Positions 1 to 35,014 of a stretch of DNA of 35,014 bases are shown piece by piece. The notes below the pieces were generated by a model. It did no database searches and was not told the DNA's origin. It saw only the letters and a program-made list of their open reading frames with translations. The DNA is from Chloroflexota bacterium (lineage in GTDB: Bacteria; Chloroflexota; Anaerolineae; J036; Brachytrichaceae). Positions within the stretch are counted from its first letter, which is position 1, and each line of letters begins with the position of its first letter. The stretch spans positions 1 through 35,014 of the forward strand of contig JANMVQ010000124.1 in NCBI GenBank assembly GCA_031392845.1, read 5' to 3'. Made by a program: the position numbers and the translations under genes.

Positions 1-85
1 ACAGAGGGGAGCGCGATAGTGTGTGACAAGCACATAACAAGGGCGTAAAAATATATCCAAACACAGCACCTCCTGAGGAGAAACT

Positions 86-934
86 TTGATGAATAGTTCA
101 ACAGTTAATATTTCCGTCGCAACGCAGACCAATACCGCCCAGCAGACTTGGGATGCTATCGGTGCAGCCCGTCATCGCATTAGCGTGGTGATTCCGGCTC
201 GCAATGAGGCTAAGAATTTGCCCTACGTACTTCCACGCATCCCATTCTGGGTGCATGAGGTGATTTTGGTGGACGGCAATTCAACAGATGGCACCGCCGA
301 TGTGGCGCGTGCACTAATGCCCACGATTCGAGTGATTGGCCAAGATCGAAAAGGCTAAGGGAATGCTCTGCGCTGTGGTTTTGCGGCTTGCACTGGCGAC
401 ATTATCGTAATGCTGGATGCCGATGGTTCAACTGACCCCGCTGAAATCCCTGCTTATGTAGGCGCATTGCTAAGTGGCGCTGATTTCGCCAAAGGCACTC
501 GCTTTATGCAGGGTGGCGGCACCTCCGATATGGAGTTTCATCGTAAGGCTGGCAACTGGGGCCTGACGACACTTGTGCGCATTCTCTTTGGTGGCTACTA
601 CTCGGATTTGTGCTACGGCTACAACGCCTTTTGGGCACATGTGTTGCCTCGATTGCAACTGGATGCCGATGGCTTCGAGATCGAGACGCTCATGAATGTG
701 CGTGCCCTGCGCCAGGGTTTGCTGGTTACGGAAGTGCCCAGCTTCGAATATGACCGTATCTTTGGCACCAGCAATCTACACGCTGTGCGCGATGGCCTAC
801 GGGTATTGCGGACAATCCTTCAAGAGTGGGTGAAGCCCATACCGGCTCGTGGGGTTTCACGCCCGCAGGCACAAGTTGCCAATCAGTTGCGCTTTGACTC
901 AGCTCGCACCGGCGTCGCGATCGAGAATTCTTAA
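86..934 (+). pseudogene. GT2-family glycosyltransferase (Dpm1 / polyprenol-phosphate sugar synthase-like) interrupted by one in-frame TAA at 356-358
   Basis: ORFs 86..358 and 410..934 are in the same frame. Read across the TAA they give ...RKG*GNALRCGFAACTGDIIVMLDADGSTD..., a continuous GT2 signature with a VIPARNE N-terminus and the DADG/DxD motif. GAGGAG lies 8 nt upstream of ATG 86. Confidence 0.7.
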
Positions 935-1082
935 CGCTTCGAAGATCGTCTTTTGGCAAGCGAGTTAGTCAGTAGCAATACTGGCTAACTCGCTCAGTTC
1001 ATTTACGGCACACGTCAAAATTTGCAACAAAATTGCGAAACTGATCTGCAAAGCTCAATCACAGGATATCAAACTCAAACAT

Positions 1083-2051
1083 ATGGAAGGGGTTGCATCG
1101 GTCATCATCACAGCATTCACCGATAAGCGTTGGAGTTTATTGACGCAAGCGGTGGAATCCGTGCAAGCACAAACCGTGCCTGCACGCGAACTGATTGTAG
1201 TCATTGATCATAATCCTGCACTACTCATACGCGCCAAAAATGCTTTTGCGGGTGTGAAAATATTGAGCAATGTGCAAGAGCGTGGCCTGAGTGGCGCTCG
1301 CAATTGTGGGGTGGCCGAAGCCACAGGCAGCATCATCGCTTTTTTAGATGACGATGCGATTGCTGCACCCGACTGGCTAGCCAATTTGCTCAAGCCTTAC
1401 GAAGATGCGCAGGTCTTGGGTGTGGGTGGCTGGATTGAACCGGCCTGGGAAGCGCTGGCACCACCCTGGTTCCCCGCGGAATTTTTGTGGACGGTTGGCT
1501 GCACCTATCGCGGTATCCCGGCCATGGCCGCACCTGTGCGCAATTTGATCGGATGCAATATGTCGTTTCGCCGTGAAGCATTTGCCAATTCGATCGGTTT
1601 TCGCAGTGGGATCGGTCGGGTCGAAAGCAAGCCTCTCGGCTGCGAAGAGACTGAGTTCTGTATCAACTTGCACCAGCTTTATCCGGACAAAGTGTTGATG
1701 TATCAACCTACGGCTAAGGTCAAACATCATGTCCCCAATGCACGGGCCAACCTCACTTATTTTGTGCGCCGCTGTTTCTTTGAAGGGCAGTCCAAGGCGC
1801 TGGTCTCCCGGTTGGTGGGTGCAGCAGATGGTCTGTCGGCCGAGCGTAAGCACACCATGACTATCTTACCCAGCGGTATATGGCGCGGTTTGCGCGATGC
1901 ACTACATGGGGACTTGTCTGGGCTAGGGCGCGCATCGGCCATTGTCATTGGCCTAGTTGTCACAGCAGTCAGCTATGCTGCGTCCAGCGCATTATTAGAG
2001 ATTAATGGCTTGGGCAAGTCGGCACAATCTATTTTGTCTTATTTGGCGTAA
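1083..2051 (+). CDS. GT2-family glycosyltransferase with C-terminal membrane anchor
   Basis: The N-terminal Rossmann-like GT-A signature is VIITAF...LIVVIDHN...AFLDDDA (DxD). A hydrophobic C-terminus is present. The gene follows the first GT2. Confidence 0.8.
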   Translation: MEGVASVIITAFTDKRWSLLTQAVESVQAQTVPARELIVVIDHNPALLIRAKNAFAGVKILSNVQERGLSGARNCGVAEATGSIIAFLDDDAIAAPDWLANLLKPYEDAQVLGVGGWIEPAWEALAPPWFPAEFLWTVGCTYRGIPAMAAPVRNLIGCNMSFRREAFANSIGFRSGIGRVESKPLGCEETEFCINLHQLYPDKVLMYQPTAKVKHHVPNARANLTYFVRRCFFEGQSKALVSRLVGAADGLSAERKHTMTILPSGIWRGLRDALHGDLSGLGRASAIVIGLVVTAVSYAASSALLEINGLGKSAQSILSYLA

Positions 2052-2100
2052 CACAAGTGTTTAGCGCCTTTATCGAATCAAAATCAAGAGGAGTTCATCG

Positions 2101-3255
2101 ATGAATAACAGCGAAATCCAGGGCAACAGTGGCGCAAATACGAATAGTGGCAGTCCAGCACGCAAGTTGCGCATCTTGCATGTTACAGCCCGCTACTACC
2201 CCTTAATGGGTGGGATTGAGACCCATGTCTATGAGGTCGCACGTCGCATGGCCCGTATGGGTCACGAGGTGACGGTGATGACGACCGATCCAGGTGGCAA
2301 ATGGGCTGCGCAAGAGATGATTGACGGCGTGACCGTCCGCCGCGCACGTGCCTATCCGGAGAAAAAGGACTATTATTTCGCTCCGGATATTTACCGCTGG
2401 ATTTCACGCAATGAAGGCAATTGGGATGTGATGCATGTGCAGGGCTATCACACCTTGGTGCCGCCGCTCGCCATCACTGCTGCTCGCAAGGCTGGCATTC
2501 CCTTTACGCTCACTTTTCATAGTGGTGGTAACTCCTCGGCATTGCGCAACGCCATCCGTCACACCCAGTGGCAAATGCTGCGACCCTTTCTCAGCAAGGC
2601 CAATTTGCTGTGCGGCGTGTCGCACTTCGAGGCCAATCAGTTCCGCCAAGCATTGAACTTGCCCTTGTCGATGTTTCGGGTCATTCCAAATGGCTCGAAC
2701 CTGCCCAAACTAGATGTGCAGGTCTCGCCCAACCAGAACAAGATTATTTCGGTGGGACGCTTGGAGAAATATAAGGGCCACCAGCGCGTGATCGATGCGC
2801 TGCCATTTGTGCAAAAGCAATACCCAGACGTGCAGCTTGATATTTTGGGCGTCGGACCCTATGAGCGCGAATTGCGTGAGCGTGCCCAGTCATTGGGTCT
2901 GAATAACATCGTAGAGATCAAATCGGTCAATCCGACTGATCGAGGGGGGATGGCAGCGGCTTTGGCCAGCGCCGGCCTCATCACCTTAATGAGCGATTAC
3001 GAGGCACATCCCATTGCAGTTATGGAGGCGCTCAGTCTGCATCGACCAGTGTTGGTCACCCACACCTCAGGCTTGGGTGAGCTGGCCGATCGCGGTCTGG
3101 TGCAGTCGGTGCCGTTGAGCAGCAGCCCTGTTCAGGTGGCCGATGCCATCTGCGAGCAATTGCGCCACCCGTACATTCCGAAGAATGTCGATCTGCCGAC
3201 TTGGGATGGCTGCACCAACCAACTCGTCTCTTTGTATTCGGAAATTTCAAAATAA
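2101..3255 (+). CDS. GT4-family (GT-B fold) glycosyltransferase
   Basis: The N-terminus LRILHVTARYYPLMGGIETHV and the C-terminal EAHPIAVMEAL region are typical of GT4 retaining transferases. AGAGGAG lies upstream of the ATG. Confidence 0.85.
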   Translation: MNNSEIQGNSGANTNSGSPARKLRILHVTARYYPLMGGIETHVYEVARRMARMGHEVTVMTTDPGGKWAAQEMIDGVTVRRARAYPEKKDYYFAPDIYRWISRNEGNWDVMHVQGYHTLVPPLAITAARKAGIPFTLTFHSGGNSSALRNAIRHTQWQMLRPFLSKANLLCGVSHFEANQFRQALNLPLSMFRVIPNGSNLPKLDVQVSPNQNKIISVGRLEKYKGHQRVIDALPFVQKQYPDVQLDILGVGPYERELRERAQSLGLNNIVEIKSVNPTDRGGMAAALASAGLITLMSDYEAHPIAVMEALSLHRPVLVTHTSGLGELADRGLVQSVPLSSSPVQVADAICEQLRHPYIPKNVDLPTWDGCTNQLVSLYSEISK

Positions 3256-3297
3256 ACACGCAATTACATCAACTTCATCCAGATCATCATCAACAGC

Positions 3298-3331
3298 AAA
3301 CGCCAGGGATCGTAGAGCTCCCTGGCGTTTA
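3298..3331 (+). terminator. Candidate intrinsic terminator / attenuator between the two GT4 genes
   Basis: AAACGCCAGGGA - TCGTAGAGC - TCCCTGGCGTTT forms a 12-bp stem followed by A. The next gene starts 17 nt later. Confidence 0.35.
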
Positions 3332-3347
3332 TCAACACACAACAAAA

Positions 3348-4601
3348 ATGCGCGTATTGATGCTTACCCAGTTCTATCCGCCGATTATTGGCGGGATCGA
3401 GCGCCATGTGACTAGCCTGAGCCGGTCATTGGTCGCGCGTGGTCATGACGTCTCCGTTGCAACCACATGGCACCCGGGCATGGCCGAGAGCGAATCCGAA
3501 AATGGCGTGCAGGTGCATCGTATTAAAGGTAGCTTGCAACGGCTGATGCCGGGAGCCAAACGTGCTTTTTCGCCTTCGTTCCCAGACCCAGAATTTACCC
3601 TGGCACTAAAGCGGATTGTAGATGAAGAGAAGCCGGATATTGTGCATGCGCATAACTGGCTGGTGTATTCGTTTTTGCCGATTAAGGCGTATAGCAAGGC
3701 CAAGCTGGTGTTGACGATTCACGACCATGGTCTGCTGTGCCCCAACCAAAAGCTGATTTATCAGAATGCCCATTGCAGCGGGCCTAGCCTGAGCAAGTGC
3801 TTTAGCTGTACCCGTGAGCATTACGGGGTAAAAGGCCCAATGGTGGCGCTAACCAACGCCGCGATGCAAGTGCCATTGCGCAATGCAGTCGATATGTTTG
3901 TACCGGTCAGCCAGCAAACCGGCGAAGACAACCGCATCATGGGGGGTGATTTCCCGGTGACGGTGATCCCCAACTTTGTGCCGGATGATGTGGGCAATGT
4001 GCGCAGTGAGCCGCATATCAAAACGGTTGATTTGCCCAAGGGCGACTTCATGCTCTATGTCGGCGCCTTCGGTCATTACAAGGGTGTGGACGCGCTATTA
4101 GACGCCTACAAACTGATGAAGACCGATGTCCCGCTGGTGATTATTGGCTACAAGACGGCGGAATCGCCCTTGCAGACCCAGGAATTCCCGCCCAATGTTG
4201 TGGTGCTGTATGACTGGCCGTACGAGGCGGTGATGCAGGCCTGGCAGCGCTGCCTGTTTGGGATTGTGCCCTCGATCTGGAGCGACCCGTGCCCGACGAC
4301 CGCCATCGAAGGGATGGCGGTGAGCAAGCCGATTGTGGCGACCCGCATGGGTGGCCTGAGCGACATTGTGAATGATGGCGTGACGGGTCTGTTGGTCGAG
4401 CCGAATCAACCGGCGGCATTGGCGCAGGCGATGCATAAACTACTGGCTGATCCGACCCTGCGCACGCGCATGGGCGAAGCGGGCAAGCGCAAGGTGCGCG
4501 AGTTTCAATCTGGCCATGTGGTCAATCGGATCGAGGCGCTGTATGATCAGCTTCGACTAAAAGTAACTTCGGTCATGGCCGTCAAGGATACCCAACAATG
4601 A
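3348..4601 (+). CDS. GT4-family (GT-B fold) glycosyltransferase
   Basis: MRVLMLTQFYPPIIGGIERHV aligns with the N-terminus of the preceding GT4. A C-terminal E-x7-E-like region (GGLSDIVNDGVTGLLVEP) is present. The start was moved from ORF-track 3201 to the internal ATG at 3348 so that it does not overlap the upstream gene. Confidence 0.8.
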   Translation: MRVLMLTQFYPPIIGGIERHVTSLSRSLVARGHDVSVATTWHPGMAESESENGVQVHRIKGSLQRLMPGAKRAFSPSFPDPEFTLALKRIVDEEKPDIVHAHNWLVYSFLPIKAYSKAKLVLTIHDHGLLCPNQKLIYQNAHCSGPSLSKCFSCTREHYGVKGPMVALTNAAMQVPLRNAVDMFVPVSQQTGEDNRIMGGDFPVTVIPNFVPDDVGNVRSEPHIKTVDLPKGDFMLYVGAFGHYKGVDALLDAYKLMKTDVPLVIIGYKTAESPLQTQEFPPNVVVLYDWPYEAVMQAWQRCLFGIVPSIWSDPCPTTAIEGMAVSKPIVATRMGGLSDIVNDGVTGLLVEPNQPAALAQAMHKLLADPTLRTRMGEAGKRKVREFQSGHVVNRIEALYDQLRLKVTSVMAVKDTQQ

Positions 4602-5983
4602 TTCGTCGTAGTCCATTGCAATTACCGCACAAATTAGCCTCACAATTAAATCAACTTACAACTCCAGAATCGACGATCGGGCGCGTCATTACACATGCCC
4701 GATCGCCTATGTTTTTCACGGCGTATGCGCTTATTCTGAACCAAATGGTCAGCGCCGGGATGGGCATGTTGTATTGGTTTATCGCAGCGCGCATGTTCCC
4801 AGATGCGCTGGTCGGGCGCAACGCAGCGGTTATTTCGCAACTGGCGCTCATTTCGTTTTTGGCGCAGTTCAGTTTGCAAGCAGCCATGGTGCGGTTTGTG
4901 CCGGCGGCAGGTCGATCCACTCGGCGCTATGTGATCAATGCATATGTCATCAGTTTCATCAGCTGTGGCGTGTGCGGAGCGGCAGCCCTGTTGGTGCAGC
5001 GCTGGTTGAACCCGGTCAACCCCATTTTGAACTTCGATCTGGCCCACTCGATTTATTGGGTGCTGACTGTGGCGGTCTGGGGTATCTTTACGGTGCAAGA
5101 GGGCGTATTAATTGGCCTGCGCAAGCCGATTTGGGTGCTGATACAGTATGTGCTGTATAACGGGGCCAAGATCGGGCTATTGTTTGCGTTTGTGCAACAA
5201 TCGCAACAGACTCAGCCAGCCCAACAAGCTCAATATAGCTTGTTCATGTCATGGACGTTAGCCGTGCCGGCCTTGGTGCTGTTTATCAACTGGGTGATTT
5301 TCAAGTATTTACTGCCTGATCACATGGCAAAGACCCAGCACATGACCCCGCCAGCTGGCGCGCAGATACGAAAATTTGTAACGGGTGATTACATTGGCCT
5401 GATCTTCTCTGAGACCACTTTTCGGTTGTTGCCCACATTGGTCGTCACTGTGCTGAGCGATTCGGCCAATGCTTACTTTAACCAAAGCTGGCAGCTGTCC
5501 ATGCCGCTCTACATGATTGCGGCCAACATGGCGGCTTCATTCACAGTGAGTGCGGCGGCGGAGCAAGATAAGCTTGAGGAATTGGGCCGCCGCATGATTG
5601 CGCAGATGGCCAAGCTGATCGTGCCGTTTGCGTTGGTACTGGCGCTCGCCGTGCCGTATATTCTTGGCATCTATGGCAAAGCATATGCTGCAGAAGGCAG
5701 CATGCTCATGCGTTTGTTGCTGATCTCCGTTATACCTGCGATTATCAATACGTGGTACATCGGCTATGCGCGCGCCCAGAATCGGGTGTTATGGATGGTA
5801 CTCAATCAAGCCCTGTTATGCGTGCTGGTATTGTCGCTCAGCTATGTGTTGTTGCCGCGCTTTGGGGTGACTGGGGTGGGCGTGGCTTGGCTGATCTCTC
5901 AATCGATTGTCGCTGTTAGTGTGGCGTTGCGGGTATTTGTTGGCAAACGTAAGCTTGGGGTATCTGCACATATCCAGAATTAA
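4598..5983 (+). CDS. Polysaccharide/oligosaccharide flippase, Wzx/MOP-superfamily-like polytopic membrane protein
   Basis: 461 aa with about 12 predicted hydrophobic helices. It has the typical PST-family organisation and sits in a GT cluster. Its ATGA overlaps the stop of the upstream GT4. Confidence 0.65.
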   Translation: MIRRSPLQLPHKLASQLNQLTTPESTIGRVITHARSPMFFTAYALILNQMVSAGMGMLYWFIAARMFPDALVGRNAAVISQLALISFLAQFSLQAAMVRFVPAAGRSTRRYVINAYVISFISCGVCGAAALLVQRWLNPVNPILNFDLAHSIYWVLTVAVWGIFTVQEGVLIGLRKPIWVLIQYVLYNGAKIGLLFAFVQQSQQTQPAQQAQYSLFMSWTLAVPALVLFINWVIFKYLLPDHMAKTQHMTPPAGAQIRKFVTGDYIGLIFSETTFRLLPTLVVTVLSDSANAYFNQSWQLSMPLYMIAANMAASFTVSAAAEQDKLEELGRRMIAQMAKLIVPFALVLALAVPYILGIYGKAYAAEGSMLMRLLLISVIPAIINTWYIGYARAQNRVLWMVLNQALLCVLVLSLSYVLLPRFGVTGVGVAWLISQSIVAVSVALRVFVGKRKLGVSAHIQN

Positions 5984-6076
5984 GATTTTGCTTTTATCAT
6001 ACGCGGAGCTTATTGCGGGGAATGGGCTACACACGAATTCATCGAAGCAATTGATATCGGCAATATGACATATAAC

Positions 6077-6103
6077 TTGCATTTGCATTTGCATTTGCAT
6101 TTG
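6077..6103. repeat. Hexanucleotide tandem repeat (TTGCAT)4 followed by TTG, in the intergenic region upstream of the GT-C-like membrane protein gene
   Basis: TTGCATTTGCATTTGCATTTGCATTTG lies 66 nt upstream of ATG 6169. Confidence 0.9.
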
Positions 6104-6168
6104 TAATTGAAGCAAATCAATACGGTCATAGGTGGCCCTAATGCATCATTCAACCTGAGTCGGATACT

Positions 6169-8094
6169 ATGGTCTCATCAACCCCTTACAAACTAGCCAT
6201 ACGGCGCGAACAGCCGATCGATAGCACATGGGACTGGGCTCCCGTTTCTAGCCTGCTGACACTCATTGCATCAGCGGGCATTTTGCTGCTTTCTTTATCC
6301 TATTCGGCGGGTCGCATAGACTCATCGTGGTCCGACACGGTGTTTTGGGCAGGCCTAGTGACCCTGATTGCCCCATTGGCATTCCGACTGATGGCCAGTC
6401 ATATGAGCCGTCAAGAAGGTGCGGCCATCGTGCTGATTGCCGCGCTTGGGTTCTATTTGGTCTCATACTTGCGCAGCCCATTGGCCGTGGTGCAATTCGA
6501 CGAATTTTTGCACTGGCGCACTGCCAACGATATGCTGCGTAGCGGTCGCTTGTTTGAACCGAATCCGATATTGCCGATTTCGCCTTTGTATCCAGGTCTG
6601 GAGATTGCCACCACAGCCTTGGTGAATCTGACCGGTTTGGATATTTTTCATGCTGGGGTGTTGTTGGTGGGCGCGGCACGGGTGTTGCTGGCATTGGGGT
6701 TGTTTAATCTGTTAATGCATATCACGCATTCGGCCAAAGTGTCGGTGGCGGCGGCGTTGCTCTACATGGGCAACACCACATTTATGTATTTCGATGCTCA
6801 GTTTGGCTATGAGTCGCTGGCGCTGCCGGTGGCGATTTTTGTGGCGTGTGCGCTTGTCAATCGTGATGTGGCTCAAGATCCAAGCGTACGTACTGGTTGG
6901 ATTGTTGCAGCCGTTTTTGGCATGCTGGTAGTGGCGATCACCCATCATGTCACCTCGTTTTTGCTGATGCTGTTTTTGGTGGGCTGGAAATTAACTGGCC
7001 TGTTTCTGGTACGCGGCAAAGGGCGCAGGCTGGACATTCCGTGGATTGTCATTGGCTTGGCAATCATTGCCAATGTAGTCTGGATTTCGTTGATCTGGCA
7101 TGAGTTGTACGATTATTTCTTTGGCATTTTTGGCTCGGCCTACGAGCAGGTGCAAAAGATGGTGTCTAGTAGTGGCACAGGCGGACGGCGTGAGTTGTTC
7201 AAAGCGGCCGCTACCGGTGGTCGGACTGCCTCTATCCTTGAGCGTTTGGTGGGGTTGGGATCGGTAGGGCTGCTCATGTTGGGGTTACCGATTGGCTTAT
7301 GGGCCTATTGGCAGCGTTATCGCCGCAACGTGCTGGTGACGCTATTTGCGCTGGTGGCGCTGGGCTACCCGGTGACACTGGCGATGCGCTTTGGCGGTGA
7401 GAGCGCTTGGCAGATTGCCAATCGCTCCTCAGGCTTTTTGTACATCGCGCTGGGTTGTGTGGTTGGGCTGGGCCTGGTCGAGGCCACCCCGCCGCGTTGG
7501 TTGCGGGTGCCAAGCTGGCTACGATTGGATCGCATGATGTTGTCCGGCGCGCTTATCGTTGTTGTAGTGTTGGGCGGCATCATTGCGGGTTCATCACCCA
7601 CCACGCGCATTCCTGGCCCATATTTAGTGGCAGCTGAGGAACGCTCGTACGAATCGCAGGGCCGTTTCGCGGCTCTGTGGGCACGCGATTATCTCGGCCC
7701 GGGCAACCTGATGATTGCCGATCGTACTAATAGTCAGTTGATGCTGTCTTATGGTGAACAATATGTGCTGACCGAGAAACAAGGCGTGATCAAGTCTGGA
7801 ATTTTCTTGTCCAAGAAGCTGGAAGGTGAGAATCTACAATTGTTTGAAAATGGCGTGGTGCGCTATGTAGTTGTGGACCGGCGCATTGAAGGCAGCACCA
7901 CCCCGGTCTCCGGATACTTTTTTGAGCCATGGGAGCGACTCGTGGTCCCAGACGCCTATAGCGATAGCAGCAGCATTGATCCGCAATCACTAGACAAGTT
8001 CATCGATACCCCAGGCATTGGCCGTATTTTTGATGGTGGTGATTTGCAAATCTATGACGGTGGAGGGTTAGCCAATGCGCCAAAGCCACAGTGA
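6169..8094 (+). CDS. Large polytopic membrane protein, candidate GT-C-fold glycosyltransferase (polyprenol-phosphate-sugar dependent) or polymerase
   Basis: 641 aa. About 11-13 TM helices are followed by a ~190-aa soluble C-terminal domain. The loop after TM3 contains VVQFDEFLHW, which resembles the DE motif of the first extracytoplasmic loop of PMT/ArnT-type GT-C enzymes. The gene is co-clustered with a Dpm1-like GT2 and a flippase. Confidence 0.45.
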   Translation: MVSSTPYKLAIRREQPIDSTWDWAPVSSLLTLIASAGILLLSLSYSAGRIDSSWSDTVFWAGLVTLIAPLAFRLMASHMSRQEGAAIVLIAALGFYLVSYLRSPLAVVQFDEFLHWRTANDMLRSGRLFEPNPILPISPLYPGLEIATTALVNLTGLDIFHAGVLLVGAARVLLALGLFNLLMHITHSAKVSVAAALLYMGNTTFMYFDAQFGYESLALPVAIFVACALVNRDVAQDPSVRTGWIVAAVFGMLVVAITHHVTSFLLMLFLVGWKLTGLFLVRGKGRRLDIPWIVIGLAIIANVVWISLIWHELYDYFFGIFGSAYEQVQKMVSSSGTGGRRELFKAAATGGRTASILERLVGLGSVGLLMLGLPIGLWAYWQRYRRNVLVTLFALVALGYPVTLAMRFGGESAWQIANRSSGFLYIALGCVVGLGLVEATPPRWLRVPSWLRLDRMMLSGALIVVVVLGGIIAGSSPTTRIPGPYLVAAEERSYESQGRFAALWARDYLGPGNLMIADRTNSQLMLSYGEQYVLTEKQGVIKSGIFLSKKLEGENLQLFENGVVRYVVVDRRIEGSTTPVSGYFFEPWERLVVPDAYSDSSSIDPQSLDKFIDTPGIGRIFDGGDLQIYDGGGLANAPKPQ

Positions 8095-8878
8095 TTTGGT
8101 ATGGGTCGCAGTGCTGGCGTTGGCGGGCCTGCTGGTTAATATTATTGGCAATGTCATGTGGGGGCTGGCTGATTCACCATTGCGAGTCGCATTGGGAATT
8201 GCGCTAGCGCTGTTTCTGCCGGGCTATGCCATGTCGCAGGCGCTGTTTCCTGCCCGCCGTCTGGCCTTGTCGGAGACAGTCCTGCTCAGCGTAGGGTTGA
8301 GCTTTGCGATTAGTATTTTGGGCGGATTGATCCTAAACCTAACGCCGCTAGGGATGAACACCAATTCCTGGGCGATTTTGTTGGGTGGGACGACGTTGGT
8401 AGCCTGCTTAGCCGCCAGTTATGCCCGTGGTCAATTGTCAGAAGATTGGATTGCGTATGAGAATGCCGGAAAACCCGCTCCAGCCCTTCGTTTATTAGCT
8501 AGACAGTGGCCGGTGCTGTTATCGGCGTTGGCCCTGACGGTGGCGGCGGTGGTTTTTGCGCGCAGTGAGGCCAACAACGACCCAGTGCCGATTGTGCAAC
8601 TGTGGATGTTGCGTGACACCACTGCAAAGACACCCACGATCCGGATTGGCATTAACAATGCAAATTCGCAAAGCACGGGGTATAAGTTGCGTTTGCAGTT
8701 GAAGTCAGGCAAGGTGTTACAGGATTGGCCCACGATCACCGTGCCGCCGGCCACTGGCTGGGAGACTCATCTGGAATTGGGCAAGCAAGCACCCACGGAT
8801 GAGCCGTTGGAAGCATTATTGTATCGATTGGACACCCCTAACGATGTGCTGCGACGCACGACCATTTGGGTGAAGTAG
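8075..8878 (+). CDS. Hypothetical integral membrane protein (4-5 TM N-terminal half plus soluble C-terminal half)
   Basis: The ORF overlaps the end of the upstream gene by 20 nt. The N-terminal half is hydrophobic and the C-terminal part is hydrophilic. No family could be assigned with confidence. Confidence 0.5.
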   Translation: MRQSHSDLVWVAVLALAGLLVNIIGNVMWGLADSPLRVALGIALALFLPGYAMSQALFPARRLALSETVLLSVGLSFAISILGGLILNLTPLGMNTNSWAILLGGTTLVACLAASYARGQLSEDWIAYENAGKPAPALRLLARQWPVLLSALALTVAAVVFARSEANNDPVPIVQLWMLRDTTAKTPTIRIGINNANSQSTGYKLRLQLKSGKVLQDWPTITVPPATGWETHLELGKQAPTDEPLEALLYRLDTPNDVLRRTTIWVK

Positions 8879-8922
8879 CTCTCAGCCTCTAGCAGTCAGC
8901 TCTTAGCAATTCGTTGAAAGTA

Positions 8923-8965
8923 CATGACTCGTGGCTCATGACTCACGAGTCATGAGTCAAGACTC
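8923..8965. repeat. Palindromic element: 11-bp inverted repeat CATGACTCGTG/CACGAGTCATG enclosing the 20-bp palindrome TCATGACTCACGAGTCATGA, followed by GAGTCAAGACTC
   Basis: Read directly from the sequence. It lies 9-50 nt upstream of the start of the 1353-aa secreted protein gene. Confidence 0.8.
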
Positions 8966-8973
8966 CTGAAACT

Positions 8974-11900
8974 ATGAAAAACAAAGCTCTACATTATTTA
9001 CTCGGCTTGGGTCTGGTGCTAGGTGCATTGGGCATGCCATTGACGAGCACTACGCAGGCGGCTGTGTTTCAACTCACGCTTCCTCCGGGATTTGTGCGTG
9101 ATAACGTAATTTCCGGTCCCAACGCGTTTGGTGGCGGCGAAGTGCCAACCAGCATGGCGTGGGCACCGGATGGTCGATTGTTTATTGGCCTTAAATCCGG
9201 GCGGATTCGCATTTGGCAGAACGGCGCGTTTTTGGCCAACGACTTTATCGACTTGCGCGATGTCGTGTCTGATAACGTCGATCGAGGCTTGGAAGGCTTG
9301 GCTGTCCATCCAAATTTCCCGGCTCAGCCGTATGTATATGCCTACTATGTTCACGATCCGGTGGGATTGCCGGTGAACCAGCGTGACCAGGATGGCGCGC
9401 GTGTCAGCCGGATGGTGAAGCTAAAGGCAAATAGCACGACAGGCTACAACGAGGCCGTGCCGATTTCCGACCCGGAGCGCGAGGTGGTTTTGTTGGGCCA
9501 GAACAGTGTGCTGAGTGCCATTGGCAGTACCACCAGCTTTACAGCGGGTGAAAGCTGTTTCAACAAAACGGTTGGGGTGGTGGCCTATGCCGGCTACGTG
9601 CCGGATTGTTTGCCGCAGGATAGTTCTACTCACGCAGGCGGGGCGCTGGCTTTTGGCCCCGCTGGCAATTTGTTTGTGAGCATCGGCGATGGCGCGGGTT
9701 ATGGTACGGTGGATCCACGCGGCCTACGGGCCATCACCCTGAACAGCATCGCGGGCAAAGTGCTGCGGATTGATCCACTGACAGGTAATGGCGTAGCGGG
9801 CAATCCCAATTTCAACGTCGGTTCCCCGGGCAGTGATCTGTCCAAGATTTATAGCCGGGGCATGCGCAACCCGTTTCGTATTGCGGTGAATCCAGTAAAT
9901 GGGTTGCCGTATGTCGGCGATATCGGGGATGGCACATGGGAAGAGATTAACGCTGGGCCGGGCAATTATGGTTGGCCATGTTACGAGGGTGGCAATGCAG
10001 TGAGTTTGCCCCAGCCGGGTTATGCCAATGATCCCAGCACAAAACCCACCTGTGACGGGTTTAGCGCCGCTGCGGTGTTGCCCTCGATATACGCCTATCA
10101 GCATTATTTCCCCACTGGGTCTAGCAATAATTATTCAGAAGGGGCCATCATCGCGGGTGCTTTTTTCTCTGGGACGAACTATCCGGCTGAGTACGACAAG
10201 GCATTGTTCTTTACCGATTATGTGCATGATTGGATTCGTTATCTCAAGTTTGATAACAATTTGAATGTCACGGGTGTCTATACCTTTGCCAACGAGTTGC
10301 TACCGCAACCCAACAAAGGGCCAGTGCAACTGAGTGTCGGGCCGGATAACAATTTATACGTGTTGGTGTTCGACTGGACCGGCAACAGCTCATTGACCCG
10401 CATCCGCTATGTGGGTGGGAATAATAATCAACCTATCGCCAGCGCGCAGGCCATGCCGACCAATGGGCCGATCCCGCTGAATGTGCAGTTCACTGGCGAA
10501 GGATCCAGTGATCCTGACACGCAGGCCTTGACTTACGGCTGGGATCTGGGCAACGGCGAATTTACGACAACAGTTAACCCGGTTTACACGTATACCGTGG
10601 CGGGGGCCTATACCGTCACGCTGACCGTGACCGATACAGGTGGGCTGTCGGACAGTGCGCGTTTGTACGTCACGGCGGGCAACACCGCGCCCGTGGTGAC
10701 GATCACCACCCCGACCACGGCCACGACTTGGGCAGTAGGCGATGTGATCAATTACAGCGGCTCGGCCAGCGACGCAGAGGATGGTGCATTAGCAGGCACC
10801 AGTTTGAACTGGGAGATCGGCATCGTGCATGGCTCGCACAACCATCCGGCCATCCACACCAGCATTGGTGCAACCGGCAGCTTCACCGCACCAGATCACG
10901 GTAACAACGTTTACTTCGAGCTGTGTCTGACCGCGACAGATGCCGGCGGTCTAAAGACCCGCAAGTGCGTCAACAGCGATCCGAAGTTGGTGGCGATTCA
11001 ATTTAAGAGTGTGCCCAGCGCCCAGCAAATTGCCTTTGCCGGGGTGTATGGGGTCACGCCTTTTACCACGACCACCATTGTCAATTCGCAGCAAGCCATC
11101 GCGGCGCCCCTTAGCCAGAATGGTTTGAACTGGCAGAGTTGGTCGGATGGCAAGCCCAATAGTTACACGACGACAATCCCGGCGACCAACCAGATCTTGA
11201 CCGCGACCTATGTGGCAGCGCCTCCCGTAGCAGTGATTACGGCCACAGCAAGTTCGGCGGTTGCCCCGGCACTAGTCACGCTGGATGGCAGCGGCTCGAC
11301 CGCTAACGGCACCAATGCTGGCATTCAGACCTATCTGTGGAATTTCGGTGACGGCTATACCAGCACGTTGGTTACCCCGACCCATGTGTTTCCGAATGGC
11401 GGCGCGTATTCGGTGACATTGACAGTCACGAATTTCGTTAATCAGGCAGCGATGGCGACCCGTGTCATCAATTTACAAGTGCCCGCTACAAATGACACCC
11501 ACTTGCCACTGGGGCTGCAAGTGGCGGATATTGGTGCTGCTGTGATAAATGCGCCAGAGGCGTTGGGGAGTGGCAGCAACTACCAAAATAATCAATTAGT
11601 GACCTGCAGCCGCAATGCCGGTGATATTTACAACGAGAGCGATGGCCTGTTGCTGACCTACCGCAAGGTTTCGGGCGATAGCGAGATTATTGGCCGCCTG
11701 ATCGATGTCAGTCGCCGAGTGGGTCAATATGGCAACAAAGCTGGCGTGATGTTGCGCGAATCGTTGACGGCAGGAGCCAAGAGTGTGTGGATTGGCACAT
11801 CAGTCGTTTATGAAGGTGACCCAAATAGTCCGGATGCACGCTTTACTCAGCGTTATCACTGGCGCCCTCAGACCGATGGCATGTCGGATGGGGTGAATGT

Positions 11901-13035
11901 CGGCGTCGGCGGCGGCACCTTGCCGACTTGGTTCCGTTTGTCACGCACTGGCAACACCTTTGTCGGTTATCTATCGGGTGATGGGGTGGCGTGGACGCCG
12001 GTGGCGACCCAGACCATCCAAATGGTGGGCACGATTTACGCTGGTTATGCCACCACAAGTATCGACAACACCTTGTTTACCTGCGCGCAGTTCGACAACC
12101 TGATTATCAACAACAACCCGGTGCAAGGGCCACCCCCGACGGCAGTGTTAACAGCCACGCCAACCAGTAGCAGTGCGCCGCTGGTTGTGTCGTTTGATGG
12201 GACGGGTTCTTCGGCGCAGGGAACCACCCCCGGAATTCGCTTCTACGAGTGGAATTTTGGGGATGGCTATAGCAGCATGTTGCCAACACCCACTCACGTG
12301 TATCGCGCCCCAGGCGCGTATATTGCCCAACTGACTGTGACCAACTTTGATGACGTGACTGCGACAACCAGCACACCGATCAATGTATTGGCTGAAGCCG
12401 CGCTGCCCACACCTTGGGTTCAAACAGACCTGAACGTTGCTAGTCTGGCTGGGCTGAGCAGCTACGATGCCAATGGACTGTTGGCGACGTGTGGGTCTGG
12501 GAACGATATTCAAGGCGCGGTGGACAGCTTCCAGTTTGCGTATCGCTCGATGCAGGGCAATGGCCAGTTAACTGCGCGAATGCGCAGCATGGATCTGACC
12601 GGGCCATTTGGCGGCAAAGCTGGCCTAATGATCCGCGAATCTGCTCAGCCAGGGGCTAAATATATGATGCTCTTGCAGAAGCGCGACCAGAACCCGCTGG
12701 ACGAGAGTATTCAAACCCAATTGCGCACTGATACTAATGGTGACACTTCTTATAATTATGTTGGACCGTATGCCCAGCCGCAATGGATGCGGCTTAACCG
12801 AACAGGGGATGTGTTCTCGGCGTATGTGTCGTCGGACGGAATAACCTGGACACTGGCGCAGTCCAGCACCATCGCCATGACTGATACGGTCTTAGCCGGA
12901 TTTGCCGTGACAAGTGTGGACAATACTCAACTAAATTGTGCGTTGTATGACAGTAGTGTGTTTACCGATACCCCATTGCTACCCATTGAGACAAAATGGA
13001 TACTCTTTATGCCATTGATTAAGAAAAATCCATAA
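8974..13035 (+). CDS. Secreted multi-domain protein: signal peptide, glucose/sorbosone-dehydrogenase-like beta-propeller, PKD domains and two ConA/LamG-like beta-sandwich modules
   Basis: Signal peptide MKNKALHYLLGLGLVLGALGMPLTSTTQA. The propeller motifs GLEGLAVHPNF, SIGDGAGYG and SRGMRNPFRIAVNPVNGLPYVGDIGDGTWEEIN match PQQ-dependent sugar dehydrogenase (SGDH). Three PKD-like modules carry WDLGNGEF / WNFGDGY. Two ~170-aa modules carry G-KAG-M-RES and W-RL-RTG--F--Y-S-DG--WT. Confidence 0.8.
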   Translation: MKNKALHYLLGLGLVLGALGMPLTSTTQAAVFQLTLPPGFVRDNVISGPNAFGGGEVPTSMAWAPDGRLFIGLKSGRIRIWQNGAFLANDFIDLRDVVSDNVDRGLEGLAVHPNFPAQPYVYAYYVHDPVGLPVNQRDQDGARVSRMVKLKANSTTGYNEAVPISDPEREVVLLGQNSVLSAIGSTTSFTAGESCFNKTVGVVAYAGYVPDCLPQDSSTHAGGALAFGPAGNLFVSIGDGAGYGTVDPRGLRAITLNSIAGKVLRIDPLTGNGVAGNPNFNVGSPGSDLSKIYSRGMRNPFRIAVNPVNGLPYVGDIGDGTWEEINAGPGNYGWPCYEGGNAVSLPQPGYANDPSTKPTCDGFSAAAVLPSIYAYQHYFPTGSSNNYSEGAIIAGAFFSGTNYPAEYDKALFFTDYVHDWIRYLKFDNNLNVTGVYTFANELLPQPNKGPVQLSVGPDNNLYVLVFDWTGNSSLTRIRYVGGNNNQPIASAQAMPTNGPIPLNVQFTGEGSSDPDTQALTYGWDLGNGEFTTTVNPVYTYTVAGAYTVTLTVTDTGGLSDSARLYVTAGNTAPVVTITTPTTATTWAVGDVINYSGSASDAEDGALAGTSLNWEIGIVHGSHNHPAIHTSIGATGSFTAPDHGNNVYFELCLTATDAGGLKTRKCVNSDPKLVAIQFKSVPSAQQIAFAGVYGVTPFTTTTIVNSQQAIAAPLSQNGLNWQSWSDGKPNSYTTTIPATNQILTATYVAAPPVAVITATASSAVAPALVTLDGSGSTANGTNAGIQTYLWNFGDGYTSTLVTPTHVFPNGGAYSVTLTVTNFVNQAAMATRVINLQVPATNDTHLPLGLQVADIGAAVINAPEALGSGSNYQNNQLVTCSRNAGDIYNESDGLLLTYRKVSGDSEIIGRLIDVSRRVGQYGNKAGVMLRESLTAGAKSVWIGTSVVYEGDPNSPDARFTQRYHWRPQTDGMSDGVNVGVGGGTLPTWFRLSRTGNTFVGYLSGDGVAWTPVATQTIQMVGTIYAGYATTSIDNTLFTCAQFDNLIINNNPVQGPPPTAVLTATPTSSSAPLVVSFDGTGSSAQGTTPGIRFYEWNFGDGYSSMLPTPTHVYRAPGAYIAQLTVTNFDDVTATTSTPINVLAEAALPTPWVQTDLNVASLAGLSSYDANGLLATCGSGNDIQGAVDSFQFAYRSMQGNGQLTARMRSMDLTGPFGGKAGLMIRESAQPGAKYMMLLQKRDQNPLDESIQTQLRTDTNGDTSYNYVGPYAQPQWMRLNRTGDVFSAYVSSDGITWTLAQSSTIAMTDTVLAGFAVTSVDNTQLNCALYDSSVFTDTPLLPIETKWILFMPLIKKNP

Positions 13036-13080
13036 CTTAGTAAATGTCTGCACAATAGTTACAGTCCTATCTTGCAAATA

Positions 13081-13122
13081 CCCCAGACAACGTTGCATAA
13101 GCGTTGCTCTGGGTATTTTTTT
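13081..13122 (+). terminator. Rho-independent terminator after the 1353-aa secreted protein gene
   Basis: CCCCAGACAACG - loop TTGCATAAG - CGTTGCTCTGGG, followed by TATTTTTTT. Confidence 0.75.
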
Positions 13123-13308
13123 GGCAAATTGATAGCTCTTTTTGAGTCTTAACTCTATTACAATAATGCATGTCTGCTCCAAAATACCTAGGCGGTGCTA
13201 CATCTCAAGATAGAGCAAACTGAACGACAGATTGCTCAATGTTAGTAAACTGCAAAACCAAGATGTTTAGGAGTAGTTAAGACGCAATAAAATGATTGTG
13301 CATGAAAA

Positions 13309-15279
13309 TTGAGAGGGAGTATGAGACTAATATCATCAAAGCTTTTCGCTACACGTAACATCGCACGCATCGTCATAACCACTAGTTTGTTTGGGGCGTT
13401 TTTAAGCGCACCGCAATCGAGTAACGCAGCGCCATCGGTGGCACCGACACCGGTGATCACGGTGACCGGCGCAGTCAGCGGCACTGGGCCGTTGCTGGCT
13501 GGTTTTAGCAGCGCTGGTTCTAGCAGTGGCGTGGCCAATCCTACGCTCACCACCATTTGGTCATTTGGCGATGGCCTGACCTCAACCTTGGGTTCGGTCA
13601 ATCACATCTTTGCGTTGCCCAGCACTTACACCGTGACATTGACGGTAACCAATTCCGCCAGCGAATCGGCGAGTGCAACAACCCTTGTGACAGTGACTGG
13701 GGCGGCCGTATTGCCTGCCCCCTATACCGGAGTTAATATCGGCACCTTTGTACCTGGGGCTGTACCGGGCAGCCGACTTTATTCAACAGGGGCGTTCTCC
13801 GGTTCACTGACCACCTGTAGCAACGGTGTTGATATTTATACGCCACCGGACGATCTGCGCTTTGCTTATCGTGCTATGTCGGGTGATGGTGAAGTGATTG
13901 GCAGATTGGTTGATTTGAACCGCTTGGCCCGCACTGGTGCCGACAAACCCGGCAATGGCAAAACCGGGTTGATGATTCGCGAGACAGTGACAGATGGCTC
14001 CAAGTACATCTTCATCGGCACCGATGGCATCTACTCGTCTGATCCGTGGGCTGCGGATGCGCGCTTCACGTATCGTGCGCAATGGCGTACGGCGACAGAG
14101 GGTGATTCGAACAATCAAGACGTTAGCACGCCTTTCCCATCGAATGAGTTGCCCCGCTGGTTCAAACTGGCGCGCCAGCTAAACACGTTTAGCGCCTCAT
14201 TATCAATCGATGGTGTAACCTGGGTGCAGCAACTGACGCAAGTGATCACCATGCCGACTAACGTATTGGCCGGTTACGCAGTGACCAGCATTGATAGCGT
14301 GACTCCGGCACCGATGAACTGCGCTCAGTTCGACGGCCTGGCTTTGACCGATACCCCAGCCCCGCCTATTTTGCCAACTGCTGTGTTGTCTGCGACACCG
14401 ACCTCTGGCGCAGCACCGCTAATCGTGCAACTGGACGCCAGTGCATCCAACTCGGCAGGACCTATACCGGGCATCAAGAGTTATCTATGGAGTTTTGGTG
14501 ATGGGGTGACTTCTACCGAAATCGCACCGATCCATGTGTATCCGGTGTCAGGCACCTATTCGGTGCAGCTAACAGCAACTAACTTTGACGATAATACCGC
14601 CGTGCAAAACACATCGATCACGGTGGCAGCCGGCTCATCGACAGGCACCTTGCCTGCGCCCTGGGTCAGCAAAGACCTGATCTCTATTTTGGGTAAGCCA
14701 GGTTCTAGCAACCTCGCTTCGTTTAACAACAACAACGTGTTGGCCAGCTGCGGATCCGGCCTCGATGTGCAAGGCACAGACGACCAATTTCGCTTTGACT
14801 ATTATCCGCTGACAGGCAACGGCGAGATCAAAGCACGCATGCTGAATATTAGTCAACCAACCGGGTCGTTTGGCAACAAGGGCGGCATTATGATTCGTGC
14901 AGCAGCCACGCGGGATGCCGCATATGTGGCGCTGTTGCAGAACAAGCAAACCAATCCGAATGACTCGGCCTTGCGTTATCAGAACCGATTAGTCGCTGGG
15001 GCTGATTCCGCCAACGATTACGTGGAAGGTTACAGCGAGCCGAAGTGGATGAAGATCACCCGCACTGGCGATGTCTTTGTATCTTACACAGCAACCACTG
15101 GTTTGGACTGGACGCCTGTAGCGACCACGACCGTGGCTATGTCACAGACGGTGTTGGCGGGCTTTGCCGTGACCTCTATTGATAACAGTAGTGTCAGTTG
15201 TGCGGTGTTTGACAACGTTTCTTTGCCTGGCACGGAACAATCCAAATTCAAGTTGTATCTGCCGCTGCTGGGGCGCTAA
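13309..15279 (+). CDS. Secreted PKD-domain protein with two ConA/LamG-like beta-sandwich modules (paralog of the upstream gene)
   Basis: Signal peptide, then two PKD-like modules (WSFGDG), each followed by a ~170-aa module that aligns to those of 8974..13035 (GNGKTGLMIRETV, WFKLARQLNTFSASLSIDGVTW; GNKGGIMIRAAAT, WMKITRTGDVFVSYTATTGLDWT). GAGAGGGAG lies upstream of the ATG. Confidence 0.8.
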   Translation: MRGSMRLISSKLFATRNIARIVITTSLFGAFLSAPQSSNAAPSVAPTPVITVTGAVSGTGPLLAGFSSAGSSSGVANPTLTTIWSFGDGLTSTLGSVNHIFALPSTYTVTLTVTNSASESASATTLVTVTGAAVLPAPYTGVNIGTFVPGAVPGSRLYSTGAFSGSLTTCSNGVDIYTPPDDLRFAYRAMSGDGEVIGRLVDLNRLARTGADKPGNGKTGLMIRETVTDGSKYIFIGTDGIYSSDPWAADARFTYRAQWRTATEGDSNNQDVSTPFPSNELPRWFKLARQLNTFSASLSIDGVTWVQQLTQVITMPTNVLAGYAVTSIDSVTPAPMNCAQFDGLALTDTPAPPILPTAVLSATPTSGAAPLIVQLDASASNSAGPIPGIKSYLWSFGDGVTSTEIAPIHVYPVSGTYSVQLTATNFDDNTAVQNTSITVAAGSSTGTLPAPWVSKDLISILGKPGSSNLASFNNNNVLASCGSGLDVQGTDDQFRFDYYPLTGNGEIKARMLNISQPTGSFGNKGGIMIRAAATRDAAYVALLQNKQTNPNDSALRYQNRLVAGADSANDYVEGYSEPKWMKITRTGDVFVSYTATTGLDWTPVATTTVAMSQTVLAGFAVTSIDNSSVSCAVFDNVSLPGTEQSKFKLYLPLLGR

Positions 15280-15422
15280 TCTAAATAAAACCAACTAAGT
15301 CTTATGGTTTTGACATACTAAAACATAGTATTTCAGCGGCTTTTGCGCTGAATGAAAGCCGTTTTGACTTGTTGGTTCTATTTAGCATCAGAAACCAGCT
15401 TTTGCGGAAGTGTTGCAGTCAA

Positions 15423-15457
15423 GGGCCGGAGTTCGCTTTGAACTTCGGCCCTTTTTT
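15423..15457 (+). terminator. Rho-independent terminator after the second PKD protein gene
   Basis: GGGCCGGAGTTC - GCTTT - GAACTTCGGCCC, followed by TTTTTT. A weaker hairpin at ~15336-15365 precedes it. Confidence 0.85.
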
Positions 15458-15541
15458 GTTGTTCATCCTGCCGGTTTTCGTTAGTTTGTCACTCGCTGGA
15501 TTGCAACTTAGATGCTAGGATCAAACGAGGAGGTGTTGCTG

Positions 15542-16111
15542 ATGAACGATTCGTCAGTTTCCCGACGCGAATTTCTCAACTACATCTGGGCAGCCTCGAT
15601 TGCGGTTTTCATGGCAGGCAATGGGATCGTTGCTTTTCTATTTGCGTGGCCACGCCGGCCCATCCAGAGTGTCTTGATCGAAGCGGCGTTACTGCCTGCA
15701 ACTGGCTCAGCACCCACAACCATGCCAACCAACACATTGCCCAATCCCTACAGACAGATTGGAGGCATACAGTTCACCACTGGCCCGGGTCATGTCTTTT
15801 TGGCACACCTGGCGGATGGCCTAGTGATGTTGGATGTTCGTTGCACGCACCAGGGTTGTGTCATGCCGTTTTCAGAATCTGCGCGAAGGTTCGAGTGCCC
15901 CTGTCATGGCGCTCAATATACGCCAAATGGCACCTATATTGCTGGCCCAGCACCGCGCGATATGGATCGCTATCGTTGGCAAGCGTTGGATATTCAAGGG
16001 AACATCCTTGCAGTATCGGATGGTAAGGCCCCCATGCGGGTGCCTCCAAATACCGCTCGTATTCAGGTTTTCACGGGTGAAATCGTCATGGGTAAATCGT
16101 CCGCGGTTTGA
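15542..16111 (+). CDS. Rieske [2Fe-2S] iron-sulfur protein with N-terminal Tat signal / membrane anchor
   Basis: CTHQGC...CPCHG are the two Rieske boxes. The RREFL twin-arginine motif is followed by a hydrophobic helix. GAGGAGG lies 7 nt upstream of ATG 15542, which was chosen instead of ORF-track 15512. Confidence 0.85.
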   Translation: MNDSSVSRREFLNYIWAASIAVFMAGNGIVAFLFAWPRRPIQSVLIEAALLPATGSAPTTMPTNTLPNPYRQIGGIQFTTGPGHVFLAHLADGLVMLDVRCTHQGCVMPFSESARRFECPCHGAQYTPNGTYIAGPAPRDMDRYRWQALDIQGNILAVSDGKAPMRVPPNTARIQVFTGEIVMGKSSAV

Positions 16112-16120
16112 AAGATGGAT

Positions 16121-18739
16121 TCACTCCTGCCGCACCGCGCTGGAAATGGCGATTTTGCCTAGGCGCAGCATGGGGTATATCCCGGCCAGCAACGCCGAGA
16201 TGAGCGCTACCAGCATGGCTTGGGCAAAAGTTTGCCACTCTAGGTTCAGCCGAATTGTCCAGCCAAATGAGCGCAAATTGATGATGTAGACCAGAATCAC
16301 GGCCAGCAACCAGCCGGTGGGCATCGAGAATAGCCCGGCGGTGCCGCCCATCAACCCAGTTTCAAGCAAGGTCATGCGCCAGAGTTGGCGCAGGGTCATG
16401 CCGTTGGCGCGCAACATGCCCAGCTCGCGGGTGCGCTCGATCTGCAACGCCATCAGCGCGCTGAGCACGCCGATAAAGGCGACAACTGTGGCCAGTAAAT
16501 TCAACGCGCCGGTGATGGCAAAGGTGCGATCAAACACCTGCAGTGCAGCGCTGCGCAAATCCCCGTTGGCGTTGATCAATAGGTTTTTGCCGCTAAATTG
16601 CTTGCGCAGATCGGCGACGTTTACCGCGTTAGGCGTATTTAGATAGAGCGCAACCTGCGACACCTGTCGGTCGTTGAAATAGCGCTCATAGTTGTCGCGC
16701 CGCATCAAAATCAAGCCTTGGTCCGAGGCATAGTCGTAATAGACCGCCTGTACGGTGAAGGTGCGTTCGCCCTGATCTGTCCGGATCGTGATGCGATTAT
16801 TTTGTTGGGTGATATCGTGTCTATTGGCATACGGCTCGGACACCCACACCTCGTCTTGGCCGCGCATGGCTGCCCAAGCCCCATTTGGATCGCGCGTAGT
16901 CCATACAAAGGTCTTGGCCGGGCGCTCACGGTTGGAATCGATGGTGAGAAGGCGGGCGGTTGCGGAGTTAGTAAGGTTCGGAAGGTTCTGAACGTTAGGA
17001 ACCTTACCAACTTTCTCAACATTAGGAACTTCCCCGACTTCAACAGGCAACGAACGTAACAAGGTGACTTCGCTGACGTCGGGAAGGGCGCGGAATTGGG
17101 CGATGGTTTGTGGATCGATGGTGGCAACGTTGTCGTTGACGCCAGACCTAATTGGGGCGATATAGATATCGGCCAGCAACGAGGCCTCTAGCCAGTTTTC
17201 GACGGTGTTTCTAAAGCTGCCAATCATGCTTTGCAGGCCAATGATTACGCTGACCGCGATCATGAGCGAGGCAATCGCAATGCCGGTGCGCGAGATGGAA
17301 TTGACGACCGAGCGGGTGGACATACGCCCGATGACGCCGACGAAGCGATTCATGATCGGGGTGAGGGCATCCATCAAGTAGACAGTGCCCAATGGCGAAA
17401 TAATGGCCAGCCCAACGATGACACCAAAGATGCCACCCAGATTGACCACAAGTTGTTTGGTGAGCAGCAACATGCCTCCGCCAATCGCAAACATGACGAT
17501 GCCAACTAGCGCAATCTTGGGCAGAATTTTGCGCACGCGTTGCTCCACAGCGCTGCGTTTCAGAGCAGTAACCGGTGGGATGCTGGTCGCCTCATACGCG
17601 GGCGCCAGCGCCGCCAACAGCGCCGCGCCTACGCCCAGCACAAAGCCTTTGATCAGAGTGAATGGCGCAACTTCAATGTCTTGCACATTGACCACGTAAT
17701 ACAAATCGTTAATCGTCTGGGTGACCAAGCGCACCGAACCGCGCCCCAGCAATAGTCCCAGCCCAACTCCCAACACCCCGCCGATAGCGGCCAGAATCGC
17801 AGTCTCGGTCAAAATCAGTTGAAAGATTTCGCGTTGGGTCACGCCCAGACAGCGCAGCGTGCCGATCATGGGGCGGCGCTGCACCACCGAAAACATGATG
17901 GTGTTGTAGATTAGAAACATGCCCACAACCAGCGCCAACAGGCTCAGCGCGGTGAGATTTAGCTGAAACGCATCGGTCAGGCTTTCGACACTTTGGCTGC
18001 GCGCTTGGGGCTTGATGATTTGCGCACCCAGAGGCAACGTTTGTTGGATGCGTGCCAGCATGTCACGGCCTGCAGTGGTGCGCTCATCGGCGATCAGGTC
18101 GATATGGCTGAGCTGGCCGCGCATCTGGAAGAGCTGTTGCGCGGCAGCCACGTCCATGATGGCCAGACCGTCAAGCGCCCGACGGCTGTTGGCGTCGGCG
18201 GGTTGCAGGATGCCGATGATGCGCACGGTTTGGGTGCGCTCACCGACGCGTAGGGTGAATTTGCTACCGGGTTTGAGTTGGTAGCGCTCGGCAGTGGTTG
18301 CGCCAATCAAAACAGCGTCTGGCTGGGTCAAAAATTGGGTGAGATCGACGTTGCCGGCTGCTGCGACGTTGCCTTCGCCTAAATAGTTACGAAAAGGAAA
18401 GTCCGCGAAGACATCGATGCCCAAAATCTGTAACGGCTGCTGATCAAGTTCGAGTGCAGTGGCATACGCAGCAATGATTGGGGCAGCGTTTGTAATGCCT
18501 AGATCGACCTTGATTTGGCGATAAACCGTATCGCTGATCGTGGCGCCACTGCCGACGATTTGATGGGTGGCTCGCCCGGCCACTGTCTCGGTGCTTAGAT
18601 TAAACGCCCGCGCTGCGCTGACGTTGGCCAGATCGATGGCGATAACGACTGCCACGCCGAGCGCTACGCCAATGATGCACAAAATCGACTGCAAAGGACG
18701 CCGCAACAGATAGCGCAACCCCGTTTTTAACAGACTCAT
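16121..18739 (-). CDS. ABC transporter permease with duplicated FtsX-like 4-TM domains (MacB/YbbP-like)
   Basis: 872 aa. Two FtsX-type TM bundles are each preceded by a large extracytoplasmic domain. A low-complexity insert, EVGEVPNVEKVGKVPNVQNLPNLTNS, is encoded by the repeat at 16966-17046. Confidence 0.85.
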   Translation of the reverse strand: MSLLKTGLRYLLRRPLQSILCIIGVALGVAVVIAIDLANVSAARAFNLSTETVAGRATHQIVGSGATISDTVYRQIKVDLGITNAAPIIAAYATALELDQQPLQILGIDVFADFPFRNYLGEGNVAAAGNVDLTQFLTQPDAVLIGATTAERYQLKPGSKFTLRVGERTQTVRIIGILQPADANSRRALDGLAIMDVAAAQQLFQMRGQLSHIDLIADERTTAGRDMLARIQQTLPLGAQIIKPQARSQSVESLTDAFQLNLTALSLLALVVGMFLIYNTIMFSVVQRRPMIGTLRCLGVTQREIFQLILTETAILAAIGGVLGVGLGLLLGRGSVRLVTQTINDLYYVVNVQDIEVAPFTLIKGFVLGVGAALLAALAPAYEATSIPPVTALKRSAVEQRVRKILPKIALVGIVMFAIGGGMLLLTKQLVVNLGGIFGVIVGLAIISPLGTVYLMDALTPIMNRFVGVIGRMSTRSVVNSISRTGIAIASLMIAVSVIIGLQSMIGSFRNTVENWLEASLLADIYIAPIRSGVNDNVATIDPQTIAQFRALPDVSEVTLLRSLPVEVGEVPNVEKVGKVPNVQNLPNLTNSATARLLTIDSNRERPAKTFVWTTRDPNGAWAAMRGQDEVWVSEPYANRHDITQQNNRITIRTDQGERTFTVQAVYYDYASDQGLILMRRDNYERYFNDRQVSQVALYLNTPNAVNVADLRKQFSGKNLLINANGDLRSAALQVFDRTFAITGALNLLATVVAFIGVLSALMALQIERTRELGMLRANGMTLRQLWRMTLLETGLMGGTAGLFSMPTGWLLAVILVYIINLRSFGWTIRLNLEWQTFAQAMLVALISALLAGIYPMLRLGKIAISSAVRQE
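16966..17046. repeat. 9-bp-periodic palindromic repeat element inserted in-frame in the FtsX permease gene
   Basis: AAGGTTCGG AAGGTTCTG AACGTTAGG AACCTTACC AACTTTCTC AACATTAGG AACTTCCCC GACTTCAAC. It encodes ...VPNVEKVGKVPNVQNLPNLTNS... Confidence 0.7.
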
Positions 18740-18840
18740 ATGTAGTTGAGGTTAATGCGCATACATGAGCGCGGTGTGAATCGGTAACGATAACCTGCAA
18801 TTCCAAAATCAAATTTTATGTCTCACTCCAACCCATTTTA

Positions 18841-18935
18841 GACGCGGATTTTTCGGATTCACGCGGATAGAAAAGAAATCTTTAATCCGCGTTGATCCGT
18901 TTAATCCGCGTTCTGTTCTGTTCTGTTCTATGTTG
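18841..18935. repeat. Structured repeat element, copy 1: long imperfect hairpin built from four ACGCGGAT/ATCCGCGT motifs plus a (TCTGT)4 pyrimidine tail
   Basis: Left arm GACGCGGATTTTTCGGATTCACGCGGAT and right arm ATCCGCGTTGATCCGTTTAATCCGCGT are reverse complements with about 4 mismatches, separated by a 16-nt loop. TCTGTTCTGTTCTGTTCTATG follows. Confidence 0.7.
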
Positions 18936-18951
18936 TGTTGATATCAGAACG

Positions 18952-19830
18952 TCATTGCACGAGTAGCGCAAACTGGGCCAATGTCGTGTCGCCGTGGATG
19001 CGCACCCGATCCCAGGTGAACGCACCACTCAGGCGGTGGGTTTTGCCATAGGCAGTGGTGACTGCGCCGAGCATGTATTCAGACTTTAACACCCGAATTA
19101 CATCGTCGTCGTAGCGTCCGAACGGATAGCAGAAGAAGCGTGGGCGTTTGCCGGTGTAGGCCTCGATCGCCTCCAGTGGGCCGAGCGTTTCCCAGATCAG
19201 CTTGGGCAAATCGCGGTTGCGCAGGTCTATGTGAGTGCGTGAATGCGATTCGATGTTCATGCCTGCACGCGATATCTCCTGAATCTGGTCCCAATGCATG
19301 TAATCCGGATTTGCGCTGCTGGCGAAGTCAGTCACCACAAAAAATGTGCCTACCATGCCATATTTGCGCAACAATGGAAAGGCGTGCTCATAAGCGTCGC
19401 GGTGGCCATCATCAAAGGTCAGAATAATGGACTTGGGTGGCAAAGGTGCACCACTGCTCAGATTGGCGTGAAGGTCATACAAACTGATGGTCTTGTAGCC
19501 GTTATCTGAGAGATACTTCAACTGCGCCTCAAAATTTTCGGGTGAGACGGATAAATCACGCCGGATACGGTCAGCATTGGCTGGGGGTGTCGAGATATAG
19601 TGATACATCAGGATCGGCACTTGTGCGATTCGTAGCGGATCTGCCGTAGGCGTGAGGGGTACGGGTGTGGGTAGCGGACTGGCGGTGGGGGTGGGGCGAG
19701 CAGCTTGCGCTCGGCACGTCACCCCAGCGATCAAAACAATACTGCACAAACAAGTGATACGCACAAAACGTGCAAACTGGGTCACAATTTTGCGGAAATG
19801 GGGTTCGGAGTTGTATTCAGAAACGGGCAT
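18952..19830 (-). CDS. Polysaccharide deacetylase, CE4 / NodB-homology domain, secreted
   Basis: LTFDDGHRDAYE and ESHSRTHIDL are NodB motifs. The N-terminus is hydrophobic with a Pro/Thr-rich linker. The start is uncertain; an internal GTG is an alternative. Confidence 0.8.
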   Translation of the reverse strand: MPVSEYNSEPHFRKIVTQFARFVRITCLCSIVLIAGVTCRAQAARPTPTASPLPTPVPLTPTADPLRIAQVPILMYHYISTPPANADRIRRDLSVSPENFEAQLKYLSDNGYKTISLYDLHANLSSGAPLPPKSIILTFDDGHRDAYEHAFPLLRKYGMVGTFFVVTDFASSANPDYMHWDQIQEISRAGMNIESHSRTHIDLRNRDLPKLIWETLGPLEAIEAYTGKRPRFFCYPFGRYDDDVIRVLKSEYMLGAVTTAYGKTHRLSGAFTWDRVRIHGDTTLAQFALLVQ

Positions 19831-19841
19831 ATAAGCGACAT

Positions 19842-19847
19842 TATAAT
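19842..19847 (+). promoter_or_regulatory. TATAAT -10-like hexamer in the 45-bp divergent region between the deacetylase and TPR-lipoprotein genes
   Basis: CATTATAATTTTTAGTATG. The sequence is also palindromic-like (TTATAA), so it could serve either strand. Confidence 0.25.
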
Positions 19848-19875
19848 TTTTAGTATGTTTAGGATCGCAGTGCGT

Positions 19876-20583
19876 ATGGTTTCCTTCGCCATCACAGTTC
19901 TCAGTTTGTATCTGTCGGCTTGCACCGTGCGCATTCCCTTGAGCCGTGGTCCAGCGTCGGCTACCCCCACGCCAGAGGGTCTTAGCGACCCTAAGGTGAC
20001 ACCAACCTCGTCTTTCTCATCGGCTGGTGAAGCATATAACCGTGGGCAGGCGCTGGTGCAAAAGGGTGACTACAAAGCTGCGGCACAAGCTTTTTCGGAG
20101 GCATTGAAGCTGGATCCAAACTACGTAAAGGCATATCTTGATCGGGGCACAACTTATCGTAAACTGGGTAACTTCGAAGATGCAGTGGTGGACCTGAACC
20201 GGGCAGCCCAACTAGAACCGACGGCGGCGCTCGCTTATCGTGAACGGGCTTATGTAAACTTGGAACGTGGCAACCCCACCCCGGCGTTGCTAGATGCTGG
20301 TCGTGCCATTGACCTGAATTCCAGCGATGCTGAAAGCTATTATGTGCGTGGGCAAGTATTGACAGCCATGAGTCAGTTTGATAGCGCCATGCTGGACTAT
20401 TCAAAAGCAATTTTGATGAGATCGGATTATGCTGAGGCCTACTATGGGCGTGCGGTAGCTTTCCGCGCGCGGGGACAAACGGCCAGTGCAGTTGCCGATT
20501 TCAGAACGGTGTTGATGCTATCGGTTGACGCTGGGCTAAAAACAAAAGTAGAAAAGCAACTTAAAGAATTGGGAGCATTGTGA
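19876..20583 (+). CDS. TPR-repeat lipoprotein
   Basis: Lipobox MVSFAITVLSLYLSAC. At least six TPR units are present (AYNRGQALVQKGDYKAAAQAF...). The start was moved from ORF-track 19705, which would overlap the divergent deacetylase gene. ATG 19855 is an alternative. Confidence 0.7.
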   Translation: MVSFAITVLSLYLSACTVRIPLSRGPASATPTPEGLSDPKVTPTSSFSSAGEAYNRGQALVQKGDYKAAAQAFSEALKLDPNYVKAYLDRGTTYRKLGNFEDAVVDLNRAAQLEPTAALAYRERAYVNLERGNPTPALLDAGRAIDLNSSDAESYYVRGQVLTAMSQFDSAMLDYSKAILMRSDYAEAYYGRAVAFRARGQTASAVADFRTVLMLSVDAGLKTKVEKQLKELGAL

Positions 20584-21947
20584 CAAAAACCAAAATCGTT
20601 GAAATCAGCCGATCCCGTTTATCAAAATTACTGAACCAAGAAGAGCAGCGTTTTGTGACGCGCCATCCTCGTTCGCGCGAGCTGGCCGAACAAGCCAAGC
20701 AACACTTGTTGGCAGGTGTGCCCATGATTTGGATGACCCGCTGGGCTGGTGGCTTCCCGGTGTTTGTGCAGACAGGTGAGGGAGCTCATTTTGTAGATGT
20801 AGATGGCAATCGCTACATTGACTTTTGTCTGGGCGACACCGGCGCGATGACCGGCCATTCGCCACCGGCAGTGACCGCTGCTGTTACCGAGCAATTGCGC
20901 CGAGGGGTGACGTATATGCTGCCCACGCAAGATGCGATCTGGGTAGGCGCTGAGCTAAGCAAGCGTTTTGGCCTGCCCTTTTGGCAGTTTGCCCTTACCG
21001 CGACGGATGCCAATCGCTTCGCCCTGCGCATCGCCCGTGAAATTACTGAGCGTAACCGGGTGTTGGTGTTTAACTATTGTTATCATGGTTCGGTCGATGA
21101 GGCCTTGATTTCGATTTCGCGTGGCAAAGCAATCCCGCGGCGTGGCAATATCGGTTATGCCATTCAACCTGGGCTGACGACCAAAGTAATCGAGTTTAAT
21201 GACCTACGCGCGCTGGAAATGGCTCTGGCAGCAAAAGATATTGCCTGTGTGTTGGCTGAACCCGCCATGACCAACATTGGCATTATTCCACCCCTGCAGG
21301 GCTACCACGAGCGGCTGCGCGCGCTGACCCGCGAACATGGGACTCTGCTTATCATTGATGAGACGCATACGATCTCGTGTGGCCCAGGCGGTTACACCGC
21401 TGCATATGGTTTGCAGCCGGACATGCTCACGATCGGCAAACCTATCGGCGGTGGCATCCCCACCGCAGCGTATGGCATGACCGAAGATGTGGCCAAACGC
21501 ATCGCCAACGTGACCGATATAGACAATGCGGATGTGGGTGGCATCGGTGGCACGCTGGCAGCCAATGCCTTGTCGATGACAGCCATGCGGGCCACACTGG
21601 AACATGTGCTGACAGCGCAGAACTATGAGCACATGATCAAGTTGGCGGATCGGTTTGTGGCCGGTGTGCAGGCTGTGCTGGATGAATTCTCGATGCCATG
21701 GACGATAAAACAGCTGGGCTGCCGGGTTGAATATTGGTATCGCCCAGACCCGCCCCGCAATGGTGGCGAAGCGGCTTTGGCAATGGATCACGACTTGGAT
21801 CGCTTTTTGCATTTGTATGCGCTTAACCGTGGCATTCTGATGACACCCTTTCACAACATGGCACTCATGTCGCCCGCCACCAGCGAGGCCGATGTGGATG
21901 CACATACGCAGGTTTTTCGTGAGGCTCTAGGGGTGTTGGTGAAGTAG
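20580..21947 (+). CDS. Class-III PLP-dependent aminotransferase, glutamate-1-semialdehyde 2,1-aminomutase-like
   Basis: VDGNRYIDF, LLIIDETHTI and TIGKPIGGG (with the PLP lysine) are arranged as in the HemL/GSA-AT family. The GTG start overlaps the TGA of the TPR gene. Confidence 0.8.
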   Translation: MTKTKIVEISRSRLSKLLNQEEQRFVTRHPRSRELAEQAKQHLLAGVPMIWMTRWAGGFPVFVQTGEGAHFVDVDGNRYIDFCLGDTGAMTGHSPPAVTAAVTEQLRRGVTYMLPTQDAIWVGAELSKRFGLPFWQFALTATDANRFALRIAREITERNRVLVFNYCYHGSVDEALISISRGKAIPRRGNIGYAIQPGLTTKVIEFNDLRALEMALAAKDIACVLAEPAMTNIGIIPPLQGYHERLRALTREHGTLLIIDETHTISCGPGGYTAAYGLQPDMLTIGKPIGGGIPTAAYGMTEDVAKRIANVTDIDNADVGGIGGTLAANALSMTAMRATLEHVLTAQNYEHMIKLADRFVAGVQAVLDEFSMPWTIKQLGCRVEYWYRPDPPRNGGEAALAMDHDLDRFLHLYALNRGILMTPFHNMALMSPATSEADVDAHTQVFREALGVLVK

Positions 21948-21961
21948 AAACTAAAAACGTT

Positions 21962-22642
21962 ATGAAGAAGCTCACGCATTTGGTTGCCATTGCTTTGTCA
22001 GTGGCCTTGATTGCTGGATGTTCGTCGCCCACCGGGACTGGGAGTGGCTCGACTGCCGTAACAACCACGACGTTGCCGTTTACCGACGACTTTAGCAATG
22101 ACAAAAGCGGCTGGGAGACGCTGGGTAGTGCCGACCCGGTTGCCAGCATGGCCTATGAAAACGGGCAACTCCGTATCTTGGTCAAACAAGCCAACGTCAC
22201 CCAGTGGAGCCTCGCTCGCAAAAACCTAACTGATGCGGCGATTGAGGTTGACGCGACTACCAATCCAGAGGGTCCCGCCGACAATGGTTATGGCGTAATC
22301 TTTCGCCTTAAAGACCGCAAGAATTTTTATCACTTCGAAATCTCGTCGGATGGGTATTGGCGGGCAGGGATTGTCAAAGACGATAAATGGGAGAACTGGG
22401 GTGATTGGCAGCAACATCCAGCCATCAAACCAGGTATCGGTGTCACCAATCGAATTAGGGTCGAGTTATTGGGCGATAAATTCACATTTAGTGTGAACGG
22501 CAGCAAGGTCAGCGACAAGCAAGATGCTACCTTTAGCGAAGGCGATTTTGGCGTATTTGCCCAATCGCAGTTCAATGTGCCGGGTGTCGATATCTCTTTT
22601 GATAACGTGAATGTGACCGAGGCAAAGGAGACGGCGAAATAG
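21962..22642 (+). CDS. Lipoprotein of unknown function (beta-sandwich-like)
   Basis: Lipobox LIAGC, followed by a Thr/Gly/Ser-rich linker. No confident family assignment was possible. Confidence 0.6.
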   Translation: MKKLTHLVAIALSVALIAGCSSPTGTGSGSTAVTTTTLPFTDDFSNDKSGWETLGSADPVASMAYENGQLRILVKQANVTQWSLARKNLTDAAIEVDATTNPEGPADNGYGVIFRLKDRKNFYHFEISSDGYWRAGIVKDDKWENWGDWQQHPAIKPGIGVTNRIRVELLGDKFTFSVNGSKVSDKQDATFSEGDFGVFAQSQFNVPGVDISFDNVNVTEAKETAK

Positions 22643-22657
22643 CGCTGGCAGATGAAA

Positions 22658-22676
22658 GTCATGACTCACGAGTCAT
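22658..22676. repeat. Second copy of the TCATGACTCACGAGTCAT palindrome (18 of 20 positions) with a GACTCAAGACT motif about 90 nt downstream
   Basis: GTCATGACTCACGAGTCAT lies 16 nt after the lipoprotein stop, between convergent genes. TGACTCAAGACTTA is at 22751-22764. Confidence 0.75.
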
Positions 22677-22797
22677 AAATCATAAGTCCGGCGAACGATA
22701 CGTTAAGACGAAATGAACAAGTGTATTGAACGTATCTCTTTCCGGACTTTTGACTCAAGACTTATGGCAATGAATCGTGACTAATGACTCTTGATCC

Positions 22798-24195
22798 TCA
22801 TTTCCCCAGCGCCTGGACCGCTGCCGCCAGCACCGGATCATTGTCGACCGAATACTCATCCCAGTGCTTATCGATAGGTATATCCGGAGTCAGCCCGCGC
22901 CGCTCCCATGACGAGCCATCGGGTAAAACAAAGCGCTTTTCCGCTAACCATAACTCAGCGCCGCCGTTGAAATCATGCGGGTACAACAGCTCGATATTTC
23001 CGGCGCTGGGCAAGCCGACGAGCTTGGCGCGCTTTTGATCCTGCAAGATTCCTGCAAATATCTCGCCAAATGATTCGGTCTGTGGTCCCATTAACACCAT
23101 GAGCGGCACTGATTGCGAGTTGCCTACAGCTGCGTTTTCGACTTGAAAAGTGTCGAACTCATCGACCCCAGTCCGGTCAGCAAAGCCGCCCACAACACCG
23201 TTTGTAAACATGGCCATAATATCCTTGACCGTGAGGTAACTGCCGCCACCATTCACACGCATATCAATCACCAAGCCATCCAGGTTGCCAGATTTCATGA
23301 GATCGGCTAGCGCCTTTTGCACACGATGATGAATATCACGTTCATACAAATTCGGGATAAGGAGATAGGCGATGCGCTTGTCCGCGCTAGCCGATAGCAT
23401 GCGTGCTTGCACTTCTTCTTTGGCATTCACTACAGCGCGAGTGATGGTGACGTCGCGAGCGTCCTGGCCTGGTGTGCGGACGCTCAGGGTGACGTCCGTG
23501 CCGGCTTTGCCCACAATCCGATTATCACTACGCTGCCCTTCAATAATGGACGGGGTGCCGTCGATGGCCAGAATGTGGTCGTGCGGTTTGAGGCCAGCCG
23601 CTTGGGCTGGGCTATCCGGCAATACTTGCTCCAGATACAAATAACCCTTCGCAATATTGGCACTGACGATGATGCCAACCCCAGCGTAGTTGTAGCGTCC
23701 GGCAGCTTGCTGGTTTTGCTTCTGCGTATCTTGGGGCGAAAGGAAATAGGAATGTTGGTCGCCTAAGCGTTCCACTAGATTCGCAGTGGCGCTATGGAAG
23801 GCTTCATCACTCATGCCCATCTTAATTTGCGCGAGCAAGTGTTGGCGCTCTGCTTCCCAATCCAGCCCGTTCAGGTTGGGGTCAATGTAAGACTCCTTAA
23901 CGGTCGCCCACACCTCCTCAAACAAATCGGCCTGCTTTTCGCGCATCAGGCTTCGGATGTTGGCGTCGCTGGTGGGCACAGGCAGCAGTGTGGCCGTGGG
24001 GATTGGCTCAGCGGTGGACAGTTTTTGCGGGGTGACAGTGCGGGTTTGCTGGGCAGAGGTGGGGCGCGGAGTGGCACGTTCGTTGCGTGCCTGTAACCGC
24101 GGCAGGTTGCCGCATCCACTCAAAATCAGACTCAAGCTACTAATAGCGCCAATAAAAAAATGAATTGCGGAAATATCGCGGTTGTGTTTGGACAT
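22798..24195 (-). CDS. S41-family C-terminal processing peptidase (Ctp/tail-specific protease-like) lipoprotein
   Basis: PDZ segment GVGIIVSANIAKGYLYLEQVLPDSPAQAAGLKPHDHILAIDG, the S41 core IDMRVNGGGS, and lipobox LILSGC. The ORF-track start at 24216 is TTG; the ATG at 24195 (MSKHN) is preferred. Confidence 0.85.
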   Translation of the reverse strand: MSKHNRDISAIHFFIGAISSLSLILSGCGNLPRLQARNERATPRPTSAQQTRTVTPQKLSTAEPIPTATLLPVPTSDANIRSLMREKQADLFEEVWATVKESYIDPNLNGLDWEAERQHLLAQIKMGMSDEAFHSATANLVERLGDQHSYFLSPQDTQKQNQQAAGRYNYAGVGIIVSANIAKGYLYLEQVLPDSPAQAAGLKPHDHILAIDGTPSIIEGQRSDNRIVGKAGTDVTLSVRTPGQDARDVTITRAVVNAKEEVQARMLSASADKRIAYLLIPNLYERDIHHRVQKALADLMKSGNLDGLVIDMRVNGGGSYLTVKDIMAMFTNGVVGGFADRTGVDEFDTFQVENAAVGNSQSVPLMVLMGPQTESFGEIFAGILQDQKRAKLVGLPSAGNIELLYPHDFNGGAELWLAEKRFVLPDGSSWERRGLTPDIPIDKHWDEYSVDNDPVLAAAVQALGK

Positions 24196-24305
24196 GCGGA
24201 CGGTGATTATCTTCAAAATAGGCTAAAGACACAAAGTGAACTTTGGTACAGCGTTACAATGACGCTTCTCCAAAAACTAGATGGAATTAGTGTAATTTTC
24301 TGATT

Positions 24306-25976
24306 ATGGCTGACGGACAAGTTATTTACTCAATGATGAAGGTGGGCAAAGTGGTTCCACCGAATAAGCAGATTCTGCGTGATATTACGCTGGGATTTTA
24401 TTACGGCGCCAAGATTGGTGTGTTGGGTTTGAACGGTGCAGGCAAGAGCACCTTGCTCAAAATCATGGCTGGGATCGATGACAATCATCTGGGCGACACC
24501 ACGCTCAGCAAGGGCTATGTACGGGGCATGCTGACGCAAGAACCTGCGCTGGACGATACCAAAACGGTCAAAGAAATTGTGCAAGAAGGTGTGCAACCAC
24601 TGGTCGATCTGCAAAATAAATATGATGAGATCAGCGCCAAGTTTGCCGAGCCGGATGCCGACTTTGACAAGCTGATGGAAGAGCAAGCCAAAGTGCAAGA
24701 AGAGATGGATAAGCACGACGTATGGACGTTGGACAGCCGCCTTGATCTGGCATTGGATGCGCTGCGCTGCCCGCCAGGCGATGCACTGGTGCAGCCTCTC
24801 TCTGGTGGAGAGCGCCGCCGGGTGGCGTTGTGCCGTCTGCTGTTGGCCGAGCCGGATATTTTGCTACTCGACGAGCCAACCAACCACTTGGACGCTGAAA
24901 GTGTGGCCTGGTTGGAACAGCATTTGCGCAACTACAAAGGCACCGTCATTGCGGTGACCCACGACCGCTACTTTCTGGACAACGTGGCGGGCTGGATTTT
25001 AGAGCTGGATCGTGGCTTTGGCATTCCTTATAAAGGCAATTACTCCGGCTGGCTGTCGCAAAAATCTGAGCGACTGCGCCAAGAAGAGAAGTCCGATGAC
25101 AAGCGTCAAAAGACACTGGATCGCGAACTGGAATGGATTCGTATGTCCCCCAAAGCGCGCCAGTCCAAGGGCAAGGCGCGCATTACCTCTTACGAAAAGC
25201 TGCTAGACCAAGAAGGTGAGAAGCGCCGTGAAGAACTGGAGATTTATATTCCGCCCGGCCCGCGCTTGGGCGATGTGGTGCTCGAAGCAAAAAATATCAG
25301 CAAAGGCTATGATGATCACCTGCTCTACGAGAACCTGAGCTTCACCGTGCCGCCCGGGGCGATTGTCGGTATCATCGGCCCCAACGGTGTGGGCAAGACC
25401 ACGCTGTTCCGAATGATCACCGGTCAGGAAAAGCCCGACACCGGCACATTCACGGTGGGCTCAACAGTCAAGCTGGGCTATGCCGATCAGAGCCGTACCC
25501 TCGACCCCGGCAAAAACGTATGGGAAGAAATTACCGGTGGCGATGACTTCATCACCATGGGTCAACGCCGCATGAATAGCCGCGCTTATGTGGCCAGCTT
25601 CAACTTTCTGGGTACGGATCAGCAGCAGAAAGTAGGTACGCTCTCAGGTGGGCAGCGCAACCGCGTGCATTTGGCCAAGACCTTACGCGAAGAGGCCAAC
25701 GTGTTGCTGTTGGACGAGCCGACTAATGACATCGATATCAACACCATGCGTGCGCTAGAAGAAGCGATTACTGAATTTGCCGGTACCGCCATGATCATCA
25801 GCCACGACCGTTGGTTTTTGGATCGTGTCTGTACCCACACATTGGCTTTCGAAGAAGATGGCAATGTGCGTTGGTTTGTCGGCACGGTCAGCGAATACGA
25901 AGAAGATCGCCGCAAGCGTCTGGGCAAGGACGCTGAGACCCCGCACCGGATGGTGCATCGTAAACTACAGAGATAG
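24306..25976 (+). CDS. ettA: Energy-dependent translational throttle protein EttA (ABC-F ATPase)
   Basis: The N-terminus VIYSMMKVGKVVPPNKQILRDITLGFYYGAKIGVLGLNGAGKSTLLKIMAGID is near-identical in pattern to E. coli EttA/YjjK. Two ABC cassettes are joined by a linker, with no TM domain. Confidence 0.9.
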   Translation: MADGQVIYSMMKVGKVVPPNKQILRDITLGFYYGAKIGVLGLNGAGKSTLLKIMAGIDDNHLGDTTLSKGYVRGMLTQEPALDDTKTVKEIVQEGVQPLVDLQNKYDEISAKFAEPDADFDKLMEEQAKVQEEMDKHDVWTLDSRLDLALDALRCPPGDALVQPLSGGERRRVALCRLLLAEPDILLLDEPTNHLDAESVAWLEQHLRNYKGTVIAVTHDRYFLDNVAGWILELDRGFGIPYKGNYSGWLSQKSERLRQEEKSDDKRQKTLDRELEWIRMSPKARQSKGKARITSYEKLLDQEGEKRREELEIYIPPGPRLGDVVLEAKNISKGYDDHLLYENLSFTVPPGAIVGIIGPNGVGKTTLFRMITGQEKPDTGTFTVGSTVKLGYADQSRTLDPGKNVWEEITGGDDFITMGQRRMNSRAYVASFNFLGTDQQQKVGTLSGGQRNRVHLAKTLREEANVLLLDEPTNDIDINTMRALEEAITEFAGTAMIISHDRWFLDRVCTHTLAFEEDGNVRWFVGTVSEYEEDRRKRLGKDAETPHRMVHRKLQR

Positions 25977-25985
25977 TAGAAAGTT

Positions 25986-26042
25986 AAAAGTGCAAAGTTG
26001 AAAGTGAGTGGCTTGTTTTTAACTTTCAACTTTGCACTTTTT
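25986..26042 (+). terminator. Hairpin with a 20-bp perfect AT-rich stem and T-run downstream of ettA (terminator or attenuator)
   Basis: AAAAGTGCAAAGTTGAAAGT - 16-nt loop - ACTTTCAACTTTGCACTTTT, followed by TT. The next ATG is 12 nt downstream. Confidence 0.55.
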
Positions 26043-26053
26043 ACTCATGAGAA

Positions 26054-26890
26054 ATGAGCGCAATGGCAGAGCCTCAGATCCCACAAGTGAACGAATTCGC
26101 TCGAGCGGATTTGGATGGGATTTGGCGTGTGATTGTAGAGCCGAATACTCAGTTCGATCATGCGTTGCGTGAGTTTTACAGCTATCACCTGAAGTGTTTT
26201 GCGGCGGGACGCACACCCGAATGGCAAATGTTCCAATCGTTGGCGCGGGTGATTCGGCGGCAGGCCAAAGACCGCCAGACATTTGAGACCTGTGCGCGCA
26301 TCTGTCTGGCACTGGCGCAACAAAATGCCATCCGCCGGTTTACCTTTTGGCCGGTTTTGCGCCCCGCCGCGTTCGATAGCATCCAACCGGAACTGTTGCG
26401 CGATCTGCGTACGCAGTTGCGCCAAACCCGCCATCCCGTCGGTAAAACCCTACGCCGTGTATATCGCTACTTCGTGCAACGGTTTGAGGTGGGTGATTTG
26501 GAGCCTGACGACGCATTCAATGATCTGCGCGCCGAGCTAAACGCGCTTTATAGCAACGACAGCGAAGGCGACGAGACGATTCGTTTGCTGTATGCGGTAG
26601 CCGAAGATGATGTGCGTCGCCGTCCCAGTTACGAACGTTTTGTCAACATTGGTCTGGTTGTTCTTGCGCTTCTGGTTGGATTCATGCTGCCGATATTGCT
26701 GGGTCGCCCGCTACTGACCTGGGTAGTGCCGGCAGCGATTGCCAGCGCGGTTGTTTTGATTGGGTTGTGGCAAGGTGCGCAACGAGTCATCCCGTTGCGC
26801 AAGAACGTTTACGATTATCTGATTCGTTTTGCTGGGATGGCTGGCCTAACTGCAGGTGTGCTGGTGTTGTTGTCGCGCTTGCATCGGTAA
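26054..26890 (+). CDS. Hypothetical protein: ~200-aa soluble N-terminal domain plus 2-3 C-terminal TM helices
   Basis: An ORF with a plausible start 12 nt after the ettA terminator hairpin. Hydrophobic C-terminal segments are LVVLALLVGFMLPILL, VVPAAIASAVVLIGLW and AGMAGLTAGVLVLL. No recognisable family. Confidence 0.5.
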   Translation: MSAMAEPQIPQVNEFARADLDGIWRVIVEPNTQFDHALREFYSYHLKCFAAGRTPEWQMFQSLARVIRRQAKDRQTFETCARICLALAQQNAIRRFTFWPVLRPAAFDSIQPELLRDLRTQLRQTRHPVGKTLRRVYRYFVQRFEVGDLEPDDAFNDLRAELNALYSNDSEGDETIRLLYAVAEDDVRRRPSYERFVNIGLVVLALLVGFMLPILLGRPLLTWVVPAAIASAVVLIGLWQGAQRVIPLRKNVYDYLIRFAGMAGLTAGVLVLLSRLHR

Positions 26891-26894
26891 CTAT

Positions 26895-29800
26895 TCAATC
26901 TTGCAAAATCGGCTGTAACCAACGCTCCGCTTCTTGCAGCGTCCAGCCTTTACGTTGTGAATAGTCTTTTAACTGATCACGCCCGATCTTGCCCACGCCA
27001 AAGTAGCGGGCTTGGGGATGGGCGAAGTACCAGCCACTGACGGACGCAGCAGGCAACATGGCGCAGCTCTCGGTCAACGTCATACCGATCTTTTCTTGCG
27101 CTTGTAACAGATCAAAGATCGTGCGCTTTTCAGTGTGATCTGGGCAGGCCGGGTAGCCCGGTGCTGGCCGAATGCCGCGATATTTCTCGGTGATTAAATC
27201 TGCGCTGCTTAGTTGCTCAGTCAACCCATAGCTCATGTCGTCGCGGGCGCGTTTGTGCAGATATTCAGCTCCGGCCTCGGCCAAGCGATCTGCTAGTGCC
27301 TCAACAAGGATCGCGCTGTAATCATCCCCAGCCTGTTTGTAACGCTCGACCATTTCCTTGGCCCCGTGAATGCCTACCGCAAACGCCCCGATGTAATCGA
27401 CAGTGCCGCTGTCTTTGGGGGCAATAAAATCCGCCAATGCCAGGTTCACTCTTACGGTTTGAAGGTTTGAAGGGTTTGGAAGGTTCGAAGGTTCAGAAAG
27501 TTTAGAACGTTCGGAACCTTCTGAACTTGACGAACCTTCCCAACCCCTCTTATTCATCTGTTGCCGCAGCGTATGGAAAGTGGCGCGCACTTGACTGCGG
27601 CTTTCATCGGCGTATACCTCGATATCGTCGCCGACGCTGTTGGCGGGGTAGAAACCGTAGATGGCTTTGGCGGCGAGTGTATTTGTCCCATTTGCTGATT
27701 GAGGGTTCGCAGTTTGACCCGGTTTGTGGGCGGCGACATGCGCGGTGGCGTTGGCTTGCACAAGGCGTTGCAGCATCGTCTGCGCATCCGCAAATAGCGC
27801 GCGTGCCTGTTCACCCACGACTGCATCATCAAGAATCTTCGGATAGCCACCCGCCAATTCCCACGCCTGAAAGAAGGGCGTCCAATCGATATAGTCGATC
27901 AGATCGCGTAAGGGCAAATCCTCGATCACCCGTGCGCCGACGAAGGATGGCTCGATAGCGTTCTCGCCACTCGATTCATCTGCGCTTAGGGCGTTAAAGC
28001 GGCGCTGACGGGCTTGCTCCAAACTTAGGAGCGGCTTGCGATCCGCGCGCTTGGCGAATTGCTCACGCAGATCGGATTGTTCGAGCGCATTCTTCTTGAC
28101 GAAGTCATCGTGCATTGCTTGGCTGAGCAAGCTGCCCACCACGCCAACCGCTCGGCTGGCATCCAGCACGTGCACCACTGGCTGCATGTAATTCGGCGCA
28201 ATCTTCAGCGCGGTATGAGCCTTGCTTGTTGTTGCGCCGCCAATCAGCAAGGGGATATTCATGCCTTCGCGGGCCATCTCTTTGGCCATGTGCGCCATCT
28301 CGTCCAGCGAGGGAGTGATCAGTCCACTCAAGCCAATCATGTCCGCACCTAACTCTTTGGCGGCTTTCAATATTTTGTCTGCTGGCACCATCACACCCAG
28401 ATCGATCACCTCGTAGTTATTGCAGCCCAGTACCACCCCGACGATGTTTTTGCCAATGTCATGCACATCGCCTTTGACCGTGGCGAGGACGATTTTGCCG
28501 GCGGAAGAAGACTGCTGGACGGCGGACGGCTCCAAGCTGGCCGCATCGCGCTCGGCCTGCATAAACGGTTCCAGCACCGCCACTGCGCGCTTCATCACCC
28601 GAGCGCTCTTGACCACCTGCGGCAAAAACATCTTGCCCGCGCCAAACAGATCGCCAACCACGCTCATGCCTTTCATCAGCGGCCCTTCGATTACATGCAA
28701 TGGACGACCATATTTCTGGCGCGCTTCTTCGACATCGACATCGATGAAATCGGTAATGCCTTTGACCAGCGCATGCTCCAACCTTTCCTCGATTGAGTTA
28801 TTCCGCCATTGTGCTACTTCTCTCTCGGTCAACCGTCGTCCGTTGTCCGTCGTCGGCTTAATCTCTTCCGCATAAGCCACCAACCGCTCGGTCGCATCCG
28901 GTCGCCGGTTCAACAGCACATCTTCTACACGTGTCAGTAGCGTTTTGTCGATCTCTTCGTAAACTTCCAGTTGCCCGGCATTCACAATGCCCATGTCTAG
29001 CCCGGCTCGAATGGCGTGATAGAGAAACGCACTGTGCATGGCCTCGCGCACCGGGTTGTTGCCACGAAACGAAAACGAGATGTTGCTCACCCCACCGCTG
29101 ACCTTTGCCCCCGGCAAATTTTGTTTGATCCAGCGGGTGGCCTCGATAAAGTTCAACGCATAGTTGTTGTGCTCTTCGATGCCGGTGCCCACGGTCAGAA
29201 TATTCGGGTCGAAGATGATGTCTTCCGGCGCAAACCCCACGTCGCTTACTAAAATATCATAGGCGCGTTTGCAGATGGCGATCTTGCGCTCGTAGGTGTC
29301 GGCCTGCCCGCTCTCGTCGAATGCCATCACTACTGTGCCTGCCCCGTGCCGCTTGATGATGGTGGCTTGCTCTTTGAACTTGGCCTCACCCTCTTTCAAG
29401 CTAATTGAATTGACGATGCACTTGCCCTGCACGCACTTCAGCCCAGCCTCGATCACCCCCCAGCGACTGCTGTCGATCATGACCGGCACTTTGGCGATAT
29501 CCGGCTCACTCATCGCCAAGTTCATGAAATGGGTCATGGCTTGTTCGCCGTCAATCAAACCTTCGTCAAAGTTCACATCGATAATATTGGCCCCATTCTC
29601 AATCTGTTGCTTTGCCACCCGCAGAGCTTCTTCGTACTGGCCCTCTTTAATCAGCTTGGCAAACCGGGGTGAGCCAGTCACGTTGGTGCGTTCGCCGATC
29701 ATCATGAATTGGGTGGCAGAGGGTTCGGAAGGTTTATAAGGTTGGGAAAGTTCAGAAGGTTCAGAACGTTGTGAACCTTCAGAACCTTCTAAACTTTCGG

Positions 29801-30884
29801 AACTTTCCGAACCGATCGCCAATCGCTCGAGCCCACTAAAGTAAGTCTTATGCACCGGCTTGGCTGGGGTGCGCACGCGGCCGGCATGCTGCACGACGTC
29901 GGCCAATTGGCTGATGTGTTCTGGGCCGGTGCCACAACAACCGCCCACAATATTGACCCAGCCATTTTGGGCAAACTCGCCAACCTGATCAGCAAACTGA
30001 TCGGGGGTCATATCGTAGCCGCCAAAGGCATTTGGCAGCCCGGCGTTGGGGTAACACGAGGTGAACACCTGACTGAGCTGGTTCATCTCCTCCATATACG
30101 GGCGCATCTCGTTTGGCCCCAGCGCGCAATTAATGCCCATGCTGATGAGCGGAGCGCGATGGATCGAGGCCCAATACGCATCCACGGTTTGGCCGCTCAG
30201 GGTGCGTCCGCTCTGGTCGGTGATGGTCACACTGGCCATCACTGGAACCCGCCGTGCGCCATCGGCAAACAGCTTCTGAATTGCGTAGAGCGCCGCCTTT
30301 TGATTGAGCGTGTCAAATGTGGTCTCGGGCAACAAGATATCGACGCCGCCCTCCAGCAATGCCGCGGCCTGGTCGTAATAGGCTTGCATAACCTGATCGA
30401 ATGTCACCGCTCGAAAGCTGGGATCGTTCACATTGGGGCTGAGCGAGAGGGTGCGGTTCATCGGCCCCAATGCGCCGGCCACGTAGCGCGGCTTGCGCGG
30501 GTCGCGTTGAGTGAAATCATCGGCGGCCTTGCGTGCGATCTGCGCTGCCCTGATGTTCATCTCGCGGATCAGCGCCGGGTCGGTCATATCAAAATCGGCC
30601 ATACTGATGGCCTGCGCATTGAACGTGTTAGTCTCGAGGATGTCCGCTCCCGCCTCGAGATACTCGCGATGAATCGCCTCAATCATGTCGGGCTGCACCA
30701 GATTCAAGGTCTCGTTATTGTTTTTAAGATCAATATGCCAGTTCGCAAAGCGCTCGCCCCGATAAGTCGCCTCATCCGGTTTATAGCGTTGGATCATGGT
30801 GCCCATTGCCCCATCCAGAATCAAGATGCGCTGCTTGAGTAGATCCGTAATGGGTGGCTTGTTTGGTTGGGTAAATTCGCTCAT
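26895..30884 (-). CDS. metH: Cobalamin-dependent methionine synthase MetH with two low-complexity inter-domain insertions
   Basis: Full five-module architecture: Hcy-binding (ILDGAMGT...GGCCGT), pterin-binding, B12-binding ([10 protein letters not shown]), and the AdoMet-activation domain. 1329 aa compared with ~1230 aa for canonical MetH. The extra residues are encoded by the repeats at 27448-27540 and 29715-29815. Confidence 0.95.
27448..27540. repeat. 9-bp-periodic palindromic repeat element inserted in-frame in metH (linker between the B12-binding and AdoMet-activation domains)
   Basis: GGTTTGAA GGTTTGAA GGGTTTGGAA GGTTCGAA GGTTCAGAAA GTTTAGAAC GTTCGGAAC CTTCTGAAC TTGACGAAC CTTCC. It encodes [26 protein letters not shown]. 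Confidence 0.75.
29715..29815. repeat. 9-bp-periodic palindromic repeat element inserted in-frame in metH (linker between the Hcy-binding and pterin-binding domains)
   Basis: GGGTTCGGAA GGTTTATAA GGTTGGGAAA GTTCAGAA GGTTCAGAAC GTTGTGAAC CTTCAGAAC CTTCTAAAC TTTCGGAAC TTTCCGAAC. It encodes [32 protein letters not shown]. Confidence 0.75.
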
Positions 30885-31022
30885 TGCTATAGCCCTTCAG
30901 GTTGGAAAGTAGCAATATCACCCTCCTCGATCTCATAGACCGGGGAGGGCGATTCCAGAATCAAACCTGAACATCTATATATGCAATGATACCCAGAGTT
31001 ATGAGAGGAAAATGACTTTGTT

Positions 31023-31313
31023 CTACTTGGAGACAGTGCGTGCTTTGCGACGCTTTTGTTTTGAGGTGATGTAGCTGGTCTTGCCCTCGCCAAAACGCAT
31101 CCGGCTTTCACGGATGGCATCGAGAATATCTTCCCTTGAAACGCTGACGTCAATACTGCCTACGTCAAGGGCCGAGCGCATTTCCGTTATTGGGCGCAGT
31201 GCAAACATTTGACCGTCGCGCCGTTTGATGACAACCTCGGTTCCTTGCGCTGCGGTATCAAGCAAGCTCGACAAGTTTTGGCGTGCTTCTGAGTACGTGT
31301 AGACAGTCATCAT
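31023..31313 (-). CDS. Type II antitoxin, Phd/YefM-like
   Basis: MMTVYTYSEARQNLSSLLDTAAQGTEVVIKRRDGQMFALRP matches the Phd/YefM N-terminal fold pattern. It overlaps the upstream PIN gene by 4 nt. Confidence 0.65.
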   Translation of the reverse strand: MMTVYTYSEARQNLSSLLDTAAQGTEVVIKRRDGQMFALRPITEMRSALDVGSIDVSVSREDILDAIRESRMRFGEGKTSYITSKQKRRKARTVSK

Positions 31314-31705
31314 TTGATCTCCAATACTTTTATTCTCAGATCAGTCGCGATTTTGCATAAAGCTTTGTCCAAAGATAAAACAGATGTTCGATAGTGTAAT
31401 GCACAGTATAGGATGTAGGCATCATAAGCATAGATTTTGTGTTGGACAGCCAAATTTACTGCTTCGGGGAGGTTGATTTCCAACTGGCGAATGGTCATTT
31501 TGCCAAAGAGATCAGATGCAGCAATTGCGTGACTATCAGATATGACTTTGCGTTTCACCAGCGCCGAAAGCGCGTTACCCACCTCCCATTTAATAGAGGC
31601 CGGTGCTATTAAATCCTGTTCTTGTGTATGTTCTAGAACGGCTGACTTAGATCGCTCATTCAAAACGACCGCCATGATCGCTGATGTATCAACTGTAATT
31701 GCCAT
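31310..31705 (-). CDS. PIN-domain ribonuclease toxin (VapC-like)
   Basis: MAITVDTSAIMAVVLNE carries the first acidic residue in the beta1 context. Other conserved positions are EQDLIAP, YDAYILYCA and a C-terminal D. The start is set at ATG 31705, with AAGGA upstream. The perfect palindrome TACAATTGTA lies 22-31 nt upstream. Confidence 0.7.
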   Translation of the reverse strand: MAITVDTSAIMAVVLNERSKSAVLEHTQEQDLIAPASIKWEVGNALSALVKRKVISDSHAIAASDLFGKMTIRQLEINLPEAVNLAVQHKIYAYDAYILYCALHYRTSVLSLDKALCKIATDLRIKVLEIK

Positions 31706-31726
31706 ATTTTCATCTGTCCTTGACCT

Positions 31727-31736
31727 GTACAATTGT
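31727..31736. promoter_or_regulatory. Perfect 10-bp palindrome TACAATTGTA upstream of the PIN-Phd operon; candidate autoregulatory operator, also -10-like
   Basis: Lies 22-31 nt upstream of PIN ATG 31705 on the minus strand. Confidence 0.4.
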
Positions 31737-31907
31737 ATCACTGCATTTGTGCTTGCTGTCAGCCAGCGTCAGCTACCTGACCTACAAATTCCCGATTCTG
31801 ACGACCCATTCGCGCTAAGCTCTCCGGCAGGGTAGAAGACTCCTGCCAGGGCCGCAGTGAAACGAAGGTGAAACCTGGCAGGTGTTTTCTACAACAAAAG
31901 GAGACCT

Positions 31908-33704
31908 ATGGACACTTTTATTCTTATTGCAGCAGTCGTCGTGATCGTTATTCTCGTCATTGCGTTTGGGTTGGCCCCCTACGTGCTGGGCCTCGTCATC
32001 ATTGGCGAGCGGCAGGTGGGCATCGTGGTCAACAAATTCGGTGCGCATTCGCTATCGGCGGGGCGATTGATCGCGCTGAATGGCGAGGCCGGTTATCAGG
32101 CCGATACTCTCGCCCCAGGCTGGTACTTTGGTTACTTTGTGTGGAAGTACAAGCTCATCAAGCAGAATGTGACGGTCATCCCGCAAGGTGAGATCGGTCT
32201 GGTGCTAGCCAATGATGGCACATCCATCCCGTCGGAGCGCATTCTGGGCAAAGTCGTCGATAGCGATAATTTCCAGAGCGCCCGCAAGTTCCTGACCAAT
32301 GCGGGTGAGAAGGGTCGCCAACTGGGCCTTCTGACGGCGGGTACCTATCGCATCAACACTGCGCTGTTCAACATCATTACGCGCGACACGGCTGAAGCCA
32401 ACGGCATGCAGCCGGACGATCTGCTCGTCCATCGGGTGGAGCAGGACAAAGTCGGTATCGTGACCACATTGGATGGTCGGCCCATCGAGGCCGGCGAAAT
32501 TGCCGGCAGCGTGATCCCAGATCACGACAACTTCCAGAACGGGCAGAAGTTTTTGCAGAGTGGCGGTAGCCGCGGCCTGCAAGAGCAGATCTTGCTGTCC
32601 GGCTCATGGAACCTCAACCCGTGGTTTGCCCGGGTCGAGCAAGTGCCGATGACGACGATCCCAATTGGCAACGTTGGTGTGGTGATCTCCTATGTCGGCA
32701 AAGAGCACATTGACGTGAGTGGCAAGGACTTTAAGCATGGCGATTTGGTCGATGTTGGCCACAAGGGTGTGTGGGTTACGCCGCTGTATCCCGGCAAGCA
32801 CCCGATCAACTCACGGGTGATGAAAGTTGAGTTGGTGCCGACGACCAACATCGTGTTGAACTGGGCCGACCGCAGCGAGAGTCATCAGCTTGATAGAAAT
32901 TTGTCATCGATCACTGTGCGCTCCGCTGACGGATTCTCGTTCAATTTAGATGTGTCGCAGATCATTCATGTGGGCGCGTTGGAGGCCCCCAAAGTGATTT
33001 CACGGGTGGCTGCGGTTCAGAATTTGGTCGATCATGTCTTGCAACCCACCGTGGGCAACTATTTCCGAAATAGCGCCCAGAATTACACGGTGCTGGACTT
33101 TTTGAATGCGCGCAGCGAGCGCCAGAAAGAGGCGTTTGCCCATATCAAAGAGGCGCTCAGTATCTATGATGTGGAAGCCATCGACACGCTTATCGGCGAC
33201 ATCACCCCTCCGGGCGAGCTGATGAAGACGCAGACCGATCGCAAGATCGCCGAGGAGCAACGCAAGACATTCGAAGTGCAGCAGCTGGCTCAGGCCGAGC
33301 GTCAGAGGTTGGTGCGCGCCACCGAGCTGGCCGATATCCAGCAGAACGTGGTCAAGGCCGAGCAGGGTGTCAACATCGCCGACTTGCAGGCGCAGAGCGA
33401 TATCAAGCGCTCCAGTGGTGAGGCCGAGGGTATCCGCCTGAAGGCTGCTGGCGAGGCCGACGGTATCCGCTCGATCGGTTTGGCCAAAGCCGAGGCCTAT
33501 CGGGTGGGTGCGCAGTCGCTGGGTGAGCAGGGTTACACTGCTGTGCAGCTCATGCAGATCATCGGCGACCAGGGCGTGCGCGTGGTGCCGGATGTTTCGG
33601 TCAGTGGCGGTGCCAATGGTGGTGGCCTGACCGAAGCGCTGCTGGGCATGCTGATGCGCAAGGAACTGGTAGCGCGCAACGAGGCCGATGCGCCGAAATC
33701 GTAA
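31908..33704 (+). CDS. Flotillin / SPFH (band-7) family protein, YqiK-like
   Basis: N-terminal TM helix, then an SPFH domain and a long Ala/Glu/Gln-rich coiled-coil flotillin tail (EQRKTFEVQQLAQAERQRL...). AAAGGAG lies upstream of the ATG. Confidence 0.85.
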   Translation: MDTFILIAAVVVIVILVIAFGLAPYVLGLVIIGERQVGIVVNKFGAHSLSAGRLIALNGEAGYQADTLAPGWYFGYFVWKYKLIKQNVTVIPQGEIGLVLANDGTSIPSERILGKVVDSDNFQSARKFLTNAGEKGRQLGLLTAGTYRINTALFNIITRDTAEANGMQPDDLLVHRVEQDKVGIVTTLDGRPIEAGEIAGSVIPDHDNFQNGQKFLQSGGSRGLQEQILLSGSWNLNPWFARVEQVPMTTIPIGNVGVVISYVGKEHIDVSGKDFKHGDLVDVGHKGVWVTPLYPGKHPINSRVMKVELVPTTNIVLNWADRSESHQLDRNLSSITVRSADGFSFNLDVSQIIHVGALEAPKVISRVAAVQNLVDHVLQPTVGNYFRNSAQNYTVLDFLNARSERQKEAFAHIKEALSIYDVEAIDTLIGDITPPGELMKTQTDRKIAEEQRKTFEVQQLAQAERQRLVRATELADIQQNVVKAEQGVNIADLQAQSDIKRSSGEAEGIRLKAAGEADGIRSIGLAKAEAYRVGAQSLGEQGYTAVQLMQIIGDQGVRVVPDVSVSGGANGGGLTEALLGMLMRKELVARNEADAPKS

Positions 33705-33845
33705 GTTAGCAATCGCTGAAAAACAGTTACTACTCAGGCCATTTCTGATTCTTTTCCGCAAATCACGCGAATCAGCGCGAAAAAGATTAGCGAATATTCG
33801 TGTGATTCGCGGATTTCAATAGGTCTGAGTAGTTACGAAAAATAG

Positions 33846-33950
33846 GACGCGGAGTTTCAGGATGACAGGATCATTCAGGATAGTGACATCCCAAAAATCC
33901 TGTCATCCGGCAAATCCGCGTCTTATTCTTTGTCCTGTTCTTTATGGATA
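33846..33950. repeat. Structured repeat element, copy 2: hairpin GACGCGGAGTTTCAGGATGACAGGAT ... ATCCTGTCATCCGGCAAATCCGCGTC plus a CT-rich tail, in the 5' leader of the DRE-TIM gene
   Basis: The right arm and tail (CAAATCCGCGTCTTATTCTTTGTCCTGTTCTTTATGG) closely match copy 1 (TTAATCCGCGTTCTGTTCTGTTCTGTTCTATGTTG). The reverse complement of the right arm matches the left arm of copy 1. Confidence 0.65.
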
Positions 33951-33965
33951 GAATAACGCATCGCG

Positions 33966-35014
33966 ATGCAAAGGCTCAATTCATTCTTTAGTCGCGCTGT
34001 ATTCGTCATGGGTATGCCATTTTCTTTTCGCCAGTATCAGCCGCGAGGCCTGGAGATCATCGATACGACACTGCGTGACGGCACGCAGACGCCGCTATTG
34101 CACGATCACTATAAGTATTTCTTTACGACCGAAGACAAGATCGAAATTGTGCGGGCGCTGATCCTATATGGCGTGAAATTCATCGAGCTCTTTGCCCCCA
34201 ACGTGAGTAAACGCGAGGCCGATGATTGGCAGGCGATTAAACAGACGCGTGACGAAATGGTCTTTCAGAAGGGCTATTCGTTTTTATTGGCGCATGTGCG
34301 TTGTCATCCGGCGGATGTGGAGGCCGCGCTCAAAGTGGGTGCGGATGGCCTGAATTTCTATATTGGCACCAGTGATATCAGCCGCACTGCCAAGCACGGG
34401 CGCGATATTAACCAGATTGCGCGTGAGTCGCGAGTGCTGATCGAAGATGTGCGCAAGAATCATCCTGAACTGGTCTTACGCTTTAGCGGTGAAGATGCTT
34501 TCCGCACCACCGAGCTGGATTTATTCCGGGTGTATGACGAAATCGCGCCGTTGGTCGATCGCTTTGGCACACCCGACACGGTTGGGGTGGCCACGCCGAC
34601 GAGCGTAATCATGCGGGTGCAGGCCTTGCGCGAGCGTTACCCGCAAGTGGATTTGGAAGGACATTTTCATGATGATCGGGGCTTTGCGGGGGTGAACGCG
34701 TTGGAAGCGACTCGGGCCGGGATGCGCTATATACAAACCACCCTATTGGGCATCGCTGAGCGTAGCGGGATCACCAGCATGACTTGGCTCATGTTTAACT
34801 TGTTTTTGGATAAGGAATACGACAAGTTAGATGGCTATCACTTGCGTGGGTCTTATCCCATCAACGTGTTGATGGCCGACAAGTTGCGTAAGCTGATCCC
34901 CAGCAAGGAGCCCGTCAGTTTGACCAACCGCACCCATACTGCCGGCGTGCATGCCAAGGCAGTGGTCAACAACGCTAGCGCCTACGAAGCGCATCCGCTG
35001 GATCAATTTGGGGT
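33966..35014 (+). CDS. DRE-TIM metallolyase family protein (2-isopropylmalate/homocitrate/citramalate synthase or HMGL-like), 5' partial, continues beyond window
   Basis: IIDTTLRDGTQ and HFHDDRGFAGVNALEATRAGMRYIQTTLLGIAERSG match the DTTLRDGEQ and HxHND...GxGERxGN signatures, with E replaced by T and N by D. The reading frame is open to the window edge. ATG 34008 is an alternative start. Confidence 0.7.
   Translation, partial: MQRLNSFFSRAVFVMGMPFSFRQYQPRGLEIIDTTLRDGTQTPLLHDHYKYFFTTEDKIEIVRALILYGVKFIELFAPNVSKREADDWQAIKQTRDEMVFQKGYSFLLAHVRCHPADVEAALKVGADGLNFYIGTSDISRTAKHGRDINQIARESRVLIEDVRKNHPELVLRFSGEDAFRTTELDLFRVYDEIAPLVDRFGTPDTVGVATPTSVIMRVQALRERYPQVDLEGHFHDDRGFAGVNALEATRAGMRYIQTTLLGIAERSGITSMTWLMFNLFLDKEYDKLDGYHLRGSYPINVLMADKLRKLIPSKEPVSLTNRTHTAGVHAKAVVNNASAYEAHPLDQFG

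What the first reader, a model, noticed from the sequence alone, without database searches (positions are those of the whole stretch)
16966..17046. The same repeat family occurs in an unrelated gene and is read in a different frame
The copy inside the FtsX permease gene (AAGGTTCGG AAGGTTCTG AACGTTAGG AACCTTACC ...) is translated as VPNV...NLPNLTNS. The metH copies are translated as SEPSE / EGSEGS, and one metH copy also yields NLPNPSNL. Very similar nucleotide units therefore give different peptides depending on frame. That is the pattern expected for insertion of a DNA-level element into permissive loop regions, and it argues against a shared protein domain. The insertion lies in the large extracytoplasmic loop of the second FtsX half.
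Basis: seen in the sequence. Interest (0 to 1): 0.75.

Follow-up and report, generated by a model that had tools for sequence, protein, structure and literature searches.

The report
Protein-coding palindromic nine-base repeat cassette
A short hairpin-forming DNA repeat built of 9-base units sits in frame in surface loops of two unrelated housekeeping genes of an uncultured Chloroflexota bacterium, is read in different frames, and changes between near-identical strains. It is therefore a DNA-level insert and not a protein domain.

Summary
The window holds exactly three copies of one repeat family: A 16964-17041 in the FtsX/MacB-type permease, and B 27456-27545 and C 29718-29813 in metH. They match only each other (78-88% nucleotide identity). 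This exceeds what their peptides would give (0/500 codon resamplings). A is read as KVx/NLx, C as EGS/EPS, and B switches frame after an 8-nt unit.

About 115 permease orthologs at 71% identity or less lack the insert. The insert is a low-confidence loop in the second periplasmic domain. Strains differ by whole 9-nt units, and copy C is replaced by a heptamer palindrome in a 94.5%-identical strain. A 75% metH ortholog carries the family at a fourth site.

The lineage holds several such families (7-9-nt units) in metH linkers, LeuRS and intergenic DNA. These account for nearly every indel of 9 nt or more between strains.

I read it as a small dispersed DNA cassette, filtered by selection for frame and position. 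The closest analogue is the Rickettsia palindromic elements. The copying mechanism is not shown: I found no target duplications, no defined ends and no transposase.

The parts
16964..17041 (-). Copy A of the 9-nt-unit palindromic cassette, in frame in the permease gene. It is read as EVGEVPNVEKVGKVPNVQNLPNLTNS (KVx/NLx frame). This is the oldest and most decayed copy.
   Evidence: hairpin z -1.5 to -2.0; alleles of 872/875/878 aa differ by NLx units
16966..17012 (.). Palindromic core of copy A: arms 16966-16988 and 16990-17012, 83% complementary, centred on GAACGTT.
   Evidence: (I10)
27456..27545 (-). Copy B, in frame in a loop of the metH reactivation domain. It is read as [20 protein letters not shown], then [10 protein letters not shown] after an 8-nt unit shifts the phase. 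Its outer units have an 8-nt period (GGTTTGAA).
   Evidence: z -4.5; z -6.4; strain L129 has one extra 9-nt unit in each arm
29718..29813 (-). Copy C, in frame in the homocysteine/folate interdomain linker of metH. It is read as [32 protein letters not shown] (EGS/EPS frame). It is the most perfect palindrome (46-nt arms with no spacer) and probably the youngest copy.
   Evidence: z -6.1; I1; z -8.0; present in L135, L136, L139 and L140 but replaced by a heptamer palindrome in L129
16121..18739 (-). Host gene 1: a 872-aa ABC-transporter permease with two MacB_PCD + FtsX halves. The insert (about aa 567-592) lies in the second periplasmic core domain.
   Evidence: AlphaFold model has coil at 570-591, pLDDT below 50 at 577-590, between strands 555-569 and 592-601
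26895..30884 (-). Host gene 2: cobalamin-dependent methionine synthase MetH, 1329 aa. Inserts C and B fall between the blocks that align to human MetH (query 359|391 and 1113|1149).
28833..28856 (-). Remnant of a different family (heptamer GACGACG/GACAACG, peptide PTTDNGRR) in the metH folate/cap linker. Strains L129 and L139 carry a CCAATCT-heptamer palindrome here instead.

Best explanation
The feature at 16964-17041 is one copy of a small family of hairpin-forming DNA cassettes. Each is an imperfect palindrome whose arms are tandem 9-nt (sometimes 8-nt) units: (GAAGGTTCN)n - GAACGTT - (NGAACCTTC)n.

Shown:
- The family was placed at the DNA level at four or more unrelated sites: the permease loop, two metH sites in this genome, and the metH B12 linker in a 75% ortholog.
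- The copies are translated in whichever frame the site imposes.
- In genes they persist as lengths that are multiples of 3, free of stops in the frame used, and sited in surface loops or interdomain linkers.
- Once in place they gain and lose whole 9-nt units between strains.
- Old copies lose their hairpin.

Inferred:
- How copies get from site to site. I favour hairpin-stimulated breakage or replication template-switching that copies sequence from a nearby hairpin cassette into another fragile site (about 0.35) over transposase-catalysed insertion (about 0.2).
- My reasons are that the family appears low-copy, has ragged ends and no target duplication, turns over repeatedly at the same sites, and tends to occupy several sites of one gene.
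- The encoded peptide is most likely a tolerated flexible spacer with no function of its own.
For: - Same nucleotides, different frames, and more similarity than the peptides explain.
- Palindromic structure in all copies.
- The insert is absent from about 115 permease orthologs at 71% identity or less. It is present, with different unit numbers but the same GTT-arm/AAC-arm layout, in the four relatives at 83% or more.
- Loop and linker location.
- Strain polymorphism by whole units: permease alleles of 872/875/878 aa, and copy B +9 nt in each arm in L129.
- Copy C is present in this strain, L135, L136, L139 and L140. In L129 (94.5% identical, 12.4 kb aligned) a heptamer palindrome occupies the site, with flanks identical up to the cassette.
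- A fourth site: L128 (P0124) carries GAAGGTT/AACCTTC arms with an 8-nt period in the B12 linker, z -4.6, 28/30 nt identical to part of copy B.
- Hairpin strength falls with inferred age: C -8.0, B -6.4, permease copies -2.0, -2.0, -0.7 and +1.1.
- Other families behave the same way. A 38-nt segment is 35/38 identical between a LeuRS insert (L139) and a metH insert (L129). Ca. Roseilinea metH has AATTGAA/TTCAATT palindromes at the same sites C and B.
- In about 39 kb of strain-pair alignments, every indel of 9 nt or more except one 14-nt difference in a plain hairpin loop lies in such an element.
- Length differences inside genes are all multiples of 3. The intergenic ones (14, 14, 77, 111, 123 nt) are not.
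Against: - No target-site duplication or conserved termini at any copy.
- No transposase-like gene among the Pfam labels of the window region.
- Only three copies here and none elsewhere in about 135 kb of related loci beyond orthologous sites, so 'dispersed family' rests on four sites.
- Copy C is only 80-88% identical to B. It was therefore not copied recently from B, and its source is unseen.
- A whole-genome census could not be made. My genome contigs pattern was too short and my metagenome pattern too strict.
- Translation of the inserts is inferred from intact frames and is not observed.
Confidence: 0.55

Rival explanations
1. Transposase-mobilised miniature element. The cassette is a non-autonomous MITE/REPIN-like hairpin moved in trans, for example by an IS200/IS605-type or RAYT single-strand DNA transposase that recognises hairpins and leaves no target duplication. 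In-frame copies are the survivors, as for Rickettsia palindromic elements.
For: - Hairpin structure.
- Copies in unrelated genes and presence/absence between strains.
- The same genome does host a classical MITE with a 12-bp terminal inverted repeat and an 8-bp target duplication at 33726-33836, absent from L140-L142.
- There is precedent for REPINs and RPEs (PMC3116915, PMC10969869).
Against: - No conserved termini or fixed length. Copies are 78-96 nt with different unit counts and periods.
- No GTAG/CGTC tag by inspection.
- No transposase in the window region.
- The family looks low-copy.
- Several families with arbitrary units coexist.
Confidence: 0.2
2. Independent in situ origin. Each cassette arose locally by replication slippage plus intra-strand template switching at a fragile linker. 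The similarity between sites would then be convergence on units that are stop-free, quasi-palindromic and encode hydrophilic residues.
For: - Unit-number changes and possibly symmetric arm changes occur in place.
- An intergenic palindrome at 22668-22790 sits where the empty allele has the short palindrome GAGTCATGACT, as if grown from a seed.
- Many different unit sequences exist at different sites.
Against: - Identity of 78-88% over 30-70 nt, the same GG-arm then CC-arm order and the same GAACGTT centre at independent sites. This is far above the codon-resampling null.
- A non-periodic 38-nt segment is 92% identical in LeuRS and metH inserts.
Confidence: 0.12
3. Selected nucleic-acid structure. 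The hairpin would be maintained because it does something, for example an mRNA stem that pauses ribosomes at domain boundaries to aid folding, or an array of binding sites for a DNA-binding protein.
For: - Inserts sit at domain boundaries of MetH and between beta strands of the permease domain.
- Young copies fold very stably.
Against: - Permease copies in relatives lose the hairpin (z -0.7 and +1.1) while the insert persists.
- Sites are empty in most orthologs.
- Close strains carry unrelated cassettes or none at the same site.
- No Rfam family matches.
Confidence: 0.06
4. Protein-level module. On this view the segment is a shared flexible linker or low-complexity domain selected for its amino-acid sequence, and the nucleotide similarity is a by-product.
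For: The peptides are hydrophilic, Ser/Glu/Pro/Asn-rich and located in linkers.
Against: - Copy A and copy C share the nucleotides but not the peptide, and copy B uses two frames.
- Nucleotide similarity exceeds every one of 500 codon resamplings of the same peptides.
- No protein homologs of the insert peptide were found among 1.8 billion representatives.
Confidence: 0.03

Closest known systems
Rickettsia palindromic elements (RPEs; Ogata et al. 2000, 2002, as summarised in PMC10969869)
   Same: Both are palindromic repeats dispersed in a genome and inserted in frame into unrelated conserved metabolic genes. Both sit at positions compatible with the fold, and both are interpreted as selfish DNA filtered by selection.
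   Different: RPEs are about 100-150 bp, not built of short tandem units, and each family encodes a conserved peptide. They occur in obligate intracellular alphaproteobacteria. Here the element is 78-96 nt, made of 8-9-nt units, read in two or three frames, varies in unit number between strains, and occurs in free-living Chloroflexota.
REP / REPIN elements with RAYT transposases (PMC3116915, PMC3733652)
   Same: Both are short hairpin-forming dispersed repeats without target duplications. Both occur as several families per genome.
   Different: REPs are extragenic, 20-40 bp, carry conserved GTAG/CGTC tags, are high-copy and are linked to a RAYT gene. None of these features was seen here.
MITEs that make in-frame fusions (for example Coxiella QMITE1/2, PMC5896051; review PMC10969869)
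   Same: Both are small non-autonomous inverted-repeat DNA found inside ORFs and adding residues.
   Different: MITEs have terminal inverted repeats flanking unrelated internal sequence, plus direct-repeat target duplications. This cassette is palindromic throughout, periodic, and shows no duplication.
[quoted passage not shown]
   Same: Both are intragenic tandem repeats whose coding DNA has dyad symmetry and which vary in copy number.
   Different: PARCEL units are 25 residues (75 nt), form amphipathic domains, make up much of ORFs of unknown function, and spread by horizontal transfer. Here 3-residue units form a single small insert in housekeeping enzymes.
Cyanobacterial heptamer STRRs and small dispersed repeats (Elhai et al. 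2008, Genome Res 18:1484; from my own knowledge, paper not held, listed as ref. 43 in PMC3116915)
   Same: This lineage also has tandem heptamer arrays, and a short (about 38 nt) dispersed segment embedded in them. That resembles the 21-27-nt dispersed repeats nested in heptamer arrays.
   Different: The phylum differs. The cyanobacterial elements are mostly intergenic and are not described as in-frame palindromic cassettes in conserved enzymes. Homology was not tested.

Membership tests
Rickettsia palindromic elements (RPE) | Palindromic, hairpin-forming repeat | tested here: met
   Arms are 71-83% complementary. DNA fold z is -4.5 to -8.0 for copies B and C.
Rickettsia palindromic elements (RPE) | Inserted in frame in unrelated conserved protein genes, at structurally permissive positions | tested here: met
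   The hosts are a permease and MetH. The sites are loops or linkers.
Rickettsia palindromic elements (RPE) | Length of about 100-150 bp, and each family encodes one conserved peptide | tested here: not met
   Copies are 78-96 nt with a 9-nt internal period. The peptides differ by frame.
Rickettsia palindromic elements (RPE) | Sequence homology to RPE-1 to RPE-10 consensus | not tested
Homology is unlikely given the different architecture.
MITE | Target-site duplication flanking the element | tested here: inconclusive
   None is visible at copy C against the L129 allele, but that site holds another cassette and is not empty. No empty site close enough exists for A or B.
MITE | Defined terminal inverted repeats shared with an autonomous IS | tested here: not met
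   Copies have no common termini or length. No transposase gene appears in the window region. The full genome was not searched.
REP / REPIN | Extragenic 20-40-bp hairpin with a conserved GTAG or CGTC tag, linked to a RAYT | tested here: not met
   All copies are intragenic. No tag is visible at either end on reading the sequences. No RAYT-like gene is in the window.
PARCEL | 25-residue tandem units with dyad-symmetric DNA forming amphipathic domains | tested here: not met
   The unit is 3 residues (9 nt), and the whole insert is 26-32 residues.
Ordinary coding tandem repeat (unit a multiple of 3) | Head-to-tail units with copy-number polymorphism by slippage | tested here: met
   TRF finds period 9. 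Alleles of 872/875/878 aa and +9 nt per arm are seen.
Ordinary coding tandem repeat (unit a multiple of 3) | Single-locus origin, with the repeat defined by its peptide | tested here: not met
   The same units occur at four sites in two frames and in inverted arrangement.

The most novel reading that the evidence does not exclude
The most novel reading is that a lineage of Chloroflexota (relatives of Ca. Roseilinea and Thermoflexales) harbours a previously undescribed class of very small, protein-coding palindromic microsatellite cassettes. Several families with 7-9-nt units would colonise and replace one another at the same interdomain linkers and loops of essential enzymes (MetH, LeuRS, an ABC permease) and in intergenic DNA. 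They would spread without a dedicated transposase, by hairpin-induced breakage and templated copying, which would make them a self-renewing source of linker-length variation.
Probability: 0.3. Interest if true: 0.8.

Novelty: new variant of a known kind. Interest (0 to 1): 0.62.

Why it matters
Protein-coding palindromes have been treated as a peculiarity of Rickettsia. This case shows the same outcome in a free-living, uncultured Chloroflexota lineage: selfish or mutational DNA surviving in frame inside essential genes.

The elements here are far smaller. They are built of 7-9-nt units, readable in several frames, and turn over between strains that are 94-99% identical.

That gives a natural system for three questions:
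- How do hairpin DNA elements arise and move?
- Which positions of conserved enzymes tolerate insertions?
- How is linker length diversified?

There is also a practical point. Such cassettes break metagenomic assemblies and inflate apparent protein divergence.

Tried and rejected
- The metagenome-contig scan with the 21-base centre pattern returned one locus, a terminator hairpin in an AT-rich genome. The viral scan returned none.
- phmmer of the copy C peptide against 1.8 billion representatives gave 0 hits.
- An idealised (EGS)6-ERS-(EPS)7 query gave only eight weak hits to short low-complexity proteins.
- Rfam and tRNA scans of the window found nothing.
- PDB sequence search aligned only the transmembrane part of the permease, so I used a structure prediction instead.
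- A literature search found no description of such elements in Chloroflexota. The Elhai 2008 and Ogata 2002 papers are not held.
- Assembly artefact is rejected, because the same alleles recur in independent assemblies.
- Translational bypass or RNA removal is considered unlikely, because all intragenic copies and their length variants keep the frame and lack stops.
Full report
**The observation**

The window (GC about 0.54) carries an 872-aa permease on the minus strand (16121-18739). It has two MacB_PCD + FtsX halves. MetH (1329 aa) lies at 26895-30884, also on the minus strand.

Tandem Repeats Finder reports period-9 arrays only at 16967-17040, 27456-27526 and 29717-29813.

- GAAGGTTCNGAAGGTTC with up to 3 mismatches hits 20 times, all in these three loci, against 0.27 expected.
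- BLAST of each copy against the window finds only the other two, at 85-88% over 30-42 nt.
- Gapped local identity is 53/68 for A-C, 53/72 for A-B and 69/86 for B-C. The A and C peptides are unrelated.
- When the same peptides are back-translated with this window's codon usage, none of 500 resamplings reaches the observed nucleotide match for any pair.

**Frame**

In copy C the unit is read GAA GGT TCN / GAA CCT TCN, giving EGS/EPS. In copy A it is read (G)AAG GTT CNG / AAC CTT CNG, giving KVx/NLx. Copy B starts in the C frame and moves to the A frame after one 8-nt unit. The third frame tends to contain TGA or TAA.

Every copy is an imperfect palindrome, (GAAGGTTCN)n - GAACGTT - (NGAACCTTC)n.

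- Copy C has 46-nt arms with no spacer, 78% complementary.
- Copy B has 34-nt arms.
- Copy A has 23-nt arms.

As single-stranded DNA they fold with z = -6.1, -4.5 and -1.5 against dinucleotide shuffles. Against mononucleotide shuffles the values are -8.0, -6.4 and -2.0. Because the element equals its own reverse complement, orientation is irrelevant. The GG-arm always precedes the CC-arm, which is why EGS always precedes EPS.

**Host positions**

*Permease.* Of 120 permease homologs, only the four at 83% identity or more (P0001-P0004) have the insert, all at this one site. The rest, named Ca. Roseilinea, Thermoflexales or Chloroflexi where named, have short unrelated loops.

The site lies in the second MacB periplasmic core domain (aa 485-714; 30.9 bits against a cut-off of 27). 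In an AlphaFold model (mean pLDDT 74.7) residues 570-591 are coil. pLDDT is below 50 at 577-590, between strands 555-569 and 592-601.

*MetH.* Against human MetH (9ssp) the aligned blocks are 11-359, 391-1113 and 1149-1327. Inserts C and B therefore lie exactly in the two gaps.

**Evolution in place**

The DNA of relatives L127, L124 and L123 keeps a left arm of xxx-GTT-xxx units and a right arm of AAC-xTT-xxx units around AACGTT. Unit counts differ between them. Their hairpins have largely decayed, with z = -2.0, -0.7 and +1.1.

Within the 90% cluster, permease alleles of 872, 875 and 878 aa differ by one or two NLx units.

**Strain comparison**

L129 is syntenic with the window and 94.5% identical over 12.4 kb. 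Their differences of 9 nt or more are as follows:

| Site | Window | L129 |
|---|---|---|
| Copy B | reference | +9 nt in each arm |
| Site C | 9-mer palindrome | (GACGACG)n...(TCGTCAA)n heptamer palindrome |
| Folate/cap linker | GACGACG heptamer remnant (28833-28856) | AGATTGG.../...CCAATCT palindrome |
| B12 linker | no insert | +60 nt |
| Intergenic, 22668-22790 | 123-nt palindrome with heptamer arms | absent |
| Intergenic | absent | 77-nt (ACAGAAT)n...(ATTCTGT)n palindrome |
| Plain hairpin loop, about 31868 | +14 nt | absent |

- At site C the flanks are identical up to the cassette.
- The 14-nt loop difference at about 31868 is the only item in this table that does not lie in a short-repeat cassette.

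Against L140 and L141 (98.3-98.4% identical, about 22 kb in total) the only indel of 3 nt or more is a 14-nt, two-heptamer gain in the palindrome at 22790.

P0267/L139 is a mosaic. It has copy C as in the window, the 682 site as in L129, and its own B12-linker insert.

Copy C is identical in independent assemblies L135, L136 and L139, so it is not an assembly artefact.

All length differences inside genes are multiples of 3. The intergenic ones (14, 14, 77, 111, 123 nt) are not.

**A family, and a class**

L128 (P0124, 75% identical MetH, GCA_043748055.1) carries GAAAGTTTGAAGGTTGGAAAGTTGGAAGGTTTG ... CAAACCAACCTTCAAACCTTCAAACCTTCAAACCC in the B12 linker, where this window has nothing.

- It has an 8-nt period and cycles through all three frames.
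- It folds with z = -4.6.
- It is 28/30 identical to part of copy B.
- L130 has a decayed version.

Other families behave alike:

- A 38-nt segment embedded in GACGACG heptamers is 35/38 identical between a LeuRS insert in L139 and the metH B12-linker insert in L129.
- CCAATCT heptamers (peptide SPISNLQ) occur at two metH sites in different relatives.
- In Ca. Roseilinea sp. AP024676.1, sites C and B of metH both carry AATTGAA/TTCAATT palindromes (z = -5.6 at B).

MetH proteins of this clade are 1244-1351 aa, against about 1230 elsewhere. They have variable inserts at six or more linker or loop sites.

The stop-containing GAGTCAT heptamer family was seen only between genes. That fits a filter on coding compatibility, but the numbers are small.

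**Mechanism**

Shown:
- DNA-level identity across frames.
- Palindromic architecture.
- Restriction to loops and linkers.
- Unit-wise length change.
- Replacement and presence/absence between close strains.
- Decay of old hairpins.

Not shown: how a copy reaches a new site. There is no target duplication and there are no common termini. No transposase appears among the Pfam labels of the region.

The family appears low-copy. No copies occur outside orthologous sites in about 135 kb of related loci. The strict 21-nt centre motif, which matches two of the three window copies, found no member in the JGI metagenomes.

Copy C is only 80-88% identical to B, so its donor is unseen.

I therefore favour hairpin-stimulated breakage or replication template-switching that copies from another cassette. 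Turnover at the same fragile sites and several sites per gene fit this. Hairpin-specific single-strand transposition, as for REPINs, is the main rival.

Purely local origin is unlikely given the shared centre, arm order and 78-92% identities. A selected structure is unlikely because old copies lose pairing and most orthologs lack the inserts. A protein module is excluded by the frames.

**Comparison with known systems**

The closest known system is the Rickettsia palindromic elements, which are in-frame palindromes in unrelated metabolic genes (PMC10969869). This case differs in size, internal 7-9-nt periodicity, multi-frame reading, strain-level dynamics and host phylum.

It fails the defining features of REP/REPIN, classical MITEs and PARCELs (PMC3116915, PMC3733652, PMC5896051, PMC2996958).

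I found no prior description for Chloroflexota in the held literature.

**Limits**

Translation is not observed directly. The inference on mechanism rests on few copies.

Noticed in passing
window 33726-33836: A classical MITE-like insertion of 111 nt with perfect 12-bp terminal inverted repeats (GTTACTACTCAG...CTGAGTAGTTAC). It is flanked by GAAAAACA and GAAAAATA, a likely 8-bp target duplication. It is absent from strains L140, L141 and L142.
   Followed up: partly
window 22668-22790: A 123-nt intergenic palindrome whose arms are heptamer arrays (GAGTCAT-like). It is absent from L129, where the empty site reads GAGTCATGACT. L140 and L141 have two more heptamers (+14 nt). The same heptamer family forms a palindrome at 8923-8968.
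   Followed up: partly
window 28833-28856 (metH, folate/cap linker): A GACGACG/GACAACG heptamer run encodes PTTDNGRR. Strains L129 and L139 carry a 60-nt AGATTGG/CCAATCT heptamer palindrome (RLETGDSAKSPSANLQS) at the same place.
   Followed up: partly
window 30890-30977: An 87-88-nt segment just upstream of the metH start codon, with inverted ends and an internal GC hairpin. It is absent from L139-L142 and may replace the ribosome-binding region.
   Followed up: no
window 25975-26045 versus L142 7835-7960: An intergenic hairpin with a 14-nt-period arm (AAAGTTAAAAGTGC). Its loop appears reverse-complemented in L142, which also lacks about 110 nt next to it. This could be a real flip or an assembly artefact at a hairpin.
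   Followed up: no
L139 about 3040-3110 (LeuRS) and L129 3455-3530 (metH): LeuRS carries a strain-variable in-frame insert (RGTTDPSTPSAGQADLQTTD against SPTTADRQTTTD in L140). 35 of 38 nt are identical to part of the metH B12-linker insert of another strain.
   Followed up: partly
L143 (Ca. Roseilinea sp. AP024676.1) metH, aa 355-380 and 1114-1141: The same two metH sites as in the window (C and B) both hold palindromes of a different family, AATTGAA/TTCAATT (peptides KLKIEN...SQFSILNS). One family occupying two sites of one gene therefore recurs in another lineage.
   Followed up: partly
window about 27695 (metH aa about 1061): Another 9-nt coding repeat (ACAAACAGC, TNS units) differs by one unit between the window and L139.
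   Followed up: no
window 18787-18967 versus L140 21932-23034: Strain L140 has a 1.1-kb insertion carrying a PIN_3/HicB-like toxin-antitoxin pair between the deacetylase and permease genes. The window has a hairpin of ACGCGGAT-like units here (18842-18911).
   Followed up: no
L017, L026, L105 (Dialister MAG contigs from the mis-specified scan): Repeated structures of (AAGGTTCTN)3-4, a conserved loop of about 45 nt, then (NAGAACCTT)3, several per locus. The unit resembles the one studied here, but the taxon and context are unrelated.
   Followed up: no

What the first reader, a model, noticed from the sequence alone, without database searches (positions are those of the whole stretch)
18841..18935. 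Structured hairpin-plus-CT-tail element (copy 1 of 2) built from ACGCGGAT motifs
A ~70-nt imperfect hairpin carries four ACGCGGAT/ATCCGCGT octamers arranged as two nested inverted pairs. It is followed by the pentamer tandem repeat (TCTGT)4. It lies between the stop of the deacetylase gene and the start of the permease gene. A closely related element occurs 15 kb away at 33846-33950. The hairpin has no following T-tract on the relevant strand, so it is not an obvious terminator. The repeated octamers could be operator half-sites for a dimeric regulator. The whole unit could instead be a small structured RNA or a MITE-like repeat.
Basis: seen in the sequence. Interest (0 to 1): 0.6.

Follow-up and report, generated by a model that had tools for sequence, protein, structure and literature searches.

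The report
Gene-less copy of nuclease-cassette hairpin repeat
The hairpin is one gene-less copy of a palindromic DNA repeat found in many bacterial phyla, and the same repeat arms elsewhere enclose a small uncharacterised nuclease gene (GxxExxY), which suggests an undescribed selfish element rather than a regulator site or a structured RNA.

Summary
Window 18842-18911 is a nested hairpin built from four ACGCGGAT/ATCCGCGT octamers (fold z about -7 on both strands), followed by (GTTCT)x4.

It sits in the 212-nt spacer between a polysaccharide deacetylase gene and an FtsX/MacB permease gene. Both genes are on the minus strand.

It is not locus-specific. A 21-base pattern taken from the two window copies was expected about 8 times by chance in 596 Gb of genomes.

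All hits are intergenic hairpins. Their arms are tandem 9-nt units (NNNCGGATT) with AATAGA/TCTATT-type pairing flanks. They show no bias in gene context, no target duplication, no Rfam match and no G·U-over-A·C excess.

The three GxxExxY (Pfam PDDEXK_3) genes in those loci all touch such arms. In 80 further GxxExxY loci found by protein alone, 43 of 76 genes lie between inverted arms of this type, against 0 of 198 control intervals.

A strain about 97% identical lacks this copy.

Best reading: a gene-less, MITE/REPIN-like derivative of a horizontally spread nuclease minicassette. How it moves is inferred, not shown.

The parts
18841..18868 (+). Left arm: G-ACGCGGAT-TTTT-CGGAT-TC-ACGCGGAT, that is, three 9- to 10-nt units. 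It is preceded by a TTTTAG flank of the kind seen in Bacteroides copies.
   Evidence: Sequence; octamer positions; family arm profile hit at 18840-18869 (+), E = 3.5e-3.
18869..18884 (.). A/T-rich loop, AGAAAAGAAATCTTTA (16 nt). In gene-bearing relatives this is where the nuclease gene sits.
   Evidence: Fold. Family loops are A/T-rich. Cassette layout.
18885..18911 (+). Right arm: ATCCGCGT-TG-ATCCG-TTTA-ATCCGCGT, the complement of the left arm.
   Evidence: Arms of 27 nt, 81% complementary (pair I16); family arm profile hit at 18916-18883 (-), E = 2.4e-5.
18910..18929 (+). (GTTCT)x4 microsatellite. It is a local amplification of the family's TCTAT(T) outer flank and ends in TCTATG.
   Evidence: TRF; flank profile AATAGA|...|TCTATT; alignment with other family members.
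18788..18966 (.). Strain-variable segment that contains the whole element. In strain L214 it is replaced by 1101 nt carrying a PIN_3/HicB-like toxin-antitoxin pair and a hairpin built from GCAAAG/GCAGAG units.
   Evidence: blastn junctions and junction alignments.
33841..33927 (+). Second, more degenerate copy: AATAGG-ACGCGGAG...(CAGGAT units)...ATCCGG-CAA-ATCCGCGT-CTTATT. It has the family's typical pairing flanks. It lies between a Band_7 gene and an HMGL-like gene, both on the + strand.
   Evidence: (pair I10); right arm hits the family profile at 33927-33901 (-), E = 2e-3; flanking genes.

Best explanation
**What it is (shown).** The element is a gene-less ("solo") copy of a widespread palindromic DNA repeat. 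Each arm is a short tandem array of 9-nt units, consensus NNNC(G/A/T)GATT. The outermost unit is ACGCGGAT. The arms are closed by A-rich and T-rich pairing flanks of the AATAGA...TCTATT type.

**What it is linked to (shown).** In many phyla the same arms sit about 30 nt upstream and about 20 nt downstream of a roughly 125-residue GxxExxY protein gene (Pfam PDDEXK_3, TIGR04256). The catalytic D...(D/E)xK residues of this protein are conserved. The gene therefore lies in the loop of the palindrome, or less often between two complete hairpins.

**How it spreads (inferred).**
- Arms plus nuclease gene form a small selfish cassette that moves between genomes horizontally. This would explain why the octamer is the same in unrelated phyla.
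- The short hairpins are non-autonomous derivatives of the cassette, as MITEs are of insertion sequences and REPINs are of RAYT genes.
- They multiply or are maintained at the DNA level. The likely routes are recognition or cleavage of the extruded hairpin or cruciform by the nuclease, or recombination between copies.
- No target duplication is left behind.

**In this window (partly shown, partly inferred).** The copy lies in a strain-variable spacer (shown). It is not part of the conserved control of the deacetylase and permease genes (inferred). Once transcribed within the minus-strand message it may still act as a stable 3' hairpin for the deacetylase transcript. That would be a side effect and was not tested.
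For: **Family membership.**
- A 21-base pattern shared by the two window copies was expected about 8 times by chance (my estimate).
- The hits also carry features the pattern did not require. They have a strict 9-nt period of CGGAT units and conserved AATAGA flanks.
- A profile built from 246 arms hits the window only at the two arms of copy 1 and the right arm of copy 2.

**Dispersed repeat.**
- Several copies occur per genome.
- About 27 further arm clusters per Mb occur in host loci.
- L117 carries two copies that share the same asymmetries between arms.

**DNA-level palindrome rather than sense RNA.**
- Gene contexts are 50 tandem, 15 convergent and 17 divergent spacers.
- Sense-strand stem mismatches are 81 G·U-type against 91 A·C-type, p = 0.49.
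- Arms of one element agree at the variable unit positions more often than arms of different elements (0.50 against 0.34, p = 1e-15).

**Link to the nuclease gene.**
- The only three PDDEXK_3 genes in 861 kb of hairpin loci are enclosed by such arms or abut them.
- Eighty GxxExxY loci were then found by protein similarity alone. An inverted repeat of score 18 or more joins the two flanks in 43 of 76 genes and in 0 of 198 shifted control intervals (Fisher p = 1e-29).
- By unit runs, 36 of 75 loci read left arm | gene | right arm, and only 8 of 75 have no units on either side. Of the controls, 77 of 97 have none.
- Profile hits have the correct orientation: 14 left arms upstream and 19 right arms downstream, against 2 + 2 in the wrong orientation.
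- Median spacers are 32 nt and 22 nt.
- A complete Nodularia genome locus shows the gene between two hairpins.

**The protein.** The AlphaFold model (pLDDT 86.9) has a PD-(D/E)XK fold. Horizontal transfer of PF13366 across divisions was noted in PMC3424549.

**Recent turnover.** This copy is missing in a strain about 97% identical.
Against: - No GxxExxY gene was found in the 35-kb window or in about 100 kb from relatives. It is not shown that the source genome encodes one.
- Movement was not observed. The strain difference is a replacement of a whole segment that also involves a toxin-antitoxin pair. It is not a clean insertion or excision of the hairpin.
- Copy 1 has only 2.5 units per arm and mixed flanks, and its profile E-values are modest (2.4e-5 and 3.5e-3).
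- The direction of descent is unknown. Hairpins could be primary and the nuclease gene an invader of their loops.
- The nuclease's substrate is unknown. Fold matches to Cas4, lambda exonuclease and Hjc are weak (TM about 0.5).
- Gene contexts come from a crude ORF caller.
Confidence: 0.6

Rival explanations
1. The hairpins are the primary mobile or host element, moved by some other enzyme such as a Y1/RAYT-type or other transposase, or kept by the host. GxxExxY genes are secondary invaders that home into hairpin loops, as some insertion sequences target REP sequences.
For: - Gene-less hairpins greatly outnumber gene-bearing ones: 123 ascertained against 3 in 861 kb.
- Ten of 75 loci have the gene between two complete hairpins rather than inside one.
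- There is no target duplication, as with REP/IS200-type elements.
- The small nuclease could be a homing enzyme; the fold search gives a low-ranking, non-significant match to the homing endonuclease I-Bth0305I (rank 42, E 0.22).
Against: - The arms next to the gene have the same conserved unit sequence and flanks across phyla. Arms and gene therefore appear to travel together.
- No transposase family recurs in the 120 hairpin loci.
- There is no GTAG tag.
Confidence: 0.17
2. The hairpin works mainly as RNA. It would be a U-tract-independent terminator, an RNase III site or a 3' stabiliser that separates deacetylase from permease expression. Family resemblance would reflect reuse of a good hairpin.
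For: - The structure is very stable on the sense strand (-37.6 kcal/mol, z = -7.8).
- It starts about 40 nt after the deacetylase stop codon.
- The orthologous spacer in L004/L005 has a different long hairpin at the same place.
- The family consensus has an A-rich 5' flank and a T-rich 3' flank, like bidirectional terminators.
- Most spacers in the window that follow a gene carry some hairpin.
Against: - There is no U-tract on the sense strand and no terminator call.
- Canonical terminators with T-tracts exist in this genome and serve other genes.
- Family members are as common in divergent spacers as chance predicts.
- There is no G·U-over-A·C excess.
- The element is absent in a strain about 97% identical.
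- A purely structural role does not explain sequence conservation across phyla.
Confidence: 0.12
3. The octamers are operator half-sites for a dimeric or oligomeric transcription factor that controls the permease operon.
For: There are four identical octamers in two inverted pairs, upstream of the permease start.
Against: - The site is not conserved in the same spacer of close or moderately distant relatives.
- No promoter-like site is nearby.
- The same arrays lie beside unrelated genes in many phyla.
- The second copy sits in the opposite orientation relative to its flanking genes, which have unrelated functions.
Confidence: 0.03
4. The hairpin arose on the spot by replication slippage and template switching, a palindrome that grew by tandem duplication. 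It resembles the family only by convergence.
For: - Slippage is active here: the (GTTCT)x4 tail and a 9-nt length polymorphism in the nearby in-frame repeat of the permease gene.
- This lineage has many hairpins whose arms are tandem units of quite different sequence.
Against: - The octamer, the 9-nt period, an inner ATCCG unit and the flank type all match a family with members far beyond chance expectation.
- Copies within one genome share idiosyncratic asymmetries between arms, which points to copying of whole elements (L117).
Confidence: 0.05

Closest known systems
REP/REPIN elements with their RAYT (Y1) transposases
   Same: - Short, dispersed, intergenic imperfect palindromes in tens to hundreds of copies.
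- No target-site duplication.
- Non-autonomous copies linked to a single small enzyme gene that is itself flanked by the repeats.
   Different: - No GTAG or CGTC tag.
- Arms are tandem 9-nt unit arrays of 25-45 nt.
- The linked gene is a PD-(D/E)XK (GxxExxY) nuclease, not an HUH/Y1 transposase, and usually sits inside the palindrome.
- The gene family has many paralogues and appears to be horizontally transferred, rather than being a single vertically inherited copy.
- The repeat sequence is shared across phyla, whereas REP sequences are typically described as species- or genus-specific (general knowledge; the one REP survey consulted here says only that some families are species-specific).
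MITEs derived from insertion sequences
   Same: Terminal inverted repeats around a short non-coding core; intergenic; gene-less derivatives of a longer element that carries the enzyme gene.
   Different: - No target-site duplication.
- No DDE transposase parent was seen.
- The whole element is one hairpin.
- Its termini are internally repetitive.
23S rRNA intervening sequences that carry a small ORF in an extended stem-loop (recalled from memory, not tested here)
   Same: A small selfish-looking ORF sits in the loop of a long stem.
   Different: - The elements here lie in ordinary intergenic DNA, not in rRNA helices.
- The cargo tested here is PDDEXK_3.
- I did not test whether four-helix-bundle IVS-protein genes have similar arms.
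Cyanobacterial STRR (short tandemly repeated repetitive heptamer) sequences
   Same: Short tandem units dispersed in intergenic regions (for the term and for the report that STRR occurs inside a helix of cyanobacterial RNase P RNA; conservation of the unit sequence across genera is recalled, not checked here).
   Different: - The period is 9 nt, not 7.
- The units are arranged as palindromes.
- The range covers many phyla.
- A link to a nuclease gene is shown here. No such link is known to me for STRR.
Homing endonuclease genes
   Same: A small nuclease gene embedded in the sequence it may recognise; horizontal spread; many degenerate or empty sites.
   Different: - The presumed target is a multicopy palindrome, not a unique site in a conserved gene.
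- No intron or intein is involved.
- Cleavage specificity is untested.

Membership tests
CNGAT-unit palindromic repeats (family defined here) | Each arm is a tandem array of at least two units of about 9 nt ending in C(G/A/T)GAT, with the complement on the other arm. | tested here: met
   Copy 1 has ACGCGGAT / CGGAT / ACGCGGAT with GGAT cores 9-10 nt apart and their complements. Family period.
CNGAT-unit palindromic repeats (family defined here) | The sequence matches a profile of family arms built without the window. | tested here: met
   nhmmer hits at both arms of copy 1 (E = 3.5e-3 and 2.4e-5) and at the right arm of copy 2 (E = 2e-3). No other hits in the window or in relatives.
CNGAT-unit palindromic repeats (family defined here) | Pairing outer flanks of the AATAGA...TCTATT type. 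| tested here: inconclusive
   Copy 2 has AATAGG...CTTATT. Copy 1 has TTTTAG on the left and an amplified TCTGT/TCTAT on the right, and these do not pair with each other.
CNGAT-unit palindromic repeats (family defined here) | The host genome also carries GxxExxY genes enclosed by the same arms. | not testable with these tools
   Only 35 kb of the source genome is available. No GxxExxY gene occurs in it or in about 100 kb from relatives.
REP/REPIN-RAYT | A conserved GTAG (or CGTC) tag at one end of a 20-40 nt palindrome. | tested here: not met
   The flank profile is A-A-T-A-G-A, not GTAG. Definition from PMC3733652.
REP/REPIN-RAYT | A Y1 (RAYT) transposase gene flanked by the repeats. | tested here: not met
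   No recurrent transposase-like family appears among 764 ORFs in the 120 hairpin loci. The only small gene tied to the arms is PDDEXK_3. This is limited to 8-kb blocks.
MITE | Target-site duplication flanking the terminal inverted repeats. | tested here: not met
   Direct repeats just outside the palindrome occur at chance level: 2-mers 6 of 123, 4-mers and longer 0 of 123.
Intrinsic (Rho-independent) terminator | A G+C-rich stem followed by a U-tract on the transcribed strand. | tested here: not met
   No terminator-like site in 18600-19100. On the sense (minus) strand the hairpin is followed by CTAAAATGGG.
Any Rfam RNA family | A covariance-model score at or above the gathering threshold. 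| tested here: not met
   No hits in the window or in 18 family loci. In E-value mode only spurious miRNA-precursor hits far below threshold.
Transcription-factor operator | Conservation of the sites at the orthologous promoter in related genomes. | tested here: not met
   Absent in L214 (about 97% identical flanks), L004/L005, L003, L008, L011 and L006.
Cyanobacterial STRR | Tandemly amplified heptanucleotides. | tested here: not met
   The period is 9 nt and the array is palindromic.

The most novel reading that the evidence does not exclude
Arms plus GxxExxY gene would be a previously unrecognised class of prokaryotic mobile element. It would be a palindrome of tandem 9-nt units whose loop carries a minimal PD-(D/E)XK nuclease. 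The nuclease would recognise or cut the extruded hairpin or cruciform of its own repeat and so drive copying or gene conversion between dispersed copies. The element would cross phylum boundaries, leaving hundreds of gene-less hairpins per genome, including in-frame ones in genes.

This would give a function to a very large "unknown" protein family (PF13366/TIGR04256). It could also explain other families of hairpins with tandem-unit arms (GCAAAG/GCAGAG, GATGA and GAAGGTT units, perhaps cyanobacterial STRR) as products of related cassettes.
Probability: 0.35. Interest if true: 0.85.

Novelty: new variant of a known kind. Interest (0 to 1): 0.75.

Why it matters
**A widely shared repeat.** Dispersed palindromic repeats are known, but I know of none that keeps one unit sequence across this many phyla. 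This family keeps the same octamer, 9-nt period and flanks from Bacteroides to Chloroflexota, Acidobacteriota, cyanobacteria and even a Methanoperedens genome assembled from a metagenome.

**A lead on an unknown protein family.** The family is physically tied to GxxExxY/PDDEXK_3. That protein family is very large: all 8000 scored candidates passed E <= 1e-5. Its function is listed as unknown in PMC3424549. The link gives a concrete, testable idea for what these proteins act on, namely their own flanking hairpins.

**Practical consequences.**
- Such hairpins should not be annotated as operators, sRNAs or terminators without checking.
This was not tested.
- They mark strain-variable spacers.

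Tried and rejected
- **Rfam.** Gathering-threshold searches on the window and on 18 family loci, and an E-value search on the spacer, found nothing real.
- **Terminator and promoter scan.** Nothing found.
- **Sense-RNA selection.** No G·U-over-A·C excess.
- **Target-site duplication.** None.
- **Phage carriage.** Only 2 hits in IMG/VR, so phages are not an obvious vector.
- **A gene family common to hairpin loci.** All-against-all blastp found only generic families (ABC ATPases, response regulators, short-chain dehydrogenases) apart from the PDDEXK_3 cluster.
- **Other genes enclosed by long-range inverted arms.** These were ordinary housekeeping genes that happen to lie between two separate hairpins (ETF-beta-like, methyltransferase-like, NuoI-like and YidD-like, judged by eye from their translations, not by a search), not cargo.
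- **Defence-system membership of GxxExxY.** No PADLOC family matched; there was only a marginal Cas4b hit.
- **Solved structures by sequence.** None.
- **Literature.** Searches for the octamers, GxxExxY/PF13366, IVS proteins and REP/MITE with PDDEXK found no description of this repeat or of its link to the gene. The library is limited to open-access papers and preprints.
- **Conservation in orthologous spacers.** Every relative has a different spacer. Conservation at this locus is therefore rejected.
- **One failed call.** A Pfam call had a wrong frame and was repeated.

Full report
**1. The observation**

ACGCGGAT occurs at 18842 and 18861 on the + strand, and its complement at 18885 and 18904. 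A partial CGGAT/ATCCG unit lies between each pair. These are four of the five copies in the whole 35-kb window; shuffles give 1.7.

The region folds into one nested hairpin. The energy is -40.3 kcal/mol on the + strand (z = -6.9) and -37.6 kcal/mol on the - strand (z = -7.8). None of 200 shuffles folded as well.

Tandem Repeats Finder reports (GTTCT)x4 at 18910-18929.

The flanking ORFs are a polysaccharide deacetylase (18952-19830) and an FtsX/MacB permease (16121-18739). Both are on the minus strand. In the sense transcript the order is therefore deacetylase stop, (AGAAC)n, hairpin, then 100 nt, then permease start. No U-tract follows the hairpin, and no terminator-like or promoter-like site is called.

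The second copy (arms 33841-33871 and 33897-33927) is also a strong hairpin. It shares only three things with copy 1: the outer ACGCGGA...TCCGCGT unit, one inner ATCCG unit and the CT-rich flank. It lies between two + strand genes, so the two copies have opposite orientations relative to their neighbours.

**2. Organism and locus history**

Permease homologues named by their sources place the window in Chloroflexota, near Thermoflexales and Candidatus Roseilinea. The exact locus is found only on short metagenome contigs.

The spacer is not conserved:
- A relative with 71% permease identity keeps the deacetylase-permease order but has an unrelated 24-bp-stem hairpin there.
- Relatives at 83-85% identity have other upstream genes and other hairpins.
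- Strain L214 has flanking genes 96.6-97.2% identical at the nucleotide level. In it, window 18788-18966 is replaced by 1101 nt. The replacement carries a PIN_3/HicB-like toxin-antitoxin pair and a hairpin made of GCAAAG/GCAGAG units.

The element therefore belongs to a strain-variable segment. This argues against an operator or any conserved cis-regulatory RNA for this operon.

**3. The element belongs to a very large family**

I took the features shared by the two window copies as a pattern: ACGCGGA, a gap of 35-65 nt, ATCCG, NNN, AATCCGCGT. That is 21 specified bases. My estimate of chance matches in 596 Gb, counting both strands and 31 gap lengths, is about 8.

The hits are in:
- Chloroflexota (Caldilineaceae, Anaerolineales, Chloroflexia);
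- Acidobacteriota (Pyrinomonadaceae, Blastocatellia, Vicinamibacterales, Chloracidobacterium);
- Bacteroidota (Saprospiraceae, Flavobacterium, Larkinella, Bacteroides, Parabacteroides);
- Planctomycetota, Verrucomicrobiota, Rhodothermales, Ignavibacteria, KSB1, Gemmatimonadota, a cyanobacterium, several Proteobacteria, Clostridia and a Methanoperedens genome assembled from a metagenome.

Isolate genomes are among them (Flavobacterium hydatis DSM 2063, three Larkinella strains, Roseofilum). The family is therefore not an artefact of metagenome binning.

The hits carry features the pattern did not require:
- The arms are 3-5 tandem units with a strict 9-nt period: ACGCGGATT, NNGCGGATT, NNNCGGATT and so on.
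- Information content decays towards an A/T-rich loop.
- A pairing flank, AATAGA on the left and TCTATT on the right, closes the palindrome.

Copy 2 in the window has exactly this flank (AATAGG...CTTATT). Copy 1 has a TTTTAG left flank of the kind seen in Bacteroides copies. On the right it has TCTGT TCTGT TCTGT TCTAT.

A profile of 246 arms built without the window hits the window only at the two arms of copy 1 and at the right arm of copy 2.

**4. What kind of element the family is**

- **Location.** Members are intergenic.
- **Gene context.** With a crude ORF caller, contexts were 50 tandem, 15 convergent and 17 divergent spacers. That is close to what random placement among spacers would give and is not the pattern of terminators.
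- **RNA selection.** I oriented the 50 tandem-context members by their flanking genes. Stem mismatches were then 81 G·U-type against 91 A·C-type (p = 0.49). There is no sign of selection on a sense-strand RNA helix.
- **Palindromy.** Arms of one element agree at the variable unit positions more than arms of different elements do (0.50 against 0.34). The same holds for the flanks (0.68 against 0.39). Palindromy is therefore maintained element by element.
- **Copying.** The two copies in L117 share the same arm asymmetries, which points to copying of whole elements.
- **Target duplication.** None.
- **Copy number.** Some genomes gave five to seven exact-pattern hits. Host loci hold about 27 further arm clusters per Mb.
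- **Other collections.** Rfam has no matching family. Viral contigs gave only two hits.

**5. The link to a nuclease gene**

All-against-all comparison of 764 ORFs from the 120 hairpin loci showed no gene common to most loci. It did show a small cluster of ORFs of about 130 residues. These are PF13366 PDDEXK_3, which is TIGR04256 "GxxExxY protein" (E 1e-32 to 1e-38). They are the only three such genes in the 861 kb.

All three touch arms of this family:
- In L108 and L123 the gene lies between a left arm and a right arm. In L108 there is also a second, nested outer pair.
- In L083 a complete hairpin ends 5 nt before the ATG.

To remove ascertainment through the hairpin, I fetched 80 GxxExxY loci from metagenomes by protein similarity alone. 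The results were:

| Test | GxxExxY genes | Controls |
|---|---|---|
| Inverted repeat of score >= 18 between the 200 nt upstream and the 200 nt downstream | 43 of 76 | 0 of 198 shifted intervals (Fisher p = 1e-29) |
| Inverted-repeat score at z >= 5 against shuffles | 60 of 79 | not applicable |
| Layout left arm \| gene \| right arm, by runs of CNGAT units | 36 of 75 | not scored |
| Layout hairpin \| gene \| hairpin | 10 of 75 | not scored |
| No units on either side | 8 of 75 | 77 of 97 |

The arm sequences are the same kind: ACGC(G/A/T)GAT units, often with AATAGA/TCTATT ends.

The stricter ACGCGGAT-based profile finds 14 left arms 20-100 nt upstream and 19 right arms 0-90 nt downstream. 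Only 2 + 2 are in the wrong orientation. Median spacers are 32 nt and 22 nt.

A Nodularia genome locus shows the gene between two hairpins of GGATTA/AGATTA units.

The share of CGGAT among CNGAT units rises with genomic G+C (rho = 0.31, p = 0.013).

**6. The protein**

- The family is very large. All 8000 scored candidates passed E <= 1e-5, and many sit on contigs under 2 kb.
- The invariant residues include the GxxExxY motif and the D...(D/E)xK catalytic set.
- An AlphaFold model (pLDDT 86.9) has a minimal PD-(D/E)XK fold. It gives only weak matches to Cas4 SSO0001, lambda exonuclease, RecE and the Hjc resolvase.
- No solved homologue is found by sequence.
- No PADLOC defence family matches.
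- The survey of the superfamily lists PF13366 as function unknown, with "multiple transfers, mixed clades" across divisions (PMC3424549).
- I found no paper that connects this protein to hairpin repeats. The searchable library is limited to open-access papers and preprints.

**7. Interpretation**

*Shown:*
- The window element is a member of a cross-phylum palindromic repeat family.
- The family's arms enclose GxxExxY nuclease genes far more often than chance.
- This copy is strain-variable.

*Inferred:*
- Arms plus gene form a horizontally mobile selfish cassette. This would explain why the sequence is conserved across phyla.
- Short hairpins are its gene-less derivatives.
- Propagation or maintenance works on DNA hairpins or cruciforms through the nuclease or through recombination between copies.

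*Not shown:*
- That the source genome encodes a GxxExxY gene.
- Any mobility event with clean junctions.
- The nuclease's substrate.
- Whether hairpin or gene came first.

The main rival keeps the same facts but makes the hairpin primary and the gene a loop-homing invader. A role as an RNA 3' hairpin in this operon may exist as a side effect, but it cannot explain the family.

**8. Comparison with known systems**

The closest analogue by logic is REPIN/RAYT. It differs in four ways: the tag (GTAG or CGTC, PMC3733652), the enzyme class, the enzyme's position inside the palindrome, and the breadth and horizontal spread seen here. MITEs differ by having target duplications and DDE-transposase parents. 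23S rRNA intervening sequences with ORFs and cyanobacterial STRR heptamers are suggestive parallels that I recalled but did not test.

I therefore file the element as a new variant of a known kind (dispersed non-autonomous palindromic repeats). The more radical reading, a new class of mobile element, remains open.

**9. Wider pattern**

This window and its relatives hold many other hairpins whose arms are tandem units of different sequence: CATGACTC, AAAGT-type, GAAGGTTC and GCAAAG/GCAGAG. Some of these unit types recur across phyla in the fetched loci.

Three GAAGGTTC-type palindromes with a 9-nt period lie in frame inside the permease gene and inside metH.

Whether these belong to sister cassettes was not tested.

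Noticed in passing
window 16946-17039 (in the FtsX permease gene), 27452-27554 and 29711-29822 (in metH, 26895-30884 minus strand): Palindromic repeats with a 9-nt period (GAAGGTTCN units followed by their complement) lie IN FRAME inside two genes. They encode low-complexity linkers: VPNVEKVGKVPNVQNLPNL in the permease, and [23 protein letters not shown] and [26 protein letters not shown] in MetH. The permease repeat sits in a hypervariable loop that is missing from more distant orthologues. It differs by one 9-nt unit from a homologue that is 99% identical. This resembles Rickettsia palindromic elements inserted in genes.
   Followed up: partly
window 8920-8968, 22659-22797, 25982-26045, 6075-6112, 33722-33838; L003 1591-1652, 6233-6326, 22427-22554; L004 7812-7915, 10295-10365: Most spacers in this lineage that follow a gene carry long hairpins whose arms are tandem short units. 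The unit differs from locus to locus (CATGACTC, AAAGT-type, TTGCAT, CGCGAAT, CACAAAG, GAGTTA, GCTAAG, GAGGTAA, GAAGGTTT). The Roseilinea outgroup locus L006 has none.
   Followed up: partly
L019, L023, L044, L091, L105, L117, L131, L003 1591-1652, L214 2920-2975: A second hairpin type, with GCAAAG/GCAGAG units of 8-9 nt, recurs in Acidobacteriota, Chloroflexota, a Clostridia genome and Methanoperedens. It also occupies the place of copy 1 in strain L214. GATGA/GATGG, GAGATT and other unit types recur as well. No associated gene was looked for.
   Followed up: no
L214 1944-2740, compared with window 18788-18966: A PIN_3 toxin and HicB-like antitoxin pair sits between the deacetylase and permease genes in a strain about 97% identical and is absent from the window. 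The deacetylase C-terminus also differs (…FALLVQ* against …FAVLIQIK*).
   Followed up: yes
window 31310-31741 (minus strand) and the adjacent small ORF; L215 1821-2503: A PIN-domain toxin gene lies in the 1-kb stretch between metH and the Band_7 gene. On same-strain contigs the PIN gene is called next to a PhdYeFM antitoxin gene.
   Followed up: partly
L215 and L216 contig ends, equivalent to window about 33755: Two independent Logan assemblies of the same strain end exactly where the hairpin-rich spacer downstream of the Band_7 gene begins. This fits repeats breaking short-read assemblies.
   Followed up: no
window 13085-13130 and 15420-15460; L008 5105-5153; L003 about 12810-12850: Canonical intrinsic terminators, with a G+C-rich stem and T-tracts and some of them bidirectional, exist in this lineage. 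The hairpins without T-tracts are therefore a separate class.
   Followed up: partly
L165 566-740, L169 1000-1150, L197 800-980, L108 3449-3690 and 4264-4521: Some GxxExxY cassettes have two or three tandem copies of one whole arm together with adjacent sequence, or nested outer arm pairs. This suggests recombination or re-insertion between copies.
   Followed up: no
E. coli REP consensus (recalled from memory, not tested): As I recall it, the classical E. coli REP stem (GCCGGATG...CATCCGGC) also contains CGGAT/ATCCG. This may be coincidence and was not examined.
   Followed up: no

Follow-up and report, generated by a model that had tools for sequence, protein, structure and literature searches.

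Inverted arrays of nonamer repeats within metH and at other loci of an uncultured Anaerolineae bacterium

Background

The methionine synthase of an uncultured Chloroflexota bacterium contains two stretches that are encoded by palindromic arrays of short tandem repeats. The presence of such arrays in the reading frame of an essential enzyme raises the question of whether they are copies of a dispersed DNA element, products of local mutation or segments that serve the protein. The DNA analysed here (the window) is a stretch of 35,014 nt from contig JANMVQ010000124.1 of the assembly GCA_031392845.1 (Chloroflexota; Anaerolineae; J036; Brachytrichaceae). The host is an uncultured Chloroflexota bacterium of the class Anaerolineae, related to Ca. 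Roseilinea/Thermoflexales, and it belongs to a free-living lineage. Our count of repeat copies rests on ~43 kb of the species, that is, the 35-kb window and same-species contigs, so a copy number in the hundreds would be an extrapolation.

Methionine synthase and its inserts

The following features were identified in and around the reading frame of the enzyme:
26895-30884, minus strand: metH, cobalamin-dependent methionine synthase of 1329 aa (open reading frame and translation), host of elements A and B
27456-27545, no strand: element A, 90 nt, CG axis at 27508-27509, a member of the nonamer family with one arm decayed to 8- and 10-nt units (GGTTTGAA)
29722-29813, no strand: element B, 92 nt, (GGTTCnGAA)x5 - CG axis (29767-29768) - (TTCnGAACC)x5, with 46-nt arms
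28833-28854, no strand: (CCGTCGT)x3 heptamer tract of a different unit family (found by TRF), at MetH site 2, aa ~677-692

Both palindromic blocks described in the initial annotation of metH are borne out by their period, by the excess of pattern matches and by folding. All five modules of MetH are intact: Pfam recognizes S-methyl_trans (21-331), Pterin_bind (397-635), B12-binding_2 (699-772) and B12-binding (796-889), as well as Met_synt_B12, whose match is split into two stretches. The MetH alignment shows no variation in the Zn-ligand cysteines C253, C316 and C317 or in the D806-x-H808 motif. A reading of metH as a pseudogene was rejected, as the open reading frame is intact and the catalytic motifs are all present. 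An assembly artefact was likewise rejected, as at least 8 independent NCBI/ENA assemblies agree on A and B apart from a few base changes.

Read on the minus strand, element B corresponds to aa 358-389 in the GSE/RSE/PSE frame and occupies the linker between the Hcy- and pterin-binding modules, as had been proposed. The same proposal placed element A in the linker between the B12-binding and AdoMet-activation modules, its one clear error: A (aa 1114-1143) proved to be a loop within the AdoMet activation domain (Met_synt_B12), as indicated by the split Pfam match and by PDB alignments that are interrupted at the corresponding site, E. coli residues ~1038-1040. In the AlphaFold model pLDDT falls below 50 at aa 361-390 (B) and aa 1120-1140 (A), and in MetH it does so only at inserts, the flanking domains being confident. 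Both sites are thus modelled as low-confidence surface loops.

The 9-nt period had been credited with keeping the reading frame open. Both blocks are indeed in frame, and stop codons are impossible in four of the six reading frames of the element consensus. However, the 8- and 10-nt units of A shift the frame within the block (from GSE... to PSN/LPN), and it is only the overall length of 90 nt that is divisible by 3. The initial annotation also noted that this MetH exceeds the usual length by ~100 aa; the two blocks contribute only ~59 of the ~94 extra residues, and the remainder comes from three other clade-specific insertion sites.

MetH of the Roseilinea/Thermoflexales-like clade has five hypervariable insertion sites, and alignment to orthologues shows that the inserts are clade-specific, canonical MetH being free of them. 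Orthologues do not encode the same peptide by unrelated DNA: in close ones the same DNA recurs with differing unit numbers, and in those further away the inserts at these sites are quite different. At site 2, relatives possess the palindrome (GAGATTG)3-GGCC-(CAATCTC)4 instead of the CCGTCGT tract, the GAGATTG array being found in the genomes P0130 and P0002. Heptamer arrays are also present in spacers of the window and at MetH sites of relatives.

Architecture of the repeat

The full-length element, (GGTTCnGAA)n-CG-(TTCnGAACC)n, spans ~75-95 nt and, with about five units on each side, forms an imperfect palindrome around the CG axis. Its periodic core is the self-complementary 7-mer TTCnGAA, with 2-nt spacers that read GG on one side, CG at the axis itself and CC on the opposite side. 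The pattern GGTTCNGAAGGTTCNGAA, with up to 3 mismatches, has 25 matches in the window against 0.19 expected, a count reached by no shuffle, and TRF reports a period of 9 for the blocks and of 8 in part of A. Folded as single-stranded DNA, B reaches -24 kcal/mol with z = -5.3 (-5.25), and A has z = -4.2 (-4.24); the RNA folds of the metH site regions amount to -50 and -48 kcal/mol. The hairpins are decaying, with arms that are 71-83% complementary (78% in B, 71% in A) and, in an intergenic copy, unequal. TTCnGAA resembles the eukaryotic heat-shock element, but only by coincidence, as the two are spaced differently. Neither the Rfam scan nor the tRNA scan of the window gave a match.

Copies at other loci

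A third copy is encoded in the window, within a transporter gene:
16121-18739, minus strand: FtsX/MacB-like ABC-transporter permease gene, 872 aa (open reading frame; Pfam FtsX and MacB_PCD, two stretches each), host of element C
16966-17040, no strand: element C, third nonamer copy, CG axis at 16993-16994, inside the FtsX-like permease gene

Element C is read as VPN VEK VGK VPN VQN LPN L (permease aa ~567-591), in a frame that differs from that of B. Orthologues of the permease at 83-86% identity possess the array with other unit numbers, and those at 72% identity or less lack it. A fourth copy is found within leuS, just outside the window, on same-species contigs (L127-L129), and the same contigs carry a fifth, expanded copy in the intergenic region upstream of leuS, which measures ~110 nt in L127 and in L128 and L129 is long enough to break the scaffolds. 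The family is therefore not confined to metH, and the earlier suggestion of a dispersed DNA element at permissive positions of an essential enzyme gains support from the permease, leuS and spacer copies. In all, the family occupies five or more non-homologous loci within ~43 kb (two in metH, one each in the FtsX-like permease gene, leuS and the spacer upstream of leuS). One of the five copies is intergenic and the other four are genic; A, C and the leuS copy lie within domains, not at boundaries.

When anchored at the centre, the copies are 81-88% identical to one idealised DNA consensus and 68-77% identical to one another. All share the GAA-CG-TT axis, and the unit variants of A and B match in the same order outward from it. 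The reading frames are GSE/PSE in element B, mixed in element A, and VxN/LxN in the permease and in leuS. As one DNA family is read in different frames, the conservation is in the DNA and not in the peptide. At the protein level, a profile of the element peptides retrieved one 57-aa match (E = 0.33), and the sole match of a 32-aa element peptide among 1.84 billion representatives was an unrelated repeat protein; these searches argue against a protein-level family.

The 25-nt core common to the three window copies was matched once among the GTDB representative genomes (in Actinoplanes), which is about the chance level, so the nonamer family is absent from these representatives, and the source genome is likewise not among them. 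In a metagenome scan with a loosened pattern, none of 120 loci was a clear member of the family, the pattern being too loose and matching plain (GAACGTTnn)n tandem repeats. Many soil contigs in that scan carry inverted nonamer arrays of the form (GATCGTTCG)n...(CGAACGATC)n. Viral contigs scanned for the nonamer family gave no match.

Variation among strains

Between strains, the number of nonamer units changes by 9-nt steps. The L002 copy of A has one extra unit in each arm, and the L132 copy of C has exactly one extra CCTTCCGAA unit. Element B shows 1-2 changes at most across all same-species MetH, and L002 has a 7-mer array in its place. Relatives that are 92% identical in metH DNA contain unrelated arrays of like design, built of 7-mers, at the same MetH sites, and other unit families are found at sites B and 2 in genomes that are 92-96% identical. 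The GAGATTG/CAATCTC family was seen at three different MetH sites in three genomes. A genome with a MetH that is 75% identical (L124) has a related version with 8-nt units at another MetH site and in a second gene, and in L130 a hairpin shows a reverse-complemented loop and a deletion.

A possible flanking direct repeat of A is TAAGAG in the window; in L002 one of the two sides reads TAAAAG. No consistent target-site duplication and no clear target motif emerged among the copies, and nothing like TAAGAG surrounds B, C or the leuS copy. No transposase, RAYT, Y1-transposase or other mobilising candidate is encoded in the 35-kb window or the fetched flanks (~43 kb sampled).

The window also contains sister hairpin elements (30892-30977 and 33721-33836), whose terminal inverted repeats are bordered by short direct repeats. 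One of them is adjacent to metH:
30892-30977, no strand: 86-nt hairpin element, 8 nt upstream of the metH start, with direct CTATA flanks and ends that resemble GGTTGGAA units

Sister elements have filled and empty sites among strains that are 98-99% identical: the 86-nt hairpin is present in the window and in L002 and absent, with a single CTATA, from L003 (98-99% identical). A clean filled-versus-empty pair between close strains was found for the sister elements only, not for the nonamer family.

Origin of the arrays

Elements A and B probably belong to a dispersed family of non-autonomous, hairpin-forming repeats, whose copies survive only at permissive in-frame sites and are then reshaped by slippage. 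Copies would spread to new loci through some trans-acting or replication-associated process that makes use of the hairpin. Selection would purge the insertions except those that keep the frame, lack stop codons and fall in tolerant loops or linkers, so that the copies would be met in intact essential genes. Once inserted, the arrays would be altered by replication slippage and point mutation, and finally deleted or overwritten. A benefit to the host need not be assumed: the Gly/Ser/Glu/Pro or Val/Asn/Leu peptides may be passengers that form floppy loop extensions. The initial annotation had left the choice between self-propagation and slippage; both apply, at different steps, for slippage is evident in the unit numbers, and spread between loci is what we infer.

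Each array could instead have formed where it stands, a short seed being expanded by replication slippage and intrastrand template switching (quasi-palindrome formation) then producing the inverted arm, with shared mutational bias responsible for the likeness of the arrays and no spread between loci. Slippage is clearly active, given the unit gains and losses in A and C and the one-armed expansion upstream of leuS; the changes in L130 mark hairpins as sites of rearrangement, the coexistence of many unit families of like design suggests a general array-making process, and neither a transposase nor a consistent target-site duplication was found in the sampled DNA. However, seeds that arose independently in three genes (metH, leuS and the FtsX-like gene) and in a spacer would be expected to yield different units, whereas the five loci have the 9-mer and the CG axis in common and are 81-88% identical to the consensus, and A and B share the order of their unit variants; the recurrence of GAGATTG/CAATCTC at three MetH sites in three genomes is equally hard to reconcile with purely local formation. 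We regard a local origin as unlikely.

It is very unlikely that the arrays are maintained for a function, whether by giving the protein flexible linkers of adjustable length or by forming mRNA hairpins at which ribosomes pause at domain boundaries or which stabilise the transcript. In favour of a function, B lies exactly on a domain boundary, the RNA folds of the site regions are strong, steps of 9 nt allow the length to vary without a frameshift, and A and B are retained in all strains of the species. Yet A, C and the leuS copy are inside domains, the sequences found at these sites in close relatives are unrelated and differ in length, canonical MetH lacks inserts there, the peptides differ with the frame, the arms are decaying and unequal, and one copy lies in a spacer. 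Equally improbable is an explanation by old allelic inserts, ancient polymorphisms at the MetH sites swapped between lineages by homologous recombination through the conserved flanks, for although the site-2 types (RLESGDS..SQ, DKETGRQGDKE and the PTTDNGRR of the window) are patchy across the clade and P0130 joins the A and B of the window to an L002-like site 2, such exchange leaves the same DNA family in non-homologous genes and a spacer unexplained, as well as the origin of each insert, and it may contribute to the pattern but cannot take the place of spread between loci.

Relation to known repeat families

On the best reading, the dispersed nonamer family behaves like Rickettsia palindromic elements (RPEs) and MITEs and is a member of neither. 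RPEs are dispersed palindromic repeats of ~100 nt that occur in frame in unrelated housekeeping genes, where the protein fold can accommodate them, and in intergenic regions, and they are viewed as selfish DNA filtered by selection (reviewed in PMC10969869; see also PMC1779305). The likeness to RPEs noted at the outset, together with the different construction, holds: the nonamer copies are in frame in metH (two), the FtsX-like gene and leuS, with one further copy in a spacer, but whereas RPEs consist of ~100-150 bp of unique sequence, the nonamer elements are composed wholly of tandem 8-9-nt units and their reverse complement. Moreover, an RPE family encodes one conserved peptide in a fixed frame, whereas the nonamer family is read in several frames, varies in unit number between strains and belongs to a set of unit families that replace one another at the same sites. 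Given the Chloroflexota host and the 9-nt units, homology to RPE-1 to RPE-10 is not expected.

Like MITEs and REP/REPIN sequences, the nonamer elements are small, non-coding and hairpin-forming, have many copies and differ in presence between strains. The terminal inverted repeats, the palindrome of 75-95 nt, the lack of coding capacity of their own, the multiple copies and the insertion differences between relatives (C, site B in L002 and the L124 loci) are all those of MITEs. However, the arms are tandem arrays instead of unique terminal repeats, and no parent IS was seen in the sampled ~43 kb. REP/REPIN sequences are extragenic by definition and linked to RAYTs, whereas four of the five nonamer copies are inside genes and no RAYT is encoded in the ~43 kb.

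Genome-wide families of tandem 7-9-nt units are known from filamentous bacteria as the STRRs of cyanobacteria and the TAACTGA repeats of Beggiatoaceae (PMC4679880). These repeats are direct arrays and almost all intergenic, whereas the nonamer arrays are inverted about an axis, mostly genic and of period 9; a single inverted set has been reported for the TAACTGA repeats (PMC4679880). PARCELs resemble the nonamer elements in being intragenic repeats of variable number with dyad symmetry in the DNA, but they are amphipathic 75-nt units (25 residues) that compose whole surface proteins of unknown function (PMC2996958). A nonamer unit is 9 nt (3 residues), and the inserts are hydrophilic low-complexity loops of ~30 residues with pLDDT below 50 in conserved enzymes. 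A simple coding minisatellite would share the variable unit number, but here the same array and axis recur at five or more loci, each with an inverted second arm. Some organelle hairpin elements invade coding regions, and we know of no tandem-unit construction among organelle palindromic elements. The palindromic repeats of Volvox organelles, interpreted in PMC2670323 as selfish DNA that spread within the genome, belong to organelle genomes and to different sequence families.

A more far-reaching reading, distinctly unlikely in our estimate, is that the window contains one family of a new class of 'inverted tandem-array' elements. Their arms would arise when a 7-9-nt template is copied again and again and the product then folds back, and the elements would be installed by a clade-specific, hairpin-directed enzyme that is not a classical transposase. 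Such a system would rewrite the same permissive loops in essential proteins of Roseilinea/Thermoflexales-like Chloroflexota over and over, as an inbuilt source of diversity in linkers and loops.

Conclusion

The best-documented cases of selfish palindromes in frame within essential genes come from Rickettsia, and the usual explanation there is that selection is relaxed in an obligate intracellular parasite. That a free-living lineage of the Chloroflexota shows the same outcome suggests that hairpin DNA colonises protein loops more generally. Here the construction differs, with tandem 7-9-nt units and their reverse complement; several families exist side by side, and they turn over fast at fixed hot spots. 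The elements explain the breaks in short-read assemblies at their sites in these organisms, and they provide a concrete system for studying the movement of hairpin repeats with no transposase in sight in the sampled ~43 kb. From the inserts one also obtains a natural map of where MetH (five sites), LeuRS and a MacB-type permease are permissive.

Palindromic nonamer arrays in metH

The methionine synthase gene of this organism contains two blocks of short tandem repeats, elements A and B:

26895-30884, minus strand: metH, 1329 aa, cobalamin-dependent methionine synthase with five of five Pfam modules
29722-29813: element B, in metH
27456-27545: element A, in metH

Tandem Repeats Finder assigned a period of 9 to both elements and of 8 to part of A. 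Element B is an imperfect palindrome with 46-nt arms that are 78% complementary and no loop; A, also imperfect, has 34-nt arms with 71% complementarity. Read unit by unit, both elements repeat a self-complementary heptamer, TTCnGAA, as their periodic core. The dinucleotide spacer between heptamers reads GG on one side of the axis, CG at the axis itself and CC on the opposite side, which gives the element formula (GGTTCnGAA)n-CG-(TTCnGAACC)n. For a pattern of two units, allowing up to three mismatches, the window has 25 matches where 0.19 would be expected. Folded as single-stranded DNA, B and A are predicted to reach about -24 kcal/mol (z = -5.3 and -4.2, respectively). In the consensus, a stop codon is impossible in four of the six frames and needs n = T in the remaining two. 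Units of 8 and 10 nt in A account for its frame drift, from GSE to PSN and LPN; the total is 90 nt, so metH stays in frame.

Position of A and B in the protein

Element B (aa 358-389) falls within the gap from the end of S-methyl_trans (aa 331) to the start of Pterin_bind (aa 397), in agreement with its initial annotation as the linker between the homocysteine- and pterin-binding modules. Element A had been placed at the linker between the B12-binding and AdoMet-activation modules but is located at aa 1114-1143, some 170 residues into the activation module, which Pfam splits into two stretches around it. Aligned with the E. coli fragments 3BUL and 1MSK, the query breaks off at residue 1115 and picks up again at 1147, a gap that falls at ~1038-1040 in E. 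coli numbering. Both MetH halves gave AlphaFold models that are confident overall (mean pLDDT 86-87). The sole segment of at least three residues with pLDDT below 50 in the C-terminal half is aa 1120-1140, that is, A; in the N-terminal half, B (aa 361-390) falls below 50, as do aa 1-4, a short loop at 564-567 and aa 678-690, the last of which spans a further insertion site (site 2) at the end of that model.

Dispersed copies

Three more copies were identified, two of them on same-species contigs that extend beyond the window end; the species sample behind this count is only ~43 kb.

16966-17040: element C, third copy, in an FtsX/MacB-type permease gene, read as VPN-VEK-VGK-VPN-VQN-LPN in a frame other than in metH
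beyond the window end: fourth copy, in leuS, read as KVHKVENVQNVQNITNIQNFAN
beyond the window end: fifth copy, in the spacer upstream of leuS

The leuS copy has a conserved motif on either side, NWVGKSEGAEVEF and IHVYTTRPDT. All four in-frame copies have the GAA-CG-TT axis in common, with 81-88% identity to one idealised consensus and 68-77% pairwise. From the axis outward, the unit variants of A and B match in order: GGTTCnGAA, AGTTCAGAA, GGTTGGGAA. The encoded peptides have nothing in common, and the sole match of the B peptide among 1.84 billion representative proteins was an unrelated repeat protein; conservation is therefore in the DNA. A scan of the GTDB species representatives did not find the exact element core.

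Because axis, consensus and unit variants are shared at non-homologous loci, we infer that the family has spread between loci; the window has no transposase-like gene. A purely local origin, by slippage and template switching, seems unlikely, as the unit and the axis recur at unrelated loci.

Variation among strains and relatives

MetH homologues at 65-75% identity point to Anaerolineae-class Chloroflexota near Ca. Roseilinea/Thermoflexales (names as in the sources), and the species was found again in several ENA metagenome assemblies. MetH of this clade is 1244-1351 aa long, compared with 1220-1235 aa for canonical forms, and the excess falls at five hypervariable sites (in the window protein approximately aa 357-390, 677-692, 783-795, 1049-1070 and 1112-1146). 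A and B supply ~59 of the ~94 extra residues of the window protein.

Both elements are kept in all same-species strains. The relative L002, with metH 92% identical in DNA, has an orthologous A with one additional 9-nt unit per arm; in place of B it carries (ACGACGG)n...(TCGTCAA)n, an entirely different element. At site 2 it carries a near-perfect (GAGATTG)3-GGCC-(CAATCTC)4, compared with (ACGACGG)x3 in the window. The related protein P0130 (96% amino acid identity) is of the window type at A and B and of the L002 type at site 2. In three genomes taken together, the GAGATTG/CAATCTC family occupies three different MetH sites. A version of the window family with 8-nt units, GGTTGGAA, was found in a 75%-identical MetH, at site 3, and again in another gene of the same contig. 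Strain L132 has element C with exactly one CCTTCCGAA unit more; orthologues with 83-86% identity carry it with other unit numbers, and it is missing from those at 72% or less. The intergenic copy upstream of leuS is ~110 nt long in L127; in L128 and L129 one arm is expanded to the point of leaving gaps in the scaffolds.

A selected function, as a protein linker or an mRNA hairpin, is improbable: copies are positioned inside domains, close relatives have different occupants at the same site, the peptides depend on frame, and the arms are decaying and unequal. Recombinational shuffling of old alleles may contribute at the MetH sites but leaves the copies in other genes unexplained, and is a poor candidate for the whole.

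Many inserts in clade MetH (alignment including P0002-P0040; contigs L124, 3329-7348, and L125, 713-4702) represent palindromic DNA of other families that is read as protein, such as DDGRRTTDD...SSVVNRQSS and IENAKLKIE...SQFSILNS. Another example, at the homocysteine/pterin linker of L124, is a 100-nt hairpin that is rich in GC and has a folding energy of -90 kcal/mol. The site 4 insert (27660-27720, aa ~1053-1070) contains CAAAC-type short repeats after the clade-conserved AHKPG motif and looks like a direct rather than a palindromic array; L126 has (CAAACnT)x4 there. A second stretch of LeuRS, aa ~448-465, also varies between strains, RGTTDPSTPSAGQADLQTTDEW in L127 (1676-4465) and SPTTADRQTTTDAW in L128 (1365-4130), and is similar to the ACGACGG-type family.

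Other hairpins and arrays

Hairpins with arms of at least 18 nt number 11 in the window and 2.1 in shuffled sequence, a fivefold excess; six of them are in the intergenic 10%, and several are likewise inverted arrays of 7-9-nt units. No Rfam match or tRNA gene was found in the window.

30892-30977: 86-nt hairpin, 8 nt upstream of the metH start codon, with direct CTATA flanks
33721-33836: 116-nt MITE-like element, terminal inverted repeats AGTTACTACTCAGGCC/GGTCTGAGTAGTTAC, internal CGCGAATCA units
22668-22783: intergenic hairpin, arms of ATGACTC-type heptamers
25975-26045: hairpin of AAAGTnn heptamers, 96% complementary, directly after the ABC-F gene stop codon
8923-8968: intergenic, inverted TCATGAG heptamers
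18842-18911: intergenic, inverted nnnCGGATT nonamers
6077-6103: intergenic, (TTGCAT)x4.5

Comparison of strains 92-99% identical revealed filled and empty sites for the first three of these sister elements. The hairpin upstream of metH is present in L002 and cleanly missing, with a single CTATA, in L003 (98-99% identical); in the window its end provides GAAGGG right before the metH ATG and thus may alter translation initiation. Also missing in L003 is the MITE-like element, which adjoins a further 100-nt hairpin (33835-33933). The 22668-22783 hairpin has another loop and more units in L003 and was lost in L002 (~9286-9292) by deletion between two ATGACTC repeats. In L130 (~7860-7960), the 16-nt loop of the hairpin behind the ABC-F gene is reverse-complemented, and ~100 nt beside it, including the last 26 ABC-F codons, are deleted. 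Several intergenic array sites are also where the scaffolds of L133 have gaps, indicating that such repeats break short-read assemblies.

Between the polysaccharide deacetylase and FtsX-like permease genes, L003 (15833-16935), L128 and L132 encode a PIN_3 and HicB-like toxin-antitoxin pair; the window has just 180 nt there (18787-18967), with a hairpin.

Nature of the family

In behaviour the family resembles Rickettsia palindromic elements and intragenic MITEs (PMC10969869). It lacks the fixed peptide of the former, and the name MITE would call for a consistent target-site duplication or a parent IS. It is also unlike REP/REPIN sequences, which are extragenic, STRR-type heptamers, which form direct, intergenic arrays (PMC4679880), and PARCELs, which are 75-nt amphipathic units (PMC2996958). 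Searches of one full-text literature collection turned up no account of elements of this kind in Chloroflexota.

A different nonamer unit forms inverted arrays, (GATCGTTCG)n...(CGAACGATC)n, in many unrelated soil and sediment contigs (L012, L040/L104, L077, L084, L116, L079, L037, L085 and L110), some of them in long ORFs, so the inverted tandem-array design is not confined to this Chloroflexota lineage.

The A/B family is probably a set of non-autonomous, hairpin-forming repeats. Such repeats would spread within the genome, selection would leave in-frame, stop-free insertions in tolerant loops, and slippage would then remodel the arrays, with decay or replacement later.
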